A DNA stretch of 64,000 nucleotides from positions 604,966-668,965 of the forward strand of contig NW_005434646.1 of assembly GCF_000315625.1 (NCBI RefSeq), written 5' to 3'. The DNA is from Guillardia theta CCMP2712. Lineage: Eukaryota > Protista > Cryptophyta. The stretch's first letter is position 1. Each line of letters starts with the position of its first letter. Both the position numbers and the translations under genes were made by a program. This document shows, in pieces, positions 1-64,000 of this stretch. The notes beneath the pieces were generated by a model, which saw nothing but the letters and a program-made list of their open reading frames with translations, was not told the origin of the DNA and ran no database searches.

Positions 1-332
1 AGGCTGGCCCACAGTTCTCTGCACAGTTCTGATCAAGATGCAGCTATGGGTATGGGTGGGGATGTGGTTTAAAATCTGATATCTGACACCTTATGACCCT
101 CAGGTCGTGTAGTTCGAGGGGGGTAGGGTGAATTTTCACTGTTTCTTGGATGCGTGGGGTGGGTAGTACTCAAGATGGGGTATAAGGGGGACATTTCCGA
201 GACTTTATTCATATCAAGGGGGTAGGGTGTTGAAGGGAGTAGGGTACTGTCTCAAGGAAGATCTTCACACTGGGGTAGAGGTAGAAAGGTTGTAGTAGGT
301 GGTAGGGTGGTGGGTACAAAGGATCACTTGGC

Positions 333-3187
333 ATGGCGCGGTTTATGGTGATAGCCATGCTTATCGCGGCAGCTTCAGGCGAGCAACTCAGACAGGCACA
401 CTCTTCCTCGTCCCTCGGATTCTCAGTCAATCCTTGCAGCATGGGTATGCTAAAGTCTGGTGTCTCGAGGGCTCGGAGTTCCTGTATCGTCGGGGCTCGG
501 GCAGGAAGGATGAATCTTGCCGGAAACGAAAGATCTGTATTGAACAGGATGAGAGATACTGTGATAGCTCATTTTCTTGCATCATCTTTGATCCTTGGAA
601 CACCTTTGGCCGAGTCCTATGCTGCTGTAGAACAACCTAAAGTACCCGAGCGTCAATACGACTTCCAACAAAAGTATCAGGGACGGTTTCTAATTGCGCA
701 GGACGACTTGGGGATCGGAGATTGGAAGGATCTCCTGAAAGACGAAGCATCTTCACCACCACCGGCTAAACAAGCCCCATCTGCTGTAGCACCTGCAGCG
801 CCTGCTCAGGAATGACAGCGCGTACATTCTAGTCTAGTTAATGATTTCCCTTTGCAGGCTCCGACTAAGAAGGAGGAGCCCGTCCAGCCGCCAAAGACAG
901 CGCCTTTGAGTACGACTGACTCGAACAAGAAGTCGACATCTAGTGATAACTTGAAAGCTCCTGACATGAAGAAATTCTCCATGCCCGACAATTTTAAGGC
1001 TCCAGATATGCCGAAATTTTCCATGCCAGAAAACTTCAAAGCTCCCGATATGTCCAAGTTCTCTATGCCCGACAACTTCAAGACTCCTGATATCAAGAGT
1101 TTTGGTATCCCAAAGTCTTTCGATATGAAGATGCCTGAGTTGAAGGCTCCTGCCCCTGCCCCTGCCCCTGCACCGCAAGACAAGTCGGAGAGTTCAAAGG
1201 TGCTGCGAAATGAATTTTCTTTCAATGTTTTCGTTCATACCCTGCAAGGTGAAGGCGAAGACGGTTGAAGATATCGAGGGCAAAGCTTCAAGCAAGAGCT
1301 CTCCAGCTGCGAGGGTGGAGGAGGGCGTGCCAAAGCGGAGTTCAGCTCCTGCTACCACTCCAGCCCCTTTGCCAAAGAAGTCAGAAACGAATGCACCGAA
1401 TGAGCCCAAGGTACGAAAAGGGTAACCTGTGTCAGGATTTTCATGATTAGTGTTGATAGAAAGAAGCCTCAGCTGCGAAACCCTCTGTTTCTTTTGACAG
1501 CTTCAAGGTCAGTCTTCCGAGATTGTGTCTTTTTCTCGTTTCTTCAATCACTAAGTTGCTCCTTGTGATCTTCAGGCCCCTGAGATTCCCAAAGTATCAG
1601 AATTAGTGTTATGACATCAAGTTCTGTTGACGGACTTTTAGGTTTCCACCGATGATGTTTTGAAATCGTTGCAGAATGTCAGAATCCCACAACCTGGAGA
1701 AGAGGTAGTTCTTCCAACGGGTGGAAAGTTTAAGGTCGACTTCTCGCACTCCTTTTTGTTCTTTGCGTATGTAATGATACTCTCTAGATTCCAACGAAGT
1801 TAGAGCCGAATCAAGACTTCCTTGCACCATCTCCAGTTGGTAGAAAATGATTTTTGTTGTTTTTCGAATATGATTGGTTTCCTCGAAAGATTCAGGGGCT
1901 CGTAAATACAATTTCCAAAATCTTGCGTAATTCTTTCCAGGCATTGGATGATTTGTTTTGTGACATGCTCTCAGCGAGAAATCACAACTTGAGATCGAGA
2001 GGGAGAAAGCTAACAAGCTGAAGGTCTTTCGCTGCTCCGTTGTCTTGTAGAATATTTATCAATATATATCTACAGGCTGAAGCGGAAGCTAAGGCAAAGG
2101 TCTGCGAAAAGACCTCCCTCTTGCCAGACATAGTTTGACCATTCAATGCTTTTTTAATGCAGGCTGAGAAGGAGGCCAAGGAGAAGGTGATAATATTTGG
2201 CATCTGCAGCCAACCTTGTTGTTGGTTTGCTGATTCAGCACCAGGTCGAGGCCGAAAAGAAAGCTGCAGCTGAAGCAGCAAAAGCTAAGGAGAGAGAATT
2301 GAAGGTCACTCGACAGCTCTGAACTTGAGTCCCTCACTATTCTCAGGCTCAAGCTGACAAAGCAGCGTCAGAGAAGCGAGCAGCGAAGAAGAAGCAGGAT
2401 GTGTGTTGCCTTGTCGCTGCTTGTTAGCATTTAACAATATTGATAGGATGAGAAAGCGAAGGCCGAAAAGTCGAAGGCTGCAGAAAAATCGTCCAAAGAG
2501 GTTGCGCAATAATCTTCGCAACTGCCTTTCTTGACTCCTTGACTTCTTGTTGCAGGTGAAGTCAGCAGCTTCTCCTAAGGCAGCTGAGACCAACAAAGAG
2601 GAGAAGGTGAGCAACCCACGTGGATGGATAGCTTTGAAACTCTTGCAATTTGCCGCAGGCTGCTGTGGTCGTGCAGGATGCAGCTCCAGTGAAGGCCAAG
2701 GCCAAGGCACAGGCTGTGAGTTATTGCTCGTGTGCGCGACTAGAAAGTTGAATGAGCTTGTAGACCGCAAAGAATGCCCAGAAGCCTGCAAGCGAGGAGC
2801 CAAAGAAAATTTTGAGTGAGAGTGAGAAGCAGGTAGCCTACACAGGTGTTGAGATTCAGTTGGTCTGAGGGCTTGGCAGTCTCTGCTTGCTCAGAGGGAA
2901 ACGGCAGCGCGTAATGCCAAGAAGGAGTTACAGAAGGCACAGGTGAAAGCAAGAACTGTGATGCAATACATTGATTTATCCTCTCCAGGCCAATCTAAAG
3001 GAACTCCAGAAAGCTGAAAAAGATGCAGAGAAAGTCGTCAAGGAGGCTCAGGTCTTTTTTTCTGCACCTCCTCGTCTCATTTCGTCCTATTCTCGCTGAT
3101 GTTGCTGAATAGGCCGCGGCTGAAGCTGCCAAGAAAGCTGCTTGTGAGGGCCAATTTATTTGCATCAAGGCTATCACGGGTTTCTAA
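333..3187 (+). CDS. Multi-exon, probably plastid/thylakoid-lumen-targeted low-complexity protein: 14-aa repeats, Ala/Lys/Glu-rich coiled coil, C-terminal CEGQFICIKAITGF
   Basis: Signal peptide MARFMVIAMLIAAASG, transit-like region and a second hydrophobic stretch ending ESYA. About 16 mostly phase-0 introns splice into one frame ending TAA at 3185-3187. The first intron needs a non-GT donor. Confidence 0.7.
945..1112 (+). repeat. Coding tandem repeat, 42 nt / 14 aa x4
   Basis: DNLKAPDMKKFSMP / DNFKAPDMPKFSMP / ENFKAPDMSKFSMP / DNFKTPDIKSFGIP in ORF 852..1268. Confidence 0.9.
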
Positions 3188-3742
3188 GTTTTCCATGTGG
3201 ATTCAACGAATTTTACCTCACATATTGGCTTCTATTCATATCTTGTTCGTGATTCCGATTATTTCATCTTAACACTATCACCACCTTCATCAATACTGCT
3301 GCCTTGTCACGGCATGCCGCTGACTCTACTCTAACTCCCTTCAACCTTATTCCACGTCTCCACTGGCCTGTAGCAAGCTGGTCAAGCCATGGCCAACGAG
3401 CGTGAAACTAACTCACCTGTCTGGATCGTTTCCCCAGCGAATCAACTCCACTCGGCGAGTGCGATGAATTCGCCTGTGCAGCCTCTCGTGAAAAGGCGAG
3501 CGCAAGCGCAGGAGGCTTGACAAGGCTACCTGAGGAGGACTGGTGACTCTGCTGGCCGTCTGTACTGGACTGACGTTACCACTCGATCCCACGTTCTGTC
3601 AACAAGTGAGCTACGCAAGCTCCTGCATGCTTCGGTGAACTCACCGCCGGGGGCGAGCTCAAATTCCGCAGATTAGATGGAGATGTAGTGTTGGTAGAGC
3701 TGCTCGCACGCGGATCAGCACCAGAGTCAGTCCTGCTATCGT

Positions 3743-4298
3743 TCACCCGGACTCTGTCGGCGCTGCGCCAGCGCTTCGACTTGCTCTTTGACGGCCTCCA
3801 TGCCCCATGCACTTCGCAAGATGAGCTGTGGACAGGTCAATGAAACAGTTTCTCTCTCAAGCAATGTGCTACCAGCATATTTCGCAGCACCAATCTTTTG
3901 AGCACAATGGTCGCAGTTGAAAAATTCACTTTTCGGGACTTTCTCGGGGATCTGTAAGATGTTTGAGGAAGAAAGCAAATGAAAGAGAGATGCGATACTT
4001 GTCCGTGCACATCATAACCAGCTGCTTGCACAATACGATTCATGTTTTGACTATCCTCATTTGGTAGAGGTAGGACGTCGAAACAAATGTCTCTATGAAC
4101 GTCGGTGCACACATCTCGCACGAGACTGTCAATTATGCTTGTGAAGATTTCCACCAGAATGCGGGTGCCAATGTCTTTCGACAGGTGGTCTTTCAACTCC
4201 TCCAACTTCTCTATCGCCCACTGCAAACGCTTCACCTCCGATTCTTCCGAGTGATGCTCATCGTTCGAGACGACAGCTTCCGTGTGGCTGTCAGCCAT
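3743..4298 (-). CDS. SGF11: SAGA deubiquitination-module subunit Sgf11/ATXN7L3-like zinc-finger protein
   Basis: Spliced: ..IIDSLVRDVCTDVHR..YDVHGQ|IPEK..FNCDHCAQKIGAAKYA|AHLAKCMGHG, matching the Sgf11 CxxC..HLxKC finger. Two GT-AG introns; 3' end approximate. Confidence 0.8.
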
Positions 4299-4779
4299 AC
4301 TCTCGGGTCTGATGGAGGGAGAGAAGTGCAGGTCCTGTTATGAGGTCGGTGCCCCTTACATGTGGAGTGGGATGAATGCTATGAGAGGCAGGGAATGAAG
4401 GGCGGCCAGCTCCACCTCAAGAAGGCGGAGGGAGACGGAAACGAATCCACCGGAACGAGGTTGTACGGTGAAGGGGTAGAGCGAGAGGGGCACGAGGAAT
4501 CCCCGGGGAAGAGAGAGAAGGGAGGAAGAGGAAGAGAAGAGAGGGTGGAGGAAGAAGCAGAGACGCTGTTGGGGTAAGGATTGAAATCAGGGCACCATAA
4601 ATCCCGTCGCCTCTCCTGCCGGCACCTCCCCGCACATACCCAATCGTAACCCTCATCCCCGCACCGTCCAGTTCATTATCAAAATTGCAGGCCTGCCTCG
4701 TTGTTATGAGCTAGAAGAAACGAGGGGCAGAAGTCATCCCAACTTCTGAAGCCATTGCAGCAACACGGGCCGGGCCGCC

Positions 4780-6175
4780 ATGCCTGAGATCCGACTCCTC
4801 ATGGCACTCCCCCGCCCTCTTCTGCTGGTGCTGATGGTCATGGTATGGTTGCCCCTTCCATCCTCTATGCCCGTCAACTCAGGGCTGACGGAGACGAGTG
4901 TGGGCGTGAGCTGCTGTACGTCGAACCTTGCTCCACACATCTTGATTGTACACCTGCGCGGAGGAAAGAAGAGCAAGGCAAGGATTATTCACAACTGGAA
5001 GCCAAAGCACAAACGAGAGGGTGAGAATCCTCTACAGATCAACAAAGCTCATAGAAAGAGAAGGAAGGAAAAACAGAATGAGAAGGCAAAAAGAAAGCTG
5101 AAGAACGTACTGGCATCATGCAAGATGGAGGATCGCGAGAACTATCACGAGATCGGCTTGATAGACAACCCGCAGTACACACATCAGTTCATTTCAAAGA
5201 AGCAAGACATTCTGAGAGGCAAGCTGCCGGAGAACATCGATGATAATCTTGAGCCACATGAGATGGAGGAGCTGACAATGAGCAGGAAACCCTACACAGG
5301 GGGGCTGGACGATGGATCGAAGGCGATCGATACCAAAGGGAATGATGAAATTCTGATGACAAACCAACTGGACAACGACGAAGAATTGTTATGGGACGAT
5401 CTTGTTCAAGGTGCTCATGATCTTCTGGAGACGGCAGATGTTTTGAAAGACCCTAAACAATTCTCTGAAGGAGATATTGTGAAATACAGGGAATCTGACG
5501 GGACTTTCAGAATGGCTGAGATCGTTTCTATTGACAGGTCGATCATCCCGCATTCGTACGGCATTCGACTTGAGGTGAATCGATGAGACTGACTTGCTCC
5601 TGCTCTGATGATGCTGTGTCAGGGGAGGATCAGGGAGACGGTCGAGGAGAGAATTGAGAGAATATCAGCACCTGACAAGAAGAACGCCAATGAAACTGCC
5701 CTCGTGTCAATGAAGATTGACCCATCAGAGCGATTCTATGACTTTGAGCGAGGGGTCTTCTTGCACCCTCTGCTGAGAGAAGCGAACATGAAGCGAAGGA
5801 TGAAACGAGAGTCTGGGGACTGGCAGAACCATACCCTGATCCCGATGAGAAATGTGAGGGCCAAAAACGTAAACATGAGGGTGCAAGGAAAGTCCGCGGG
5901 TGGAATAATGAACGGCCAAGCATCAAGTACTCTGGAAAATGAAGACAGCGATGAGGCGTTGGAGCGCGTGTTGGACTACACCCGGCATGCAAAGCGCAAG
6001 CAGATCCTTGAAGCAAAGGTAAAGTTTCCGTTTGCCCGCTACCATTTGCTGAATGACCCTGGTACAGGCACACGAAAGAGAGTATCAGCGCAAATGCGGA
6101 ATCTCTGAAGCGATTCGACCACGTGGCCACGCCAAGATAAGACAGGACCACCGATTCCGACGTTACAACCGGTAG
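4780..6175 (+). CDS. Hypothetical protein with signal peptide + LRGG leader, basic region and SH3/Tudor-like module; periplastid-compartment candidate
   Basis: ORFs 4780..5586 and 5608..6108 joined by GT-AG introns, last exon ends RFRRYNR*. Leader ends HILIVHLRGG. Module FSEGDIVKYRESDGTFRMAEIV. Confidence 0.7.
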
Positions 6176-6306
6176 AGCACAAGGAAATATTCCTACGCCA
6201 GCGAAAGTCAAAGGCTTGTGAAGTATAATACCGATTGGGCAAAAGGAACGAGAAGTGAATGTGAGAACGAGATCGTCATTAGATGAGACTAGCAGACTCT
6301 TTGCTG

Positions 6307-8325
6307 TTAAGCAGCTTTTTTCATCGGAATAGTTATTCTTCTCCTTGAGCGAACGAAAGACAAGACTTCATCCGAAATTTCCTTCCTTCGCTCTTGATGT
6401 CGCTTCACAATATCCTGGCAGATCATCACAACTTCATCTTGAGACAGAAAATTTCACCTGAAGGCAGGAGATCGCCTCTGACTTCATCTCTCCACTCAAG
6501 AGTGTGCCGTTGGTGTAGGATCCTGTGATATCCTTTTAGTGCCATCAACTCACTGGCAAGGAGCAAGTTTACTCGCTAGTTCTTGCACATGCGTGTCGTT
6601 TTCATGGAAGAATTCGATGTATCTGCCAGAGATGAGCGCGGAAACAACAAGATGATCGGGCACCTGAAGGGGACATCGACCTTCAAGTCGCCTCCCAATC
6701 TAGATAAGGATCAGGTCAACAAGAAGATGAATAGTCTGTGACATATCCTACCTGCGATGCTCTTCCACTGTAGCTCGCCCGCCAGTGAAAGCATATCTGT
6801 TGATCTTGTTCTTGATCTGCAGATGAGAATAGAATCAATTGTTTTTCACGATGCATCTTGTCTCCTCTACTTGTTGAGGAGAGTCTGTGAGATAAATGGC
6901 GGACTCTTCCACGGACGCGCTCATCTTGCCGGCACCTCCCGAGTCGCCTTGCAGCGCAGGAATGAATTTGCTGTGCAGCAGAGCCGGTTTTGTCCTACAA
7001 ATGTTTCAGCAGGAGCTCCAGGAGCAAGCACTAGACATGTTCAATCTCGCTGCGACGTCTCTTGCCAATCGGAAATACGGATCTTGATCAATCGCACAAG
7101 GAATCAAGCAGGGCAGCCCTGGCTTTCAATTAACATTGTAAACTAGGATTTCTCCGTACTCACTCGTAGAGCCCCCGAAGATGTCCACGAAACAGTCTGG
7201 GAAAGATGGAGCAATCTGGTGAAAAAGTTAAGGAAGAAACCCCTCTGTTGTGACAAATCACCTGCATTGCAGGAAACGCAAATTGCCCAACGTTGTTGCT
7301 TTCTTGTAGTCCGAAGACAGCTTGAACTTTGTTCGCATTAATCAATCTGCAGAAATTCCTCCATTTAAGAGTCCAACATGAGGATAAAGACAAGGGAACC
7401 TCTGGATCTGCAAGACAGTTGGGTAGAGCGATGAGATGTCCAGGGTGTTGGTGAAGATATAAGTCAACTCTGGGTTGAAACCTGAAATATGTTCTTCAGG
7501 AAACCCAACAACTTAATCAAAAGTCGCACACCTACTGCCATAATATCTTTGGCGTTCTCGGTCGCAAACTGTTGATACGTGCTAAGATTGCCTCCCTGAA
7601 GGTTGTTGAAATGGCAAACTCATCACAAGCAAGACTTTGACCTTCCAGAGAAACTTTTCATCGTCCGTCAGTTGTATCACGACCGGAACATTGAAAGCCT
7701 CCTGCAACAAGCGAATGGCCATCAGTCAATCGTCTTTCTCAGAGCAACGATCTTCACTTGTAGCCATTGCGTGATCATGAATGGAATCAGATGTCCGACA
7801 TGAAGAGAGGATGAGGAAGGACCCCTGACATTCAGTGAGCACAGCTCTGTGAGAACAACCCAGATCATTGCACCTTCCGGTATAGATATAGAATGGTGTC
7901 CCAGCTTCGTACATGTCAAGTATCTTATCGAGATCTCTGTGAGAGAAGAAGATATTCCTGTGAGCAAGGAGTCACATCGACCGTCGAGTGAGCGAGTGAG
8001 GTTTCCTTCTGATGAGGTGGTGCGCTGCTCTGCCAGTCACTCGCTCAAGTCTGCTGATAAGCTCGCTGTCAATCTCCTGGTGGCGAACATCAATCCTTCC
8101 TTCCGCCTCCCGTCTCATCACCTTGGACCCGAACAACGTGACGATCTTCTCGTAGTCTGTCTCCCCCTCCACAGAGTATGGCGTGATGTTTGACGTCCGC
8201 TGCTGATCCTCCCCTCCCCGAAGTCGCACCACGTGTCTGCAAGTGGGACCTCTGAGAGTACATGGCATGGTTCCGGATTGCACCATCAATGAAAGAATAA
8301 CAAGGATGACCAAATGTTGCTGCAT
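6307..8325 (-). CDS. WARS: Eukaryote-type tryptophanyl-tRNA synthetase with N-terminal signal peptide; likely periplastid-targeted
   Basis: Motifs [23 protein letters not shown] (HIGH), [30 protein letters not shown] (KMSKS). About 14 introns; ends PMKKAA*. Confidence 0.95.
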
Positions 8326-8502
8326 GGAGGCGGAGGAGACTGGAGGCTCAGGGCTGGAGGCATACGTTAGCTCATGAGTTTCTGCTGACCTCTACTCTTT
8401 GGACGGCCTTCATAAAAGTCCCGCACCATCGCTAATATTCATTCTTTCACGAATAAGAGATCGTGATCCCTTTGATACTCTACCTGCTCCTCCCTCTCCT
8501 CC

Positions 8503-8710
8503 CGCCCTCTCCTCCCTCTGCTCCCTCTGCTCCCTCTGCTCCCTCTGCTCCCTCTCCTCCCTCTGCTCCCTCTCCTCCCTCTGCTCCCTCTGCTCCCTCT
8601 GCTCCCTCTGCTCCCTCTGCTCCCTCTCCTCCCTCTGCTCCCTCTGCTCCCTCTCCTCCCTCTGCTCCCTCTCCTCCCTCTCCTCCCTCTCCTCCCGCTC
8701 CTCCTCCTCT
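8503..8710. repeat. 9-bp minisatellite (CTCCCTCTG/CTCCCTCTC)n between divergent genes
   Basis: Directly visible tandem array. Confidence 0.95.
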
Positions 8711-8949
8711 ATCACCACCACTATCTGCCATAGACAAGACGGGATGATGAGTGTTCGCATCTCATCACCACCTACCAACCCCCACCTTTCTCAATCACCC
8801 CAGAACTATCTAGGGGTGGGGTCAATTCATCAGGATCTCTTGCATGGGTCCATCGTTGCATGAAGACGAGGGAGGGTAGCGCCAGGGAGCGCGTGGGTAG
8901 GACTATCAGGCATGTAGGCATGTAAGCATGTAGAGGCAGCCAAGCCACT

Positions 8950-10361
8950 ATGCAAGCATGGCTAAAGTTGGGTCCTGGCGTTCTTCTCCTGCTCCTGCTG
9001 TCGGAGGCAAGGTCCACCGATCCCTCCGTCCCCACACCATGCACCAAGTTCGAAGTTGACAAGCGCTGCATCCTTGGGCACGAGGGCTCGGTGAACTCCT
9101 TGGACATCGCAGACGGCAGACATCTCCTGCTATCTGGAAGTGAGGATGGAACTGTAAGGGCGTGGGACACGCGGACTGCAAGATGCGTGCTGCTGTTGTC
9201 CTCGGAAGTCGTGGCACGAGGTATTCCCCAGAAGGCAGTGACATCGGTAGCGCTGTCTCGTGGGAGTGATTACAACGTCTACTTTGCAGCTGGAAGCAAC
9301 GTGTTAGCTTTCGACACCAGATACCCGAAGGCGCCGGAAAAGGTTGTACAGACAGAGCTGAAAAAGGATTCATCGACGGTCTCAGAGCATACGATAAGAA
9401 AGATCGCGATAGATTATAACAGCAAGTATCTAGCTGCAGCAGATGATGGAGGGGAGATCCACGTCATAGACTTACAACGTCTCAGGTTGATTTCATCTTG
9501 TCGCTTCACTCCTGCACTCAAATAACCACGAACGCAGCCGCAAGATTTGCACTCTACAAGGAAGACATGAGGGCAAGGCGACTTGTTTGAGATGGAGGAC
9601 ACCCCTGCCTCTCTGGCAGCATGATCTTGTGTCAGGTGGACAGGTGATCAGACGTCTCGAGGTTTGCTCGGGAATCTGACGAGTTCATGACAGGACAGTC
9701 GATTGCTACTGCATGGCCACAATGAATCTAGTACCTTTCCAGAGGGCTACAAAACCTATTCACACGTCCTTGAAGACATGATTCCGAGGAAGGTCAAGAA
9801 TGCGTTGATCAAGAAGGGCAGAATCCAGAAGGGGCAAAAAAACCCAGAGGTGGAGTGTCTGGATGTCTCAGCGGACGGGAAAACAGTGGCATTGGGAGCA
9901 GGAGATGGAACGTTGAGAACATTCTCGCTGCTGTATGACAACGAAATCGTGAAAGAGTATGTCTTCAAACAAACAAAAGGTATCATCAGCTGCATCTCAT
10001 TTCCTCGACTTGCTCCTCAGGTTGCTTGTTCTCTGTTTCTCCTGCCTCTACTGATGAAGGTGTCACTTCAGTACAGGGTTTTCACAGGCTCTCGAGACGG
10101 AAGGCTCCAGCTGTGGAACCTCGTGGAACCTCGAACGTGCGCACCTGATGCGCACTTGATAGGAGATCAGCTGATCTTGCTCGAAATCATGCATGGACAG
10201 AAGCCGTGAGAGTCTTTAAGCTTTTCTCCACTGGGTATTGATGGAGTTCTTTGTGCAGGAGGGATGTGGTATGTCAACTTGTAGGAGTCCACAGCGATGT
10301 TCCGCACTTCATCGTTGCGGATAACAGCAAAGTTATCTCTTTGTACACCTTGCACTGTTGA
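8950..10361 (+). CDS. WD40-repeat protein (WDR53-like) with N-terminal signal peptide
   Basis: GHEGSVNSLD..LLSGSEDGTVRAWD, YLAAADDGGEIHVID, FTGSRDGRLQLWN. Leader MQAWLKLGPGVLLLLLLSEARS. Four GT-AG introns. Confidence 0.85.
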
Positions 10362-10504
10362 TTCAATCTCAATAAAGTAATGTCTCAAATAAAGTAATGT
10401 CTCAAAACGATTCTGATTGAATCGACGTCAAGCTCACCAATGTTCTACAACTAGAAATGTTGCGTTGTCAGCAGCAGAGGAGAAGAGTTCTGACATCCGA
10501 GTCG

Positions 10505-11244
10505 TCAAAGAATCGTGCAACACCCCTTCTTCTTGGAATCCTCAGTGTAAGAGTACCAGATCGCGATCGCACCTTGCAGCTCAGTTCTCGAGATTCCTCC
10601 GGACTTGTTCAAGACGGCGCCATCAGCCATGTCCATCACCATCTGAACTTCTTGATCCGTTGGCTCGATTCCAGAGTTGAGATCTTTTAGTAAGCTTTTC
10701 AGCTCGTCGAAGTTGAGTTGTCCTGTGTGATCTTTGTCGTACTGGTTGAATATCTTGTCGAACTCTGGCTTAACTCCGATGTACGACTTCCACAGGTCCA
10801 CGGCATATTCAATCTCGTTCAGACCAACAGCGTTGTCAATCTTGTTATCAGATCTGTCTGAAGTGATAAGGATCCACTCTATTTCCTCATTGGTTGGCTT
10901 TTCACCCCCGCTCAGGTCCTTGACACAAGGTCTTAGAACTATCAACCATTCTCCTCCTATACCTGTAGCAGATTTCCCAGTTCCACTTTGTCAAGTTTGT
11001 TATCTTTTGTCACGTCATACTTTGCCATCAACTGTCTCATTCAGCTCAGTTGGAAATCAAAAGCACACTTGTGGCAAAAGAGTGGTTTCACCTGTCTTAA
11101 TGTAGCTTCTTTCTGAAGTCGGGCCCAAAAGTCTTGCTGTAACTTCTTGGCAGCTTCCCGCTGAGGGCTGGCCCTTGAGATGGCAAAAGTGTTTGAATTG
11201 TTTCGCCTCCGAGCTGCGTGCCATGCAGCAGCAGCTGCTGCCAT
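10505..11244 (-). CDS. Calmodulin-like EF-hand protein with C-terminal CaaX
   Basis: EF loops DVTKDNKLDKVE and DKDHTGQLNFDE plus two degenerate loops; ends SKKKGCCTIL*. Start uncertain. Confidence 0.85.
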
Positions 11245-11519
11245 ATGCTGATATTGAAGTCAGACGGCGCAGACAGATGCGGAAGGTGGAAACAGTGAGT
11301 CAACTTGCAAGGAAGTGGCCACTTGGAAGAAAGCACAACAATCTGAGGAAAGACTGAGCAAGGTGAGAGAACAGGAGGAAACTGAGACAAAGGCGGAAGA
11401 CGACAGAGAGGGTGAAGGCAGCTGCAGGGGTGCAACTGATCTGCGAGCATGAAATTTGACTGCTCAGCTGTCAACTAATTGAGTAAAGCTTTGTACCCAT
11501 GCAAGCTCATGTCACAGAG

Positions 11520-11720
11520 GGGTACGGCCCGGCCGGCGGGCCCGGTCGCCGGGCACTGGGAGCCCCGGGCCCGGGGGCTTTCAACTGAGGCGGCGGGGCT
11601 CTGCAGGGCCCGCGCCGCTCTCAGGCTGTTTGAGTAACAGAAAATTAGGTGAGACGGTAGGCCCGCCCAGGTTCGCCTTATGGCAGAATATTCGTGACGG
11701 TGCCATGGCGCCAACTTGAC
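11520..11720. repeat. GC-rich micro-palindromic island between divergent genes
   Basis: GGCCCGGCCGG/CCCGGG runs with TTGAGTAA motifs at ~11479 and ~11630, similar to the islands at 28.7-29.4, 39.3-40.0 and 44.7 kb. Confidence 0.5.
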
Positions 11721-11807
11721 CCACAGTGGCTCTTCCTGAGAACTAAGTTGACGTGAGAAGAGGCTGACGACCTGTGGTGACCCCATGCTGCAGCATCATC
11801 TTCATGC

Positions 11808-14479
11808 ATGCCATGCCGGAAGACTTTACTTGTGCTGTGTGAGGGAGTGACAAGACGTAGCTGTTTGAAAAGCGTTGAGCTGCTTGCCGCCGCGCTGTTC
11901 CTCTCTCGCCTTCAACGACCGCATCTCTATACATGTCTGCTGGGAATGGAACCTGGAGGCCCAAGACAGCATTTGCTCAGGTCACCGAAGCTTGATCTTC
12001 CATGCAGCGCTCCCCTACTAACGATTGAACTCCCAGACACAACGGAGGCCCGATGTCCTTGCCGATGTTGATATGGCAATCACGGAGCATGATTTCCGGG
12101 TTGTCTCTAGTCCTGTACAAGATCGTCCAAGGAGCAGGCCATCCAGCGTGCCCTTGGATCCTTTCCGGTAACTGATGCTTGATCTCGACCTCAGTATTTT
12201 GATTTTTTGTTCAGGGCAAAGCGACCACATTCGAGTAAAGCGGCTCAAAGCTCGACCACTCGTCAAGTTCGCTCAGATCCTTTAAATGCAATGAATCGCG
12301 GAGGTTACACCAAGTCCTTGCATCTGCCTGCTTGGCCGGACTATTCTATCGGTCTTGATAGTTGCGGCAAGGCTTGGGATTGAAGGATTTTACTCTAGAC
12401 TTGGGGTTCGAGGACGATGTAGAGAATGATCCGAGGTCAGAAGCAAGGAGGGCATTGGAAGCTGGTGCTCGTGATGCGACAGCAAGTCATCATCTGACAA
12501 CATCTCCATCAGGATTCTCTAAGAGAAAGATCTGGTCGCCCGGAAACTACTACCTCAACGCCAGGGTGACAATTAGCGAGGGTGAGATATCCTGATCCTG
12601 ACGTGGTTGATCAGCTGCCGGAAGATTATCAAGGCCCTGGCTACATCACTAAATCTGTACAGAGAACTGCTGAGAGAAACGCTGAGAAGCTAGAGGAGCT
12701 GGACACGCGACTCTTCTCGTATCAGGTGCTGTGAGCCTGTCAAGATGTGACGATGACAGTGAGATATCAGATACGCTCACCATCTCCCAGTCCGACCACA
12801 CCCAGTAAGTTGCAGACGCCTCTCGTCGCCTTCCAGCCCAAGGAAGAGAATGTGCAAAGCAGGGGTCAAAGAAAGGAAGTCATGCAAATTCAAACGGCTA
12901 CTGCAGTGGAGGTTTGCAAGAATAGGCAAGTCAACGAAAATCTGAGCAGAAAGCTTGAGGAATATCGTCACAATCCACAAATTCTGATAGAAAAGATCAA
13001 GATGTACAAGGCTCAGAAAAGACTTGAGAAGAAACAGACAGATTTCATCAAGATGAATGCTTTAAATGCCACAGTCGAGATGTCAGGTCCAAATGCACGG
13101 ACCAAGCAACAGAGCCTTGTCACCATAAAGACAGACTTGAGAGTCTTGGCGGCTCAAAAGTCTAAGAAGAGACATCTTGACGAGAAATTTCACGAAATTG
13201 TGCAGAAGATTGAAGAAAGAACATTGCGAAAGCTTGCATTGAGAGATGAGGCGGAGAGAAAGAAAAAAGTCGAGAAGTACGCGCCACTGGTCAGAGTGTT
13301 ATTGCCTTGTGTTGTTGCCACTACAAGAATCATTTGCTGGATGGATTCAATCCGACAAGGCAGGGAATTCCGTGCAAGACTCCAAGTGCTGCAAAAGTCC
13401 GTTTTCTGCATACAGCGAAATTTCAAGTGGAAGCTTTGGACGTACAGGTTCGCGCGAAAGTGCAAGATTAATCGATTCGTCCGGAAACGGCTTTGGAAAC
13501 TTCTCCTTCAATATAGGATAAGGAGGAAACGAAAAGCATGCACAATCATCAAATATGAACTGATCGCTTTTTCTCAAAGCGTATTCCTCCTGAAAGCCTT
13601 CAGAATGTACAAGTCACGCGTTTATTTGGTTCAAAAGACTATCAGACAGTTTTTGTCTCGCTTGAGAACTTTGCAAGAGATTGCGCTGCAGCAGATAATG
13701 GCACATAGAGCCGAGCATTTTACTGTGCATAAAGGAAAGCACAGAGAGCAGAATTCTGAATCTCACAAGAGTCCTGGATCACCAAAAGGTGAGGAAACTC
13801 TTTTGCTTGCTTTGAATGACATCCTATGATGTAGTGAGACGAAAACGGATCCAACGGTCCGGCGAGATTTGTGTGATTGTTCGTCTGAGGATTAAAACTT
13901 GTTTGTCAGCTTGGGGGCAAGTAAAAGCTTGCCCGCTGGCGGTCTGAGCTCAGGAGGTCTGCTTGGTTGACTCTCTTGCAGTCTGAATGACTGAGTTTGT
14001 GTGGGTTCAGTGGTGGAGGCTGTGCACCAGCATGTGAGGAATCGCTGGAAGAAGGTTGAATGTCTCGTGTTGTTTTCACCGTTGCAAGTCATCTCTGACG
14101 GGAGTTTCAAAGTATTCTCAAGAGTATTGGGAGTGGTCAAAGGATATGAAGCACTGGAAGACGCTCAGCGAGCGCTTGCCTTCTATGGATTCTGATATGT
14201 CGGAAGAGATCCTGAAAAGGCATCAGGCAGATTCCGATGCAGCTAGTTCCGATGCCAGCGCTCCGCCCTTCCTTGTACACAATGTCATGGGGCTCCTTGC
14301 ACGCTGAAACGCAACAGGTGCGACGAGACAAGGATTGGATCAAGTTCAAGAGACTCAAGTCTATGGTCTTGCACGTCGCGCTGTCACTGGTAGCTGACAT
14401 GGTTGGTACACGCCAGCACAACGAGACGGATGTTTTGAGTCGAATTAGCCCCCCCAAACCGATTTACTCCATCCAGTAA
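11808..14479 (+). CDS. Hypothetical basic coiled-coil protein with IQ-like motifs (multi-exon)
   Basis: 360-aa ORF 12747..13829 with IQRNFKWK and VQKTIRQF, flanked by exons with GT-AG introns. Both ends uncertain. Confidence 0.55.
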
Positions 14480-14619
14480 GCATTGCCAACTCACAAACAA
14501 GAGACTGAATCTGAGGCAGACTCGACTTCGCCCATGAGATCCAACCTCTCTTGACTGAAACATGACGAGAGGTACATGGCAAGACAGTCATGCGTGAGCT
14601 CTAGGCTACATCTGTACTC

Positions 14620-16620
14620 CTACAAGTTGAGGTTGCGCAGGAACTCTGTAACAACCTGGTAAAAAAACAAGTCAACGCTCGTCAATGAGCGGGTATTGCT
14701 CTTGGGTTGATCGAACAAGGACATCGAAGTCCATCGGAGCTTAGGAGCAGGATGTCGCTCCTGCCTCTGAGAACTTTCCGTACGGGCATTGAGGACAGAA
14801 CCATCCCTCGGTCCCCTCCTGATCGGCATATGTGTCAGCCGTACACTCCAAGCAGTGCGTCATCCCGTTGGGTGAATGCTTGCCTCTTGGGCACAGCCAG
14901 CACGCACCCAGACCCTCCACAGGCGCGTACGTTCCTGGTGGACAATCGGAGCAGGCGAACCCGTACTCTCCTTGCTGTCCTCGCGAGCAGTTGATGCAGA
15001 GAGTCGGAGAGTCGTTGATGCCCTCCTGGTATATCCAGCTCCCTGCCGCACAGAACGTACATTGCAGCATCCCCTCGCTCGCCGCAAACTTGCCCTCAGG
15101 GCAGAAACTGCACGCGGTCGATCCTGTTTCATTGTTGTACTTTCCCTTGCTGCACGACGCACACGTAGCTGCAGACGTCTGATCTGCAAACGTGCCTGGG
15201 CGACACGCGGAGCAGGTTGTTGAATTCTCGTGGTCTGAAAACTTTCCGAGCGGGCAGTCGGAGCAGAAGCTTATCCCCTCCAGGTCGGAAAACTTGCCTG
15301 ACCAAGAAGGTCACAAAAGGGCTTAGCAAGATTCGCAGTGATACCTAGAGGGCACAGTTGACAACCGGTCGAGGTCTCTTTCCCGTTGTAGAAGCTCCCT
15401 TTGGGACAATCGGAGCAAGTCGAGCTGCCGCTAGGGTCTATTCTCACATCTTGACAGTACCGGCAAAACGAAGATCCCGTCACCGTGTTGAATTTTCCTG
15501 GAGGGTCGACAAGTGAGAGCCTTTCTCCCCCCTTCCTTGCTCCTACCTAGCTGACATTCAGAGCAAACCCCGTCTGCCTCTAGGGAGTATTTGCCGACGG
15601 GACAACTCGCACAGCCAGTCTTGGAGGCAACAACAAACGTCCCAGCCGGACAGTCCCGGCAACTTGCGTCTGCAACGCCCTTGTACTGCAGACCCTCGCA
15701 GGGGATGCAGGAAGTTCGCTTCTGCTCCTGCGCAAACGTGATGTCCAGGATGAGGGAGTAGTCCGCCGATTCCTCCTGGTCGATCCATTCGTTCTTGATG
15801 TAGAGGACTTGATGACCTGCATGGTCATGCAGGCGTCAGCTCCTTTGCTCTTTGCTCCTGCCTCCTAACCTTGCGGCATCATCAGGCCGAGTTTGGATGG
15901 CGGAAAGTTTGAGCTCAAAAGTCCTCCAAACGAGTAAAGGAGAGGAGCGTTGATCGAATCTGATTCGTAGGGCGCCGACAGCATCGAGAAGTATTGAGGG
16001 AGACCTCTTGAAGCATACCTGCTCTGCACAAAGTCGAAAGTGGATGTCATGATGAACCCGACTTGTAAGTCAGTCTTGAATAGCAGCTCCAAATCACACT
16101 TTTGCTTGCCATAATGGTACGCTGGTGGAAACTCTATCCGCAGCTGAGTGTTGGACAGCTTTGACACGTTTGCACCAAGGGGATCGAAGACAAGTTTTCG
16201 TATCGTCATGTTGAACGTCGGGAACAGAAAGGTTTCCTCCTGAGGCCCCAAACCAGGGGGACAATACTCGCACTTGTCTTTCCTGACGTTTGGGATCATG
16301 CTCGAAGGGCACAAGGAGCAGAAAGTTGATCCTGCGGGAGAGAAGCTTCCTGTTGAGATGTTATTCAGCATATCCTTGTCATGAGCACATACCATCTGGA
16401 CAAACAAGACAGTTCCCATGTGCATCCAGCATGGAGCCTGCACAAGAACGTCAAGTATGGCTCAACAGGGAAGCAGACAGCAGGCCTCCGAAGTATCGAT
16501 CTTACCTCCAGGGCATGTCAGGTCTCCGAGCACTGTATGGACCATCACCGTCATCGCCATCGTCATCATCGTCTTCCTCGCCATCGTCGCCATCCCTCGC
16601 TTCCTCGTCCTCAGGGTCAT
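14620..16620 (-). CDS. Secreted/surface Cys-rich repeat protein (GCC2/GCC3, ephrin-receptor-like CxxCPxG repeats)
   Basis: Many CxxCPxG(T/K)(Y/F) repeats (CSDCPPGTY, CPQCPYGKF, CSDCPKGSF); N-terminus ..MTMAMTVMVHTVLG-DLTCPG. Confidence 0.75.
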
Positions 16621-16913
16621 TCCACTTTAGAGACGTTTGACCTCAACTATCAAAAATATCCCCCCTCATCCCCTTCCATACACTCTGTGACCTTCCTGCA
16701 CTGTTCCTGCACCGGTTCCTGCACTGTCAACTGTTCCTGCAGCAGGTCCTGCAGACTCCTGCTACACTCACTCCGTGACAGAGTTGGAGTTCATGCTGTG
16801 AGCAGGAGTGCCGCAGTGCCCACTGACCGATCTGCCTGGGGGATCTGTGGCCCGGGTTCCAAATGTCTTGGTGCCAAGTTTGCCAGGCTTCTTTATTTCA
16901 TGTTACTTAGACA

Positions 16914-19755
16914 TCAGGAGGGATGTAAGTCTCCCACTCTGCTCCGAACCCGAGATTCAGGTCCCCTGCTCTCTCCGCCCTGCCAACTTCCATCAGCCCG
17001 ACCCCCCACACCAACAAGGACCCCCCACCTCTTCAAGTTCACTTCCAGCGCTCTCTTCTTGGCGATGGGGATCTCGTCCTCAGATCTGCTCACTCCCTCA
17101 GGGGCTCCAACAGGACCGGGACTTGCAACTCACCTCTCCTTGGCAGGGGGTTGCTCCACCTTCTTGCTCTCCGCCTTTACCTCCACTTTGCTGTCCTTGG
17201 CTGGCGCCGAAGACTTCGGCTCCTCCGCCTGTGATGTGCGCCAGCCTCTCAGCCTGCAGGAGCTCCGGAAAGGACTCGCACCTTCTTGACGGGCTGTGGC
17301 GCGGGAGCCTTCTTGGGAGCCTCCTTCTTGGGAGCCTCCTTCTCCTTCGCTCCTCCTTCAGTCTTCTCCTGCACGGGGGTCACCCAAGGGGACACGGGCG
17401 TGCGTCCGCGTGCCGACCTCTGAGTCCACTTTGTCGATAATCTTCTCGGCGATGTTCAAGAAGTTGAGAGCAGCTCCCTGCGCGCCAGCCTCATCCTCAC
17501 TCCTCCTCCTCCTCCCTCTGCTCTACCTTGAAGACATCCTTGGCCTTTGATGACACGTCAGCGCTGCCGATCCTGCCAGTGTACTTCAGGCTGGCAGCTG
17601 GGGTGGGTGTTGGAAGGAACCTGCCAATAACTTGCTCAAAAGGCTGAGCCTTCGGCTCGTCTGCCTTGGGCTGTGCTGCTGCCTGTACACCGGATCTGAG
17701 AATCAGGAGGGCAAGGAGAGCAGCGACAAGACCTTAGGAGGAGCAGGTGGAGGGGTCTGTGAGGGAGCGGCGCTCTTCTTCGGTGCAGGGGTATCCTTCT
17801 TGTCCTGAGTTGGCAGTGCACTGCACAAGAGTCATTCAAGGAACAACGGGCAAGCAAAACGACTTGTCGAGAGCGTTGAAAACTCCTCCAAAGAGACCAG
17901 AAACGGCATTGGAGGCAGACTGAGAAAACGATCAACGACTTGATCACGAGGTAGTAAGACAAGCAGCAAGACCTGCTTGACATCTGCAGCGGTTGGTGTA
18001 GGAGCCTTGGCAGCTTGCTTGGGAGGGGTCTGCTTGGGGGCAGCTGGGCTAGGTGACGCAGCAGCCTTTTGTGCCTTGGGTGCCTCCGAAGACCCACCGA
18101 AGGGTGAAAAGTTGTTGAGAAGACCACCGAAGAGGCCTCCTACTGCCGGCACAGCCTTGACGCGCATGAGATCTTGGGGGTGAACGTTAGAGCTCGAACC
18201 ACAGCACGGTGCTTGGACTGCAATCACCTTCAATCGCCTCGTCAGTAGCCTTGAACAAGTCCTTCACGTCGAACACAGCTGTGCTAGTCACAATGCCTGC
18301 AGAAGTCTCAGGTGATACCCAGATAAGCTTTGACTGAGCCTCCCAGCCCACCTTCGCTGTCTGCCTCCAAGCATACAGTGTAGGTTTGCTGCCAGGGAAA
18401 GCCTGTGATAGTCGGATCTCAGCCGATCCAGCATCAAAATTTGCATGCACACCGGTCTTTGCAATGACTTCGCCGAATTTCAATTCACCAGCGCTCGATC
18501 GAACAACCACCAAATCCTTGGGAGCAACTGAGCCTGCGAGTCTGACGTGAGATGAGGTGGACAAAGCCTTTCAGCTCTACCGGCTTTGAGATACTGTGCG
18601 CCCTCGGCCCATGTTGCAGGCACTTGCTTGCTCAACTAGCGCATACTTTTACAAGTGCCACAAGAACGCAGCCTTACCTTGTCTGCGTTGGCAACAGAAG
18701 GTCCAGAGGGCTTTGCAGCAGCCTTGTTCGCGTTCGCCAAAGTTGTGGTTCTCGACGAGCCCTGCCATGAAGAATTCCACGAGAAATACGATCAGGTACA
18801 AGGGTGAATTCCTTGAATGGGAGGACCTGTCGACCGACCGCAGGAGCTGGTGCCTGCAACAACCCCGTTATATCAATGACGCTATCGTAGTTTCAAACCT
18901 TCGCAGCAGGTTTGGCACTGGGGGGAGTTGCTGCACGCGCCGCAGGTCTTACGGTCTTGGCAACCGGCTTAGGAGCAGGAGGAGGAGGCTGGCGCAGGCT
19001 GGTCTGGGCGCCCCGACCGATGAGAATGCTGGTACAAAGATCAGAAACGAATCAACTTGAGTTCGACAAGGCCATGCCTTCCTGATGGCTTCGCTGGCTC
19101 CTGAGTTGGTTTGACTGACATTCATGCATCAGAACTATTCTACGAATGCGAAATGAAGCCCCACAGATGTTGGCTGCCAACTCTGCTCGTGTCGCTCCGG
19201 GAGCCCTACCGTTCATCTGAACGACGACCTGCAAAGGTTCTTCAGTTACCAATACTGAAAGACGAGCAAACAAGGTAAGTGAAGCTTCCTACCTCCCATG
19301 AGTTCTGCCAGGCCATACCTGCCTTGGCCACTACTTCGCCATATCTCAAAGTGCCATCGGAGCGCTTCAAGAAAACAAGATCGCCAACTGCAAGCTGACA
19401 ACCATAACGTGAGTCTACCAGCACCCACCTCGAATACTTTCACAACGCTCAAAGGGAATATACTGACCTTGGGATTACGAACGTAATCTGTTCCTTCCTT
19501 CCAGTTGGAGGGAACAAGCTTTCCGATCTTGTCAGCGTGGTTCAGTTGAGCAGATAGTTCGCTGAGGCTGTTGCCTTGATTCAACAAGACACGATTCACT
19601 CGAGCAAAGGAGGGAAGAGTAGCCTTTGTACAGACAAAGGCTCCTCCCTTTGCGCTGAAAGCGTGTCCAGAGATCACTGGTGAAAATCCATTCGCCAACT
19701 CCACGACTGTGAAGAGGAATGCCGCCACAACCGAGAATCGGTTCATACCAAGCAT
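16914..19755 (-). CDS. Plastid-targeted protein with two copies of an SH3/Tudor-like module and long Pro/Ala/Lys-rich linkers
   Basis: Leader MLGMNRFSVVAAFLFTVVELANG-F. Repeat 1: NHADKIGKLVPSNWKEG..LAVGDLVFLKRSDGTLRYGEVVAKAG. Repeat 2: ANADKLSKQVPATWAEG..VAPKDLVVVRSSAGELKFGEVIAKTG. Frame of the last exon uncertain. Confidence 0.7.
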
Positions 19756-22053
19756 GTCTTGTGGTGGCGCAGTCACAGCACGCTGACCTGAACAGATAGA
19801 AATCAAAGAAGATCACATGATCAGATTCTGCGTGGAATTATTCGAAACTATTCTTTGCTACTTTTTCTGCTTCAGTTGAGGCCATGCAAATCCTTACAGG
19901 TTGAAAACATACCACTCGATTTACTGCAGGTTGAATGTTTCGGCTTCTATCACAGTTGGTCGAGACCAGTATTATGACAACGATATGTTGAATCCATCTC
20001 CTCAACCTTCAGCACTGTATCCGATGCATACCAACATAAATTCATATCCAATTTCTGGATGGCCGTGATCGTCATATCCTGCACTCTTGGCTCTCCTTGC
20101 TTTCCTACAGCCAGATCTTATCTGTGCTTCTTGAATGAACTCATCTATGCTCCAAGAATGATCCCCTGTGCCATATCTCTATCAAACTAGCTCATATCGT
20201 CTTGCTCTATCCTCTTCGTCCTCTCCTTTGCCCTCTTCGGCCACCACGAATAATCACTGCAAAGCTCTGCTATGCGGCATTGCCTCTCCGATCCTACCAC
20301 CCTGAACCCCCATGTGACAACCACCTCCACCCCCTGTTTTAGATAGTACCCTTGGTATATTTTCCACATCCTAAACCCCACCCATATACAGCAAATTTTG
20401 TTTTTATTCACCCCCATTTATCTCTTTAAAATAGATGATTTGACCAGGTGATAATTCACGGTACCCCTTAATTAATCATCGACCCACCCTAGACTCTCTT
20501 GACTACCCCATTTCACAATACCCCAACCCTCTCTATGACATTTTCTACCCTACCCCGTGACGTCTCAGCGACTCCCTAGAGAGGCGGGCCTCAGACTTAC
20601 TCATGCGTAGTTGGCGGAAAATTTATCCAAATTTAGAATTTGTGTTTGATTATGTGGAAAATGTTTCATGAAATTTTATATTTGCACAATATGAATTTTA
20701 GATTTTACGAAATGAATACGCCAACCTTGACTTGATTTGGGGCGTAATTGATTTTTACTCAACAATTGTACGAAAATGTAATAAATGATATATGTTAAAA
20801 CATAATAGGATATAAAAATATATTTAGCATCATTTTTGCTAGCAGAAGTTGGTCTCTAGAAATATTATTTGTTTTCGTTACGGATTTTAGAAAATTTATA
20901 TATAAGTTATATATAAGTTATATATTTTAGAAAAGTTATATAGTTATATACGCTACCCCCAAGAAGCTCTCAAGTTTACAGGAAACAGGGGGGGTGGACG
21001 AGTCCAAAATCATGGCATCCGATCACGTTGCTCGAACCTGACCCAGTAGTTCAGACAGGGCGGTTCTCCTTCCTGCCAAGGACAGATCCCCAAAGACTCG
21101 CCTCTTCCCATGGACTTTTGTATGCCAACGAATTTCTCTCAGGTAGATATTTTAAGTTGTAATAAGACTTATGGGCTCGAGGTTCTCGTTTCCTAGGACT
21201 ATCATGCCTCCTGCGCTTCAATTCTCCTCTGAAAATTCAATAATCATAGGTCTGAAGATGCAATTTTTAACTAATTCCGGAGAATTTTGATCATTTTCGC
21301 CAAGCTTTCTTCCTCCTCACTGTGGTGAGAAATGATGAGATCCGAATGTTCTTTTTACCCGTTGAGCAACAAAGCACTACTTGCTTGGGTTGAAAGGCAT
21401 GAAACACGAGTATCTCAATCCATATGCATATACCCTGTCTTGATTCGCAATATGCTTTCGAATATTCTTCACGTCAAGGATTTGCCGCCGCATCTCTCAC
21501 GCAGCTTTTTCCTCTTTGGAAGTCGCAGGTGCATTTGATCAAGTCAAGTCTTCCGGCATTCTATCACATTCGGGCTCCAAGGCGGATCATCGGCGAGAAG
21601 AAGAAAACGGCATAGTCGAGCTCGAATTGCCTTCCCTTGCTTCCTCGCCTGCTTCCTCTGGCGCACGCTAGATGTACCCCATTGTTCCCTGCCTCGCATT
21701 TGCACCCACCGCAAAAAAGCATTTTACTCAACATTCGTTGTAGTACAAAAGTGACCCACTCCCAGTGTGGCCCCGCCTCGGGCAATGTTTCTGTTCTGAG
21801 GCAGGCGTGTAAGCGTGCTTACCACACTCAAAGGTGGGAGAGCATGTCGGATGAGGGGGGAGCATGGGCCTCAGGGGACAGAGGAGCAGTGTGAGCACAG
21901 CCAGAGACTCGTTGAGCTTGCCTAGACTATCAACCAAGGGATCCTAGTATATAGCTCTACATCGCCCTCACCCTGGGAGGCTTCAGATATATAATTCCAT
22001 CGTGTTCCCTTACGTCGAAGTTTGCTGCAAGCTAAAAGCATAAGTCTAGAGCC

Positions 22054-23394
22054 ATGACAGCGCTGGCAGCCACTGCATTCATCCCACATTCCGTGTCCCA
22101 TCTCGTTTCAAATCTTCATGCAAGCAGGAAGAGAGCTGCTCCATTCATGTCACCAAAGATGTGTACACCACAACATCGCCCATTAAGCACCCAGCTAGGA
22201 ACAACGAAGGATGTCAGATGCGACAGGAGGTCCTTGGTTTACCTTTGTCTTATCGCTGCTTCGGGTCTTACCGCTGATGTAATTGCTCCATCGGCCGTTC
22301 TTGCAAGTGCCGGATCTGAAGCAAAAGCTGAAGCGAACTCGGGATTTTTGTCTGGAGTGGCCGTTTCAGTGGCGAAACAAACCGTCTTGTATCCCATTGA
22401 CACCATTAAAGTTCGTCTCCAAACTACTCCTCTAGAACCTTCAACTCCACTATGGAAAAGAGGTGATTTGTTCAAAGGGCTGTACAAAGGATATTTGATC
22501 CCTCTTATTTTCAATGCTCCGGCAAGTGGTGTTTTCTTCGGGATGAAAGATGCTGTCAAAAGCTACTTTTCGTGGCTCGGGAACGCTCCTTCAACATTAT
22601 TAGCAATCTTCATAGCACAATTTCCTTACTGGGTTGTCAGACAGCCTTCGGAAATCCTGAAAGTGAGGGATCAACTTGTACGTTCGACTGATGGATCTTC
22701 GATCCAAGATCAAGGGTTGTTGAACAAGTTGAAGCAACTTGATCCCAGGAGTCCAGAGAATCTTAAAGCTCTGTTTCAAGGTTTCGGGTCAAACTTGGCC
22801 TACACTTTTCCTGCAGGTTCCGACCTTCTTCTCCCGCTTGTTGCTGAAGACCTGCACAGATGCGTTAAAGTTCTCAGTATATGACGTGGTGAAGGCGCAG
22901 ATAGGTGAGGAGGGGGTTCACTAACCAGCTTTTACCTTTCTCATTCCGACGGCAGGACCCAAGGGTAAAGATCCTCTTATTGCCGCAGTCACTGGGGCAC
23001 TAAGCACCATAGTGGCACAAGTGGGATACTGTCATCATAGCTCGAAACTCAGCTGACAACCCAGCTCAGGTGGCCACAACCCCTCTCGACGTCGCTCGCA
23101 ACAAGATCATGGGGAGCAACTCTGATTTTGCAAAGGAGAACACGCTGTCTGCCATGAGGGTACTTGAGAAGGTGTGGTCCTCCCATCCCAGAGATTGAGA
23201 TTTTGATGGCAGAGAATCATCCGCGAAGAGGGTTCAGGCGCCTTGATGCTGGGGGTATGATGATGATCAGACTGTTGTGAGTGAGGGATTTGTGATTCTC
23301 TGCCCAGGTGACGCCAAGAATCCTGCGAGCGATTCTCTCTGGCGCAATACAATTTACTACCTATGAGTTCACTAAGGGCGCGGTGAAGAAGTGA
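22054..23394 (+). CDS. Mitochondrial carrier family protein (SAM-carrier-like) with plastid-type N-terminal extension
   Basis: Three carrier signatures: YPIDTIKVRLQ, QPSEILKVRDQ, TPLDVARNKIM. Five GT-AG introns; ends KGAVKK*. An upstream exon may be missing. Confidence 0.9.
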
Positions 23395-24236
23395 AATTCA
23401 AGTATGCTCAAAGATCTTATCGATTTATGGTACAGGAAAGAGTAAAACTACTCTACATGATGATGCTTAAATTGCGACCTGTTGAGAAAATAATCGGTGG
23501 TTGTATGAAAAGCTGACAACACACACACAGCCACACACCCAAAAAACGTTTTGGACAGGCGTAACACAGAAGAGGTTAGGAAAAAACCTCACTGTTGACT
23601 CCTGTTCAAGGCATATCGGCTGCAAGAGAGCGAATGATCCCACCACATACGGAACCATCGAAAAAGGCAGCCTCTCGGGGCAGGAGACAACAACAAGCCA
23701 GACTTGACAAGAAAGAGCACGAATCGATCCATACAGGAAGACAGCATCTCACCTGGTTCTTCTGCAACAGAGTGAGTCGAGCTTACAGAACTCGTCTTGC
23801 TCTCTCCCGCTTTCCTCCCCCGCCTCCTCCTCCAGCACCTGCTGCTCCCACTCCCCCTGCTCTCCGCCCTCGCACGTGCATTGAGAGTTGCCCACACGCA
23901 AGGAGCAGCAATCGATTTCATCCGATTGAAATTTGATTCGATCGATTCAGACCGATCCCCACACATTGCGTCTGTTTCGTCATCCTCCCACCCAATTTAA
24001 ATATAAATTGAAAACTACCTGCCACTAGTCCACCCCTACCCCCATTTTTATTACCCCCACCCATATAAACAATTATCGCCCATCCAACATACTACAAAGT
24101 TTCAGTATAGGATACCCCTACCAAAAGTGCTTATAACCCTCTGTATTGTAGATCAGGGGTGGTACCAAATGGTCTGGGGTCCTCGAAATGTTTCGATACC
24201 TTTTAAAGAGTCAGGCGGCCGCCGGAGGCCACAGAC

Positions 24237-25472
24237 ATGCTGCGCTCGTGCCTACTGCTTGCTGCTGCGGCGGCTGCCAGTGCGTTCACAGGTGAGCAAG
24301 CAGGGTGGAGAAGTGACGAACAACCATAATAAGAAGATTGAGAGATAGTCTATGGCATGATGGGATTGTTGACGATGAATCTTGTGAAGGGGAAGATGAA
24401 TCGACGTCAGTGAAAGTGTTCAGTGCCCGATTGGGCAAGATAATGAGCGGATTGACTTAGGGATACAATCACCTCAACCAGGGAGATTTATATGAGAGTT
24501 ATGAGGTTTCTGTGGATTTTTCTGGAATTTTGTATGGATTCAAGGCAATTGTGAGAGAGTTTGCCTTGGTGCATTCAGTTGAGTTGGGACAGCAATACCC
24601 TTTGGCAACAGCAGCAGCTATTTTTACAAAAAAATATTTCTGGTTACACTATGACATAATGACTTGTGGATTGTGATGATGCATGTTTGATCACATTCGG
24701 AACTTCAAGCTTTGTTGAGGAGCTACTTTTGTACGTCGGTTGGTTTGTGCGTGTATCTGGTTTTCCTTTTCACAAATCTGCTGATGTGATATGAAAGCTG
24801 ATACATCAGTACCACAATACAATTTGTTTTCATTGTGCACAAGAGCATAGGTAGACTAGTTGAGACGCTGCAGGATTCGTGCTGTACCTCAGATCCCGAT
24901 GCTAACAGAGTCTTCCTGCAGTTCCTGTCTCTGTCACAACTTCTGTGCGTCCTGCTACTCTTGCCAAGGCTGATTCCAGCTTCGTTGCTACCAAGCGATC
25001 CCTCCCTGTGTTTGCTGAGAGCAAGAGGCACAATGCCTTGGAGGCCCTCCAGGTCACGGGAGACTCAGTCCTTGGTTTCTGTGGCTCACCCCCTTGCAGA
25101 TGTCCTGCACTACCGAGCGCTCGAAGCAGATGCCTTGCCGCAAGGAGTGCATGCTCCTGGGCAAGCGTGCTAACAACAAGATGACCGTCTCCTTCTCGCA
25201 CAGACGCCACCACAAGTTGCAGAACGTTAACTTGCAGTGGAAGCGCATCTGGTGGGAGGAAGGCAACTCCTTTGTATGTTTGATAGTTGTCGTGAGCATG
25301 GTTGATGCCGTCTGCAGGTTCGCCTTCGCGTTTCCACCAAGGCGATCAAGACCTTGAAGACCAAGGTCCTTGACTGCTTACCTGACCAAGAGATCAACTA
25401 ACCTCCTTGCAGCCTATCCAGGAGCTCGCGGCAAGAGTTGGCTTGAACCTCAACGACTACCGTTCCGGATAA
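24237..25472 (+). CDS. rpl28: Nucleus-encoded plastid 50S ribosomal protein bL28
   Basis: Bipartite leader [18 protein letters not shown]; mature [48 protein letters not shown]. First intron is 630 nt (24292-24921). Confidence 0.93.
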
Positions 25473-25701
25473 TTTATCACTCTATAAAGTCTGTACGTTA
25501 TCGGAGACACTTCTCTTGAATTAGACTTCGTGCTTGGGGCAGCTTTGTCAAAAGGTTTTGCAATCATGCCAGCATTGTGATTAGTGGAAGCAGCGAAATT
25601 TGCTGACTGAAAACTTTTGACATCTCTTGGTGACAGCCATTTATTCTGCATGCTCTCCATCCGTACGCCCCCTTCTTATCGATCACTCCATATAAACTCA
25701 T

Positions 25702-28545
25702 TTACATCGAGTCGTATTGAGGGCCTCCAGATCCCTCTGGTACAGTCCACTTAATGTAATTTCCTGGAGTCTTGATGTCGCAAGTTTTGCAATGGACACA
25801 GTTCTGAGCATTGATAACGAGCTCTGTCTTGCCTGTTGTCACAGTCAGCATGTCTGATAGCTGAAGCAACTCGCTGACCTGTTTGTTCATCTACAGTATA
25901 TTCATAAACCTTGGCCGGGCAAAAGCGAGTTTCAGGAGCTCCGTATTCCTGAATTAGCAGTCAACTAGGTTGCGCCTGCTCAAGTTGCACCTGATAAGAG
26001 ATGGAGGCAGGCCACTCGACTAGCTCGGGCTTGACTTTCAAGTGAGCTGGTTGGTCCTCGTGGTAAACTCCACTGAGCAATAGAAACGTCACTTGAAAGT
26101 TACATGTCAGAATCTTGTTCCGAACCTTCGCGTCAAATTCGTAAGAATATCAAACGTGATCTTGCCGTCGGGCTTTGCGTACTCGATCGGTGTATAACTA
26201 TCACCCACTTACTCAAACTCGCAGAAGAATTTTGAGACTTACTGATCTTTCTTGCCCGTCGTTGCATGATCTCCAATGCTCTGCCTCCATTTCAACCAAC
26301 CTCCAACGTCAAGACGTCATAATACGCCAATACCTTGTTCCTAAATGTCCACGGCTCTGCTCCACCAAATACTCGCAGAGTGAGTCCTGGAGGACCTTAG
26401 AAGCTACTCATACGAATATTGAGATAAAAACCGGAATAAAGCAATCCGACGTAAAATCCCCACTTGTAGGATGGGTGAACATTTCTAACCTACATTACAA
26501 CCTGCTTTAGCTCCTCACGGTGTTGGATCGTCTCTACCTCGTTCAGTTCCTTCCAGACCCACGAGTTTTCCATAGACTTCTGATATCCTGTCATGCGATT
26601 GTAAATATTTTCCATGTTCGCAAAAGCTTCACCTTTCACTTCCAGTGATTCAAAGGTATCCACCGATTTGCCGCTAAACACTGATTCATCCGATTGATTG
26701 TACAAAGCCGCAAAGACCTGGTAGACATTATGTTGAGGAATTTTCATTCAAGACGAAATTACCTCTTCGGCTGCAATCATTCCACTTTTCATGGCAGTAT
26801 GAGAGCCCTTAATCTTTAAGAGGAATGAGTTACGAAAAAGCACAAACGTGGATGAACCTTTGCAACGTTGAGAAATCCTGCGGAGCAGCCCACAAGCAAC
26901 CCTCTGTGAAATGAAGTCAGACATTGTTGCAAGATAGGTCACAAGTACAAACCCTTTGAAAGTGAGTTTGGGAATTGCTTGGAAACCACCCTCATTCAGC
27001 GCACGTGCTCCATATGAAATGCAAGTGCCGCCCTGACACACCTTATCACAGATCTCAAACTGCACAACGTCACACTCGTACCTCCAGATGCTGTCGGATG
27101 GACGGATGGAGCTTCCATCGCTGCCATTTTGAATCAAAAGTAGTGATACGACCACATCCAAACCTGAAACTCTTGATAAGGCGACAGATAAGGATTCTTG
27201 TAATCTAGACCGAGAACGAAGCCCACCAAGACCTAGAGCGAAATATCAACACAAAACATTTATGAATTCAACAAATTTACCTTGTTCGGCTTCATATGAT
27301 ACAAGAACGAGCCACCATATGACTGAAGAACAACGGTGAGGTGTTTGCAAGGAAAACAATGAGAAGATACCTGAGTGTCTAAAGGCCATCCAACCGTATG
27401 TTGAACAAAACCTGGCTTATGATTCTCTTCCGGAATTTCCCAGACCTGACGTAAAGTCATGGAATAAATTCACAATTGGAACGCAGGGATATCATTCCAC
27501 CCAACTCACCTCTTTCAAACCGATTCCGTACGTTTGCATGTCCTTGCCTTGCCGAAGATCAAACTCCTTGATGATCTCTTCTGAGCAAGAGCCACGACAT
27601 CCCTCAGCAAAGACTGTCTGTCGCGCCCTGAGCTCTACACCGGGTGTGAAAGTATCTTTGGGCTGCAATGTAGCGTCACAAAATGTCTTACAAGATTCAA
27701 CATAGTACAACACCTGCCCATTCTTGTCAATTCCTACATCCTTGATCTTGATCCCCTTGACGCTCTTATTCGAGTTGTACAAGACCTCACTAGCAGCGAA
27801 TCCTACCCCCAAACGAATCAGACTTCAGGAGAAATGCTTCGGGACATTCACCTGGGTAGATTTCAATTCCCATGTTCTCTGCTTGTTCAGCCAGCCACTT
27901 GCAGAGCCTTCCCAGGGAGATGATGTAGTTCCCATGATTATTGAGGCTGCTCGGAAGCGCCCATGAGGGGATGTTAACCGATCCGTTGTCGCCGGTGAGA
28001 ATAGCGAACTGATCTTGCGTAACCTCGGTCTCGAGGGGAGCACCGAGCTCCTTCCAGTTGGGGAAGAGTTCGTCCAGTGCTCTGGTCTCGAACACGTTTC
28101 CAGAGAGGATATGGGATCCAACCTCAGCTCCCTTCTCGATGACACACACGGAAAGCTCAACGTTGCGTTCCGCAGCGAGCTGCTTGAGTTTGATGGCTGT
28201 AGACAAACCCGCAGGGCCAGCCCCAACGACGACCACGTCGTACTCCATGGCATCGCTCGCTTCATTTCCAGCACAAAAGTGGCGTCTCATGGCCCTGCAG
28301 CTGGAACGAGGATGAAGCCGCCCTCGTGCACCCAGCACGTCACCGGCTAGCAAGCTGTAAGCTCGGCTACCCACCATCACGCTCAGCCGCTGACGGGTAG
28401 TGGAGGCAGCAGGCACTCGAGCAGCATGCGGAGCAAGAGAGAACTTGAGCCTCTTAGATACGTAGGATGTGCAGGTCTGTGACGAGCGGGCGAGGAGCTG
28501 ACGGCTCAGCGTCGGTCGCCATCGCACACCGGCTTTCAAGAGCAT
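25702..28545 (-). CDS. ETFDH: Electron-transfer flavoprotein-ubiquinone oxidoreductase, mitochondrial
   Basis: [66 protein letters not shown]; Arg-rich transit peptide. Confidence 0.97.
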
Positions 28546-28699
28546 CGCAGGGATCTCGATTGCAGGGCGAACGGTGGTGGGGGTGTATTATGGGGGTATA
28601 GCTCCTGAGAATATAGAGGGGTGCTTGATTTGTCCTTTGGGGGTAGGGGGTAGGGTAGAGGTACAAGGGGGTTCCGTGAGAAGCGGGGTTGTCACTGGC

Positions 28700-28860
28700 A
28701 GGCCCGGGCGGCGCCGGCCGGGGCGGGCCGCCGGGCGGGCCCGGGCGGGCCGGCGGCGGACTCGACTCTCAGTCGGGCCCGCCGGATCGGCCCCGGCGGG
28801 CGTGACTCCGAGACTCCGAGATGACTCCGAGACTCCGAGACTCCGAGACTCTGTACAGGC
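28700..28860. repeat. GC-rich island with (CTCCGAGA)n tandem
   Basis: Visible GGCCGGG runs and an 8-mer tandem at ~28806-28850. Confidence 0.7.
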
Positions 28861-29062
28861 TCAGCGGCGTGGCTGATCCTTTACTCAAGGAGAGTAGCCT
28901 AGGCTAGTAGCCTGTGGCCGCGCGGGGGACCGTACTTGTCCCAGTCCTGCGCGCAGTTAAGGGAAGGTATCAGTTAACTGAGTTTCAAGTTGGGGGACAG
29001 CAGTCGGCAGGATTGGGTTTGGTTCTCGCTGTCTTTTCTTTCAGTTCTCGGCGCCGTCAAGT

Positions 29063-29259
29063 TGGCCTGTGCGACAGTGTCAGGGTCAAGCCTCCTCGAC
29101 TCTCCTGATTGTCCTCGTACTGATTTTCAACTTAACTTTGAGTAAAGCCTGAGCCTGGCTTGCCGGTGACCTTCTTCCGTGACTCAAAGTTAAGCCGAGT
29201 CAAAAATCAGTAAGAGGACGACCCTGACACTAGTGACTGTCCGACGGTCGCACAGGCCA
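29063..29259. mobile_element. Imperfect inverted-repeat (foldback/MITE-like) element
   Basis: Left arm 29063-29143 and right arm 29182-29259 are reverse complements apart from short insertions and a few mismatches. The 40-bp core recurs at 44779-44818. Confidence 0.55.
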
Positions 29260-29456
29260 TACGGCGAGAAGAGACTTGAAGACCGTCAGCCTCCGGCACT
29301 GCTGCCGCCCGGCATCATGGCATCATTGCAGTGCCGACGGTGCGGGCCGGGTCGCGCGCGGCCGGGCCCGGCCCCGGTGACAGCCGATGAGTGTACCGCA
29401 GCCGCTCGGATTATGGCAAACCATCACAGGATATAAAGGCTGTGATTCCTTGTGGA

Positions 29457-30499
29457 ATGGTCACTACAAGTGCCTTCGCCGCATCCGTCGCGGTGGGAAG
29501 GGGAGCGAGAGGTCCAAGTGCTTGCAGACTCTCCATGCAGGAACCTCGTGCACGATCTATTCCTCACCTTCGAGGATCTCCCATGGTGGAAGTTCAGACC
29601 CGCAGATCCGTACTTCTCGGGTTGAGCATTGCAGCTCTTGCGATAGGAACCCTCGGGAGCGACCCTGCCATGGCGGCCGAGGAGGAGGTGAAGGTTTACT
29701 TCGGCTGCGGCTGCTTCTGGCATGTTCAACATGAGTTTGTGGTAGCCGAAGAGAAGATCCTTGGACGTCGAAACTCGCAGATCACTTCCCTGACAGGGTA
29801 TGCCGGAGGCACCGAAGTTGGCAGGGACGGGAAAGTTTGCTACCACAACATGTTTGGCGACTCTGACTATGGCTCCCTCGGACATTCTGAGGCAGTTGAG
29901 TTGTCCCTCCCGCCCAGCAAGTTCGCACAGTTCGCTCAGGTTTACATGAACCTCTTCATCAACGGGGAGCGCGCGGACCCTCAGGCAAGCGCTGGCTCCT
30001 TCCCCGGACTTTCCCCCGTCTGACGCGCAGGGTGGCAGGACCGGGGAGGAGAATATCGATCCCTCGTTGGGATCCCGGGAGGGATGGACGGGCCTTTCGC
30101 TGAATCTCTCAAGGTCATCTTGACTGGGAGAGAGGGCAGTGCTGATTGAGGTTGGTGCAGGCAGCAGCCAGCTCCAGGGGGTTGACCCTGGTTGCGGGGA
30201 AAGGCAACGAAGGGGACACACTAGGAAAGAAGCTTATCTACGTGTATGACTCAGTTCAGTTCCCGTTCCATCCTGCGGAAGTCTACCACCAGTTCCATGA
30301 TGACATGGTCGACAAGTACTCGAGAGAGTACCATGACCTCAAGAGGATCGAGCTGCAGGATGGGAGGTGGGTAGTAAGCCTTTCTGATATCTTGCTCTGT
30401 TATGCTGTCTGTGGTGTTTGCGTTTCAAGTTCTCTTGTCGCCCCATCTGAAATCATGCTCAGGCTCAAGCCCACTGGCTGCCCGGGAGATTCTGCCTGA
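29457..30499 (+). CDS. msrA: Peptide methionine sulfoxide reductase A-like, plastid/thylakoid-lumen leader
   Basis: VYFGCGCFWHVQ, TGYAGG, GHSEAV, DRGGEYRS, FHPAEVYHQF. RR+hydrophobic+AMA leader. GC-AG intron 29985-30038. True start may lie upstream. Confidence 0.85.
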
Positions 30500-30615
30500 G
30501 GCTCTTACGATTGTTTGGTAACCGGAGCGCGAGATGTCAAAGATTCATGCGATCATGGGAGGGGTCTATCCTTAGTTTGGTATTCATCAACAAGGTAGAT
30601 AACGACATGAGTGGC

Positions 30616-33474
30616 TCAAGTTTGTCTTGTAATCTTGAACGACAAGTAGCTCCCTTGCAAACTTGCCTGAACTTTTAACCTTTCGCGATTCTGCACCTGA
30701 ACTCCTTCCTTGAAGATCCATGCAGCCTGTCATCGCACTTATCTCCCCCCCTCGTCTCCTCGGACGTCTCTCACCTGCCGCCAGTGGGGCGGATGAGCGT
30801 CGGAGTCGAACACCGGAGCTTGCTGTAGGTGTCCAGCTGGGGAACTCATGGGGCGGGATCGGTCATAGGTCTCGAGGGTGACATCCCCCATTCTCAGCTC
30901 AAACCAAAAGACGATCCCGTCGATCCTGCCGTCCTGCCTGCCACGTCACCCTAGGGGATGGGACTCAACGTGCTACGCACCGTCATCGCCTCCACCACAA
31001 CTTCATCCGTCTGCTGGTGTTGAAGGGAAGCGAGGTCCACGTTGAGAAGCTTCGATTCTCCTGTGATCTGCTGGCAGCGCAAACATCGCAGGTCAACGCT
31101 CATCAGCGTCCGGACGCTGAACGTGTCCAGCAGAGAGACGTCCGGGCCGTGCTGCGCAGCCTTGTTCACTCGGTTGTCCTGGACCATCTGGTCGGACTGC
31201 AAGCAGACGAAGCGGAGGCAGAAGCTGCTGGGGAAGATAAGACCCTTGTCTTGCGTCAGAAACCATTCCTTGGCTAGCCTCACGTCCTCTAGGATCCCCT
31301 GCGTCAACATCCCGCCCGGATCGATCAGTTCCAGCACGATTATGTGAAAAGATTTTTGAGGTCCCTTGAGTTTGTTCTTCTCGTCTGTTGAGGGAGACGC
31401 TTCGCTCTCCTTCTCTCTTGTCTTGGGATCCTTTGTCGACTTCTTTCCCTTCGCTGCACTCCACATGAATGAAGATTTCGAGCTCTTCTTGGTACTTGGA
31501 GGAGGCTGAGCTTGCTGGGGGTCCTCCCTGAAGGGACTGGCTTTGTTCATCGCCAGCCTGACAAGCTTCTCATGCAAGGAGTGCCCTGAGCTCCTTCGGG
31601 AGAAAGTTCTTCTTATCCCGATGCTCAGGAAATCTTCCACCAGGGGATCGAAGATCTGAAGGAGCCGGTCAGTAAGCCCTCACCTCTCGTGCAGTCGATA
31701 CCTCCACGATCTTGTCAAAATGATTGTCGTTGATGATCTCCATCAGCGCCTGCGTCTCATCCGGAGGATCCATGATCAGCACCTTGTCGGCTCCGCATCT
31801 CGCAGCCAACAACCCGCACAAACTCCAGCCATGGCTCAGGTCCAGCACGTGCAACGGTGTGCCGGGACAGGCCATCCTCAGCGATCTCATGGCACGCTTG
31901 AGCGCTTCCTCGTAGGCCTCGTTCTTGTGCTTGTCATTCAGGACGCTGATGACCCTCTCCCCAACTTTGATCACTTGGTTCCCGTCCTCGTCCTCCCCTG
32001 CCGTCCCCACCCAGCTCGTCATGTCCGACTTCCTCAGTCTCCAGTGGAGGTTCTTGGCGCTGCAAGAGACCAGCACATCAACCTCGTCTCCACCTTCCAC
32101 CTGGAAATTGTTGTCGGGGATGAAGACGGCCTGCTCCCAGCACGTGGTCAGGTGCATCCCCTGCGGTAGCGACGACCATGATGGCGAAGTGGAGAACCCT
32201 CCTTCACTGTCAAGCCAGAGGTGGTACCACATGACCAACGCGTCCACCCTCCCGCCCTGCGTGACTCTCACACGGTGCTGCCGCGTCGATGCCATGCCGC
32301 CAAGACTCATGTCGAAAGGAACGGTGAGAGCGAGGAAAGGGTCGCACAGAGGAGAGTGTCCGCTCTCCGTCAAGTACTCGCAGAGGTAGGGGTCTTGCGG
32401 GATGAAGACGTTGTCGCTGCACATCTTGAGCCCGCAGTGAGCTTCAGCGTTCATCCTTCCTTGCGACCGCAAGATCGGAGAGCACACGAGCATGCAGTAC
32501 ACGTCAGCACGGCTCGGGATCATCTGACCTCTGTGCGCGAGCAGCCGGCTTTGAGCGCTCGACAGGGACGGGAGCATCCCCTCCCCCAGCAGCCCGCAGT
32601 CAGCCGTCTCAGTCACGACGACGTCGACTTTGGAAGGGATGGAACACGTCAAGTGTTCTCCCTCCCTCCCGTCGTCGATCACGATGTCGTCCGAGTGGCA
32701 CGCGAGCACTCGAACTCTCTCCCGCAGTCCGTTCGCCTCCAGTACCCTCCCTGCCAGATCAGCGATTGGCTCCGACAGCTCACATCCCCACACCGTCACG
32801 CCCGGCCGTGCTTGTGCAGCGTACATGGCAAGCAGCCCAGTCCCGCAGCCGATGTCCAGCACCTTGGGCTGATCTCCTGACCTCGCAACTGCACGTGCGA
32901 TTGCGTCAGCGTAGCACTGGTTGCGGACCGGGTCGTTGATCATCCGGTAGTGCCAGCGGTTGATAGCCCTTCCATTGAGCAGGTCGAGGCTTTCCTGGGC
33001 GACGATGTAGTCATCATCCATGGAGAGCACCCTCCGCCAGCAGTCAGCAGCGACAACCTCCTTGCCCGACAGGAAGCTCAGCCTCCCCAGCTCCGTGAGG
33101 AGGTGAAGGTTGCGAGGGAACACGGAGCAAGCAAGGCGGTGCATGCTGATCGCAGTCTCGATGTCGCCCTGATCCATGAGCTCGCTGGAATGGGAGGCGA
33201 GCGCTTTCAGAAACTCGTCGACGAAGTGCTCAGCTATGGACGGCTGCACCTTGAACGACATGAGGTACGCATGCACCGCCTGCTGGAGCTTGCCGCTGAG
33301 CTGCAGCATCAGCGCTTGTTTGAGCAGAGTCTCGACTCTCGGATTCAGCTGCAGCTCTGCTCTGAGAGATTCGCTTTCTTCCGCGACCTCCATCTCCTCA
33401 CCCTCCTCCATCTCCTCGTCCTCATCTTCTTCACTCTGCATCTCCTCGTCCTCCTCCTCGTCGTCTGAGTGCAT
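30616..33474 (-). CDS. PRMT9: Protein arginine methyltransferase, PRMT9-like (TPRs + tandem PRMT modules)
   Basis: TPR-like helices, then NRWHYRMINDPVRN, VLDIGCGTGLL, VVTETADCGLLGEG, TCWEQA; second degenerate module VLDLSHG..HWRQAA. Confidence 0.85.
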
Positions 33475-33519
33475 ACTGGATCAGTGTTCTCCAAATGATT
33501 ACCTATGACAAGTGTCAGC

Positions 33520-33645
33520 CTCGCTCCCTCGCTCCCTCGCTCCCTCGCTCCCTCGCTCCCTCGCTCCCTCGCTCCCTCGCTCCCTCGCTCCCTCGCTCCC
33601 TCGCTCCCTCGCTCCCTCGCTCCCTCGCTCCCTCGCTCCCTCGCT
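33520..33645. repeat. (CTCGCTCC)n 8-mer microsatellite
   Basis: Visible tandem array. Confidence 0.95.
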
Positions 33646-33856
33646 CTCTTGCTCTCATCTCACAACCTTATCCTCTCGCTGCTTCCCCTCGTCTCATCCT
33701 CCCGCTCCCTCAGGCTCGCCCATTGCCACCATTTTCCATCTTCATTTAGACACCTGCCGGGTCCGCCCAGTAAAGAAGCGTCTCCCCGTGGTTGAACAGT
33801 GAAGCCAACCTGCGAGACGGAGGGAGAGAACAAGAGACGAGGAGAGAACTACAAGT

Positions 33857-33954
33857 AGTCAGTCAGTCAGTCAGTCAGTCAGTCAGTCAGTCAGTCAGTC
33901 AGTCAGTCAGTCAGTCAGTCAGTCAGTCAGTCAGTCAATCAGTCAGTCAGTCAG
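33857..33954. repeat. (AGTC)n microsatellite
   Basis: Visible tandem array. Confidence 0.95.
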
Positions 33955-34000
33955 CAAGAAGCAAGAGTTAGTTGGTTCCACAGTCCTGATCCTACCAGGG

Positions 34001-35331
34001 ATGAACAGGCAACGGGGTCTTGTTCTGGGGATCACTTCGGTCATGAACTCGATGGCGTGCATGGCAAGGGATCCCTGCTTCTCCTACCTCCATTCAGGAC
34101 GACCTCCATTCGGCGCAAGGCTTCCTGTCTCGACCAAATCTCAGCGCCAGCTTGCAGCGAGAGCGAAGATCGTGAGTCAAGCGCGAGATCGTGGGCAGGA
34201 GGGGACGGGCAGGAGGGACATCCGGGTCTTTGTGGGAGGACAACAGCTCTTGCACGGATCGACGGTAAACTTTGAGTCGTCGCAGAGCCACTACCTCGAC
34301 AAAGTGATGCGCGTCATGGAAGGAAGTCACGTCAAAGTCTTCAACGGCTGCGATGGGGAGTGGTGGTGCCGGATGGATCACTTTGACAAGAAGGGAGCTC
34401 GCGGTTCTGTCCCCTCCCTTGCCCTCGGCCGTGCCTGACCCTCCTACCTAGGAACCGTCACCGAGCAGAGGCACACGTTCTCAGCAGGAAGCGACGTGTG
34501 GCTACTCTTTGCCCCTGTCAAGGGCGACGCCACGGAGGCCATCGTGCAGAAGGTGCTCGAGGTTGCTGCTTCCTCTTGCTCTGACGTTGCTGGCGGTTCA
34601 GGCAACAGAACTGGGTGTGCGGGGCATCCTGCCCGTCTCTACGCAGGCATGCTTGCCACTCCTGCGCTGATTCCTGTGACAAGGTCTTTGATAGAGGACT
34701 ATCGTCAAGTCGATCAAGCACGAGAGGCTTCAGTCGATTGCTGTGATCAACTCCTGCCTTCATGCGCAGGACATTTGACGAGCCTGTCCCAGGTGGAGGC
34801 ATCTGAGCAATGTGAACGACTGGATGTACCAGACCTTGTTCCCTTGCAGCCCCTGAACAAGCTGCTGCTCAAGTGACTTCAGGGACCTAAGCGTGTAGTC
34901 ACTGATTCTTCCCTTCCAGCTGGCCATCAGACCGCAAACTTGTGGTCTGTGACGAAACTCGCGTCGGAGAGCGCGGCACTTGGGATACTCTGCGAGCGTT
35001 GCAAGGTGAAGCGAGGTTCGCTATGTTGGTGGGGCCTGAGGTAAGGAGGACAAACTCTTGCTTTCCTCATGCGCCTGTGCAGGGTGGTTGGTCAGACGAT
35101 GAGTTGTCCGGATTTGCAGAGCATCAGGCGGTAGCGCTGCAGCGTTAGCGGGGGAGGGGCAACTGACTCGGGCCCGGCCTTCAGGTCAAGATCGGTCTGG
35201 GCCCAAGAATACTGAGAGCAGATACGGCAGCCATCGCAGCCTTGACGCTGTTTCAAGTAAGACCCTGGGGTATGCTGCTGACTCGCGAGTTGGTGATTTG
35301 TTCTCAGGCGTGCCTGGGAGACTGGAAGTGA
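34001..35331 (+). CDS. rsmE: 16S rRNA m3U1498 methyltransferase RsmE, organellar
   Basis: HYLDKVMRV..VFNGCDGEW, QKATELGV, EASEQCERL, VGPEGGWS, LGPRILRADTAA. One GC donor (CAG|GCATGC). Start uncertain. Confidence 0.92.
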
Positions 35332-35888
35332 CGTAGACCTATCATAGTGTAGCATATATCAGCCCGGCACATAACTACCCTGAGTGTCCACAATGCTCAT
35401 AGCCCTTCATCATTAAGTTACGGGTTGTGCCTCAAGACGACGTCACTGACATCACTGTTTGGGGATGCGCCTAACTTAAACGATACATGTCCAATCAGCT
35501 GGTGATTCTCAGTCCTCGTGAGCACTGAAACCACACCCTAGCCCTGGAGCCGCGACTCGCTAAGACCTAGTAGGGGACGATCTTGGGAGCCGCGAGACGC
35601 AGGGCTCAGCACCGTCCGAATGTCCGACAGAGCTCCTGCACAAGGCTATGTCAAGTAGTTGGGGACTTTGTAGTCAGAGTAACAGTGTCAGACAGGTAAG
35701 GGATAACAGCATCTATCACAACTCATGTCACTTACTTACGCTACCGTACAGTACACGTCTCTACTTCTCAGGACTTCACTACTACACTCTAGCTAGCCTA
35801 CTACACTCTACACACCGTCGGCAGCACCGTCGGGCCATGAAAGTGAAAAGGCTTTGAATGATAGAGGTAGTCAAGTCCTTACGTGCCC

Positions 35889-38096
35889 ATGGCATCCGTA
35901 GCGTGGGATGACGCCATGGGAGGGCAGCGTGTGGAGCTTGTCGATCTAGAGAACGAGCGATGGTACCATCTCCTCTCGTTGCATGTTATTTTGGTCCTCA
36001 GAGCATGGACGATGCTTTCCCGCAAACTGAACGACTGTCCATTGTTAGGAATGGATTGAAGGGAAGGGTTCTGTGCAGAAAAGGAGCGAAGCATGCTGAA
36101 GACGAGCGGCTTCTCATCCTACTCGACAACGGCCAAGAAGGTATCCTTCTTCTTCTCCTCCTTCTCCTCCTCCTTCCCCTCCTCCTCCTCCTCCTCCTCC
36201 TCCTCGTTCTCCTCCTCTCTCTCTCTATTTCTTACTGCACGTGGAAGCCTTTGTGAAGAGAAGCAAGCTCAAGAACCTGATGCCCGAGAGAGTTGTCATC
36301 CGCAGCTTCAAGGGGGAGGGCGTCTCGATGGCAGCCGGCGATTCGATATCCTCCGCCAAGACCAGGACTGATGTCAAAACAGAAAAGTCTCAGTCGACAA
36401 CAGAGAATATCATGAGCTTCGAGGGAATGCCCACTGTTTGCATGAGCGAAGCTGCTGTCAAGTCGTTTGTTGAAAGAACACGACACAGTCTGTACGGCTT
36501 GCAGGATGCTTCGGGAAATGTTTGGGTTATGGACACAAAGCAAGACGTCCTGATTGGGTAGCTTGGCACAATGTTTTCCCTTCCTGGTGATACCAGCCTT
36601 GTTAGGCGCTCGGCGAACTGCGGGCTAGTCCTGAATGAGAAAGAGAGCAGGTCGGTATCGGGGTATCACTGCATCATACGGTACGACAAGAAGTCCGACG
36701 TCTTCAGGTTCAAAGATATCAGCTCCAAGGGATCCAAAATCAACACTGTCGAAATACACTGGAGGCAAGTGACACTCAGCGTCGGGGATCTGATCCAGAT
36801 CGGGGGAGACAAGACTGGGGTTTCATTCGTTTTCAAGCTGTTCTCTGCTGAAGATCAAAGCATCAAGAAGGTAACCGTTGTCGTTCCCCTGCTACTGTTC
36901 GTCTTGTTTGATACCCATGTCCCGCCAGCTGATGGGAGATAGGACTGATCACCAGGCGAGGCAGGTTGGCAATTAAGTTAAACCTTTGACTCTGTTCTCG
37001 TTGGCCGTGTAGACTGGATTCTTGTCTTCTGCTCTCCAGCTGGATGACTTTATTGGCCTCAGGTAAAATCTCAGGACCTTGCAAGCCAGCAGCAACACCG
37101 TCATTTAAGGTACCCTGAGAAAGCAACAGTCTGTTTGAGCCTGAATCCTTTTTCCTGACCGCAGAGGCGCGGAAGAAAATGCTCTGGTGCTCTATGAAGG
37201 GAGCGGCCCTGTAAGGCGGAGGTACCACACTCTTCATCAGAGTTCATCGGACGTAAGGTCAACAAGTCTTTCCGACGGCAGCGACTCCTCGTCTCCTTCG
37301 TTCAGCAGCCACAGCAGCCTCATGCTGTCTGACCGCCGACGGTCTGATGGCCCTCCTGCGCACAGGAAGCAGCGCGATGAGAAATCGTCAGATGACTCGT
37401 GGAGCGAGTGGTCCTCAGCAGCAGACGAACAACCCTTCCTTCGTCCTTCGACCCAGCCCAGCAGAGCCCGGCGAGCTGCCCCAACAGAGACTGCGCTTGT
37501 CCGTCGGGGAGCAGAGGCAGGGAGGCTGGTGGTAGGACCCAGCCTGCCAAGAGCTGAACATAGAAGTCATTCAAGGGACGCCCCAGCTAGACATCGATCA
37601 GCAGGTTACTCGCGAGTCACATCATCGCGTCAGGACGCGGCAAGGAGCAAGTCGGGGAATCCCCGTCAGCCGCTTTTACCCCATGCGAGACAAGCAGAGG
37701 CAAACGGCTTTAAGCTCAACTTGGAAAAAATCCAGACAGGTGGGAAGAGTGCTGAAACGGCTTTTCGCGAAGATCTTTCTGAGCTCTACAGATACAAGAA
37801 GCATGAAAAGGCAGAAGCTCAGAAGAGGATCAAAGACATGGAAGATCTGAAGGAGATCTCGCAAAAGTGCAAAGATACGATCGATGCATATGATGTAAGC
37901 TTCTTGCGAAAGATCAATCTTGAGAAAGTGACTTAGAGCGCAGCAAAGGATCGCTCTAGGTAAGGAGCTTGCGAAGAAGTACGGCAATACAGTGTCTAAT
38001 CCGGCATCTCTCCTCCTTCAAGAGCTCAGGTATGTGCAACATGGTCAAATGAATTGATCTGAATAGCTATTCGTTATCAGAGCAAAGAAACATTGA
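35889..38096 (+). CDS. FHA-domain protein with low-complexity and coiled-coil C-terminus
   Basis: VLIG|RSANC..VSGYHCII..KDISSKGSKIN is the FHA GR/SxxH signature. Ends approximate. Confidence 0.75.
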
Positions 38097-39339
38097 ATAG
38101 TGGTAAAGCCACAAGCTCGCTTTCGTTGCATACTCAGCGTCGAGGAGCAAAATACAGCTTATGACGATAGTTGGATATGAACTCTTTTCATGTCATTACT
38201 CTCAGGACACCGCATTCATTCCTTAACAGCCACATGGCAGGACCTATGCGCATGCACATATTTTCGCAGTGATGCTATAACATCATCAAGATTTATCGCA
38301 GCTTTCCCTCAGGATCACGGAGTGGGTTTGGCATGGTCTTGGCATGCTCCTTCCACTCAGGAGTAGATGAGGGGCCGGGGGGTTCTGTAAAGCATGTGAG
38401 CTATAAGCAAAGCGACAGCATCTCAAGCCTACTTCGAATGCTTACAACGGAGGCGTAGCCAAGACCAGAGCACACCGCTACACCGACTACGGCTTGAACC
38501 CAAATTGGGCCTGTGGCAAAGGATCAGATAACAATGCTAATGCCTAAGAGGGGCATCCCATAGTTCACAAAAAAACTGAAACATACTATCTAAACAGATT
38601 GATTGCTAAAGAGGCTTGACCACTGCAACACACACAAGCAAAAAACAGACGAAGCAGTGTTTTTACACTAGGAAGCAGACGTGTAAGCAGAGGTGTATCG
38701 CGCAGGGTACAATACAATGACATCAAGGAAAACACCGAAAGATATTTGAAAGACAGATAAAGACTTTCTCGTACCGATTTACGAGATATGTTTGCAAACA
38801 CAACTCAAGGATAATATTGGAACATAGTCAAGCAGGAAAGGAGTCGGAAGTGGAAAACAGAACAGCAAATGCAAGTAGAGCATTAAGACATCATAGCAGT
38901 CTACGCGTGCGAGAGCCGAACCCATCCCAAGAGGATGAAAATTGAGAGTGCTCTCAAGAGGAAGGAAGCAGCGCCATGCTCACCGAGCTTATTCATTGCA
39001 TGTGAAAGCGCCATTGCGACGGCGAGGCTGCAGTACTTTTAAAACAGAACCTCCAAGTGTTTTATGCATTATTATTTGTACCTTATTCATATAAACTTCT
39101 AAAATTGTAGAAACCTTGCTTTGTAATTATACAATCTGTACAGAAGGAATTTATCAAAGACGCAACATATAATCGTTTAGTGTAGAAAAACGTATCATTT
39201 TTGGGTACTGAAACTTTCAATCATATATTTTTTTTTGTATGAAAACGAATTGAGTTCTGTAGTGTTTGTATTGTTCCTCTCAGTATTTATATTATTATAG
39301 CTCAACAGCTCCAGCCTCTGCGGCCCTCCAAGCTGGGTG

Positions 39340-39960
39340 GGTTGACTAAAAATCCGTGTCAGGCCGCAGGTCACTGAGGCCGTCAGGCCGTGCGGCACTC
39401 AGGCCAGCGGCGGCACCGGCCGGGCCCGGTCACGACCGCAGAGTCACGGCGGGTTCGGGCCGCGCGGCTGCCGGCTCAGTGACTCAGTGACCGGCGTACG
39501 GTACCGTAGTACCGTACGTGGTCTTAAGTTACTCAAAGGTCTGCCGGGCCGCCCAGGCGGCCCGGCGGCCCGGCGTCACGGCCGTGGCCGCCGCCGTGGC
39601 CGCCGCCGCCGTGGCCGCCGCCGCCGATTGAATGATCCGATGATCGGATTGGACGCCGATCCCGTTTCGAACTTGAGTTCATCGGGAGCCTATCGGTCCG
39701 ACCGTACGCTTCGCCCGACCGGTCATCGGACTGAGACTGAGACGGTCAGTCACCGTACGGCCGGGCGTGGCCCGGCCAGTACGGTACGAGTACTTGAACT
39801 TGGGGCCAAAGCCTCGGCCCGGCGCGCCGCGCCGGGCCGGGGCCCGCGGGAGGCCTCCGAGTATGGCAGCCTGCCGCGTGCCACAGCTGAGTCAGAGACT
39901 AGTGAAGCGGCTACTCGGACGGTCGCGGCCATGACGAAGAAGAAGTTCTGACCGTCGGAC
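39340..39960. repeat. GC-rich micro-palindromic low-complexity island
   Basis: Dense GGCC/CCGG/GTACG/GAGTC/TCAGTGA short palindromes and GCC runs; TTACTCAAAG at ~39529. Confidence 0.6.
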
Positions 39961-41416
39961 TGTCATCAACGGTTGCCGTCAGGCTGGCGAAGGGGACCGA
40001 ACTTCCGCGAAGACGACCAGACAGTCTATTTTGGTATACAAATTGACGAAACGATGTCTTTTCGCTGCCACAAGTAGCTTTAAGAAGGCACCCAGTCACG
40101 AAATCTCGTTACACCATAACGGTCAAGCGTCGGAAATCCTGTCAGCTGGAATCTTAAAGCGATGTCATCGAACTCGAAACGTTGCAATCACCCCTCACGA
40201 GCTTCGAGCTTTGTCTGAAAACTACTATATTCGCAATAAAGGAGTTTGTTGGTCACGCACGCAGGAGGCATCGGTTGGGATAAGTCTCTCAGCTTTCCAT
40301 GATAGAGCGTTGAGATAAGGGATCGCTTCGGATGACTTCTTCCCTCATTTCTTCCTCCATGGGCACCCACCCTTTTGTTGAATCTGACAAAAGGGGTAGC
40401 TCTCGGTCAGCGGAATACACGTTGACCTTTGTATCCATATTACTACACGTGTAATCATTGCACTCAATCCCCGCTTACAGGGCAGGATCGACCAGTCGGG
40501 GTGGGGTAGAGAAAAAGCCGCATACAAGGGGGCTCTGGCCCTCAGAAAGGAGGGAGGACCACCGTGGTACCAGTCAAAGGTACATTCTTTTTAAGAATAC
40601 CAGGGGTGGGTAGCTGGGGGTCATGTCATCAATGTATTTTTGTGTACTTTTTGGTTAGAGCTGGGCAGGCTCATCCAGAAGGGGTAGAGATGGGGTGGGG
40701 GTGATGAAGAAGGTGGTGTATGGAGAAAATTACATGGGAGAATGGGGTACATTTGATGAATTAGGGAGGGGTGTACGTGTAAAGTGCTTTTGCTGTAGGA
40801 GACTGGATTGACAAGGGGTGGGTTGGGTGTAGGTAGAGATACTTGCAAAACCATGATTCAAGGGGTGGGGTACGTGACATGTCATCAGCTGCCAGGTATG
40901 GAATCCGCTCAAAAAAGGGGTGCCCGACGTACCCCACCCCCTACAACATAGCACATTTCTATATTCTGGAACCGGTATTTTGTAGTTTAACACCGGTGGT
41001 TTAGAGACTCTTGAACAACTGGACCCCCCACCCCTCGAAGATCTGACCCCCTGTCAGGATCCTGCTTGCCCTTCTCTTCCCGGAGATCACCTCACCCCCT
41101 TGCCCATCCCCCCACTCTCCCCCATCCTTTCCCGTTTACTCCTCCCTTTCATCGCAACCTCAACGTTCTATCCCTTGCCTGTTCTGGCCCCCTTCTTTCC
41201 TCTCATATCCTGCTCATTTGCCCGGTTTCTCGATCTGCCCCCTTGCCAGCCATCCGCTTCGTGCACCCTCATACGTTGTCCTGCCCCTGCTCTTTGTGAA
41301 TCTTTGTGCGTTCGATTTGATTCCTAGGATCATCTCCATTCATACTCTCAAGTCTAGTATAGTGTTTCTTCCTTGACCACCGAGGGAACTTGGCCTTCTG
41401 GCCGCTGCGATTTATC

Positions 41417-43059
41417 ATGGCGATCTTGTCGAGGGGCATTCATCGCACCTACGAAGTTGGGAGAACTCTGGGAAAAGGGTCGTTTGCTACAGTGAAGGAA
41501 GGAAGACATAGAGACAAGGGCACACTCGTCGCTATCAAGATTGTCGACAAATGGATGAATTCTTTCCATCAATCATCTCTGGAGCAGGAGATCCAGACTA
41601 TGATGAAGGTTTCGCACCCTAACTGCCTCCGTCTGCACGAGGTGTACGACCAATGCGAGAAGACCTACCTGATTCTTGATCTGGCAACCGGAGGAACCGT
41701 CATGGATCGCATCATTGCCCTGGACTTCTTCTCAGAGAAGCAGGCCGCAAAAGTGACAAGAGATGTCCTGAACGCGGTGGAATACCTGCACAACATCGGT
41801 ATCACACACAGAGACCTGAAGCCAGAAAACCTACTCTATGCGTCCAACGATCCAGAATCCAAGTACTATGATACAGTCAAGGTTGCTGACTTTGGACTCT
41901 CGAAATATATGGGTGAGAACGTTTCGATGAAGACTACCTGTGGCACCCCGAATTACATGGCGCCTGAAGTGTTGAATAGTGATGGTTTCGATGGTTATGG
42001 CCCTGAGGTGGACATCTGGTCAGTTGGAGTCATCATCTACACTATGTTGTGTGGCTTCCAGCCTTTTTTCGAGTTCTCAACAGCTGCATTGTTCCAACAG
42101 ATTATGAAGGCTGAGTATTCATTCTTATCTCCTTATTGGGACCAAGTATCGAAAGAAGCGAAAGACCTCATTTCCAAGATGTTGGTTGTTGATCGATCAA
42201 AGAGACTTACAGCAATGCAGTGCTTGAATCACATTTGGTTCGATCAGGCGTACTCAAATGACTCGGTTGTGAGCACCTTGCATGGATCATTGCACACATT
42301 TTTGCTCGTTAGGAAACTTCCCATCTTTGACAACATCGACCCCAAGCTTCAGCAAGAAGTGATCAACATGTTAAAGCCAAAGCAAGTTCCTTGGGGGGAG
42401 AAAGTCATCCAATCAGGAGAAGTTGCAGACTGTATGTACTTCATACAAAGTGGATCAGTATCTGTGATGGTAGATGGGAATGAAATCGACCGTTTGGGTG
42501 CAGGTCAGATCATTTTTCTATCAAGGGGCTTTTTCTAACGAGTCTTTCTCCAGGCGACTTTTTTGGGGAAGTAGCTTTGACTGTCTCAGAACTTCGTACT
42601 GCCGACGTCATCTCGCTTGGAGCACAGTCAGGGACTCGCACAAACGTGGCGTCAAGCACAAGGAACCCTACCGAGCTTCTCCAATTCATGAGATCCGATT
42701 TCGAACAAATCTTGGCTAAGTTCCCCGTACTCCAGACAAGGATGCTTGAAGTCAGCCAGGTGACCGAGATACCCTCGCGCATTGTCGCATGCTGACTTTT
42801 ATCTCTTCAGAAACGTGTTCGTCGAGCCATCTCTTCGCGCAGGCCGTCAGAATCCCTAAGTCCATCAAACCACAATCCATCAAGGACTGCGTCATCAGAG
42901 TCTGAGCATGTCTTCTCCGGCTCTTCCGATTGCTCGCCAGTGCTCTCTCCTGTTTCTGTTAGTCCCGTATCCGCACCTGACCTCGAACTGGAAGCCATCA
43001 AATTCAAGAAAGGAAAGAGCAAGGTTTGGAAGAAAACCAAAGGATGCATCCAGCAATGA
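41417..43059 (+). CDS. CaMK1-like Ser/Thr kinase fused to a C-terminal cyclic-nucleotide-binding domain, with polybasic-CaaX tail (paralog A)
   Basis: GKGSFA, AIK, HRDLKPEN, DFG, APE all intact. CNB GDFFGEVAL..RTADV. Two introns; ends KKGKSKVWKKTKGCIQQ*. Confidence 0.92.
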
Positions 43060-43288
43060 AGACAGTTCTTCTTTATATTTTTTTCTTAAGCTTTCTGCTT
43101 GTACATAATCTATTAACATTCTAGTGAATGAACATGAGTGAATGGGTGAATAGTCAGCACCAACTCTACCTTCTCATATGACAGATCGTTAAATCAGCGA
43201 GCTGATTGAAAAGAATTTATTTTTGAGAGAAGGGATTCAAGAGTCCGCAACAGAAACCTTCGCCACGGAAGAATCAGAGGTTGTGTTC

Positions 43289-44663
43289 TTATGCAGCTTC
43301 CTGATTCATAGGATTTTCTGGAGACTTCTGCCACTGGCACACGCAAGAATGAGTGAGCAAGAACACGCAGTTTGCGCATCATGGAAACTCACGTTCTTGA
43401 AAATTATCTCCTTGATTTGAGAAAGCTTGAGGCCCGGATTTTCAGCCCTGATACCTGGAGCAGCGCTTCAGAGGAATCTTCACAAGTCAGCGAGCGATCA
43501 ACGTGGGATCTCGCGCTCTTCGTACGCCTTGAATGCAGCCTTGCGTCTCCTCTCTGGGTGAGCATCCGACTTCTCGTCCTGGGCACGTCGATTCAGCCAA
43601 CAGGAAGCGAGGCGCTGATAGTCCTTCGCTCAGTTGGGGTCACCTCGGTGTTAAGGTTGGTGAGAAGGTCGGTCGCAGCATCGACACCAGATGCTTCCTT
43701 CCGCTGGATCCCCTTCTCTGCTAGCATGCGGGACTACAATTGTACACTCAAGATCGGCCGGAGGCTCGAGAGCAGGCACACCTCCTCCATCCTTAGGTGA
43801 TTGATGTTTCGCTCGATCTCTGGCTCCTTGGAGGACAATCACTCCCAGCGGCAGAGAGCTGCGACTCAGCTCACCGGCTTCTTCTTCTCCTTCTTGGGAG
43901 GCATGAACATGAGGTTTTGTGCAATCTGCGCCTGTTGTACCGGGACGTTCAGTTGCTCTCGCAGACTCCAAGGGCAAAAGGTTTGTACCTGTGTGACCTT
44001 GGCGGGCTGAGTGGACTTCTTGTTGGACAGGGAGGCAGACTCCTCCTCCTACACGTGGGGCATGCCAGCATGAATGAACACAAGACAAGGAAATCCTATG
44101 ACCTCAAGCTTCTTCCTCTCCTCCTTCCTACGGAGCTCCGCAAGGCGCTTTCCTCGGCGGCAGACTGCATGCAAGGATCAGACTGCGCCCGATGGAAGGA
44201 GAGCCACATACTTGCTTGCTGCCGTCCTTGGATCCCTGCGACCAATAGGCATCCTCTTCTGCTCGGGCTGGCGCGCAAACGTCAGTGACATCGACTTTCA
44301 AAGGGGAGTTCATCAAGAGACAAGTGGTGTTCGTAACAAGCAGCAGGAGAAATGAGTTGAATGTGAAAGCTATGAAGTTTCGAAGATGGAGGAGACTTTC
44401 AGACGAGTGAACAGGACAGCGGGCTGCACGAGTGAGGTGGGTTGAGTCGGCAAAGAAGCAGGCAGAGAAGACTTGGGCGGAGAGGTCAGAGTTGGAGGGG
44501 ATTAGGAGGAGGGAAGGAGAGCAAGGGAGGAGGAAGAGGGAAGGAGAGCAAGGGAGCAGGAAGAGGGAAGGAGAGCAAGGGAGCAGGAGGTCCCACATTT
44601 GGCCTCCTCGGCCTCAGCCTTCTTGTTGGCCTCCCTTGTCTTGGCGCCTTCCTTCTTGGGCAT
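43289..44663 (-). CDS. CCDC124: CCDC124 / Lso2 / Oxs1 family ribosome-associated protein
   Basis: MPKK..AEEDAYW..HPERRRKAAFKAYEEREIPRIRAENPGLKLSQIKEIIFKNWQKSPENPMNQ. Confidence 0.9.
44508..44590. repeat. 27-bp tandem repeat x3 in the first CCDC124 intron
   Basis: GAGGGAAGGAGAGCAAGGGAGCAGGAA units. Confidence 0.85.
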
Positions 44664-44778
44664 CGTGTCGCACCCTATGGTCGGCCGCCGTGACGTGCCG
44701 GGCACACTGAGCCGGCCGAGCAACTGGGGCCCGGCAACCGCCACTGTGAGGGCCCCCGAGTCACTCTAAAGACTTCAT

Positions 44779-44818
44779 ATTGTCCTCGTACTGATTTTTG
44801 ACTTAACTTTGAGTAAAG
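44779..44818. repeat. Second copy of the 40-bp dispersed repeat core
   Basis: ATTGTCCTCGTACTGATTTTTGACTTAACTTTGAGTAAAG, 38/40 identical to 29108-29147. Confidence 0.85.
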
Positions 44819-45444
44819 TGCTGACAGGTGACTACGCTCGGAGGTTGAATCCTCGTGATGATGATGACTGCCTCGGATACCACCCCACCCACCAGCACAA
44901 AATTTGTAAGGTTTGTTGACCCCACCATCACTTCTGTACTTGCTGGTGTACCCATACAATTCATATTGAATAGTACCCGTTCTTGTACATAATCGGCTAT
45001 ACCCCCTTCGTACGGACCTTCAACACCTAACTACCCCTTGGGGTCGATACCTGCTTTTTGCGGATAGAAGTTAAAACACCCTACCCTCTAAAATCCGCTC
45101 ACTCTGTACGGTAGGGTTATCTCTTTGACCACGCTTTACAAGACGAAAGATATTTGTTATGTTTGTTAGCTTAATCGGAGACTTTGAAATCTACACGTAA
45201 GATTTCAACACATGCCAAATAGTCTTCGAAAAGTTGCCATTTCGTTTTTTGAGAGTTTTTGACCGGATGCATGCTGACGCCGCGGCCTGATGTCACTTGG
45301 GACATGAAGTGAAAAACTCTGTTTTCGAATACATTTTGGTATTTTGGTATCATTCATACCCCCTGTTTGCGAAAAAAAATTCTTTTCGGAATCTCGGCAA
45401 ACCCGTAAATTCGGAAAGAGCACAGCGCAGGGCGGCAGAAAGCC

Positions 45445-46566
45445 ATGGTGAAATTAACGTACACAGGAGAGATTAGGACAAACTTCGACGTTGGAGAGAC
45501 GATAGGAAGGGGATCGTTCGCAACTGTCAAACTTTGCACAGATGTCTTCACAAAGCAGCAGTTCGCACTCAAGGTTGTAAGCAAAGATGACCCGGCGTTC
45601 GATGAGAAGAGCTTGGCCCATGAGGTCGACGCGATGATGAGAGTTTCGCACCCCAACTGCGTGCATTTACACGGGGTCTTTGAAGAGAAGGGGAAATTTT
45701 TTCTGGTTCTGGACCTCGTTACTGGCGGGACACTGATGGATCGGATCATTGAGATGAATCACTTCTCGGAACAAGACGCGATTCACGTCACAAGGGACAT
45801 CCTGGTCGCCGTCGAGTATCTGCATAGCATTGGTATCACGCATCGAGACCTGAAGCCTGAAAACTTGCTGTATGCTTCAGGAGACCCGGCGTCCCCGGAC
45901 TACAATACCATCAAGATCGCGGACTTCGGGCTCGCCAAGGTCATGTCAGGAAGGAGCACGATGTCCACTCCCTGCGGCACCCCCAACTACGTGGCGCCGG
46001 AGGTGATCGACCCCGCGAGAGGCTCCAAGGTCTACGGGCCGGAGGTTGACATCTGGTCGCTGGGTGTCATCGTGTATGTCATGCTCTGCGGCTTCCCTCC
46101 GTTCTACCAGACCTCAACGCCCGCCCTGTTCAAGGAGATCTGCAAGGGCGAGTTCGGCTTCCCCTCTCCCTATTGGGATGGGATATCTTCGCAGGCGAGG
46201 GCCTTCATCCTCAAGACGATCGTGAAGCAGCCCAAGAAGAGGATGACGGCGTCTGAGTGCCTTGAGCACCAGTGGATCAAGAGCGGATCGCCAGACGTGC
46301 GAGCTGGGAGCCTGCACAGCTTCCACAAGGCTTTCCTCCTCCTGCGCAAGCTGGATATCTTCGAGAGCATCGACCCCATGCTGCTGCATGAGATCGCCAA
46401 AGTGCTCAAGACCGTCAGAGTTCGAGAGGGGGACTACATCATCCGAGCAGGCGACCAGGCCAACAGCATGTACTTCGTGCACTCGGGCTACGTGCAGGTC
46501 TCTGTGAATGGAAGCAAAGTCGACATGCTCACTTCAGGTATCATCACTGAGATGACGAAGATGGGA

Positions 46567-46627
<61 letters not shown>

Positions 46628-47074
46628 CGATGTTCATGATGACGATGACGATTGTGATACTGGTTGGTCCTGACCTGCTCTGCAGGAGACTTTTTCGGGG
46701 AAGTTGCCCTCACGGTAGCAGCACACCGGACAGCAGACGTGATGGCCCTGGGTCCGATGCACAAGGAGCACGAGAGAGGGTCAGAGCACGTCACCGAGCT
46801 GTTCGAGCTCATGAAGAGCGATCTGGAGGAAATCGTCCGCACGTACCCCCTGCTGGAATCTCGTCTCGAGCGTGTCGGGAAGGCTCGGTTCAGGAGGGCT
46901 TCCTGTAGCTCAAGTCCGGAGCGAAAGGATACCGTCGATTGTCACAACGCTCCTCCGTCTCCTCGCCGGTCATATCGGAAGCTCTCGGACGTTGCGAGGA
47001 GAAATAGTGTGGATGGCCTCGAAAACTTGAAGAAGATCAAATCCAGGCGATGGAAAGCTTGCGTCCAGCAGTGA
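45445..47074 (+). CDS. CaMK1-like kinase + CNB domain + polybasic-CaaX tail (paralog B)
   Basis: GRGSFA, ALK, HRDLKPEN, DFG, APE intact. GDFFGEVAL..RTADV. Intron 46538-46685; ends KKIKSRRWKACVQQ*. Confidence 0.92.
46568..46650. repeat. (ATG)n microsatellite inside the kinase B intron
   Basis: Visible tandem array; explains the poly-Met in the ORF track. Confidence 0.95.
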
Positions 47075-47357
47075 TTGGTGATGGTGTTAATGTTTCTTTT
47101 TTTCTCGGAAGAGATGTTTTATATTGTTTTGCGTGTATCTTGTACAAATAAAGCCTAGTATGTCCCATGCAATCGTGTCAGGCGTCGTTACAAGTTCAAC
47201 TGCAATTGCTGTGGAATGAGGGAAGACGACAGAGACGAACTGCGCATTGACGAATCGCAAAGCCCATCGTGATGACACATGTATCATGTGGATCTTTATG
47301 ATTATTGTGTAAATCTACATATTTTACAGCTGTTCTCCCTCTCGCGATCTGCGGCGT

Positions 47358-48728
47358 TCAGATGTACTCCAGTCGATCGAGGGAGAGCCGTTCACCTCTC
47401 TCCGTCATGGCCTCGCTGATCCAGGATTCCGATGAGGGTGATCTCGTCACGTGCTTGCAGCGAAGCTGAGCCGATCGCATCCTCGCCACCAGCCTCTTCC
47501 ACCACACGGGCTCACGCGCCTCCATCGCCTCCACGTCGGCTGCTCTCATGCAGTACACCTCCATCGCCTCGGCTGTCGTCTCCTCGTTGACATAGCTCAC
47601 TCCGTTTGCAACAATCTGGATCCTCGAGCGCTCGTCCACCTGGTGGTCCAGCAGCCCAAACATGCAGCCTGCAAGACAGGAGTCAGCACAGGTAGAGGAC
47701 GGGGCGAGCAGGTTCCCACCTGTCGACAGCGTCTGCGTCTCGACGCCGTCCACGATCACCCTCACATTTCCGGAGCCCACCAGGAACAGATTTCTCCGCA
47801 GCTCCCACCCCTCTGCGATCACCTCCCCGCTCACTGGGCTCATCAGCTCGAACCTGCCTGTCATGTCCTTGAGCTTCTCGCAAGCCGGGTCGTCAACGAT
47901 GTCCATCTTGCAGAGCAGCTGGAACGCCTTATGGGCAGTGTGACTGTCCCCGTGGGGATGGCAGTTTATGTTGGACCTCATCTTCATCATCCATGGATGC
48001 GACAAGCAGCGAGCGGCGTCGGGGCGTTTCCTGGAGTCGGGCTCCAGCATCCTTGCGACAAGATCTGCCGCGTCCTCTTGACCCTTGCTATCACCCTTGG
48101 ACCTCGGCCTGAGCAGGCCTGCGATCGGACTACGGAGCAACTGGGCAATTCTCCCCCTCGGATTGCTCGTCTCATGCGAATTTGCCTTCAGCAGGCGATG
48201 CAAGATCCTCCCAGCCATGGCTATGTCTTGCGCAGCTACTGACAGCCCCTCTGCGGAAGAGATCTCTTCGATCAGGTAGGAGCTCCCGAACCCTACGATC
48301 TTGACTGTGTCATCGCAAGAGACGATGACGTGCTCCTCCACTAGATTTCCGTGAACGATCCCATTCTCGTGCATGTGGTTGAGCGCGTCCAGGATTTGTG
48401 ACATGATACCTGCAATCCTTGCCTCCGAGAATGCTGCCTGATAAGAGATCTCATCCGCCAGCGTTGCTCCTTCCACGAGGTCCATCACAAGATAAAGATC
48501 CTTGTGCTCCTCGTACACCTCGTGCAGCTGGACGCAGTTTGCGTGAGACAGTCGCATCAAACTCCTTATCTCCGAATTTAGCGACCTCCCCTCCTTCTTG
48601 ATCACCTTTACGGCATACTTGTCGCCGCATCCCCTGTGCGTTGCCTCCATCATTGCGCATCTCGCTCCGCTCCTCATCTTCCTGTTCAGCTCGTAGTGCC
48701 TCCCAAACTCCTTCGACAGGATCGCCAT
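47358..48728 (-). CDS. Pseudokinase paralog C (degenerate CaMK domain + degenerate CNB domain)
   Basis: Starts MAILS like paralog A and keeps AVK. HRD is HGN, DFG is GFG, the Gly loop is lost, and the CNB lacks FGE/RTA. In-frame 51-nt intron 47669-47719 at the same position as in A and B. Confidence 0.85.
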   Translation of the reverse strand: MAILSKEFGRHYELNRKMRSGARCAMMEATHRGCGDKYAVKVIKKEGRSLNSEIRSLMRLSHANCVQLHEVYEEHKDLYLVMDLVEGATLADEISYQAAFSEARIAGIMSQILDALNHMHENGIVHGNLVEEHVIVSCDDTVKIVGFGSSYLIEEISSAEGLSVAAQDIAMAGRILHRLLKANSHETSNPRGRIAQLLRSPIAGLLRPRSKGDSKGQEDAADLVARMLEPDSRKRPDAARCLSHPWMMKMRSNINCHPHGDSHTAHKAFQLLCKMDIVDDPACEKLKDMTGRFELMSPVSGEVIAEGWELRRNLFLVGSGNVRVIVDGVETQTLSTGGNLLAPSSTCADSCLAGCMFGLLDHQVDERSRIQIVANGVSYVNEETTAEAMEVYCMRAADVEAMEAREPVWWKRLVARMRSAQLRCKHVTRSPSSESWISEAMTERGERLSLDRLEYI

Positions 48729-49109
48729 GGCACCCGTTTCCTTCCGACGGCACCGATCGAAGGGGGCGCGATGCTGTTTTATAGGCTGGAGATTAGTCAG
48801 CAGGTCATGCGTCAAGGGAGTTGTTACTGTAGTAAAATGGTCATCATTAAGAACTCGAAGCCCTTTTGACCCTATCCTCGTTGATCATTTCCTGGGAGAT
48901 GGCATCTCAGCAATTGATTGCTGACAGTCTCGTGCAAAGCACCTGCTACGGAAACCCTTCTTTTCACGTCTTGGTCAACATGGGAGCGAAGGTGGCGGAA
49001 AATCGTCACGGCAGGCAAAGGAGATGAAAGGAAGAAGGCACATTGCTAAAGAGATATAGTGATGCGATCAGTCGCAAGAGAGTTGCCCATTATTGACGTT
49101 TTAGATTAA

Positions 49110-50972
49110 CACCTGGTTGTTTAGACCTTCATCTACAATCTGACTGCCTTGCTTCGATATCCTCTCCTTGATCTGACGGATGGTGTTGGAGTAATACTGT
49201 ATCCCGCCCTCGTCCCTCCTGAAGCATCAAGCGATTGGCAAGAATCCACCCCCACCCATAGAGCAACTCACCAGGTCTGATCGCGAGCCTTCGAAGGCCT
49301 TAAACATCGACATGTCAGAGTTATTGGAGCGGTGAATCGCTTACGATGGTTGGGCGTCGCGCTTCGCTGGTTGCGAGGAACTTGCAGGTTGGGCTGGGAG
49401 TCTGTCACTTTGCATCTGGCAAGCGCACGTGAGCGGCAGGTCGACATGGCGGGTTCCGGCCTACAAGCTGCGACAAGTCGAGCCTCATGCGATGTGCGTT
49501 CTCCTCCACAAATGTGTCTTGCAGCTGATCTCGATACCCCGCACGTTGAGAGGAGAGGAGCGACAGGAGCTGCCTTGCTTGCTCCATGATCACTTGCCTC
49601 CTATCATACACCTGGCGACACGGGAGTCATCTCAATGCCGCGGGCTGCCATTTTGCTCGCCTGTGTCCCGTTGTCACCACCTGCCAACCTGTCGACTGGA
49701 GCGGAGACCTCACAAGGTGAGAGGACTTTCGATTGTTTGGGCTCCCCAATGCCGTCGGAACGATCATGACCTCCTTTCCTGTAAGATCACTGAGTTCCTC
49801 TGTTGCAGACATTTAAATTTAAATGAAGTGACTTGAACCTATCTCCCTGCTCCTTTCCTCCTTCGCTTCTTGCAGCAGGGGCTGTCAATCGTTCGTTCAG
49901 TAACCACTTTCTCAGTCATGCAGCATCTGTTAAGAAGGGATACCGTCATGCTCTCTGCCTGCGATTAGAGAAGCCGTGCTCATCTTGACCTCCAATCGAT
50001 CTAGCTTTTCCTGTTGGACACGAGGCACAACATACATGAGCACCAGCACCAGCAGGAGCAAGGGGGTGACCTCGGCCTGCCTTCGGAGGTTTCGCTCTTC
50101 CTCCAACTCTCGCCTCAAGCTCTCTATCTCTCGCTTCATGGCTTCCAACGTGCTGTCGTGCTGACCAGCTTTCAATCTGCAGAGGGTGTTGATTCCAGCA
50201 CTTCCAACCTCAGAAGAGATGGTCACATTGAAATCTGCTCCAGCAATTTCTGCTCCCGCTCCTCTGCGTCCATCCTCCTCCTCCTCTCACGCTTCATCAT
50301 GTCCTGCAACAACGTTTCTGTTTCTGCCTGCGGATGGGCCTGCTCCGGCGCCGAAGCAGGGCGCGGGGATTCACTCTTGGCGTTGGGTGACTTGGCTGAA
50401 GGAGCTATCGATCTGAGCATTTTCGTCTCAGAACAGGTGAGATCCAAGTAGAACTCTACATCACCCTTCAGACAAGGTCGTAGGGGAGGAGGAAATGGGT
50501 CTCTTGGCGTACTTCTCGGTAAAGCTTTCCATGTATCTCCTGCTGTACTCGAGACCTGGCCGCGCTCCCTTGGAAGAGGCAGAGCCGGTGAATCGATCCT
50601 CCACATTCTCATGCCGGGTGTTGACGATGGCGATTAGGGAGATGCTGCGGGGGCCCAGGTGCTCGTCCTCACGGGAGGCTTCAACCCTCACCGGCATGAA
50701 CTTCGGCCCATCGACCAGGCACCGCAAGTCTTCAGCCTTGATGCTGACGATGTCTTTCCCAGCTACACGATGAATCTTGTCCCCACATTGCAAGCCTGCT
50801 CTCGATGCCGCGCCATTCTTCTCTACTGAGATCACCTAGAGTAAGGAAGTCACTCTACACTGGGCTGTTATAATCGACTCACCCTCATGTATCCCCCATC
50901 TTGGTCCACCTCACAATACAAGCCGAGGCCTTGCCCTATCAAACGTGCAGCAATCGCATCGCAAGTCACCAT
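49110..50972 (-). CDS. PDZ-domain and coiled-coil protein (multi-exon)
   Basis: GLGL..|VISVEKNGAASRAGLQCGDKIHRVAG is a PDZ signature; coiled-coil exons follow. Both ends approximate. Confidence 0.65.
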
Positions 50973-51534
50973 CGTCACAGAAGTCTCCGAATGTCTTCCA
51001 AGTGGCCACTTAGCGTACTGGCTGATAGTTTGGTTTGATGCACTTCATTCTGCCCCTGAATGACATGAGCTTGTGAAGCTCTGATCTCCTGACCACTTGA
51101 ATGTAAGATTCGACCTGTTTATTACCATTCCTGCTCTCTTCAATTCATATACTCCTATACCCTCCTCAACATCTTTCCTCACGAAAGTTCTCTCTCCTCC
51201 GGTTTCTTTTCCGTATGGTTTCTGCTTGTTTCTTTCCTTAATCTTTCCTGCATGCTCTTTTCCCATCCGTCTTCAATAGCACAATTTTGTACTCACTTTG
51301 AATTTCTTCTCTTCTCCTTCTCTTCTCTTCCTTTTCTCTACCTCCCGTATCGATACCCATCCTTCCTCCCCACATCGCCTGGCATTAATATAAACATCTT
51401 TACCGTTCATTTCAACGGAAATGGTAACGGGAGTATGCCAATTTAAATCGATTAAATCGATTGAATCGTAGATTTATATCGATTGAGATCCATTTCAGTC
51501 TGTTTGTACCCACAGAGGAGGGACATTTGATACA

Positions 51535-51800
51535 AGGGGTGGGGTGGGGTGGGGTGGGGTGAGATCAAGTGATCAGAGCATAGGGTAATGAGGGGTGGGT
51601 GGTTGGAATTTGCGTGGGGTATGTTGACAAGAGGGGTAGTTCATATATCATTTGGGGCGGTGCGTGGTTTGGTGACCCGAAAAGGGGTATGAGGGGGTAG
51701 GGGTAACGAACATGGGTAGGGGGTTGCCTCTGAGGGAGAGGACTATGGATGGGTAGGGGTATGTTTTACAGGTAGAGGGGGTAGGGTATCTAAAGGAAGC
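51535..51800 (+). promoter_or_regulatory. G-tract (GGGGT/GGGTAGGG)-rich upstream island, one of several
   Basis: Dense GGGGT/GGGTA motifs directly 5' of HscB, with similar islands upstream of other genes. Function inferred only. Confidence 0.35.
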
Positions 51801-52942
51801 ATGGCCGGGACGCAGTTGGTGAAGGAGATGATGCGAGGAGGAGGAGGAGGAGGGCGGGTGGTGAAGGCGATGAAGGTGAACGTGACGCGACGAGGAAGAC
51901 AAGTCCCCTCTCGTGGATGTGAGCTGCTGTCGTTGAGCAACAGCTTCTGCTCATCACGAGCGACCCTGGCAAGGCACGAGGCGCAGATGTGGCCCTTTGG
52001 GGCTGTGCGGGCATGGAGCATGGTTCATGGTCGCTGCTTGTCTGCAGTGGCGCAGGAGAACCGGAAGGTTGTTGAAGAGCTGAAGGTAAAGAAGCATGCG
52101 TCTCCGCATTCGAACGAGACGAGCTGCGCGACGCCATGTTCCACGGGATGCCCTGTGGTCTTGGCCCAGGAGCTCAATTGCTGGAACTGTGGGATGTCGC
52201 GGAATCATGGTCGCTGTGCCGAGCATATGTTCTGCGGTTCCTGCGGAGCCATGCAACCGCCGGCACCCGATTGCAACTACTTCGAGCTGCTTGGGATCGC
52301 AGAGGAAACATTTGACATCGACGTGCGGGTTCTCGAGCAGCAGTACAAGCAACTGATGATACAGCTTCATCCCGATAAGTACATGCAGAAGAGCCTGAGA
52401 GAGCAGGAGTTGTCCGCGGTGAGTGCTCGAGTTGGTCCTGTGCTTCATGGCAGGCTCTTGTAACCCATGATCCAGGCTCAAAGCTCGGTGGTGAACATTG
52501 CCTACGGAACCTTGAGATGTCCGCATGCACGGGCTGTGTACATGCTGAGGAGGTTGGGCCATAACTTTGATGAACACACGTCGGAGAGCAACCCGGAGTT
52601 CTTGATGGAGGTTCTGCATGGCTGCTGCATGAGCGATGGATCTGACGTTGCGTTGCCAGGTGATGGAAGTGTGCAGCGAGATCGATGAGAATGCGAGGAA
52701 CCAGGAGAAGCTGTGCAAGATCAGAGACGGGTGAGCTCCTTGTGCTGCAAGACCTTGTGTTGTCTAACTCCTCTCTTCCTCTCCTGTCCAGGTTCTACAA
52801 GCCCACCATGGACACGTTATGCCGTGAGGCGACGGCCGCGTTTGCTAAGAGAGACGTTGAAGCAGCTCTGGTCACCACCTCCAAGTTGCAGTACTTGAAG
52901 CGGATGAAGCAGATGCTGCATCATTCCATCGATGTAGAGTAG
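51801..52942 (+). CDS. HSCB: Mitochondrial Fe-S cluster co-chaperone HscB/HSC20 (Jac1)
   Basis: CWNCG..FCGSCG tetracysteine motif; J-domain NYFELLG..LHPDK; SSVVNIAYGTL; PEFLMEVME; KLQYLKR. Confidence 0.93.
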
Positions 52943-53192
52943 ATGAGCATAGACAGCAAGGACGTGCCGACTACAGCTGCAACTGAGAGCTGGGAGGAGC
53001 GAAACTTGCATGTTTACAAACAACCTTTGTTTTCTTTCAATGTACACGATTGACACGAGCATCAACGAGGTCAGTGAGGAGGAGAAGGGAGATGAGGCAA
53101 CGACATGAGCTTCTTGGGTGCTGCTTGAGGAGACATCAACAAGACGTGCTGCCCTCCTCCCTTGTTGTCGGGAGAGAGCAGCAGCGCCGTCT

Positions 53193-53755
53193 CTACGTCC
53201 ATCCGCGAGGCAGGAGGAGACTTGGAAAGGAAGCGCTTTCTTGCCGAGTCAGTGAGCTGCTCATGGATGGTCGAGACCTGCCACCTCCATCACTCGCTGT
53301 GCTCGTAGTTGGTCTCCTCACCTTCTCCTCGATGCCTTTCTTCCACTCCGCAAGAACTTCTCGAGATTGCGCACGGGAGAGGCCGCGGTTAGTCGGGCTC
53401 CTGCTGGACGGGCTCCGCATGATGGGAGAAGAGACCTCGAGCTGGCTCGAGTCGACTTGGCTTCTGTTGGGACTGGAGGAGGAGCGGTACACCAGGGAGG
53501 ACGAACGAGCAGCTGCTGCTCCTCGCTCTTGCTGCCAGAGTCTCTTCCTCGCCCTCGCCTGGTGGCATCGGTAGGAGGATTGCAAGATGATGGCCTTCCT
53601 TTCGGCTAGAATGGCTGGGGGAGGGAGGGAGGTATCAGCCGCACAAGGCAGGAGAGAGGAGGCGTACCTTCGAAGAAGACGCTCGTGTCCATGCAAACTT
53701 GTGCTTCATCATAATCCTTCTCGATGTCGCAGACGAGCCGGGGGGACCTCGAGAC

Positions 53756-53792
<37 letters not shown>

Positions 53793-55823
53793 GAGCCTGC
53801 TGTTGCCTCCTCTTCTCCCTTCCCGCCAAGGATGATCTCCTCGTCATCCTGTGTCGGCAGGATCTTCCAGGACGTGCGCACGCTGACGTCATCTGCTCTG
53901 TGGGCGTCCGCTGTTACCTCCACCACCTGGAGTCCGCAGGCAGACAGCAGCTGGTTCTGTCGGGCGGGTCAGGGGGGAACATCAGGAGGCAGCTGCACTC
54001 ACCGGCTGGTCGTTGACAAGCGACTGGTCGACGGAGTCGTTGAGCCAGAGGGACCGACGGACTTCTGGCATGCAGAAATCACTCGCACATGACGCGCGGC
54101 AGCACCTCCTCACCTCCCATGCATGTGGCAATCATGCTGTCGTCCACCGCCGCCTTCCCCTGTAGCACATCAGGTCGGGGTCGGTTGACGGGACCGGCAC
54201 GACGGGCTTACCATTCGCTTCGCCTCTCGCACCAGATACCTCTCGGGAGAACACATTGTCCACATGATCTTGTTCCAATGTCTGCCAACGAACCTCACTG
54301 GCTCTCTTAACCTCGAAGACGAGACCTCAGGATTCGCCGAGTCAGCTGATTGCACAACGTCTTGTCGTAAGAGCTTCTTGCGATGTGAGCTCGAGTCTGC
54401 CGCACGTCATCCTCTCAACCACCCCTGGTCATGCACACCTGAGACTGGAGGATCGTGATGGCTGCTGCTCTCCTTCTCCTTTCCTTGTCGATAGTCTGGC
54501 TGCGCAGACAGTCACTGCCAGGACCAGAAGCACGATGCTCTTCTTACACAGCCGAGTGTCGTCGTATCGACGTCTGCAAGCGACAAGCAGCAAGGGCTTG
54601 TAACCTGCAGCTGGTCAGCCGGGGGGGAGCGGGAGGGCATCGAAAGAGCCTGTTGAGATAGTCTCTTGAGATGGAGGTGAACTCGCTGGCCCGGAACTTT
54701 GACAAGCATGAGAAGAGAAAGGCAGAGACGCGACTAGTCACCTCGAGGAAAGAAGTAGCGCGGGTGAGATGCCGCTTGTTCAATCTGACGAACTTCCTCG
54801 ACCAGTGGCCGCGAAGAGTTTTCTAGAAGCAGTCAAGCAAAGAACGGCTCTCAGGAGTGAGAGGTAGAGGAGTGAGAGGTAGATCACCTGTATCTTGATG
54901 GCGGCAGAGATCTCAGCAGAAGAACACTTGTTCCTCTTACTTCTGTAACATCCAGTCATGTTGATCAACCCGGACCAGACGTGCCAACATCACATGGCAG
55001 CACAGAACTTTCGGAGAGCCCTGACGATTTTCCTTGAAGCGAAGTGCTCCACCACCAGCATCCTCCTGCAAGATCTTGTTCAGACCACTTTGACCTTGAA
55101 CGCTCTCCTCCACCTCTCTCTGGGTGCCAGTGAGAAAACCTTGGCTCCATAGATGGAGAGCATGACGCGGCTGTCTGCCATGGCCTGCAGACGGCAAGTT
55201 CAGCTTGGCCTCAAATCTGACGACCTAGCGATCTGCGTCACCTGCTCCTCGACAGGAAACAGCTCCCCTCTCGCTCGCCTTGTCCGCAGCAACCAGCCCC
55301 TACACCCTCACCATCACCAGTAGACAGCGGCCCCCTCCCTCCTGCCCTCACCTGACGCACTTCTGTATCAAGATGACAGCTTTCTGATCTTCACTCGACA
55401 TGATCGGGTGGTCCAACAGCTGATTGATGGTCTCGCACACCGACACGACATCTGTCCTCCTAGCTCAGCACAGCATGCACTGCCGTCAGGACTACCTCTC
55501 TTCGCGCGATTGATCCACGTGGATTGAATGGCTTCATACGTAGCTTCCTTGTCGACCTTGCAGAACTTTCCTGCAGTTGTCCCCTTCGTCGCTTCTTCCC
55601 TGTCAGAATAAACCGTCTGGGTCGAGGATTTCCCCTTGGAGGGAGCTCTCTGCGGGTTCAACTCAGCACTCTCGGATGTTCTCCCGTCAGTTAGAGCGAG
55701 CTCACGCTGATTCTTTCCTTCGTTGTCAAGTTGTACTTCAACACGTAATCCTTGACTGGTCAACAAGCTCAGGCGACAAAGCACTGAGAAATGCACCGTA
55801 CCTCCCGACTCCTTCCATAACAA
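53193..55823 (-). CDS. Hypothetical low-complexity protein with IQ-like motifs (multi-exon)
   Basis: AAIKIQ and KAIILQSSYRCHQAR motifs, poly-Q and regular short introns. Boundaries poorly defined. Confidence 0.45.
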
Positions 55824-56410
55824 TTGCAGAGCTTGGAGATCACATCACGAGCGTCAGGTGAGTGGGAGAAGAAGCATCGTGTTCACCTTGCTCGGTCTCC
55901 TTGTTTGACTTGGACGACAAGGCAGCTTCTGTCTTGCGATGCTTTATCGACATGGGTTCCTGTCTCAGATGCCGCGCCGAACGCTCAGGACAGCACAGAT
56001 GACAAGAGTTATATATCTCCTGCTCCAAGCGAACATCTTCCTTCTCCTCCTCCTTCTCCTCCTCCTCCTCCTCCTTCTCTCAATCAGGCTGTGTCATCCT
56101 GGTCTTGTCTTCCCCAGGCTCCTCAAGAAGACGTGGATACAGCGGCAGCCTTGCGAAGAAGTCTGGAGCGAGGGGAGAGGAAGGACAGATCAGACAGTGA
56201 GAGGGAGGGAGGAGGAGGAGGGAGGAGGGAGGAGTTCACCGAGGGGATGCATCGGCTGATCGATGTAACTCTCCGCCATTAAATCGGCTGTACTGGGTGG
56301 GTGGTTTGAAGGATGTGAAAGGGGTACACTTGGCTTGTCCGGCTGGGGTGGGGTGGTAGAGGTGGAGAGCTGGGTGGGGTGGTGGGCGTTGATAGGGAAA
56401 TCCCTGGCCA

Positions 56411-58486
56411 ATGCAGGCGAGACTTGCGCAGGTGCGAGCGACTTACGAGGGAGCAGGACAAGCGCATGTGCTGCGACATGTCGAGAAACTTTCAGAGGTG
56501 AGACAAGAGGAGGAGGCGCCTGCCTTGCTGCCCGTGCCATGCAAGCCCAACCAGACGGCTCTGAGAGCTTCGCTCTATTACAGGCTGAGCTGGCAAGCCT
56601 GGTGGAGCAGTTGGAGCAGATCGATGTGAAGCGCGTCCTCGAGACGTACAAGCTCTCCGTGCAAGATGCTTCCAACACCAGCAAGCTCTCAATGGTCGAC
56701 CCGCTCCCTGAAGTGGCGAACTTCTCTCGCCTGTCAGCACAGATGCGCAGTGACTACGTCAGCAAGGGACTGTCGTTGATCAACTCGGGGAAGGTTGGAT
56801 ACTTGCTCCTGGCAGGGGGGCAAGGGACGCGACTGGGCACGACAGAGCCCAAGGGATGCTACGACATAGGGCTGCCGTCGAAGAAGTCCCTCTTCCAGCT
56901 GATGGCCGAGAGGCTGACGAGGCTGCGGGAGATCAGCGGGAGGGAGGCTCCCCCCATCCCCTGGTACGTGATGACTAGCCCGATGACAGACGAGCAGACG
57001 AGATCCTTCTTTGTGAAGCACAACTTCTTCGGGCTGAAGGCGGCCGATGTCTTCTTCTTCCAGCAGGGCACGCTCCCCTGCCTCGACCTCTCCGGGAACA
57101 TCCTCATGGAGTCGACGAGTCAGGTAGAGCCAACTATGTAGATTCCTTTCAATCCTTCGACAGCCTGTTCAGGGATGGGATGACGCGACGTGCAGGTTGC
57201 AAGGGCTCCTGATGGCAACGGCGGTATCTATCGTGCGCTGAAGAGCTCAGGAGCCTTGAAGGACATGCGGGATCGCGGCGTGAGCTACGTACATTGCAGC
57301 TCTGTAGACAATGCTCTCGTCCTTCCCGCAGATCCGCTCTTCATCGGTGAGAAACTTATCACTGTATCTGATCCAGTCTGCCCCTCCTCTTCCTCGCCAT
57401 GCTGGTGAAATGTTTGACCTAATGCCGCCGATGATCGAAGAGAGTGGATCCACGAATTTGGAATTGCACTTACACGGTTGTTGTAGGATACTGCATCGAA
57501 AAGAATGCTGATTGTGGAGCTAAGGTGCATGATACAACTCCGATTGTCAAAGAAGCTGAAGTGTTTTGCAGGTTGTTGCCAAAGCTGGACCTGATGAAGC
57601 CGTTGGTGTCCTCTGCGCTGCCGGTTTGCACCCCGTTGGTTGATCTGGCGAACATGACGGAGGGCGCAGAAGAGGGAGGAGCCAAGGTTGTGGAGTACAG
57701 CGAGATCTCACAGGAGGCAGCGCGAGAGATCGATCCTTCCACAGGGGCGCTGAGGTTAAACGCGGGGAACATTTGTGAGTGAAGGAGGAAGGCGAGCTCG
57801 GAGAGATGACTCTGTTTGCAGGCAATCATTTCTACACTGTTGACTTCCTTGACATGGCTGCTGAGCTGTTGACTCCCTATCACATCGCCAAGAAGAAGAT
57901 CCCCTGTATCGATGAAACGGGTGAGGATCCTTTCTCCTCCTCTCCTCCGCTGAGCTCGCCCAGGCCAACACGTCACCCCGCAAGTAAACAACGGCATCAA
58001 GCTCGAGCAATTCATCTTTGACTGCTTCCCTCACAGCAAATCGTTTGCGTGCGCAGAGGTCCGTGCCTCGTGCCCTCTCCTCGAGCTGAACCTTCATGCA
58101 CCGTCAGGTCATCCGTGAGGAAGAGTTTGGCCCCGTGAAGAATGCTCCCGGCAAGCGACTAGAGCCCTGATGCCTCCTGCTGACCTGTCCTCAGGATCCT
58201 CCGTGGACTCTCCCGACACTGCTCGTGCTCTCTTGCTCAATCTTGGGCGCAAGTACGTGCAAGAAGCAGGTGGGAAGATCGAGGGCGACGGGCCTGTAGA
58301 GGTGTCGCCGCTCCTCTCCTACAGGTTCTTGCCCCTCCTGATCTTGCATTCAGCGATTGAGGGGACAATGGCAGGGGCGAAGGTCTAGAGGAGGCCTGCA
58401 AGGGCAAGACCATCACGGCGCCGACCATCCTGACTGGGTTGGGTGAGGTCGGGGGATCGAGGAAGCGGCAGGTTGAAGACCAGTAG
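56411..58486 (+). CDS. UAP1: UDP-N-acetylglucosamine pyrophosphorylase
   Basis: [67 protein letters not shown]. One GC donor at 58151. Confidence 0.96.
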
Positions 58487-58888
58487 GAGGATGCGGAATG
58501 TCTTTCCGTCGCGGCTTCATGCTTGCGCTGATCCTCATGAGGTAGGAGAGAGTCTCACCACTGGGCTGCTTATACCCATGAAATTCTTCTCTTTCTGCTT
58601 CCTCGTACCATCTCCTCGTTCTTGCTGGCTGCATCAATCAACTGGGCAATGTCGTCTGCCATGGCATTGCATGTGTTCGAGCATTGTCGGTTCTCCCTCC
58701 ACTTTGCTTGCACTACTAGATGAGTTGAGACGCGCGGAGCAAGAGTTCGGTTGTGTGGGATGGCCAGCAGAAGAGAACAGGGGAGGGGAGGAGAAGGGAA
58801 GGGCAGAGAAGGCTCCTCGTCTACACATGAAACTAGAGACGGGGAGAGGTAACCATCTATCAAGAGGATCAAGGTGCGGGGTATGAGC

Positions 58889-58985
<97 letters not shown>
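58889..58985. repeat. (CAG)n microsatellite
   Basis: Visible tandem array. Confidence 0.95.
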
Positions 58986-58986
<1 letters not shown>

Positions 58987-59082
58987 TCGAGAAGCGTGGA
59001 GCACAACTGGGAGCACAAGCAGGAGCACAAGTTTGTGGCTGTGGTCTGCCAACTTACGCGGTCATGCTACTTTATAGAAGGG

Positions 59083-60696
59083 ATGGTGGCGGCCAGGGGG
59101 AGGCGGTCGGGGAGGATGGGGAGAGCGCCGTGTGCATTCGGTTGTCTCGTCCTGTTTCAGGTTCTCCTCGGCATGCTGATGGAGGTACGGCTCTCTCAGA
59201 TGCGATCATGGTTCGAAGATCCCAACCTCGCGCTCTCGGAATGGTTCTTCACCTCGCCTGATAAATTTGAGAATGTGCGGATGATGCGGAGGAGGGCGGG
59301 CGGCGCCATGGCGCTGGCGAAGTACAGCTGCACGTCAGTCCATGGAAGCCTTGTCGCTGACCCGCTGACCCCCAGCCCGTCGCGCTTCTGCTTGAATGGC
59401 AGCTACAGTTGGGGAAGATGTAGTGAGGGGCGGTTTCTGTGCCTGACAACAGCAAGGGAGCATTGCTTGCGTTCGTTACGCAAATCTTCAGGCCTCTTTG
59501 ACCGCCTCATGTTCTATCTCTTTGCTAGAAAGGACTGCGAGCTGTTGACGGGCTGCCGAGAGGTTGCAAGCAAGTACGGCAAGGTTGAGCACACCAAACA
59601 AGTCCCGACCTGCTTTAGGGAAGAGGTGCGGTACGCCTGCAGGAAGATGGACAAAGTTTGCTACATAGAACAAGGGGAAGTGAAACGGCTGGAGGATCTA
59701 TGCTTGAGCTGGGAGGAGTCTGTCTCGTCCTGCGTTCCGGGGAACCAACGGCTCTGCCCCACTGCTCCTCCCGCCAACGTCAGCTCGGCAAGAGCGAAAG
59801 GCGAGGAGAAGAGTGCTTCGGAGGGTGGTCGGCCCAGCCTCTGCACTTACAAGGAGGCAATCTCAGCAGCTGAGTTGAGAGGAAAGAGGAGGAGCGTGCT
59901 GATGCGATGGGACGGGAGGATGTGTAACCACATGATCCAATACCTCTACGCTCGCTTGCTCGCAGACACCCATGGGTATGGCTTGCGCGTCCTTCATGAC
60001 TTTGGGTTACTCAAGCAATGTCCCGGCATCACGTTTGACCCTGTTGATGACGAGGATCGCGCATACATCCCCGTTGAGAACGGGCTGTGGAACCAGAACT
60101 ACCTCTTCTTCGCGTCGTCCAGAGAGCTGGCATGGCAAATCTTTGTCGGAAGAGAGAAGAAGTTTGTTCCCAACATGATCGTTGTGCACTTCCGCCGTCT
60201 TGAAGTAGATTATGGTACACCGATCCGAAATCCGCCATTGACTTACTACACTTCTATACTCGACAAGCTGACGACTCCGGAGAGCAACCTGTGGATAGTC
60301 ACAGAGCCGGATCAGGAGAGGAACCCTGTAGTCCAGCACCTCGTACAGCATTATGGCGGGACCATACACGGTCAGAGTCCGTACCTCGACTTTCTCCTGG
60401 GGTTGCATGCCGAGTATTTCATTGGGTCTGAGGGAACTTTCTCTTGGATGATCGCGTTCCTTTTCCTGGGCAAGAAGTTTTTCCTTTCCTACGATCCGGA
60501 CATCTGCCAGGGCTCCGTCTGGTATCCGCTGCACCATCTCTTTATCCATGATGACCCGAGGGCGTTCTACCTTCGCACAGATAACCTGTCGACAGCCTTG
60601 ACGGCTGCTCAGGTCCTGAGCGAGGGCTCGAAGTTTTCAAGGTGCGTCAGTGAGCGAACTGATCAAGGTGCTCCCTGGGCCCATCCTGTTCGTTGA
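59083..60696 (+). CDS. GT11-like (alpha-1,2-fucosyltransferase-like) type II membrane protein with Cys-rich stem, intronless
   Basis: N-terminal TM segment. GRMCNHMIQY resembles GRLGNQMFQY, VVHFRR resembles VHVRRGD, and FIGSEGTFSWMIAFL resembles NSTFSWWAAYL. Confidence 0.75.
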   Translation: MVAARGRRSGRMGRAPCAFGCLVLFQVLLGMLMEVRLSQMRSWFEDPNLALSEWFFTSPDKFENVRMMRRRAGGAMALAKYSCTSVHGSLVADPLTPSPSRFCLNGSYSWGRCSEGRFLCLTTAREHCLRSLRKSSGLFDRLMFYLFARKDCELLTGCREVASKYGKVEHTKQVPTCFREEVRYACRKMDKVCYIEQGEVKRLEDLCLSWEESVSSCVPGNQRLCPTAPPANVSSARAKGEEKSASEGGRPSLCTYKEAISAAELRGKRRSVLMRWDGRMCNHMIQYLYARLLADTHGYGLRVLHDFGLLKQCPGITFDPVDDEDRAYIPVENGLWNQNYLFFASSRELAWQIFVGREKKFVPNMIVVHFRRLEVDYGTPIRNPPLTYYTSILDKLTTPESNLWIVTEPDQERNPVVQHLVQHYGGTIHGQSPYLDFLLGLHAEYFIGSEGTFSWMIAFLFLGKKFFLSYDPDICQGSVWYPLHHLFIHDDPRAFYLRTDNLSTALTAAQVLSEGSKFSRCVSERTDQGAPWAHPVR

Positions 60697-60749
60697 AGTG
60701 CACGTTCCCAGTCAGCGATGTGCACCAGCAGCCCCAGCCTCTGAACAGC

Positions 60750-60863
60750 AGAAGAAGAAGAAGAAGAAGAAGAAGAAGAAGAAGAAGAAGAAGAAGAAGA
60801 AGAAGAAGAAGAAGAAGAAGAAGAAGAAGAACATCAAGAAGAAGAACATCAAGAAGAAGAAGA
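60750..60863. repeat. (AAG)n microsatellite
   Basis: Visible tandem array. Confidence 0.95.
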
Positions 60864-61456
60864 ATATGGTCTAAGCGACGGTGAAGTTGGACTGTCTCTC
60901 ATTCTCAAGGACGTCTGTGCGTCCCATCCATATGGACTTGGAGGCAACAGAGATGAAAGGACTGAAGCTCTTGCTCTGCACTCAGTTAACGAGATGTGAT
61001 GGAACGAAGATGCCGGCAAAAGAGCTCGAATGAAGGCCAGGGGAGGAGGCAAGTGGGAGGTCGATGATAATCAGCCGAAGGACAAGGCAAATTTCAGTAG
61101 GTTCGAAAGGAGGGTCATCTTAAACAGGTCAGGGTAGAAATGAATGATCTCGATGTTTTCACGTCAGAGATTCATGTAGATCTCTCCCCTCTCTCCCGCT
61201 CCGGGCCTCCCTCCCCCTCCCTCCCTCCCTCTCTCTCTCCCTCTCCCTCCCTCCCTCCCTCCCTCTCTCTCCCTCCCTCCCTCTCTCCCTCTCTCCTCCA
61301 ACACTGTCAAGTCTTCAAGTTCGTGCTGGTCACAATCAGGGCCCCTTCACTTGTCTATTGAAAGTTCGCTATCCTGAGGCAGACCCGTTGGACTTCGTGT
61401 TGCGCCTCAAGCGATAACAGTGGGGTCGCCATGGCGACTTCCAGGTTGATGGCAGG

Positions 61457-61515
61457 TGAGAGGAGAGGAGAGAGGAGAGAGGAGAGAGGAGAGAGGAGAG
61501 AGGAGAGAGGAGAGG
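61457..61515. repeat. (GAGAG)n-type purine microsatellite
   Basis: Visible tandem array. Confidence 0.85.
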
Positions 61516-61645
61516 GAGCAGAGAAGAAAGATGATTTTTGCGGGCGGGGGTGGAAGAGGATTACATGCAGAGGCTTTGATGTTGTGCAAGAGCAGAGGCG
61601 TGATATTGCCCCTTGCTTCACCTTGCCTGACGTACGTTGGCAGCC

Positions 61646-63643
61646 ATGCTGCTGGCGATGAGCTTGGAGCCATGCCGGTCAGCATTGTTGAGCTCCCACC
61701 TCTTCTCAAACCACAAGGGTGGATGCGGCAAGACGACCATCTTGTTCCACACTTGCGCAGAGTACGCCAGGCGGCACAAGGACGACCAGGTGCTGGTGAT
61801 CGACACGACTCTGCGAGGAGACTTGTCGGAGCTGCTTCTGGGAGGAGACAAGGGAGCCTCTGGGAAGCAGGCAGTGAAGGCCCTGGCTCATCTTCGCAGC
61901 ACCACCAAGCTGTTCCATCAAGCTGCTGCTATCCATGCAGCCGAGGGAGTGACCTACGGGACCCCTTCCTCTACCATTCGCGCGGCACTGGGGAAGATAC
62001 TCGCAAAGGAAGGGAAAGATGCCGACGGAGATGATTCCCTGCTTGACATCGACAAGGTTGTCTTGTACGAGACTCTTTCTGTCCTCTCGTCTCCTACCTT
62101 ACCATCCCACTTGCATCGCTCACTTCACTCATTCTCTTTCCAGACTGTTGTGAAAGTTCACGACTTCAACTCGTGTATTCCGGAGAACGTCTTCCTGTGT
62201 CTGGGAGGAAGTGGCCCCCAGACTTCGTTTCCTCAACAGCAGCGACAAGCCATCGCCGACACCATCCGGAAGGTAGAGCAAGTCTCGCTGTATGCGACTG
62301 GTACTGATGGCGGTATCAACGTGTGGCAGTATCTAGACAAGAGCTCGACGTCGTGGAGGCTGATATGCGACACTGACGGTGATCAGGTGAGTTCTAACGC
62401 CCTTGCGTGTTTTGGTTCATCTGCTCTACCACAAGGGCTTCAGCGATTACACCAAGATCGCCCACGCGCTGTGCGACAAGTGCATTATACCGCTCAAGGT
62501 ACGGGATGACGTCGACGGCTCCTCCTCTACTGAGCTCTTGGCTGTCCCCCTACGCAGACAAACTTGAATGATTTCTCGAATCGGTCGCATGAAAAGACCG
62601 ATCGCCTCCCTCCTGACGTCTTTCTAGATGTATCCCTATGATGGAAGAGCTTTACCTCGCAAGACAGGTTTCCCTCCCCTCCTCTGGCCTTCTCCTCCTG
62701 CTCCTGCTTCTGACCCTCCATGAAACACTTGCAGAGCGGCGAGGTGCGAAGCTGTGTCCAGGTAGGAGGAGGGAGGGAGAGGAGGGCGGGAGGGGGAGGC
62801 AAGAACATGTTCCCTGACTGTTTGTTCTCAGCTCTTCATCTGGAACGAGATCGACGTACACAAGAACAGCCCGAGCTCGGTGCCTGCTGGAAGTTGCGAC
62901 CTTCCACACTGACCAGACCGTCAGGTCTCCGGGCTCCTCACGCCCACCAAAGCAGCTCAGGGGATAATCGGTATGCTCAATGGGCTCGTGGCGGAGGTGA
63001 GCGAGGAGGCGGAGGGACAGAGGAGTTGAGGACGATGGCAGGTGGCCATGACGTACCCTGATCTCTTCTACAACGCACCGCCTGCTGGTACAGTCCGTGG
63101 GAGAGAGTTGGACGTGGGAGTGGAGGAGGGGGGGAGGGGTTGAGACGCAGGAGACCAGGGCTGCTGAGAGCATGTCGGAGTAGAGGAAGAGAGGACAAGG
63201 AGGAAGGGAAGGGCAAGAGAGATGGAGGGAAAGAGACTCAGAGGAGTCAGAAGGTAGACGCTCAAGTTGCCTCAGATCGCTCCGACATTGATGACTTCGC
63301 TGGAGCCTCTACAATGTGCATGCGAACATTCGGAGTGACTGGTAGGATGCGAGCGCAATGTCGGAGAAGGGATGAAGAATCTGCGCAGGTCTGGCAGCGG
63401 CTGAGCACGGGATTCCTTTCTGCTCGATGAAGGTGACGAGCGTTGAAGGGGGAGGAGGCTGACGGGGAGGAGCAGGAAGGGAAGCTAGAAGGAGGGAGGC
63501 TGGCGTACGAAATCCAAGGGGATACCCTCAAGCAGGTGCTCAACCTCCTTGTCTCCTTGCGCGACTGACAGACGATGCAGCTGACCAACAACATTGCTGA
63601 GCTCGCCGATCGCCTCGACGACCCCGCGTGGGGGAAGTCATGA
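61646..63643 (+). CDS. ParA/Soj/MinD-family (SIMIBI) P-loop ATPase with many introns
   Basis: FSNHKGGCGKTT deviant Walker A; VLVIDTTLRGDLS; LICDTD (Walker B); HALCDKCIIP; FIWNE; ends PAWGKS*. Start and late exons approximate. Confidence 0.8.
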
Positions 63644-64000
63644 AAGCTGGTCTCTCCCCATCGGTGAGCGGGTGAGGGGAGGAGAGCATGTAACATGAAA
63701 CCGGCGCTGGCCGGAAGGTGAAAGAATAACATAAGGAATAAGCTAACGGGAATACGCTACTGCTCCTCCCAGTAGTTCCGCGACGGCGAGACTTCTGCAT
63801 CCTCGTCAAGGGGCTTGCGGCACAGCGAGCTCTAGTAGTACCTTGAGGCTCTTCCCTGCCGCGCTCCTCCCCATCCCCATCCCCCTCCCCTTCTTCGAAG
63901 GGATTAGCAAGAGGCACCACAGAATCCATGCCATTCCTGCAAGACCGTCAGCCTCCTCCATCTCCTTCCCCCTCCTTCTCCTCCTCCCTCTCCACCTTCC

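What the first reader, a model, noticed from the sequence alone, without database searches (positions are those of the whole stretch)
4936..8226. Signal-peptide leaders ending in a ubiquitin-C-terminus mimic (LRGG) on two neighbouring genes
Seen: TrpRS has a signal peptide, then RHVVRLRGG (RLRGG at 8212-8226), followed within a few residues by the conserved enzyme start. The convergent neighbour has a signal peptide, then HILIVHLRGG (4936-4965). Established: ubiquitin ends LHLVLRLRGG and is cut after GG by deubiquitinases; import into the periplastid compartment of red complex plastids uses the ERAD-derived SELMA system with its own ubiquitin machinery. Inference: LRGG is a leader-processing or targeting signal cleaved by a DUB-like protease, i.e. 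a ubiquitin-mimic transit peptide. The motif may have been noted before in complex algae; I cannot check.
Basis: partly seen in the sequence, partly recalled or inferred. Interest (0 to 1): 0.75.

Follow-up and report, generated by a model that had tools for sequence, protein, structure and literature searches.

The report
Ubiquitin-tail box ending periplastid import leaders
Two neighbouring genes of the alga Guillardia theta begin with a secretion signal and a short leader that ends in ubiquitin's last residues (LRGG) just before the working protein starts; the mark recurs across the genome and in other cryptophytes and probably shows where the leader is cut off, though cutting has not been shown.

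Summary
The genome is Guillardia theta CCMP2712.

Both leaders lie in RNA-supported first exons. One belongs to a 404-aa eukaryote-type TrpRS (GUITHDRAFT_86582), which is very likely the "trpRS3, PPC" of Gile et al. 2015. The other belongs to a 432-aa, very basic protein with no Pfam family.

- **Not chance.** These are the only two LRGG in the window's six-frame translation, and both lie 20-90 aa after a signal-peptide-like Met (null 2.8%).
- **Genome-wide.** Of the first 20 LRLRGG-coding sites, 11-12 have the same layout (P ~1e-12). One is an EF-1alpha-like gene whose GTPase domain starts 4 residues after GG.
- **Conserved for TrpRS.** The orthologue clade keeps x-L-R-G-G just before the conserved core while the rest of the leader drifts. 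This holds for a 95% relative, Hanusia phi and five metagenome proteins. Baffinella has LRLRGA. Red-algal and cytosolic TrpRS have neither signal peptide nor box.
- **Counter-evidence.** A close relative has LRGR in the second gene.

So a functional box at the end of periplastid leaders is well supported. Cleavage by a deubiquitinase-type protease is plausible but untested, and Toxoplasma PUBL is a cautionary precedent. I found no description in the searchable literature. This scan has noted the same motif many times elsewhere in this genome.

The parts
6434..8325 (-). Eukaryote-type tryptophanyl-tRNA synthetase gene (GUITHDRAFT_86582; probably trpRS3 of Gile et al. 2015). It has 15 exons and a spliced ORF of 404 aa.
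   Evidence: Splice joints come from spliced contigs of 3 runs. A local frame check gives 404 aa with HVGH at residue 128 and KMS at 307. The model matches P0018 at 400 of 404 residues. Exon 1 hits solved TrpRS structures, and PF00579 hits this locus.
8272..8325 (-). TrpRS signal-peptide-like segment (about residues 1-18; the end is approximate).
   Evidence: Uncharged hydrophobic core [11 protein letters not shown]. It passes my hydropathy criterion. It is conserved in the 95% relative and in type in Hanusia phi.
8227..8271 (-). TrpRS variable linker, about 15 aa. It is Arg-rich and has no Lys and no acidic residue.
   Evidence: In orthologues it diverges in sequence and in length, from about 18 to about 110 aa.
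8212..8226 (-). RLRGG box (residues 34-38), the last five residues of ubiquitin.
   Evidence: It is conserved as LRGG in the 95% relative, Hanusia phi, P0007, P0009 and P0012; it reads RVRGG in P0010/P0011 and LRLRGA in Baffinella.
4780..6175 (+). Gene A: three exons (4780-5574, 5623-6018, 6068-6175), 432 aa. After the leader comes a very basic stretch (21 K/R in 53 aa), then a region conserved with Hanusia phi. No Pfam family.
   Evidence: Spliced contigs; splice-site and frame check; Pfam found nothing over cut-off; Hanusia orthologue P0002.
4780..4866 (+). Gene A signal-peptide-like segment (about residues 1-29; the end is approximate).
   Evidence: Hydrophobic core PLLLVLMVMVWL preceded by Arg residues. 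It passes the heuristic.
4936..4965 (+). HILIVHLRGG, a ubiquitin-tail-like end of the gene A leader (residues 53-62). It is followed directly by KKSK.
   Evidence: In a roughly 96%-identical metagenome relative the last Gly codon reads AGA, giving LRGR.

Best explanation
Both genes encode nucleus-encoded proteins sent into the periplastid compartment (PPC) of Guillardia theta. The PPC is the relict red-algal cytoplasm, which holds the nucleomorph and its 80S ribosomes.

Each protein starts with three parts:
1. A signal peptide, for entry into the ER lumen around the plastid.
2. A short, Arg-rich, almost Lys-free linker that acts as the transit-peptide-like part for passage through the ERAD-derived SELMA translocon.
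3. A terminal box, hydrophobic-x-L-R-G-G, identical to ubiquitin's C-terminal tail and placed a few residues before the conserved mature protein.

**Shown:** the layout, its expression, its recurrence in the genome, and its conservation across cryptophyte TrpRS orthologues.

**Inferred:** the box is the maturation site. A ubiquitin-tail-specific cysteine protease resident in the PPC cuts after GG, as such enzymes do on ubiquitin precursors. Such an activity should exist there if, as I recall but did not check, ubiquitin itself is nucleomorph-encoded as a precursor. Cutting removes the leader and leaves the protein without any transit signal, which commits it to the PPC rather than the stroma.

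The TrpRS then charges tRNA-Trp for nucleomorph-encoded mRNAs. Gene A, with its strongly basic N-terminus, is probably a nucleomorph or nucleic-acid-associated protein.
For: - **Layout and coordinates:**
- **Expression:** both leader exons are present in spliced transcripts of 3 studies.
- **Organism and gene identity:** G. theta CCMP2712, GUITHDRAFT_86582.
- **PPC destination of the TrpRS:** Gile et al. list three G. theta TrpRS genes, one of them predicted to go to the PPC.
- **Recurrence:** 11-12 of the first 20 LRLRGG-coding sites in the genome sit 20-90 aa after a signal-peptide-like Met, against a 2.8% null; P ~1e-12.
- **Position at the junction:** the GTP_EFTU domain starts 4 aa after GG in the EF-1alpha-like gene of L016. 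TrpRS homology starts 5-7 aa after GG.
- **Conservation:** the leader-bearing TrpRS form one clade (SH-aLRT 90). They keep LRGG while linker sequence and length drift. Cytosolic and red-algal TrpRS lack it.
- **Extent of the ubiquitin match:** it can reach 7 residues, VLRLRGG, in L005 and L014.
- **A maturase is still missing:** peripheral plastid proteins are matured by an unknown protease, and ptDUP is absent from cryptophytes.
- **A possible enzyme:** a putative deubiquitinase of unknown role is encoded in all four sequenced cryptophyte nucleomorphs.
Against: - No mature N-terminus or cleavage assay is available. Everything about cutting is inference.
- There is no ubiquitin fold upstream of the tail, and most DUBs need that fold for efficient cleavage.
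- In Toxoplasma PUBL, an RGG just before the ubiquitin-like domain was not processed and was dispensable.
- Gene A reads LRGR in a close relative and Baffinella TrpRS reads LRLRGA. The diglycine is therefore not inviolable.
- No PPC-targeted DUB was identified. Two of three UCH-family genes clearly lack leaders and the third is unclear.
- PPC localisation of these two proteins is predicted, not shown.
- Signal peptides were judged by a heuristic, not by SignalP.
Confidence: 0.5

Rival explanations
1. The box is functional but is not a deubiquitinase site. It could be a binding or sorting element read by a SELMA or PPC factor, for release from the translocon or retention in the PPC. Or it could be cut by an unrelated processing peptidase that happens to prefer L-R-G-G.
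For: - Conservation and junction position fit any functional reading.
- Toxoplasma PUBL's RGG is not processed.
- GA and GR variants exist, which a strict DUB would tolerate poorly.
- ptDUP is absent from cryptophytes.
- The leaders are nearly Lys-free, so the interplay with ubiquitylation may differ from the diatom model (Lau et al., as quoted).
Against:
- The box sits where cleavage would give a native-like N-terminus. In the EF-1alpha-like gene the sequence after GG begins GKEK, which I recall, but did not check here, as the start of canonical EF-1alpha.
Confidence: 0.3
2. The shared ending is a historical leftover. A leader cassette derived from a ubiquitin-fusion gene spread among genes by exon shuffling or duplication and has no present function.
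For: - The tail can extend to VLRLRGG.
- The leaders sit in first exons.
- The box is lost in one close relative of gene A.
Against: - Leaders of different genes share nothing but the box.
- In TrpRS orthologues the box is kept over about 50% protein divergence while the flanking leader residues change completely. That is the signature of purifying selection on the box itself.
Confidence: 0.07
3. Coincidence: two chance LRGG tetrapeptides downstream of hydrophobic N-termini.
For: LRGG is only four residues long, and 16 occur in 256 kb of six-frame translation.
Against: - P ~8e-4 for the window alone.
- P ~1e-12 for the 20-site genome sample.
- The box is conserved across species.
Confidence: 0.02

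Closest known systems
Bipartite targeting sequence (signal peptide + transit-peptide-like region) of nucleus-encoded periplastid proteins in cryptophytes and diatoms (Gould et al. 2006; Gruber et al. 2007, as summarised in PMC4494062; ASAFind 2.0, PMC12136025)
   Same: It has an N-terminal signal peptide followed by a short non-acidic region. No aromatic residue lies near the likely signal-peptide cleavage site. The cargo is a eukaryote-type translation enzyme needed in the PPC.
   Different: The published rule concerns the first residue of the transit-peptide-like part, and general charge. A conserved box at its far end, identical to ubiquitin's tail, is not mentioned in the papers I could search. 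The linker here is very short, about 15-33 aa, and nearly Lys-free.
Ubiquitin and ubiquitin-like precursors processed after ...LRLRGG by deubiquitinases (established knowledge)
   Same: The terminal 4-7 residues are identical, and cleavage after GG would free a downstream protein, as in ubiquitin-ribosomal-protein fusions.
   Different: No beta-grasp fold precedes the tail. Pfam finds nothing in either first-exon product, and the leader is only 38-62 aa of signal peptide plus linker.
RGG motif preceding the ubiquitin-like domain of Toxoplasma PUBL, a SELMA-associated plastid ubiquitin-like protein (Fellows et al. 2017, PMC5487736)
   Same: An RGG lies at the junction between the import leader and the mature part of a protein of the periplastid space in a red-derived complex plastid. 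The authors discussed it as a possible deubiquitinase site.
   Different: That is a single protein in apicomplexans, and the site was found not to be processed and to be dispensable. Here the box is on many unrelated proteins and is conserved.
Short cleaved motifs after a signal peptide that decide onward trafficking, e.g. Plasmodium PEXEL cut by plasmepsin V; and LXGG sites of coronavirus papain-like proteases that double as deubiquitinases (my own knowledge, not tested here)
   Same: In both, a 4-5-residue motif a few tens of residues after a signal peptide is read by a protease. LXGG recognition without a ubiquitin fold has a precedent.
   Different: These involve a different compartment, different enzymes and a different lineage. 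They are analogies only.

Membership tests
Periplastid-compartment bipartite targeting sequence (cryptophyte type) | N-terminal signal peptide | tested here: met
   Both proteins have an uncharged hydrophobic core of 11-12 residues within the first 25 aa. This rests on my hydropathy heuristic only; SignalP was not available.
Periplastid-compartment bipartite targeting sequence (cryptophyte type) | Transit-peptide-like region after the signal peptide, poor in acidic residues | tested here: met
   From residue 21 to the GG of the box, counted together: TrpRS has 4 R, 0 K and 0 D/E; gene A has 1 R, 0 K, 1 D/E and 9 S/T.
Periplastid-compartment bipartite targeting sequence (cryptophyte type) | No aromatic residue (or Leu) at position +1 of the transit-peptide-like part, which separates PPC from stroma targeting | tested here: inconclusive
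   No F, Y or W follows the hydrophobic core in either leader, but the exact signal-peptidase site was not predicted with a dedicated tool.
Periplastid-compartment bipartite targeting sequence (cryptophyte type) | Experimental localisation in the PPC | not testable with these tools
   Only a prediction exists, for trpRS3 (PMC4494062). That paper did localise the leader of another G. theta synthetase (tyrRS1) to the PPC of a diatom.
Ubiquitin / ubiquitin-like precursor | C-terminal ...LRGG tail | tested here: met
   RLRGG and HLRGG. Other leaders in the genome carry LRLRGG or VLRLRGG.
Ubiquitin / ubiquitin-like precursor | Beta-grasp ubiquitin fold upstream of the tail | tested here: not met
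   No Pfam ubiquitin match in either first-exon product. The sequence upstream of the box is a signal peptide plus a 15-33-aa linker. These are therefore not ubiquitin-family members and only mimic the tail.
Ubiquitin / ubiquitin-like precursor | Cleavage after GG by a deubiquitinase | not testable with these tools
   This needs N-terminomics or enzyme assays.
Class I tryptophanyl-tRNA synthetase, eukaryote/archaeal type | Catalytic core with HIGH-type and KMSKS-type motifs and homology to solved TrpRS | tested here: met
   HVGH at residue 128 and KMS at 307 in the RNA-supported spliced ORF. PDB TrpRS hits to exon 1. PF00579 hits this locus and the annotated protein P0018.

The most novel reading that the evidence does not exclude
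Cryptophytes end the import leader of periplastid and nucleomorph proteins with a copy of ubiquitin's tail, so that a resident ubiquitin-tail hydrolase acts as the long-missing periplastid maturase. On this reading, cutting there is the actual sorting decision between staying in the periplastid compartment and going on to the stroma. It would also explain why cryptophytes lack ptDUP and why these leaders avoid lysine.
Probability: 0.35. Interest if true: 0.85.

Novelty: new variant of a known kind. Interest (0 to 1): 0.72.

Why it matters
- **Better prediction of the PPC proteome.** Periplastid targeting in algae with red-derived complex plastids is predicted poorly. ASAFind 2.0 recalls only about 25% of diatom PPC proteins. 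A short conserved box would give a sharp sequence marker for the cryptophyte periplastid and nucleomorph proteome, estimated at about 2,400 proteins.
- **A lead to the unknown maturase.** The protease that matures periplastid proteins is unknown. The box would name the likely cleavage site and point to a specific enzyme class.
- **A link between import and the ubiquitin machinery.** It would connect import, sorting and the ERAD-derived ubiquitin system in a directly testable way.
- **For this window specifically.** It supports GUITHDRAFT_86582 as the TrpRS serving nucleomorph translation, and it flags gene A as a candidate nucleomorph-associated protein.

Tried and rejected
1. **Genome-wide sampling was cut short.** I planned to fetch all 100 listed LRLRGG sites. 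The genome-wide number is therefore only an extrapolation: about 55-60% of 353 pattern sites, roughly 110-270. The tool's own control gives a smaller excess, 353 sites against 255 for the reversed pattern. Neither box in this window matches that strict pattern, so the true family is larger.
2. **Raw RNA reads were uninformative.** Only 5 reads of run X17 were laid, so there is no transcript start or strand information. Expression rests on spliced contigs of three runs guessed to be RNA.
3. **Gene A orthologue search.** It found only a close relative and an N-terminally truncated Hanusia protein, so there is no deep conservation test for gene A.
4. **Methyltransferase of L011.** The search returned only the G. 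theta protein itself.
5. **Search for a PPC deubiquitinase.** Of three UCH (C12) loci, two start directly at the domain with no leader and the third could not be resolved. USP, OTU and UfSP families were not examined because no more genome DNA could be read.
6. **Literature.** No paper pairs LRGG or LRLRGG with periplastid, cryptophyte or plastid-targeting terms. The supplements of Gile et al. are not held. Sequence logos inside figures cannot be searched, so a prior description is not excluded.
7. **Origin of the TrpRS clade.** Whether it is red-algal or host-derived stays unresolved in a quick tree of 43 of the 120 listed hits.
8. **Joined proteins were not searched.** They were translated only inside scripts to check frame and length. 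Searches used the exon-1 ORF by reference and database protein ids.
10. **No structure or complex prediction.** I had no candidate protease to pair with the leader.
Full report
**1. What is in the sequence**

On the minus strand an ORF starts at ATG 8325. It reads a hydrophobic N-terminus, a short Arg-rich stretch and then ...RHVVRLRGG, with RLRGG at 8226-8212. A few residues later comes sequence typical of the start of eukaryotic TrpRS.

On the plus strand an ORF starts at ATG 4780. It has a hydrophobic N-terminus and ...HILIVHLRGG at 4936-4965, followed at once by a lysine/arginine-rich stretch.

**2. Organism and gene models**

The assembly has 87.1 Mb in 669 contigs. Two proteins encoded in it are annotated in public databases as Guillardia theta CCMP2712: GUITHDRAFT_99447 and GUITHDRAFT_86582.

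Spliced contigs from three runs of three studies define both genes.

- **Gene A.** Exons are 4780-5574, 5623-6018 and 6068-6175, giving 432 aa.
- **TrpRS.** It has 15 exons separated by 41-56-nt introns. All introns but one are GT..AG. The spliced ORF is 404 aa, with LRGG at residues 35-38, HVGH at 128 and KMS at 307.
- **Agreement with the annotation.** My model matches the annotated protein P0018 at 400 of 404 positions, and the first 90 residues are identical. The annotated model carries 36 extra residues that the RNA-supported introns remove.
- **Leaders.** Both leaders lie entirely within first exons that are present in the transcripts.
- **3' ends.** The two genes are convergent and their 3' ends abut. 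Contigs of two runs run through both genes.

The joined proteins were used only inside scripts for frame checks.

**3. What the proteins are**

Exon 1 of the minus-strand gene aligns to solved TrpRS structures (Trypanosoma brucei, human) from residue 43-45 onward. PF00579 hits the locus.

Gile et al. 2015 (PMC4494062) list three G. theta TrpRS genes: cytosolic, plastid/mitochondrial, and trpRS3 predicted to go to the periplastid compartment (PPC). The PPC needs its own eukaryote-type synthetases because nucleomorph mRNAs are translated there. The window's gene is a eukaryote-type TrpRS with a signal peptide, so it is very likely trpRS3. I could not check the accession. That paper does not mention any RGG motif.

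Gene A has no Pfam family. After the leader it has 21 K/R in 53 residues. Further on it has a region conserved with Hanusia phi. This suggests a nucleic-acid-associated protein, possibly of the nucleomorph, but that is an inference.

**4. Is it more than chance?**

- LRGG occurs only twice in the six-frame translation of the window, and both occurrences are the ones reported.
- In 256 kb of this genome, 2.8% of codon positions in all six frames lie 20-90 aa downstream of a Met followed by an uncharged hydrophobic core in an open frame. Two out of two there has P ~8e-4.
- In the same 256 kb, with targeted sites excluded, 2 of 16 LRGG are in that context. For eleven control tetrapeptides the figure is 4 of 271.

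**5. Recurrence in the genome (my own test)**

A DNA pattern for L-R-L-R-G-G has 353 matches, against 255 for the reversed control.

Of those 20, 11 meet the signal-peptide criterion and a twelfth (L014) narrowly misses it. The expectation was 0.56, so the binomial P is ~1e-12.

The genes are unrelated to each other:

- An EF-1alpha-like GTPase (L016). The Pfam GTP_EFTU match begins 4 residues after GG, and the residues right after GG are GKEK. From memory that is how canonical EF-1alpha starts; I did not check it here.
- A SAM-dependent methyltransferase (L011).
- A RETICULATA-like membrane protein (L017).
- Several proteins with no Pfam family.

Extrapolation gives very roughly 110-270 LRLRGG leaders. 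Neither box in this window fits that strict pattern, so the family is larger. Earlier notes of this scan estimate 160-200. I treat my figure as compatible with that, not as independent confirmation of the number.

Two features of the leaders stand out:

- In two leaders the identity with ubiquitin extends to VLRLRGG (L005, L014).
- Of 14 leaders, 11 have no lysine between the signal peptide and the box, while arginine is abundant.

**6. Conservation across species (TrpRS)**

A search of cluster representatives with the exon-1 ORF found three useful proteins:

- A 95%-identical genomic ORF from a marine metagenome, which keeps RLRGG.
- A Hanusia phi protein, 56% identical over exon 1. Its signal peptide is different and its linker partly altered, but it keeps PLRLRGG.
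- A metagenome TrpRS, 50% identical, reading ...SRLRGG.

Using the last of these as query gave a distinct top group of TrpRS. Their N-termini read LSLRGG (P0009, after a linker of about 110 aa), LCLRGG (P0012), RVRGG (P0010/P0011) and LRLRGA (Baffinella frigidus). In each case the box ends 4-25 residues before the conserved VTAFEVKG-type start.

Red-algal, kinetoplastid, dinoflagellate and other cytosolic TrpRS in the same list have neither signal peptide nor box.

In a quick maximum-likelihood tree of 43 of the 120 listed proteins, the leader-bearing sequences form one clade that includes G. theta and Baffinella (SH-aLRT 90). Its sister group is unresolved.

The box is thus kept over about 50% divergence while the rest of the leader changes in both sequence and length. 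That is the pattern expected for a selected element.

**7. Evidence that cuts the other way**

- In a roughly 96%-identical relative from metagenome contig L001, gene A reads LRGR through a single G-to-A change. The leader carries 7 of the 16 amino-acid differences in its 62 residues. Either the contig has an error, or the box is dispensable for this protein.
- Baffinella's TrpRS has GA instead of GG.
- No ubiquitin fold precedes the tail.
- In Toxoplasma PUBL, an RGG just before the ubiquitin-like domain was proposed as a deubiquitinase site. It turned out not to be processed and not to be needed (PMC5487736).
- ptDUP, the known periplastid deubiquitinase of diatoms, is reported absent from cryptophytes (PMC12412216).
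- I could not identify a PPC-directed deubiquitinase.

**8. Most likely mechanism**

*Shown:* a three-part leader of signal peptide, variable Arg-rich linker and ubiquitin-tail box, sitting at the junction with the mature protein. It is expressed, recurrent and, for the TrpRS, conserved.

*Inferred:* the steps would be as follows.

1. The protein enters the ER lumen.
2. It crosses the periplastid membrane through SELMA.
3. A ubiquitin-tail-specific protease in the PPC cuts after GG.
4. The cut protein has no transit signal left, so it stays in the PPC.

Points that make this plausible:

- Some ubiquitin-tail hydrolase should exist in the PPC if, as I recall but did not check, ubiquitin is nucleomorph-encoded as a precursor there.
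- The maturase for peripheral plastid proteins is unknown.
- A putative deubiquitinase of unknown role (UfSP/ZUFSP-like) is encoded in all four sequenced cryptophyte nucleomorphs (PMC6559170). This is a lead I could not test.

The lysine-poor linkers contrast with diatoms, where transit-peptide lysines are required (Lau et al., as quoted). This hints that cryptophyte leaders interact with the ubiquitin machinery in another way.

I put about 0.85 on 'functional leader-end box of PPC proteins' and about 0.5 on 'cut after GG by a deubiquitinase-type enzyme'.

**9. Comparison with what is known, and novelty**

The leaders fit the known bipartite signal for PPC proteins. What is added is a conserved box at the far end of that signal. 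They are not ubiquitin-family members, because the fold criterion is not met; they mimic only the tail.

I found no paper that pairs LRGG or LRLRGG with periplastid, cryptophyte or plastid-targeting terms. Neither the aaRS-targeting paper nor ASAFind 2.0 describes such a box. Figures and subscription journals are not searchable, so a prior description cannot be excluded.

The same motif has been reported many times by this scan on other pieces of this genome. This window adds two further members, a direct cross-species test on the TrpRS, and one counter-example in gene A.

**10. Verdict**

I rate it a new variant of a known kind of targeting signal, of high interest because it is directly testable.

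Noticed in passing
window 54455-54661 (+): A third signal-peptide-like ORF: a hydrophobic start, then ...NLQLVSRGG 56 aa in. It has SRGG rather than LRGG, and the ORF stops 10 codons later. I could not check RNA support or gene context, so it may be a further box-type leader exon or a chance ORF.
   Followed up: partly
window 8950-9525 (+): A WD40-repeat gene is transcribed divergently from the TrpRS, with 625 bp between the two ATGs. It also starts with a signal-peptide-like segment but goes straight into the WD40 domain with no LRGG box. A WD40 protein with a signal peptide suggests another periplastid candidate, so the box may not be universal.
   Followed up: partly
L001:321-1127 (aligned to window 4780-5586): A metagenome contig from a roughly 96%-identical Guillardia relative (ENA project PRJEB17505). 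In gene A the box reads LRGR, through G4963A. Amino-acid changes are concentrated in the leader: 7 of 62 residues (about 1 in 9), against 9 of 202 (about 1 in 22) in the rest of exon 1. The same project's contig L029 keeps RLRGG in the TrpRS.
   Followed up: yes
leaders in window 4780-4965 and 8212-8325, and in L004-L021 near position 5000: Between the signal peptide and the box, 11 of 14 leaders have no lysine at all but 2-6 arginines. In the diatom Phaeodactylum, transit-peptide lysines are reported as essential for SELMA import (quoted in PMC5487736).
   Followed up: partly
window 7955-8002 and 8077-8121 (-): TrpRS intron 2 (48 nt) has no GT..AG at any of the equivalent cut positions, yet it is removed in contigs of all three runs. 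Intron 1 (45 nt) is in frame and has no stop, so the mechanical ORF reads through it. The annotated model GUITHDRAFT_86582 is 36 aa longer than the RNA-supported model.
   Followed up: partly
window 6413-6457: The 3' ends of the convergent gene A and TrpRS transcripts abut or overlap. Single assembled contigs in two runs span both genes.
   Followed up: no
window 8470-8750: A simple-sequence tract lies in the TrpRS/WD40 intergenic region. It reads as SLCSLCSL / PSAPSAPS / EEREQREQ in different frames.
   Followed up: no
L016:4832-5140 (-) = G000:C3 about 1065.1-1065.4 kb: An EF-1alpha-like GTPase with a signal peptide, a linker and LRLRGG directly followed by GKEK. It is presumably the elongation factor for nucleomorph translation, and it is the clearest case of the box marking the mature N-terminus.
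   Followed up: partly
window 27790-28545 (-): A flavoprotein ORF with a DAO / FAD-binding Rossmann start. It has an Arg-rich extension of about 100 aa with no hydrophobic core, which looks like a mitochondrial presequence. It serves as an in-window contrast to the signal-peptide leaders.
   Followed up: no

What the first reader, a model, noticed from the sequence alone, without database searches (positions are those of the whole stretch)
41417..48728. Three-gene cluster of CaMK-type kinases fused to a cyclic-nucleotide sensor, two with prenylation tails
Seen: three paralogs (41417-43059 +, 45445-47074 +, 47358-48728 -) share a CaMK1-like kinase followed directly by one CNB domain. They share a linker (LHGSLHTFLLVRKLPIF / LHSFHKAFLLLRKLDIF / HTAHKAFQLLCKMDIV) and a phase-1 intron at the same CNB glycine. 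A and B end in a Lys/Arg cluster plus CIQQ*/CVQQ*. Established: PKG is an AGC kinase with N-terminal CNBs; CaMK1 has its autoinhibitory/CaM-binding helix right after the kinase; Thr after the phosphate-binding Arg (RTA) favours cGMP; polybasic+CaaX ending in Q is a K-Ras-like farnesyl membrane anchor. Inference: a convergently built, membrane-tethered, cNMP (perhaps cGMP)-switched CaMK in which the CNB replaces calmodulin control. I do not know this architecture as a described family, but cannot verify novelty.
Basis: partly seen in the sequence, partly recalled or inferred. Interest (0 to 1): 0.85.

Follow-up and report, generated by a model that had tools for sequence, protein, structure and literature searches.

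The report
Lipid-anchored CaMK-type kinases with cNMP sensor
A cryptophyte alga carries three neighbouring, expressed genes for a calmodulin-kinase-type enzyme fused to a cyclic-nucleotide sensor and (in two of them) a lipid-anchor tail, a conserved but uncharacterised way of building a cAMP/cGMP-controlled kinase; the third copy is a conserved dead version.

Summary
Three paralogs sit at 41417-43059 (+), 45445-47074 (+) and 48728-47358 (-). Each has a kinase domain, a fixed ~19-residue linker and one CNB domain. A phase-1 intron lies at the same CNB glycine in all three. Transcript contigs splice all four introns exactly as modelled, and 3'-end RNA reads show all three genes expressed.

The kinase is CAMK-type: its best solved relatives are CaMK1D, CaMK4 and CaMK1, and it has no AGC tail. 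The CNB phosphate-binding cassette (G..FGE..R.A) is invariant in 32 family members. The linker is the most conserved segment. In an AlphaFold model it lies where the autoinhibitory helix of CaMKII, CASK and DAPK lies.

A and B end in a basic cluster plus CIQQ/CVQQ. 21 of 62 family members end in C-x-x-X, against 3 of 255 other retrieved proteins. Most orthologs also start with MGILSKG, a myristoylation motif that A, B and C lack.

Gene C is a pseudokinase (HGN, GFG, activation-loop deletion) with a dead cassette, and Hanusia phi conserves it.

Every named member is a cryptophyte, and I found no paper characterising the architecture. cGMP preference, ligand gating and prenylation remain inferences. 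First-stage notes flag the same architecture at two other places in this genome.

The parts
41417..43059 (+). Gene A CDS (exons 41417-42503, 42554-42759, 42811-43059), 513 aa: CAMK kinase, linker, CNB, disordered Ser/Pro tail, polybasic stretch plus CIQQ. Poly(A) at about 43150.
   Evidence: model; both introns spliced in X1/X2 contigs, poly(A) reads; Pfam; 88.6% identical full-length ortholog P0002 in Hanusia phi.
41450..42241 (+). Gene A kinase domain (aa 12-275) with intact GKGSFA, VAIK, HRDLKPEN, DFG, the activation-loop Thr (KTTCGTP) and APE.
   Evidence: Pkinase 4.9e-74; motif coordinates; best PDB hits are CaMK1D/4/1.
42278..42328 (+). Gene A linker helix LHGSLHTFLLVRKLPIF (aa 288-304). 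It is the candidate autoinhibitory helix and runs straight into the first CNB helix.
   Evidence: most conserved segment, mean 0.86; model helix 291-300 falls within the range aligned to the regulatory segments of autoinhibited CaMKII/CASK/DAPK2.
42503..42609 (+). Gene A phosphate-binding cassette GDFFGEVALTVSELRTADV (aa 363-381), interrupted by the phase-1 intron 42504-42553 in the first Gly codon.
   Evidence: (G, F, G, E, L, R and A invariant in 32 sequences).
43000..43056 (+). Gene A tail KFKKGKSKVWKKTKG plus CIQQ: polybasic stretch and C-terminal Cys-x-x-X.
   Evidence: the Hanusia ortholog ends KKRKGKIWKKTKGCIQQ.
45445..47074 (+). Gene B CDS (exons 45445-46537, 46686-47074), 493 aa. Same architecture as A: cassette GDFFGEVALTVAAHRTADV (46537-46741 across the intron), linker LHSFHKAFLLLRKLDIF (46312-46362), tail KKIKSRRWKA plus CVQQ (47030-47071).
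   Evidence: intron spliced in X1 and X2, 3' reads; Pkinase 3.9e-72.
47358..48728 (-). Gene C CDS (exons 48728-47720, 47668-47358), 439 aa, a pseudokinase. It has RSGARC for the Gly loop, HGNLVEEH for HRDLKPEN (48330-48353), GFG for DFG (48285-48293) and an 18-residue activation-segment deletion. The linker HTAHKAFQLLCKMDIV is retained (47895-47942). The cassette is degenerate, GCMFGLLDHQVDERSRIQIV (47610-47720). No CaaX. Poly(A) at about 47282.
   Evidence: spliced and expressed; Hanusia ortholog P0164, 72% identical, carries the same substitutions and deletion.

Best explanation
A and B encode active CAMK-group Ser/Thr kinases in which the calmodulin-binding part of the CaMK regulatory segment is replaced by a covalently fused cyclic-nucleotide-binding domain.

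Proposed mechanism (inferred, not shown):
- The conserved helix right after the kinase (L-H-x-x-H-[RK]-A-F-L-L-x-R-K-L) docks on the kinase like the autoinhibitory aR1 helix of CaMKI/II.
- That helix is continuous with the N-terminal helix of the CNB.
- cAMP or cGMP binding to the intact cassette (FGE...RTA) rearranges the CNB helices, pulls the helix off and activates the kinase.
- The logic matches a CDPK, where a fused Ca sensor follows the junction helix, but with a cNMP sensor instead.
- A disordered ~70-residue tail ending in a basic cluster plus C-[IV]-Q-Q is most likely farnesylated and holds the enzyme at a membrane.

The ancestral cryptophyte form, including paralog L001 of this genome, also has an MGILSKG myristoylation start.

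Gene C is a conserved, expressed paralog with a dead kinase and a dead sensor. It keeps only the fold and the linker, and probably acts as a scaffold or decoy.

Shown: gene structures, splicing, expression, domain identities, residue conservation, taxonomic spread.
Inferred: ligand binding, direction of regulation, prenylation, role of C.
For: Real spliced transcripts join the kinase, CNB and CaaX exons.

CAMK identity:
- Best solved relatives are CaMK1D 1.6e-70, CaMK4 and CaMK1.
- The Foldseek/VIA top hits are all CAMK members.
- No Pkinase_C tail.
- The catalytic motifs are intact in A and B.

CNB:
- Pfam cNMP_binding scores 1e-14 on the spliced ortholog.
- Cassette residues G364, F367, G368, E369, L372, R378 and A380 are invariant in 32 members.

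Coupling of kinase and CNB:
- The kinase-to-CNB spacing is 19-21 residues in 55 of 62 proteins.
- The linker helix is the best conserved segment (0.86, against 0.75 for the kinase and 0.66 for the CNB).
- Even the dead copy C retains the linker motif.
- In the AF2 model (pLDDT 75.9, pTM 0.73), residues 5-307 superpose on autoinhibited CaMKII (5vlo 7-299, 2vn9 to 304), CASK (5-303) and DAPK2 (2-304) at Z about 34 and rmsd 2.2-2.5 A. Helix 291-300 therefore occupies the regulatory-helix position.

Anchors:
- 21 of 62 family proteins end in C-x-x-X (CVQS, CSQQ, CTQS, CHQQ, CVVS, CAVM, CTIS and others), against 3 of 255 non-family proteins in the same retrieval.
- 16 of 62 start with MG, and 9 have both.
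- Own-genome paralogs L001 and L003 end in CSQQ and CHQQ.

A cNMP supply exists: at least 81 class III cyclase domain matches in the genome.
Against: - No biochemical data exist for any member.
- The linker helix has only moderate confidence (pLDDT 66-75). AF2 may place it by analogy to CAMK homologs.
- A sequence search with the linker alone finds only a non-significant match to the CDPK1 junction (E 0.64).
- The split-chain complex test gave no verdict.
- Gln at a2 is not a canonical farnesyltransferase determinant. Only one weak prenyltransferase alpha-repeat hit was found in the genome.
- A, B and C have lost the Gly2 that most orthologs carry.
- Which nucleotide binds, and whether binding activates or inhibits, is unknown.
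- The basic-hydrophobic linker could still bind calmodulin.
Confidence: 0.55

Rival explanations
1. They are still Ca2+/calmodulin-regulated CaMKI-like kinases. The CNB is an accessory module for localisation, dimerisation or a second input, not the switch.
For: The kinase is closest to CaMK1/CaMK4, and JGI names members 'calcium/calmodulin-dependent protein kinase I'. The linker RAFLLIRKL is basic-hydrophobic, as calmodulin targets are (sequence). The activation-loop Thr, which CaMKK phosphorylates in CaMKI, is invariant.
Against: Only about 19 residues separate the kinase from the CNB. The linker is already assigned to the aR1-like helix and the first CNB helix, leaving no separate segment for a CaM-binding R2 helix. 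The invariance of the cNMP-contacting residues argues that the nucleotide is a real input.
Confidence: 0.15
2. The CNB is a ligand-free structural or autoregulatory domain, as in KCNH-type CNB-homology domains, or it binds something other than cAMP/cGMP. On this reading the kinases are not cNMP-switched.
For: Gene C shows that the fold persists in this family without a functional cassette. No member has been assayed. The literature searches found no characterisation.
Against: In A, B and all 32 aligned members, the Gly, the Glu of FGE and the Arg-x-Ala of the cassette are invariant. Ligand-free CNB-homology domains have lost this signature (from memory). Pfam cNMP_binding scores well above its cut-off.
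Confidence: 0.12
3. They are ordinary cGMP-dependent protein kinase (PKG) orthologs, as UniRef's automatic names say.
For: UniRef names several members 'cGMP-dependent protein kinase'. The best PDB sequence match of the CNB is Plasmodium PKG CNB-D.
Against: The domain order is reversed, with one C-terminal CNB rather than 2-4 N-terminal ones. The kinase is CAMK, not AGC. There is no AGC C-tail. PKG chains appear among the top PDB hits only because the kinase and CNB stretches add up.
Confidence: 0.03
4. The fusion is an artefact of reading adjacent ORFs together, so kinase, CNB and tail would be separate genes.
For: The reference G. theta models of paralogs are kinase-only (P0039 297 aa, P0107 298 aa).
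Against: Transcript contigs from two independent runs span the kinase exon, the CNB exon and the tail exon with exact GT..AG splicing. Dozens of full-length transcriptome proteins from other cryptophytes have the same order and spacing.
Confidence: 0.01

Closest known systems
CaMKI / CaMKII / CaMKIV (CAMK group, autoinhibited by a C-terminal regulatory helix)
   Same: The kinase domain is 36-41% identical to these and they are its best sequence and structure matches. A conserved helix follows the kinase and models into the aR1 autoinhibitory position. The activation-loop Thr is conserved.
   Different: There is no room for a calmodulin-binding segment. A CNB domain starts about 19 residues after the kinase. 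No CaMKII association domain is present. Lipid-anchor motifs are present.
CDPKs of plants and alveolates (CAMK kinase, junction helix, fused calmodulin-like sensor)
   Same: Same design logic: a CAMK kinase followed directly by an autoinhibitory or junction helix and a covalently fused second-messenger sensor. The CDPK1 junction is the only PDB segment the linker aligns to, and only weakly. Many CDPKs are also N-myristoylated (from memory).
   Different: The sensor here is a CNB beta-barrel for cyclic nucleotides, not EF hands for Ca2+. This family adds a C-terminal CaaX.
cGMP-dependent protein kinase (PKG) and PKA
   Same: A Ser/Thr kinase is combined with PF00027 CNB domains. The cassette FGE...RTA closely resembles PfPKG CNB-D, FGERALLYDEPRTA.
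   Different: PKG and PKA catalytic domains are AGC kinases with an AGC tail. PKG's CNBs are N-terminal and tandem, and PKA's sit on a separate subunit. Here a CAMK kinase carries a single C-terminal CNB.
Phytophthora infestans CAMK kinases with cNMP-binding domains (kinome survey)
   Same: Table 2 of PMC3019232 lists 'cNMP binding' among the accessory domains of AGC and CAMK kinases. So a CAMK plus CNB combination has been recorded in another lineage.
   Different: It is only tabulated, without description or assay. Domain order, linker and lipid motifs are not given. No oomycete protein appeared among the family hits here, so it may be an independent fusion.
K-Ras4B-type polybasic plus CaaX membrane anchor; Ydj1 CASQ 'shunted' CaaX
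   Same: A basic cluster lies immediately upstream of a C-terminal Cys-x-x-X with X = Q, S or M, which from established knowledge is the farnesyltransferase class. Ydj1's CASQ (PMC5014548, seen) shows that a non-aliphatic a2 with X = Q can be farnesylated.
   Different: a2 is Gln in A and B (CIQQ, CVQQ) and in most orthologs (C-x-Q-[QS]), which is not the canonical aliphatic residue. Modification is untested in cryptophytes.
Dictyostelium GbpC (from memory): a non-AGC kinase with C-terminal CNB domains
   Same: It is a precedent for cGMP control of a non-AGC kinase through CNBs placed C-terminal to the kinase.
   Different: GbpC is a large ROCO/TKL multidomain protein with two CNBs, RasGEF and GRAM domains. 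It is not a compact CAMK. This comparison was not tested here.

Membership tests
CAMK group (CaMK1-like) protein kinase | Catalytic domain most similar to CaMK1/2/4, DCLK and DAPK rather than to AGC or other groups | tested here: met
   the top PDB hits are CaMK1D (1.6e-70), CaMK4, CaMK1, CaMK1G, DCLK1 and CaMKII; the structural top hits are all CAMK members (Z about 34). No full reference phylogeny was made.
CAMK group (CaMK1-like) protein kinase | Intact catalytic residues (Gly loop, VAIK Lys, aC Glu, HRD, DFG, APE) | tested here: met
   Met for A and B. Not met for C, which has HGN, GFG, a degenerate Gly loop and an activation-segment deletion.
CAMK group (CaMK1-like) protein kinase | Autoinhibitory helix directly after the kinase domain | tested here: inconclusive
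   AF2 helix 291-300 lies within the range superposed on the regulatory segments of autoinhibited CaMKII/CASK/DAPK2. Its pLDDT is only 66-75, the linker-only sequence search is not significant, and the complex test gave no verdict.
CAMK group (CaMK1-like) protein kinase | Calmodulin-binding segment after the autoinhibitory helix | tested here: not met
   The CNB domain begins 19-21 residues after the kinase domain in 55 of 62 members, so no separate segment exists. CaM binding to the linker itself is not testable with these tools.
cGMP-dependent protein kinase (PKG, AGC group) | AGC kinase domain with AGC C-terminal tail (Pkinase_C) | tested here: not met
   No PF00433 hit. The best kinase relatives are CAMK.
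cGMP-dependent protein kinase (PKG, AGC group) | Tandem CNB domains N-terminal to the kinase | tested here: not met
   A single CNB lies C-terminal to the kinase in all 62 members.
Cyclic nucleotide-binding domain (PF00027), ligand-competent | Pfam match above the gathering score | tested here: met
   P0002 scores 54.7 bits and P0004 48.2 bits against a cut-off of 27.5. Exon 1 of A and B alone score 28.0 and 29.9. The Hanusia ortholog of C gives no hit.
Cyclic nucleotide-binding domain (PF00027), ligand-competent | Phosphate-binding cassette G-x-x-F-G-E ... R-[ST/A]-A with the Glu and the Arg | tested here: met
   Invariant in 32 members, and A and B carry the same motif. Not met in C or its Hanusia ortholog, which have FGLL...SRIQ.
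Cyclic nucleotide-binding domain (PF00027), ligand-competent | cGMP-selectivity determinants of PKG type (beta5 Arg, capping residues) | tested here: not met
   In the HMMER alignment to PfPKG CNB-D, the LRTL Arg aligns with Asp of EIDRL. The Thr of RTA is not diagnostic by itself (established knowledge). Ligand preference stays open.
CaaX-prenylated protein (farnesyl type) with polybasic region | Cys at -4 with X = Q/S/M/A, conserved in orthologs | tested here: met
   A ends CIQQ and B ends CVQQ. 21 of 62 family proteins end in C-x-x-X, against 3 of 255 controls. Paralogs L001 and L003 end CSQQ and CHQQ.
CaaX-prenylated protein (farnesyl type) with polybasic region | Aliphatic a1 and a2 | tested here: not met
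   a2 is Gln in A, B and most orthologs. More distant members have canonical CVVS, CTIS or CAVM.
CaaX-prenylated protein (farnesyl type) with polybasic region | Actual lipid modification and membrane localisation | not testable with these tools
   This needs mass spectrometry or localisation experiments. The genome search for the prenyltransferase alpha repeat gave one weak hit.
Pseudokinase (gene C) | Loss of the catalytic Asp (HRD), the Mg-binding Asp (DFG), the Gly loop and the activation segment, while the ORF is kept and expressed | tested here: met
   (HGNLVEEH, GFG, RSGARC, 18-residue deletion). (spliced and polyadenylated, with the highest 3' read depth of the three). (the same changes in the Hanusia phi ortholog at 72% identity).

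The most novel reading that the evidence does not exclude
Cryptophytes evolved a third, independent design of cyclic-nucleotide-dependent protein kinase. It is a compact CAMK in which the calmodulin-binding segment is replaced by a fused CNB that gates the CaMK autoinhibitory helix. The enzyme is held at membranes by interchangeable anchors: an N-myristoyl start, a polybasic stretch plus a lineage-typical C-x-Q-[QS] prenylation box, or a tail-anchor helix. In the Guillardia/Hanusia lineage it is accompanied by a conserved dead paralog that regulates or scaffolds the active ones.
Probability: 0.45. Interest if true: 0.72.

Novelty: new variant of a known kind. Interest (0 to 1): 0.6.

Why it matters
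Known cyclic-nucleotide control of kinases uses AGC kinases: PKA with a separate R subunit, and PKG with N-terminal CNBs. A CAMK scaffold gated by a C-terminal CNB would show that the CaMK/CDPK plan, autoinhibitory helix plus sensor, can be re-wired to a different second messenger.

It would also give cryptophytes a direct, membrane-local effector for cNMP signals. The genome has dozens of cyclase domains. Cryptophyte photobehaviour is already a source of optogenetic tools.

The protein would be a compact single-chain cNMP-activated kinase, which could be useful as a tool.

The family is easy to test. The proteins are about 500 residues, soluble once the tail is removed, and full-length transcripts are available from several genera. 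The conserved dead paralog is a natural control.

The result also corrects two misleading automatic names, 'PKG' and 'CaMKI'. It further shows that the reference models of two paralogs stop after the kinase domain.

Tried and rejected
1. Complex prediction with the kinase (1-284) and linker plus CNB (285-445) as separate chains scored 0.00, which is no verdict. I do not use it as evidence either way.
2. A PDB sequence search with the linker alone (P0002 262-322) found only the CDPK1 junction at E 0.64, which is not significant.
3. The maximum-likelihood tree of 44 family and outgroup proteins did not finish its careful search. In the quick tree, A pairs with P0002, B with P0025 and C with P0164. 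C sits on a very long branch with deviant composition, so I do not use its placement or the order of duplications.
4. The ESM Atlas feature search lists many Pkinase plus cNMP_binding clusters in Chlorophyta, Ciliophora and bacteria, but gives no domain order. It cannot say whether this architecture exists outside cryptophytes. The Atlas fold search found one fragment cluster with the same order (no taxa recorded) and a Response_reg/Pkinase/cNMP cluster in green algae.
5. The genome search for the prenyltransferase alpha repeat gave one weak hit with an in-frame stop, which is inconclusive for the presence of farnesyltransferase.
6. Seven literature searches found no characterised CAMK with a C-terminal CNB. 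The T. cruzi preprint and the Cryptosporidium, trypanosomatid and Ostreococcus kinome papers turned out not to describe it.
7. The neighbouring genes are a PRMT-like methyltransferase, a DnaJ protein, UDPGP and a CCDC124-like protein. They show no functional link, so this is a tandem paralog cluster and not an operon-like unit.
8. I rejected the reading that RTA implies cGMP (and established knowledge).

Full report
**What organism.** The window is eukaryotic DNA with many 48-150 nt GT..AG introns. The assembly has 87,145,349 bases in 669 contigs. Its contigs C13 (1,062,263 bp) and C11 (1,098,122 bp) have the same lengths as the contigs that carry the NCBI proteins GUITHDRAFT_157273 and GUITHDRAFT_65968 of Guillardia theta CCMP2712. 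The genome is therefore the cryptophyte G. theta. The closest other species in the hits is Hanusia phi: 93% identity to the first exon of gene A and 88.6% over the whole protein.

**The observation.** I rebuilt the three genes from the sequence.
- A: 41417-42503, 42554-42759, 42811-43059 (+), 513 aa.
- B: 45445-46537, 46686-47074 (+), 493 aa.
- C: 48728-47720, 47668-47358 (-), 439 aa.

In all three, a phase-1 intron splits the Gly codon that opens the phosphate-binding cassette (G|DFFGE in A and B, G|CMFG in C). A has a second intron before the tail exon. Reads were laid on 42450-48440. Transcript contigs of two runs (X1, X2) splice all four introns exactly at the modelled GT..AG sites. Raw 3'-biased RNA-seq reads (X19) show poly(A) tails at about 43150 (A) and about 47282 (C, minus strand), and cover the 3' ends of A, B and C at depths of roughly 25, 23 and 56. 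The exons for kinase, CNB and tail are therefore joined in real mRNAs, and all three genes are expressed. The quoted linker strings, RTA, CIQQ* and CVQQ* are present as written.

**Domain identities.**
- Pfam gives Pkinase at 4.9e-74 (A) and 3.9e-72 (B). The first half of cNMP_binding is already over its cut-off from exon 1 alone.
- The spliced Hanusia ortholog P0002 scores Pkinase 1e-72 and cNMP_binding 1e-14. No AGC tail domain is found.
- Against the PDB, the best sequence relatives are CaMK1D (1.6e-70), CaMK4, CaMK1, CaMK1G, DCLK1 and CaMKII. Plasmodium PKG ranks lower, and only because its kinase and CNB stretches add up.
- The CNB alone aligns best to PfPKG CNB-D, then to PKA R subunits, HCN and MloK1.
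- In the big protein database, its nearest non-family relatives are bacterial cyclic-nucleotide-gated K+ channels at 38% identity.

So this is a CAMK-type kinase with one C-terminal CNB. The scaffold and the domain order both differ from PKG.

**The family.** Searches returned about 60 proteins with the kinase-then-CNB order. Every one that carries an organism name is a cryptophyte: Guillardia, Hanusia, Hemiselmis, Rhodomonas, Cryptomonas or Baffinella. Automatic names are 'cGMP-dependent protein kinase' (UniRef) or 'calcium/calmodulin-dependent protein kinase I' (JGI).

The G. theta genome holds at least six further kinase-CNB genes (L001, L002, L003, L004, L006, L011). Three of them break at the same position as the CNB intron. 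The reference models of two paralogs stop after the kinase domain (P0039 297 aa, P0107 298 aa), which may be why the architecture has drawn no attention.

In a 32-sequence alignment, the ligand-contacting cassette residues are invariant (G364, F367, G368, E369, L372, R378, A380 in P0002 numbering). So are the catalytic residues and the activation-loop Thr.

**Linker.**
- The distance from the end of the kinase profile to the start of the CNB profile is 19-21 residues in 55 of 62 proteins.
- The 19-residue linker helix is the most conserved segment of the protein. Its mean column conservation is 0.86, against 0.75 for the kinase, 0.66 for the CNB and 0.19 for the tail.
- An AlphaFold2 model of P0002 built with the family alignment has mean pLDDT 75.9 and pTM 0.73. 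It has a helix at 291-300, followed by the CNB helix 310-319, the beta-barrel, the cassette helix 369-373 and C-helices 410-442. Residues 446-518 are disordered.
- Structural alignment puts model residues 5-307 onto autoinhibited CaMKII (5vlo 7-299, 2vn9 up to 304), CASK (5-303) and DAPK2 (2-304) at Z about 34 and rmsd 2.2-2.5 A over about 292 residues. The linker helix therefore occupies the place of the CAMK autoregulatory helix.

The helix has only moderate confidence. AF2 may borrow the placement from homologs. The linker alone has no significant sequence match. A split-chain complex prediction gave no verdict.

**Mechanism proposed (inference).** The aR1-like helix blocks the kinase, as in CaMKI/II. 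Because it is continuous with the first CNB helix, cNMP binding to the cassette and the resulting movement of the CNB helices would release it. The closest functional analogy is a CDPK, with a CNB in place of the calmodulin-like domain. There is no room for a separate calmodulin-binding segment.

Which nucleotide binds is open. RTA also occurs in HCN channels (from memory). The PKG-type beta5 Arg aligns with Asp here. The genome has at least 81 class III cyclase domain matches, so a supply of cNMP is plausible.

**Membrane anchors.** A and B end in a basic cluster plus CIQQ/CVQQ.
- In the family, 21 of 62 proteins end in C-x-x-X: CVQS x4, CSQQ x4, CTQS x2, CVVS x2, and single cases of CHQQ, CNQQ, CKQQ, CSHQ, CAVM, CRVS, CTIS, CVCS and CIQQ.
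- Only 3 of 255 non-family proteins in the same retrieval do so.
- Own-genome paralogs L001 and L003 end in KKKKACSQQ* and WCHQQ*.
- Sixteen of 62 start with MG (13 with MGILSKG), which is the N-myristoylation consensus, and nine have both motifs.
- L001 of this genome starts MGILSKG directly after upstream stop codons. A and C start MAILS and B starts MVKLT, so the window copies have lost Gly2.
- Other subfamilies end in a hydrophobic tail-anchor-like segment (P0019) or in basic amphipathic tails (P0030, P0031).

Repeated and varied anchoring devices argue that membrane attachment matters for the family. Even so, C-x-Q-[QS] has a non-aliphatic a2, so it is not a K-Ras-type canonical box. Broad farnesyltransferase reactivity and the CASQ of Ydj1 (10.1101/2023.02.06.527295 and PMC5014548, seen) make modification plausible but not shown.

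**Gene C.** C has RSGARC in place of the Gly loop, HGNLVEEH for HRDLKPEN, GFG for DFG and an 18-residue deletion of the activation segment and P+1 loop. Its cassette, FGLLDHQVDERSRIQIV, lacks the Glu and has Ser at the Arg position. Its CNB is not detected by the family query in the genome, nor by Pfam in its Hanusia ortholog.

C is nevertheless spliced, polyadenylated and expressed. Its Hanusia ortholog P0164 is 72% identical and carries the same substitutions and the same deletion. The decay therefore predates the split of the two genera, and the gene has been kept. It retains the linker motif (H..HKAF.LL.KMDI). It cannot be a cNMP-switched kinase, so a scaffold or decoy role is the likely reading. 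Note s1-433962 of the scan said the same, and I confirm it.

The Hanusia proteins for A, B and C carry ids 765521-...AAC.4.7 and .9. Read as scaffold and gene numbers, these suggest the cluster is syntenic there. That is an inference from the names alone.

**Known or new.** Seven full-text searches found no paper that characterises a CAMK with a C-terminal CNB. The nearest mention is Table 2 of the Phytophthora infestans kinome, which lists cNMP-binding domains in 'AGC, CAMK' kinases without comment (PMC3019232). The trypanosomatid kinome paper states that cNMP domains were otherwise restricted to AGC kinases (PMC1266030).

Pkinase plus cNMP_binding clusters exist in green algae, ciliates and bacteria, but their domain order was not available. 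I therefore cannot say the design is unique to cryptophytes. The sequences themselves are already public under misleading automatic names.

I rate this a new variant of a known kind, cyclic-nucleotide-dependent kinases. It is well supported as a conserved, expressed architecture, and it is untested in function. First-stage notes s1-431767 and s1-434800 flag the same architecture elsewhere in this genome. They match the paralogs and the tail-anchored form seen here.

Noticed in passing
window 43203-44600 (-): A gene with about ten tiny introns (48-65 nt, one with non-canonical ends and a 14-nt inserted piece at 44151/44212) lies between A and B, convergent with A. Its spliced C-terminus (…HPERRRKAAFKAYEEREIPRIRAENPGLKLSQIKEIIFKNWQKSPENPMNQ…) looks like CCDC124/Lso2-type ribosome hibernation factors, judged from memory. 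It was not searched.
   Followed up: partly
window 44779-44820: A roughly 40-nt element (TCCTCGTACTGATTTTT[G/A]ACTTAACTTTGAGTAAAG) is a dispersed repeat. It has 74 copies with at most 2 mismatches across the genome, on both strands. Its summed depth is about 20,000 in a DNA run where flanking DNA is about 5, and it is abundant in RNA contigs with many different flanks. Its nature is unexplained.
   Followed up: partly
window 46557-46664: B's CNB intron holds a long (ATG)n microsatellite that reads as poly-Met in frame. Gene callers that read through it produced truncated proteins in close relatives (P0028, P0025).
   Followed up: no
window 47074-47358: B and C are convergent. Their 3' ends lie within about 30-100 nt of each other, with B reads reaching about 47250 and the C poly(A) at about 47282. 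One transcript assembly merges them into a single contig (X1 record 4). A and the CCDC124-like gene are similarly close (about 43150 versus about 43203).
   Followed up: no
window 42811-42834 (A), 46883-46906 (B); family consensus ARV[KR]RA[AS]: A conserved basic motif sits directly after the CNB C-helix: A has KRVRRAIS, B has ARFRRASC, and the consensus is ARVKRAA. It resembles an R-R-x-S/A kinase substrate or pseudosubstrate site. It could be an autophosphorylation site or a second autoinhibitory element. Not tested.
   Followed up: no
L001 (G000:C32:664400-668400): This paralog in the same genome has the full 'canonical' cryptophyte form. It starts MGILSKG after upstream stops and ends KKKKACSQQ*. 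It would be the best representative for experiments on dual lipidation.
   Followed up: partly
G000 contigs C13 and C11 (P0039, P0107): The reference G. theta protein models of two family paralogs contain only the kinase domain (297 and 298 aa). The loci, however, encode a CNB downstream (L002, L006). The public models appear truncated.
   Followed up: partly
whole genome G000: There are at least 81 matches to the class III nucleotidyl cyclase domain, many in large ORFs with two domains each. First-stage notes list CNB domains fused to many other effectors in this genome. Cyclic-nucleotide signalling seems strongly expanded in this alga.
   Followed up: no
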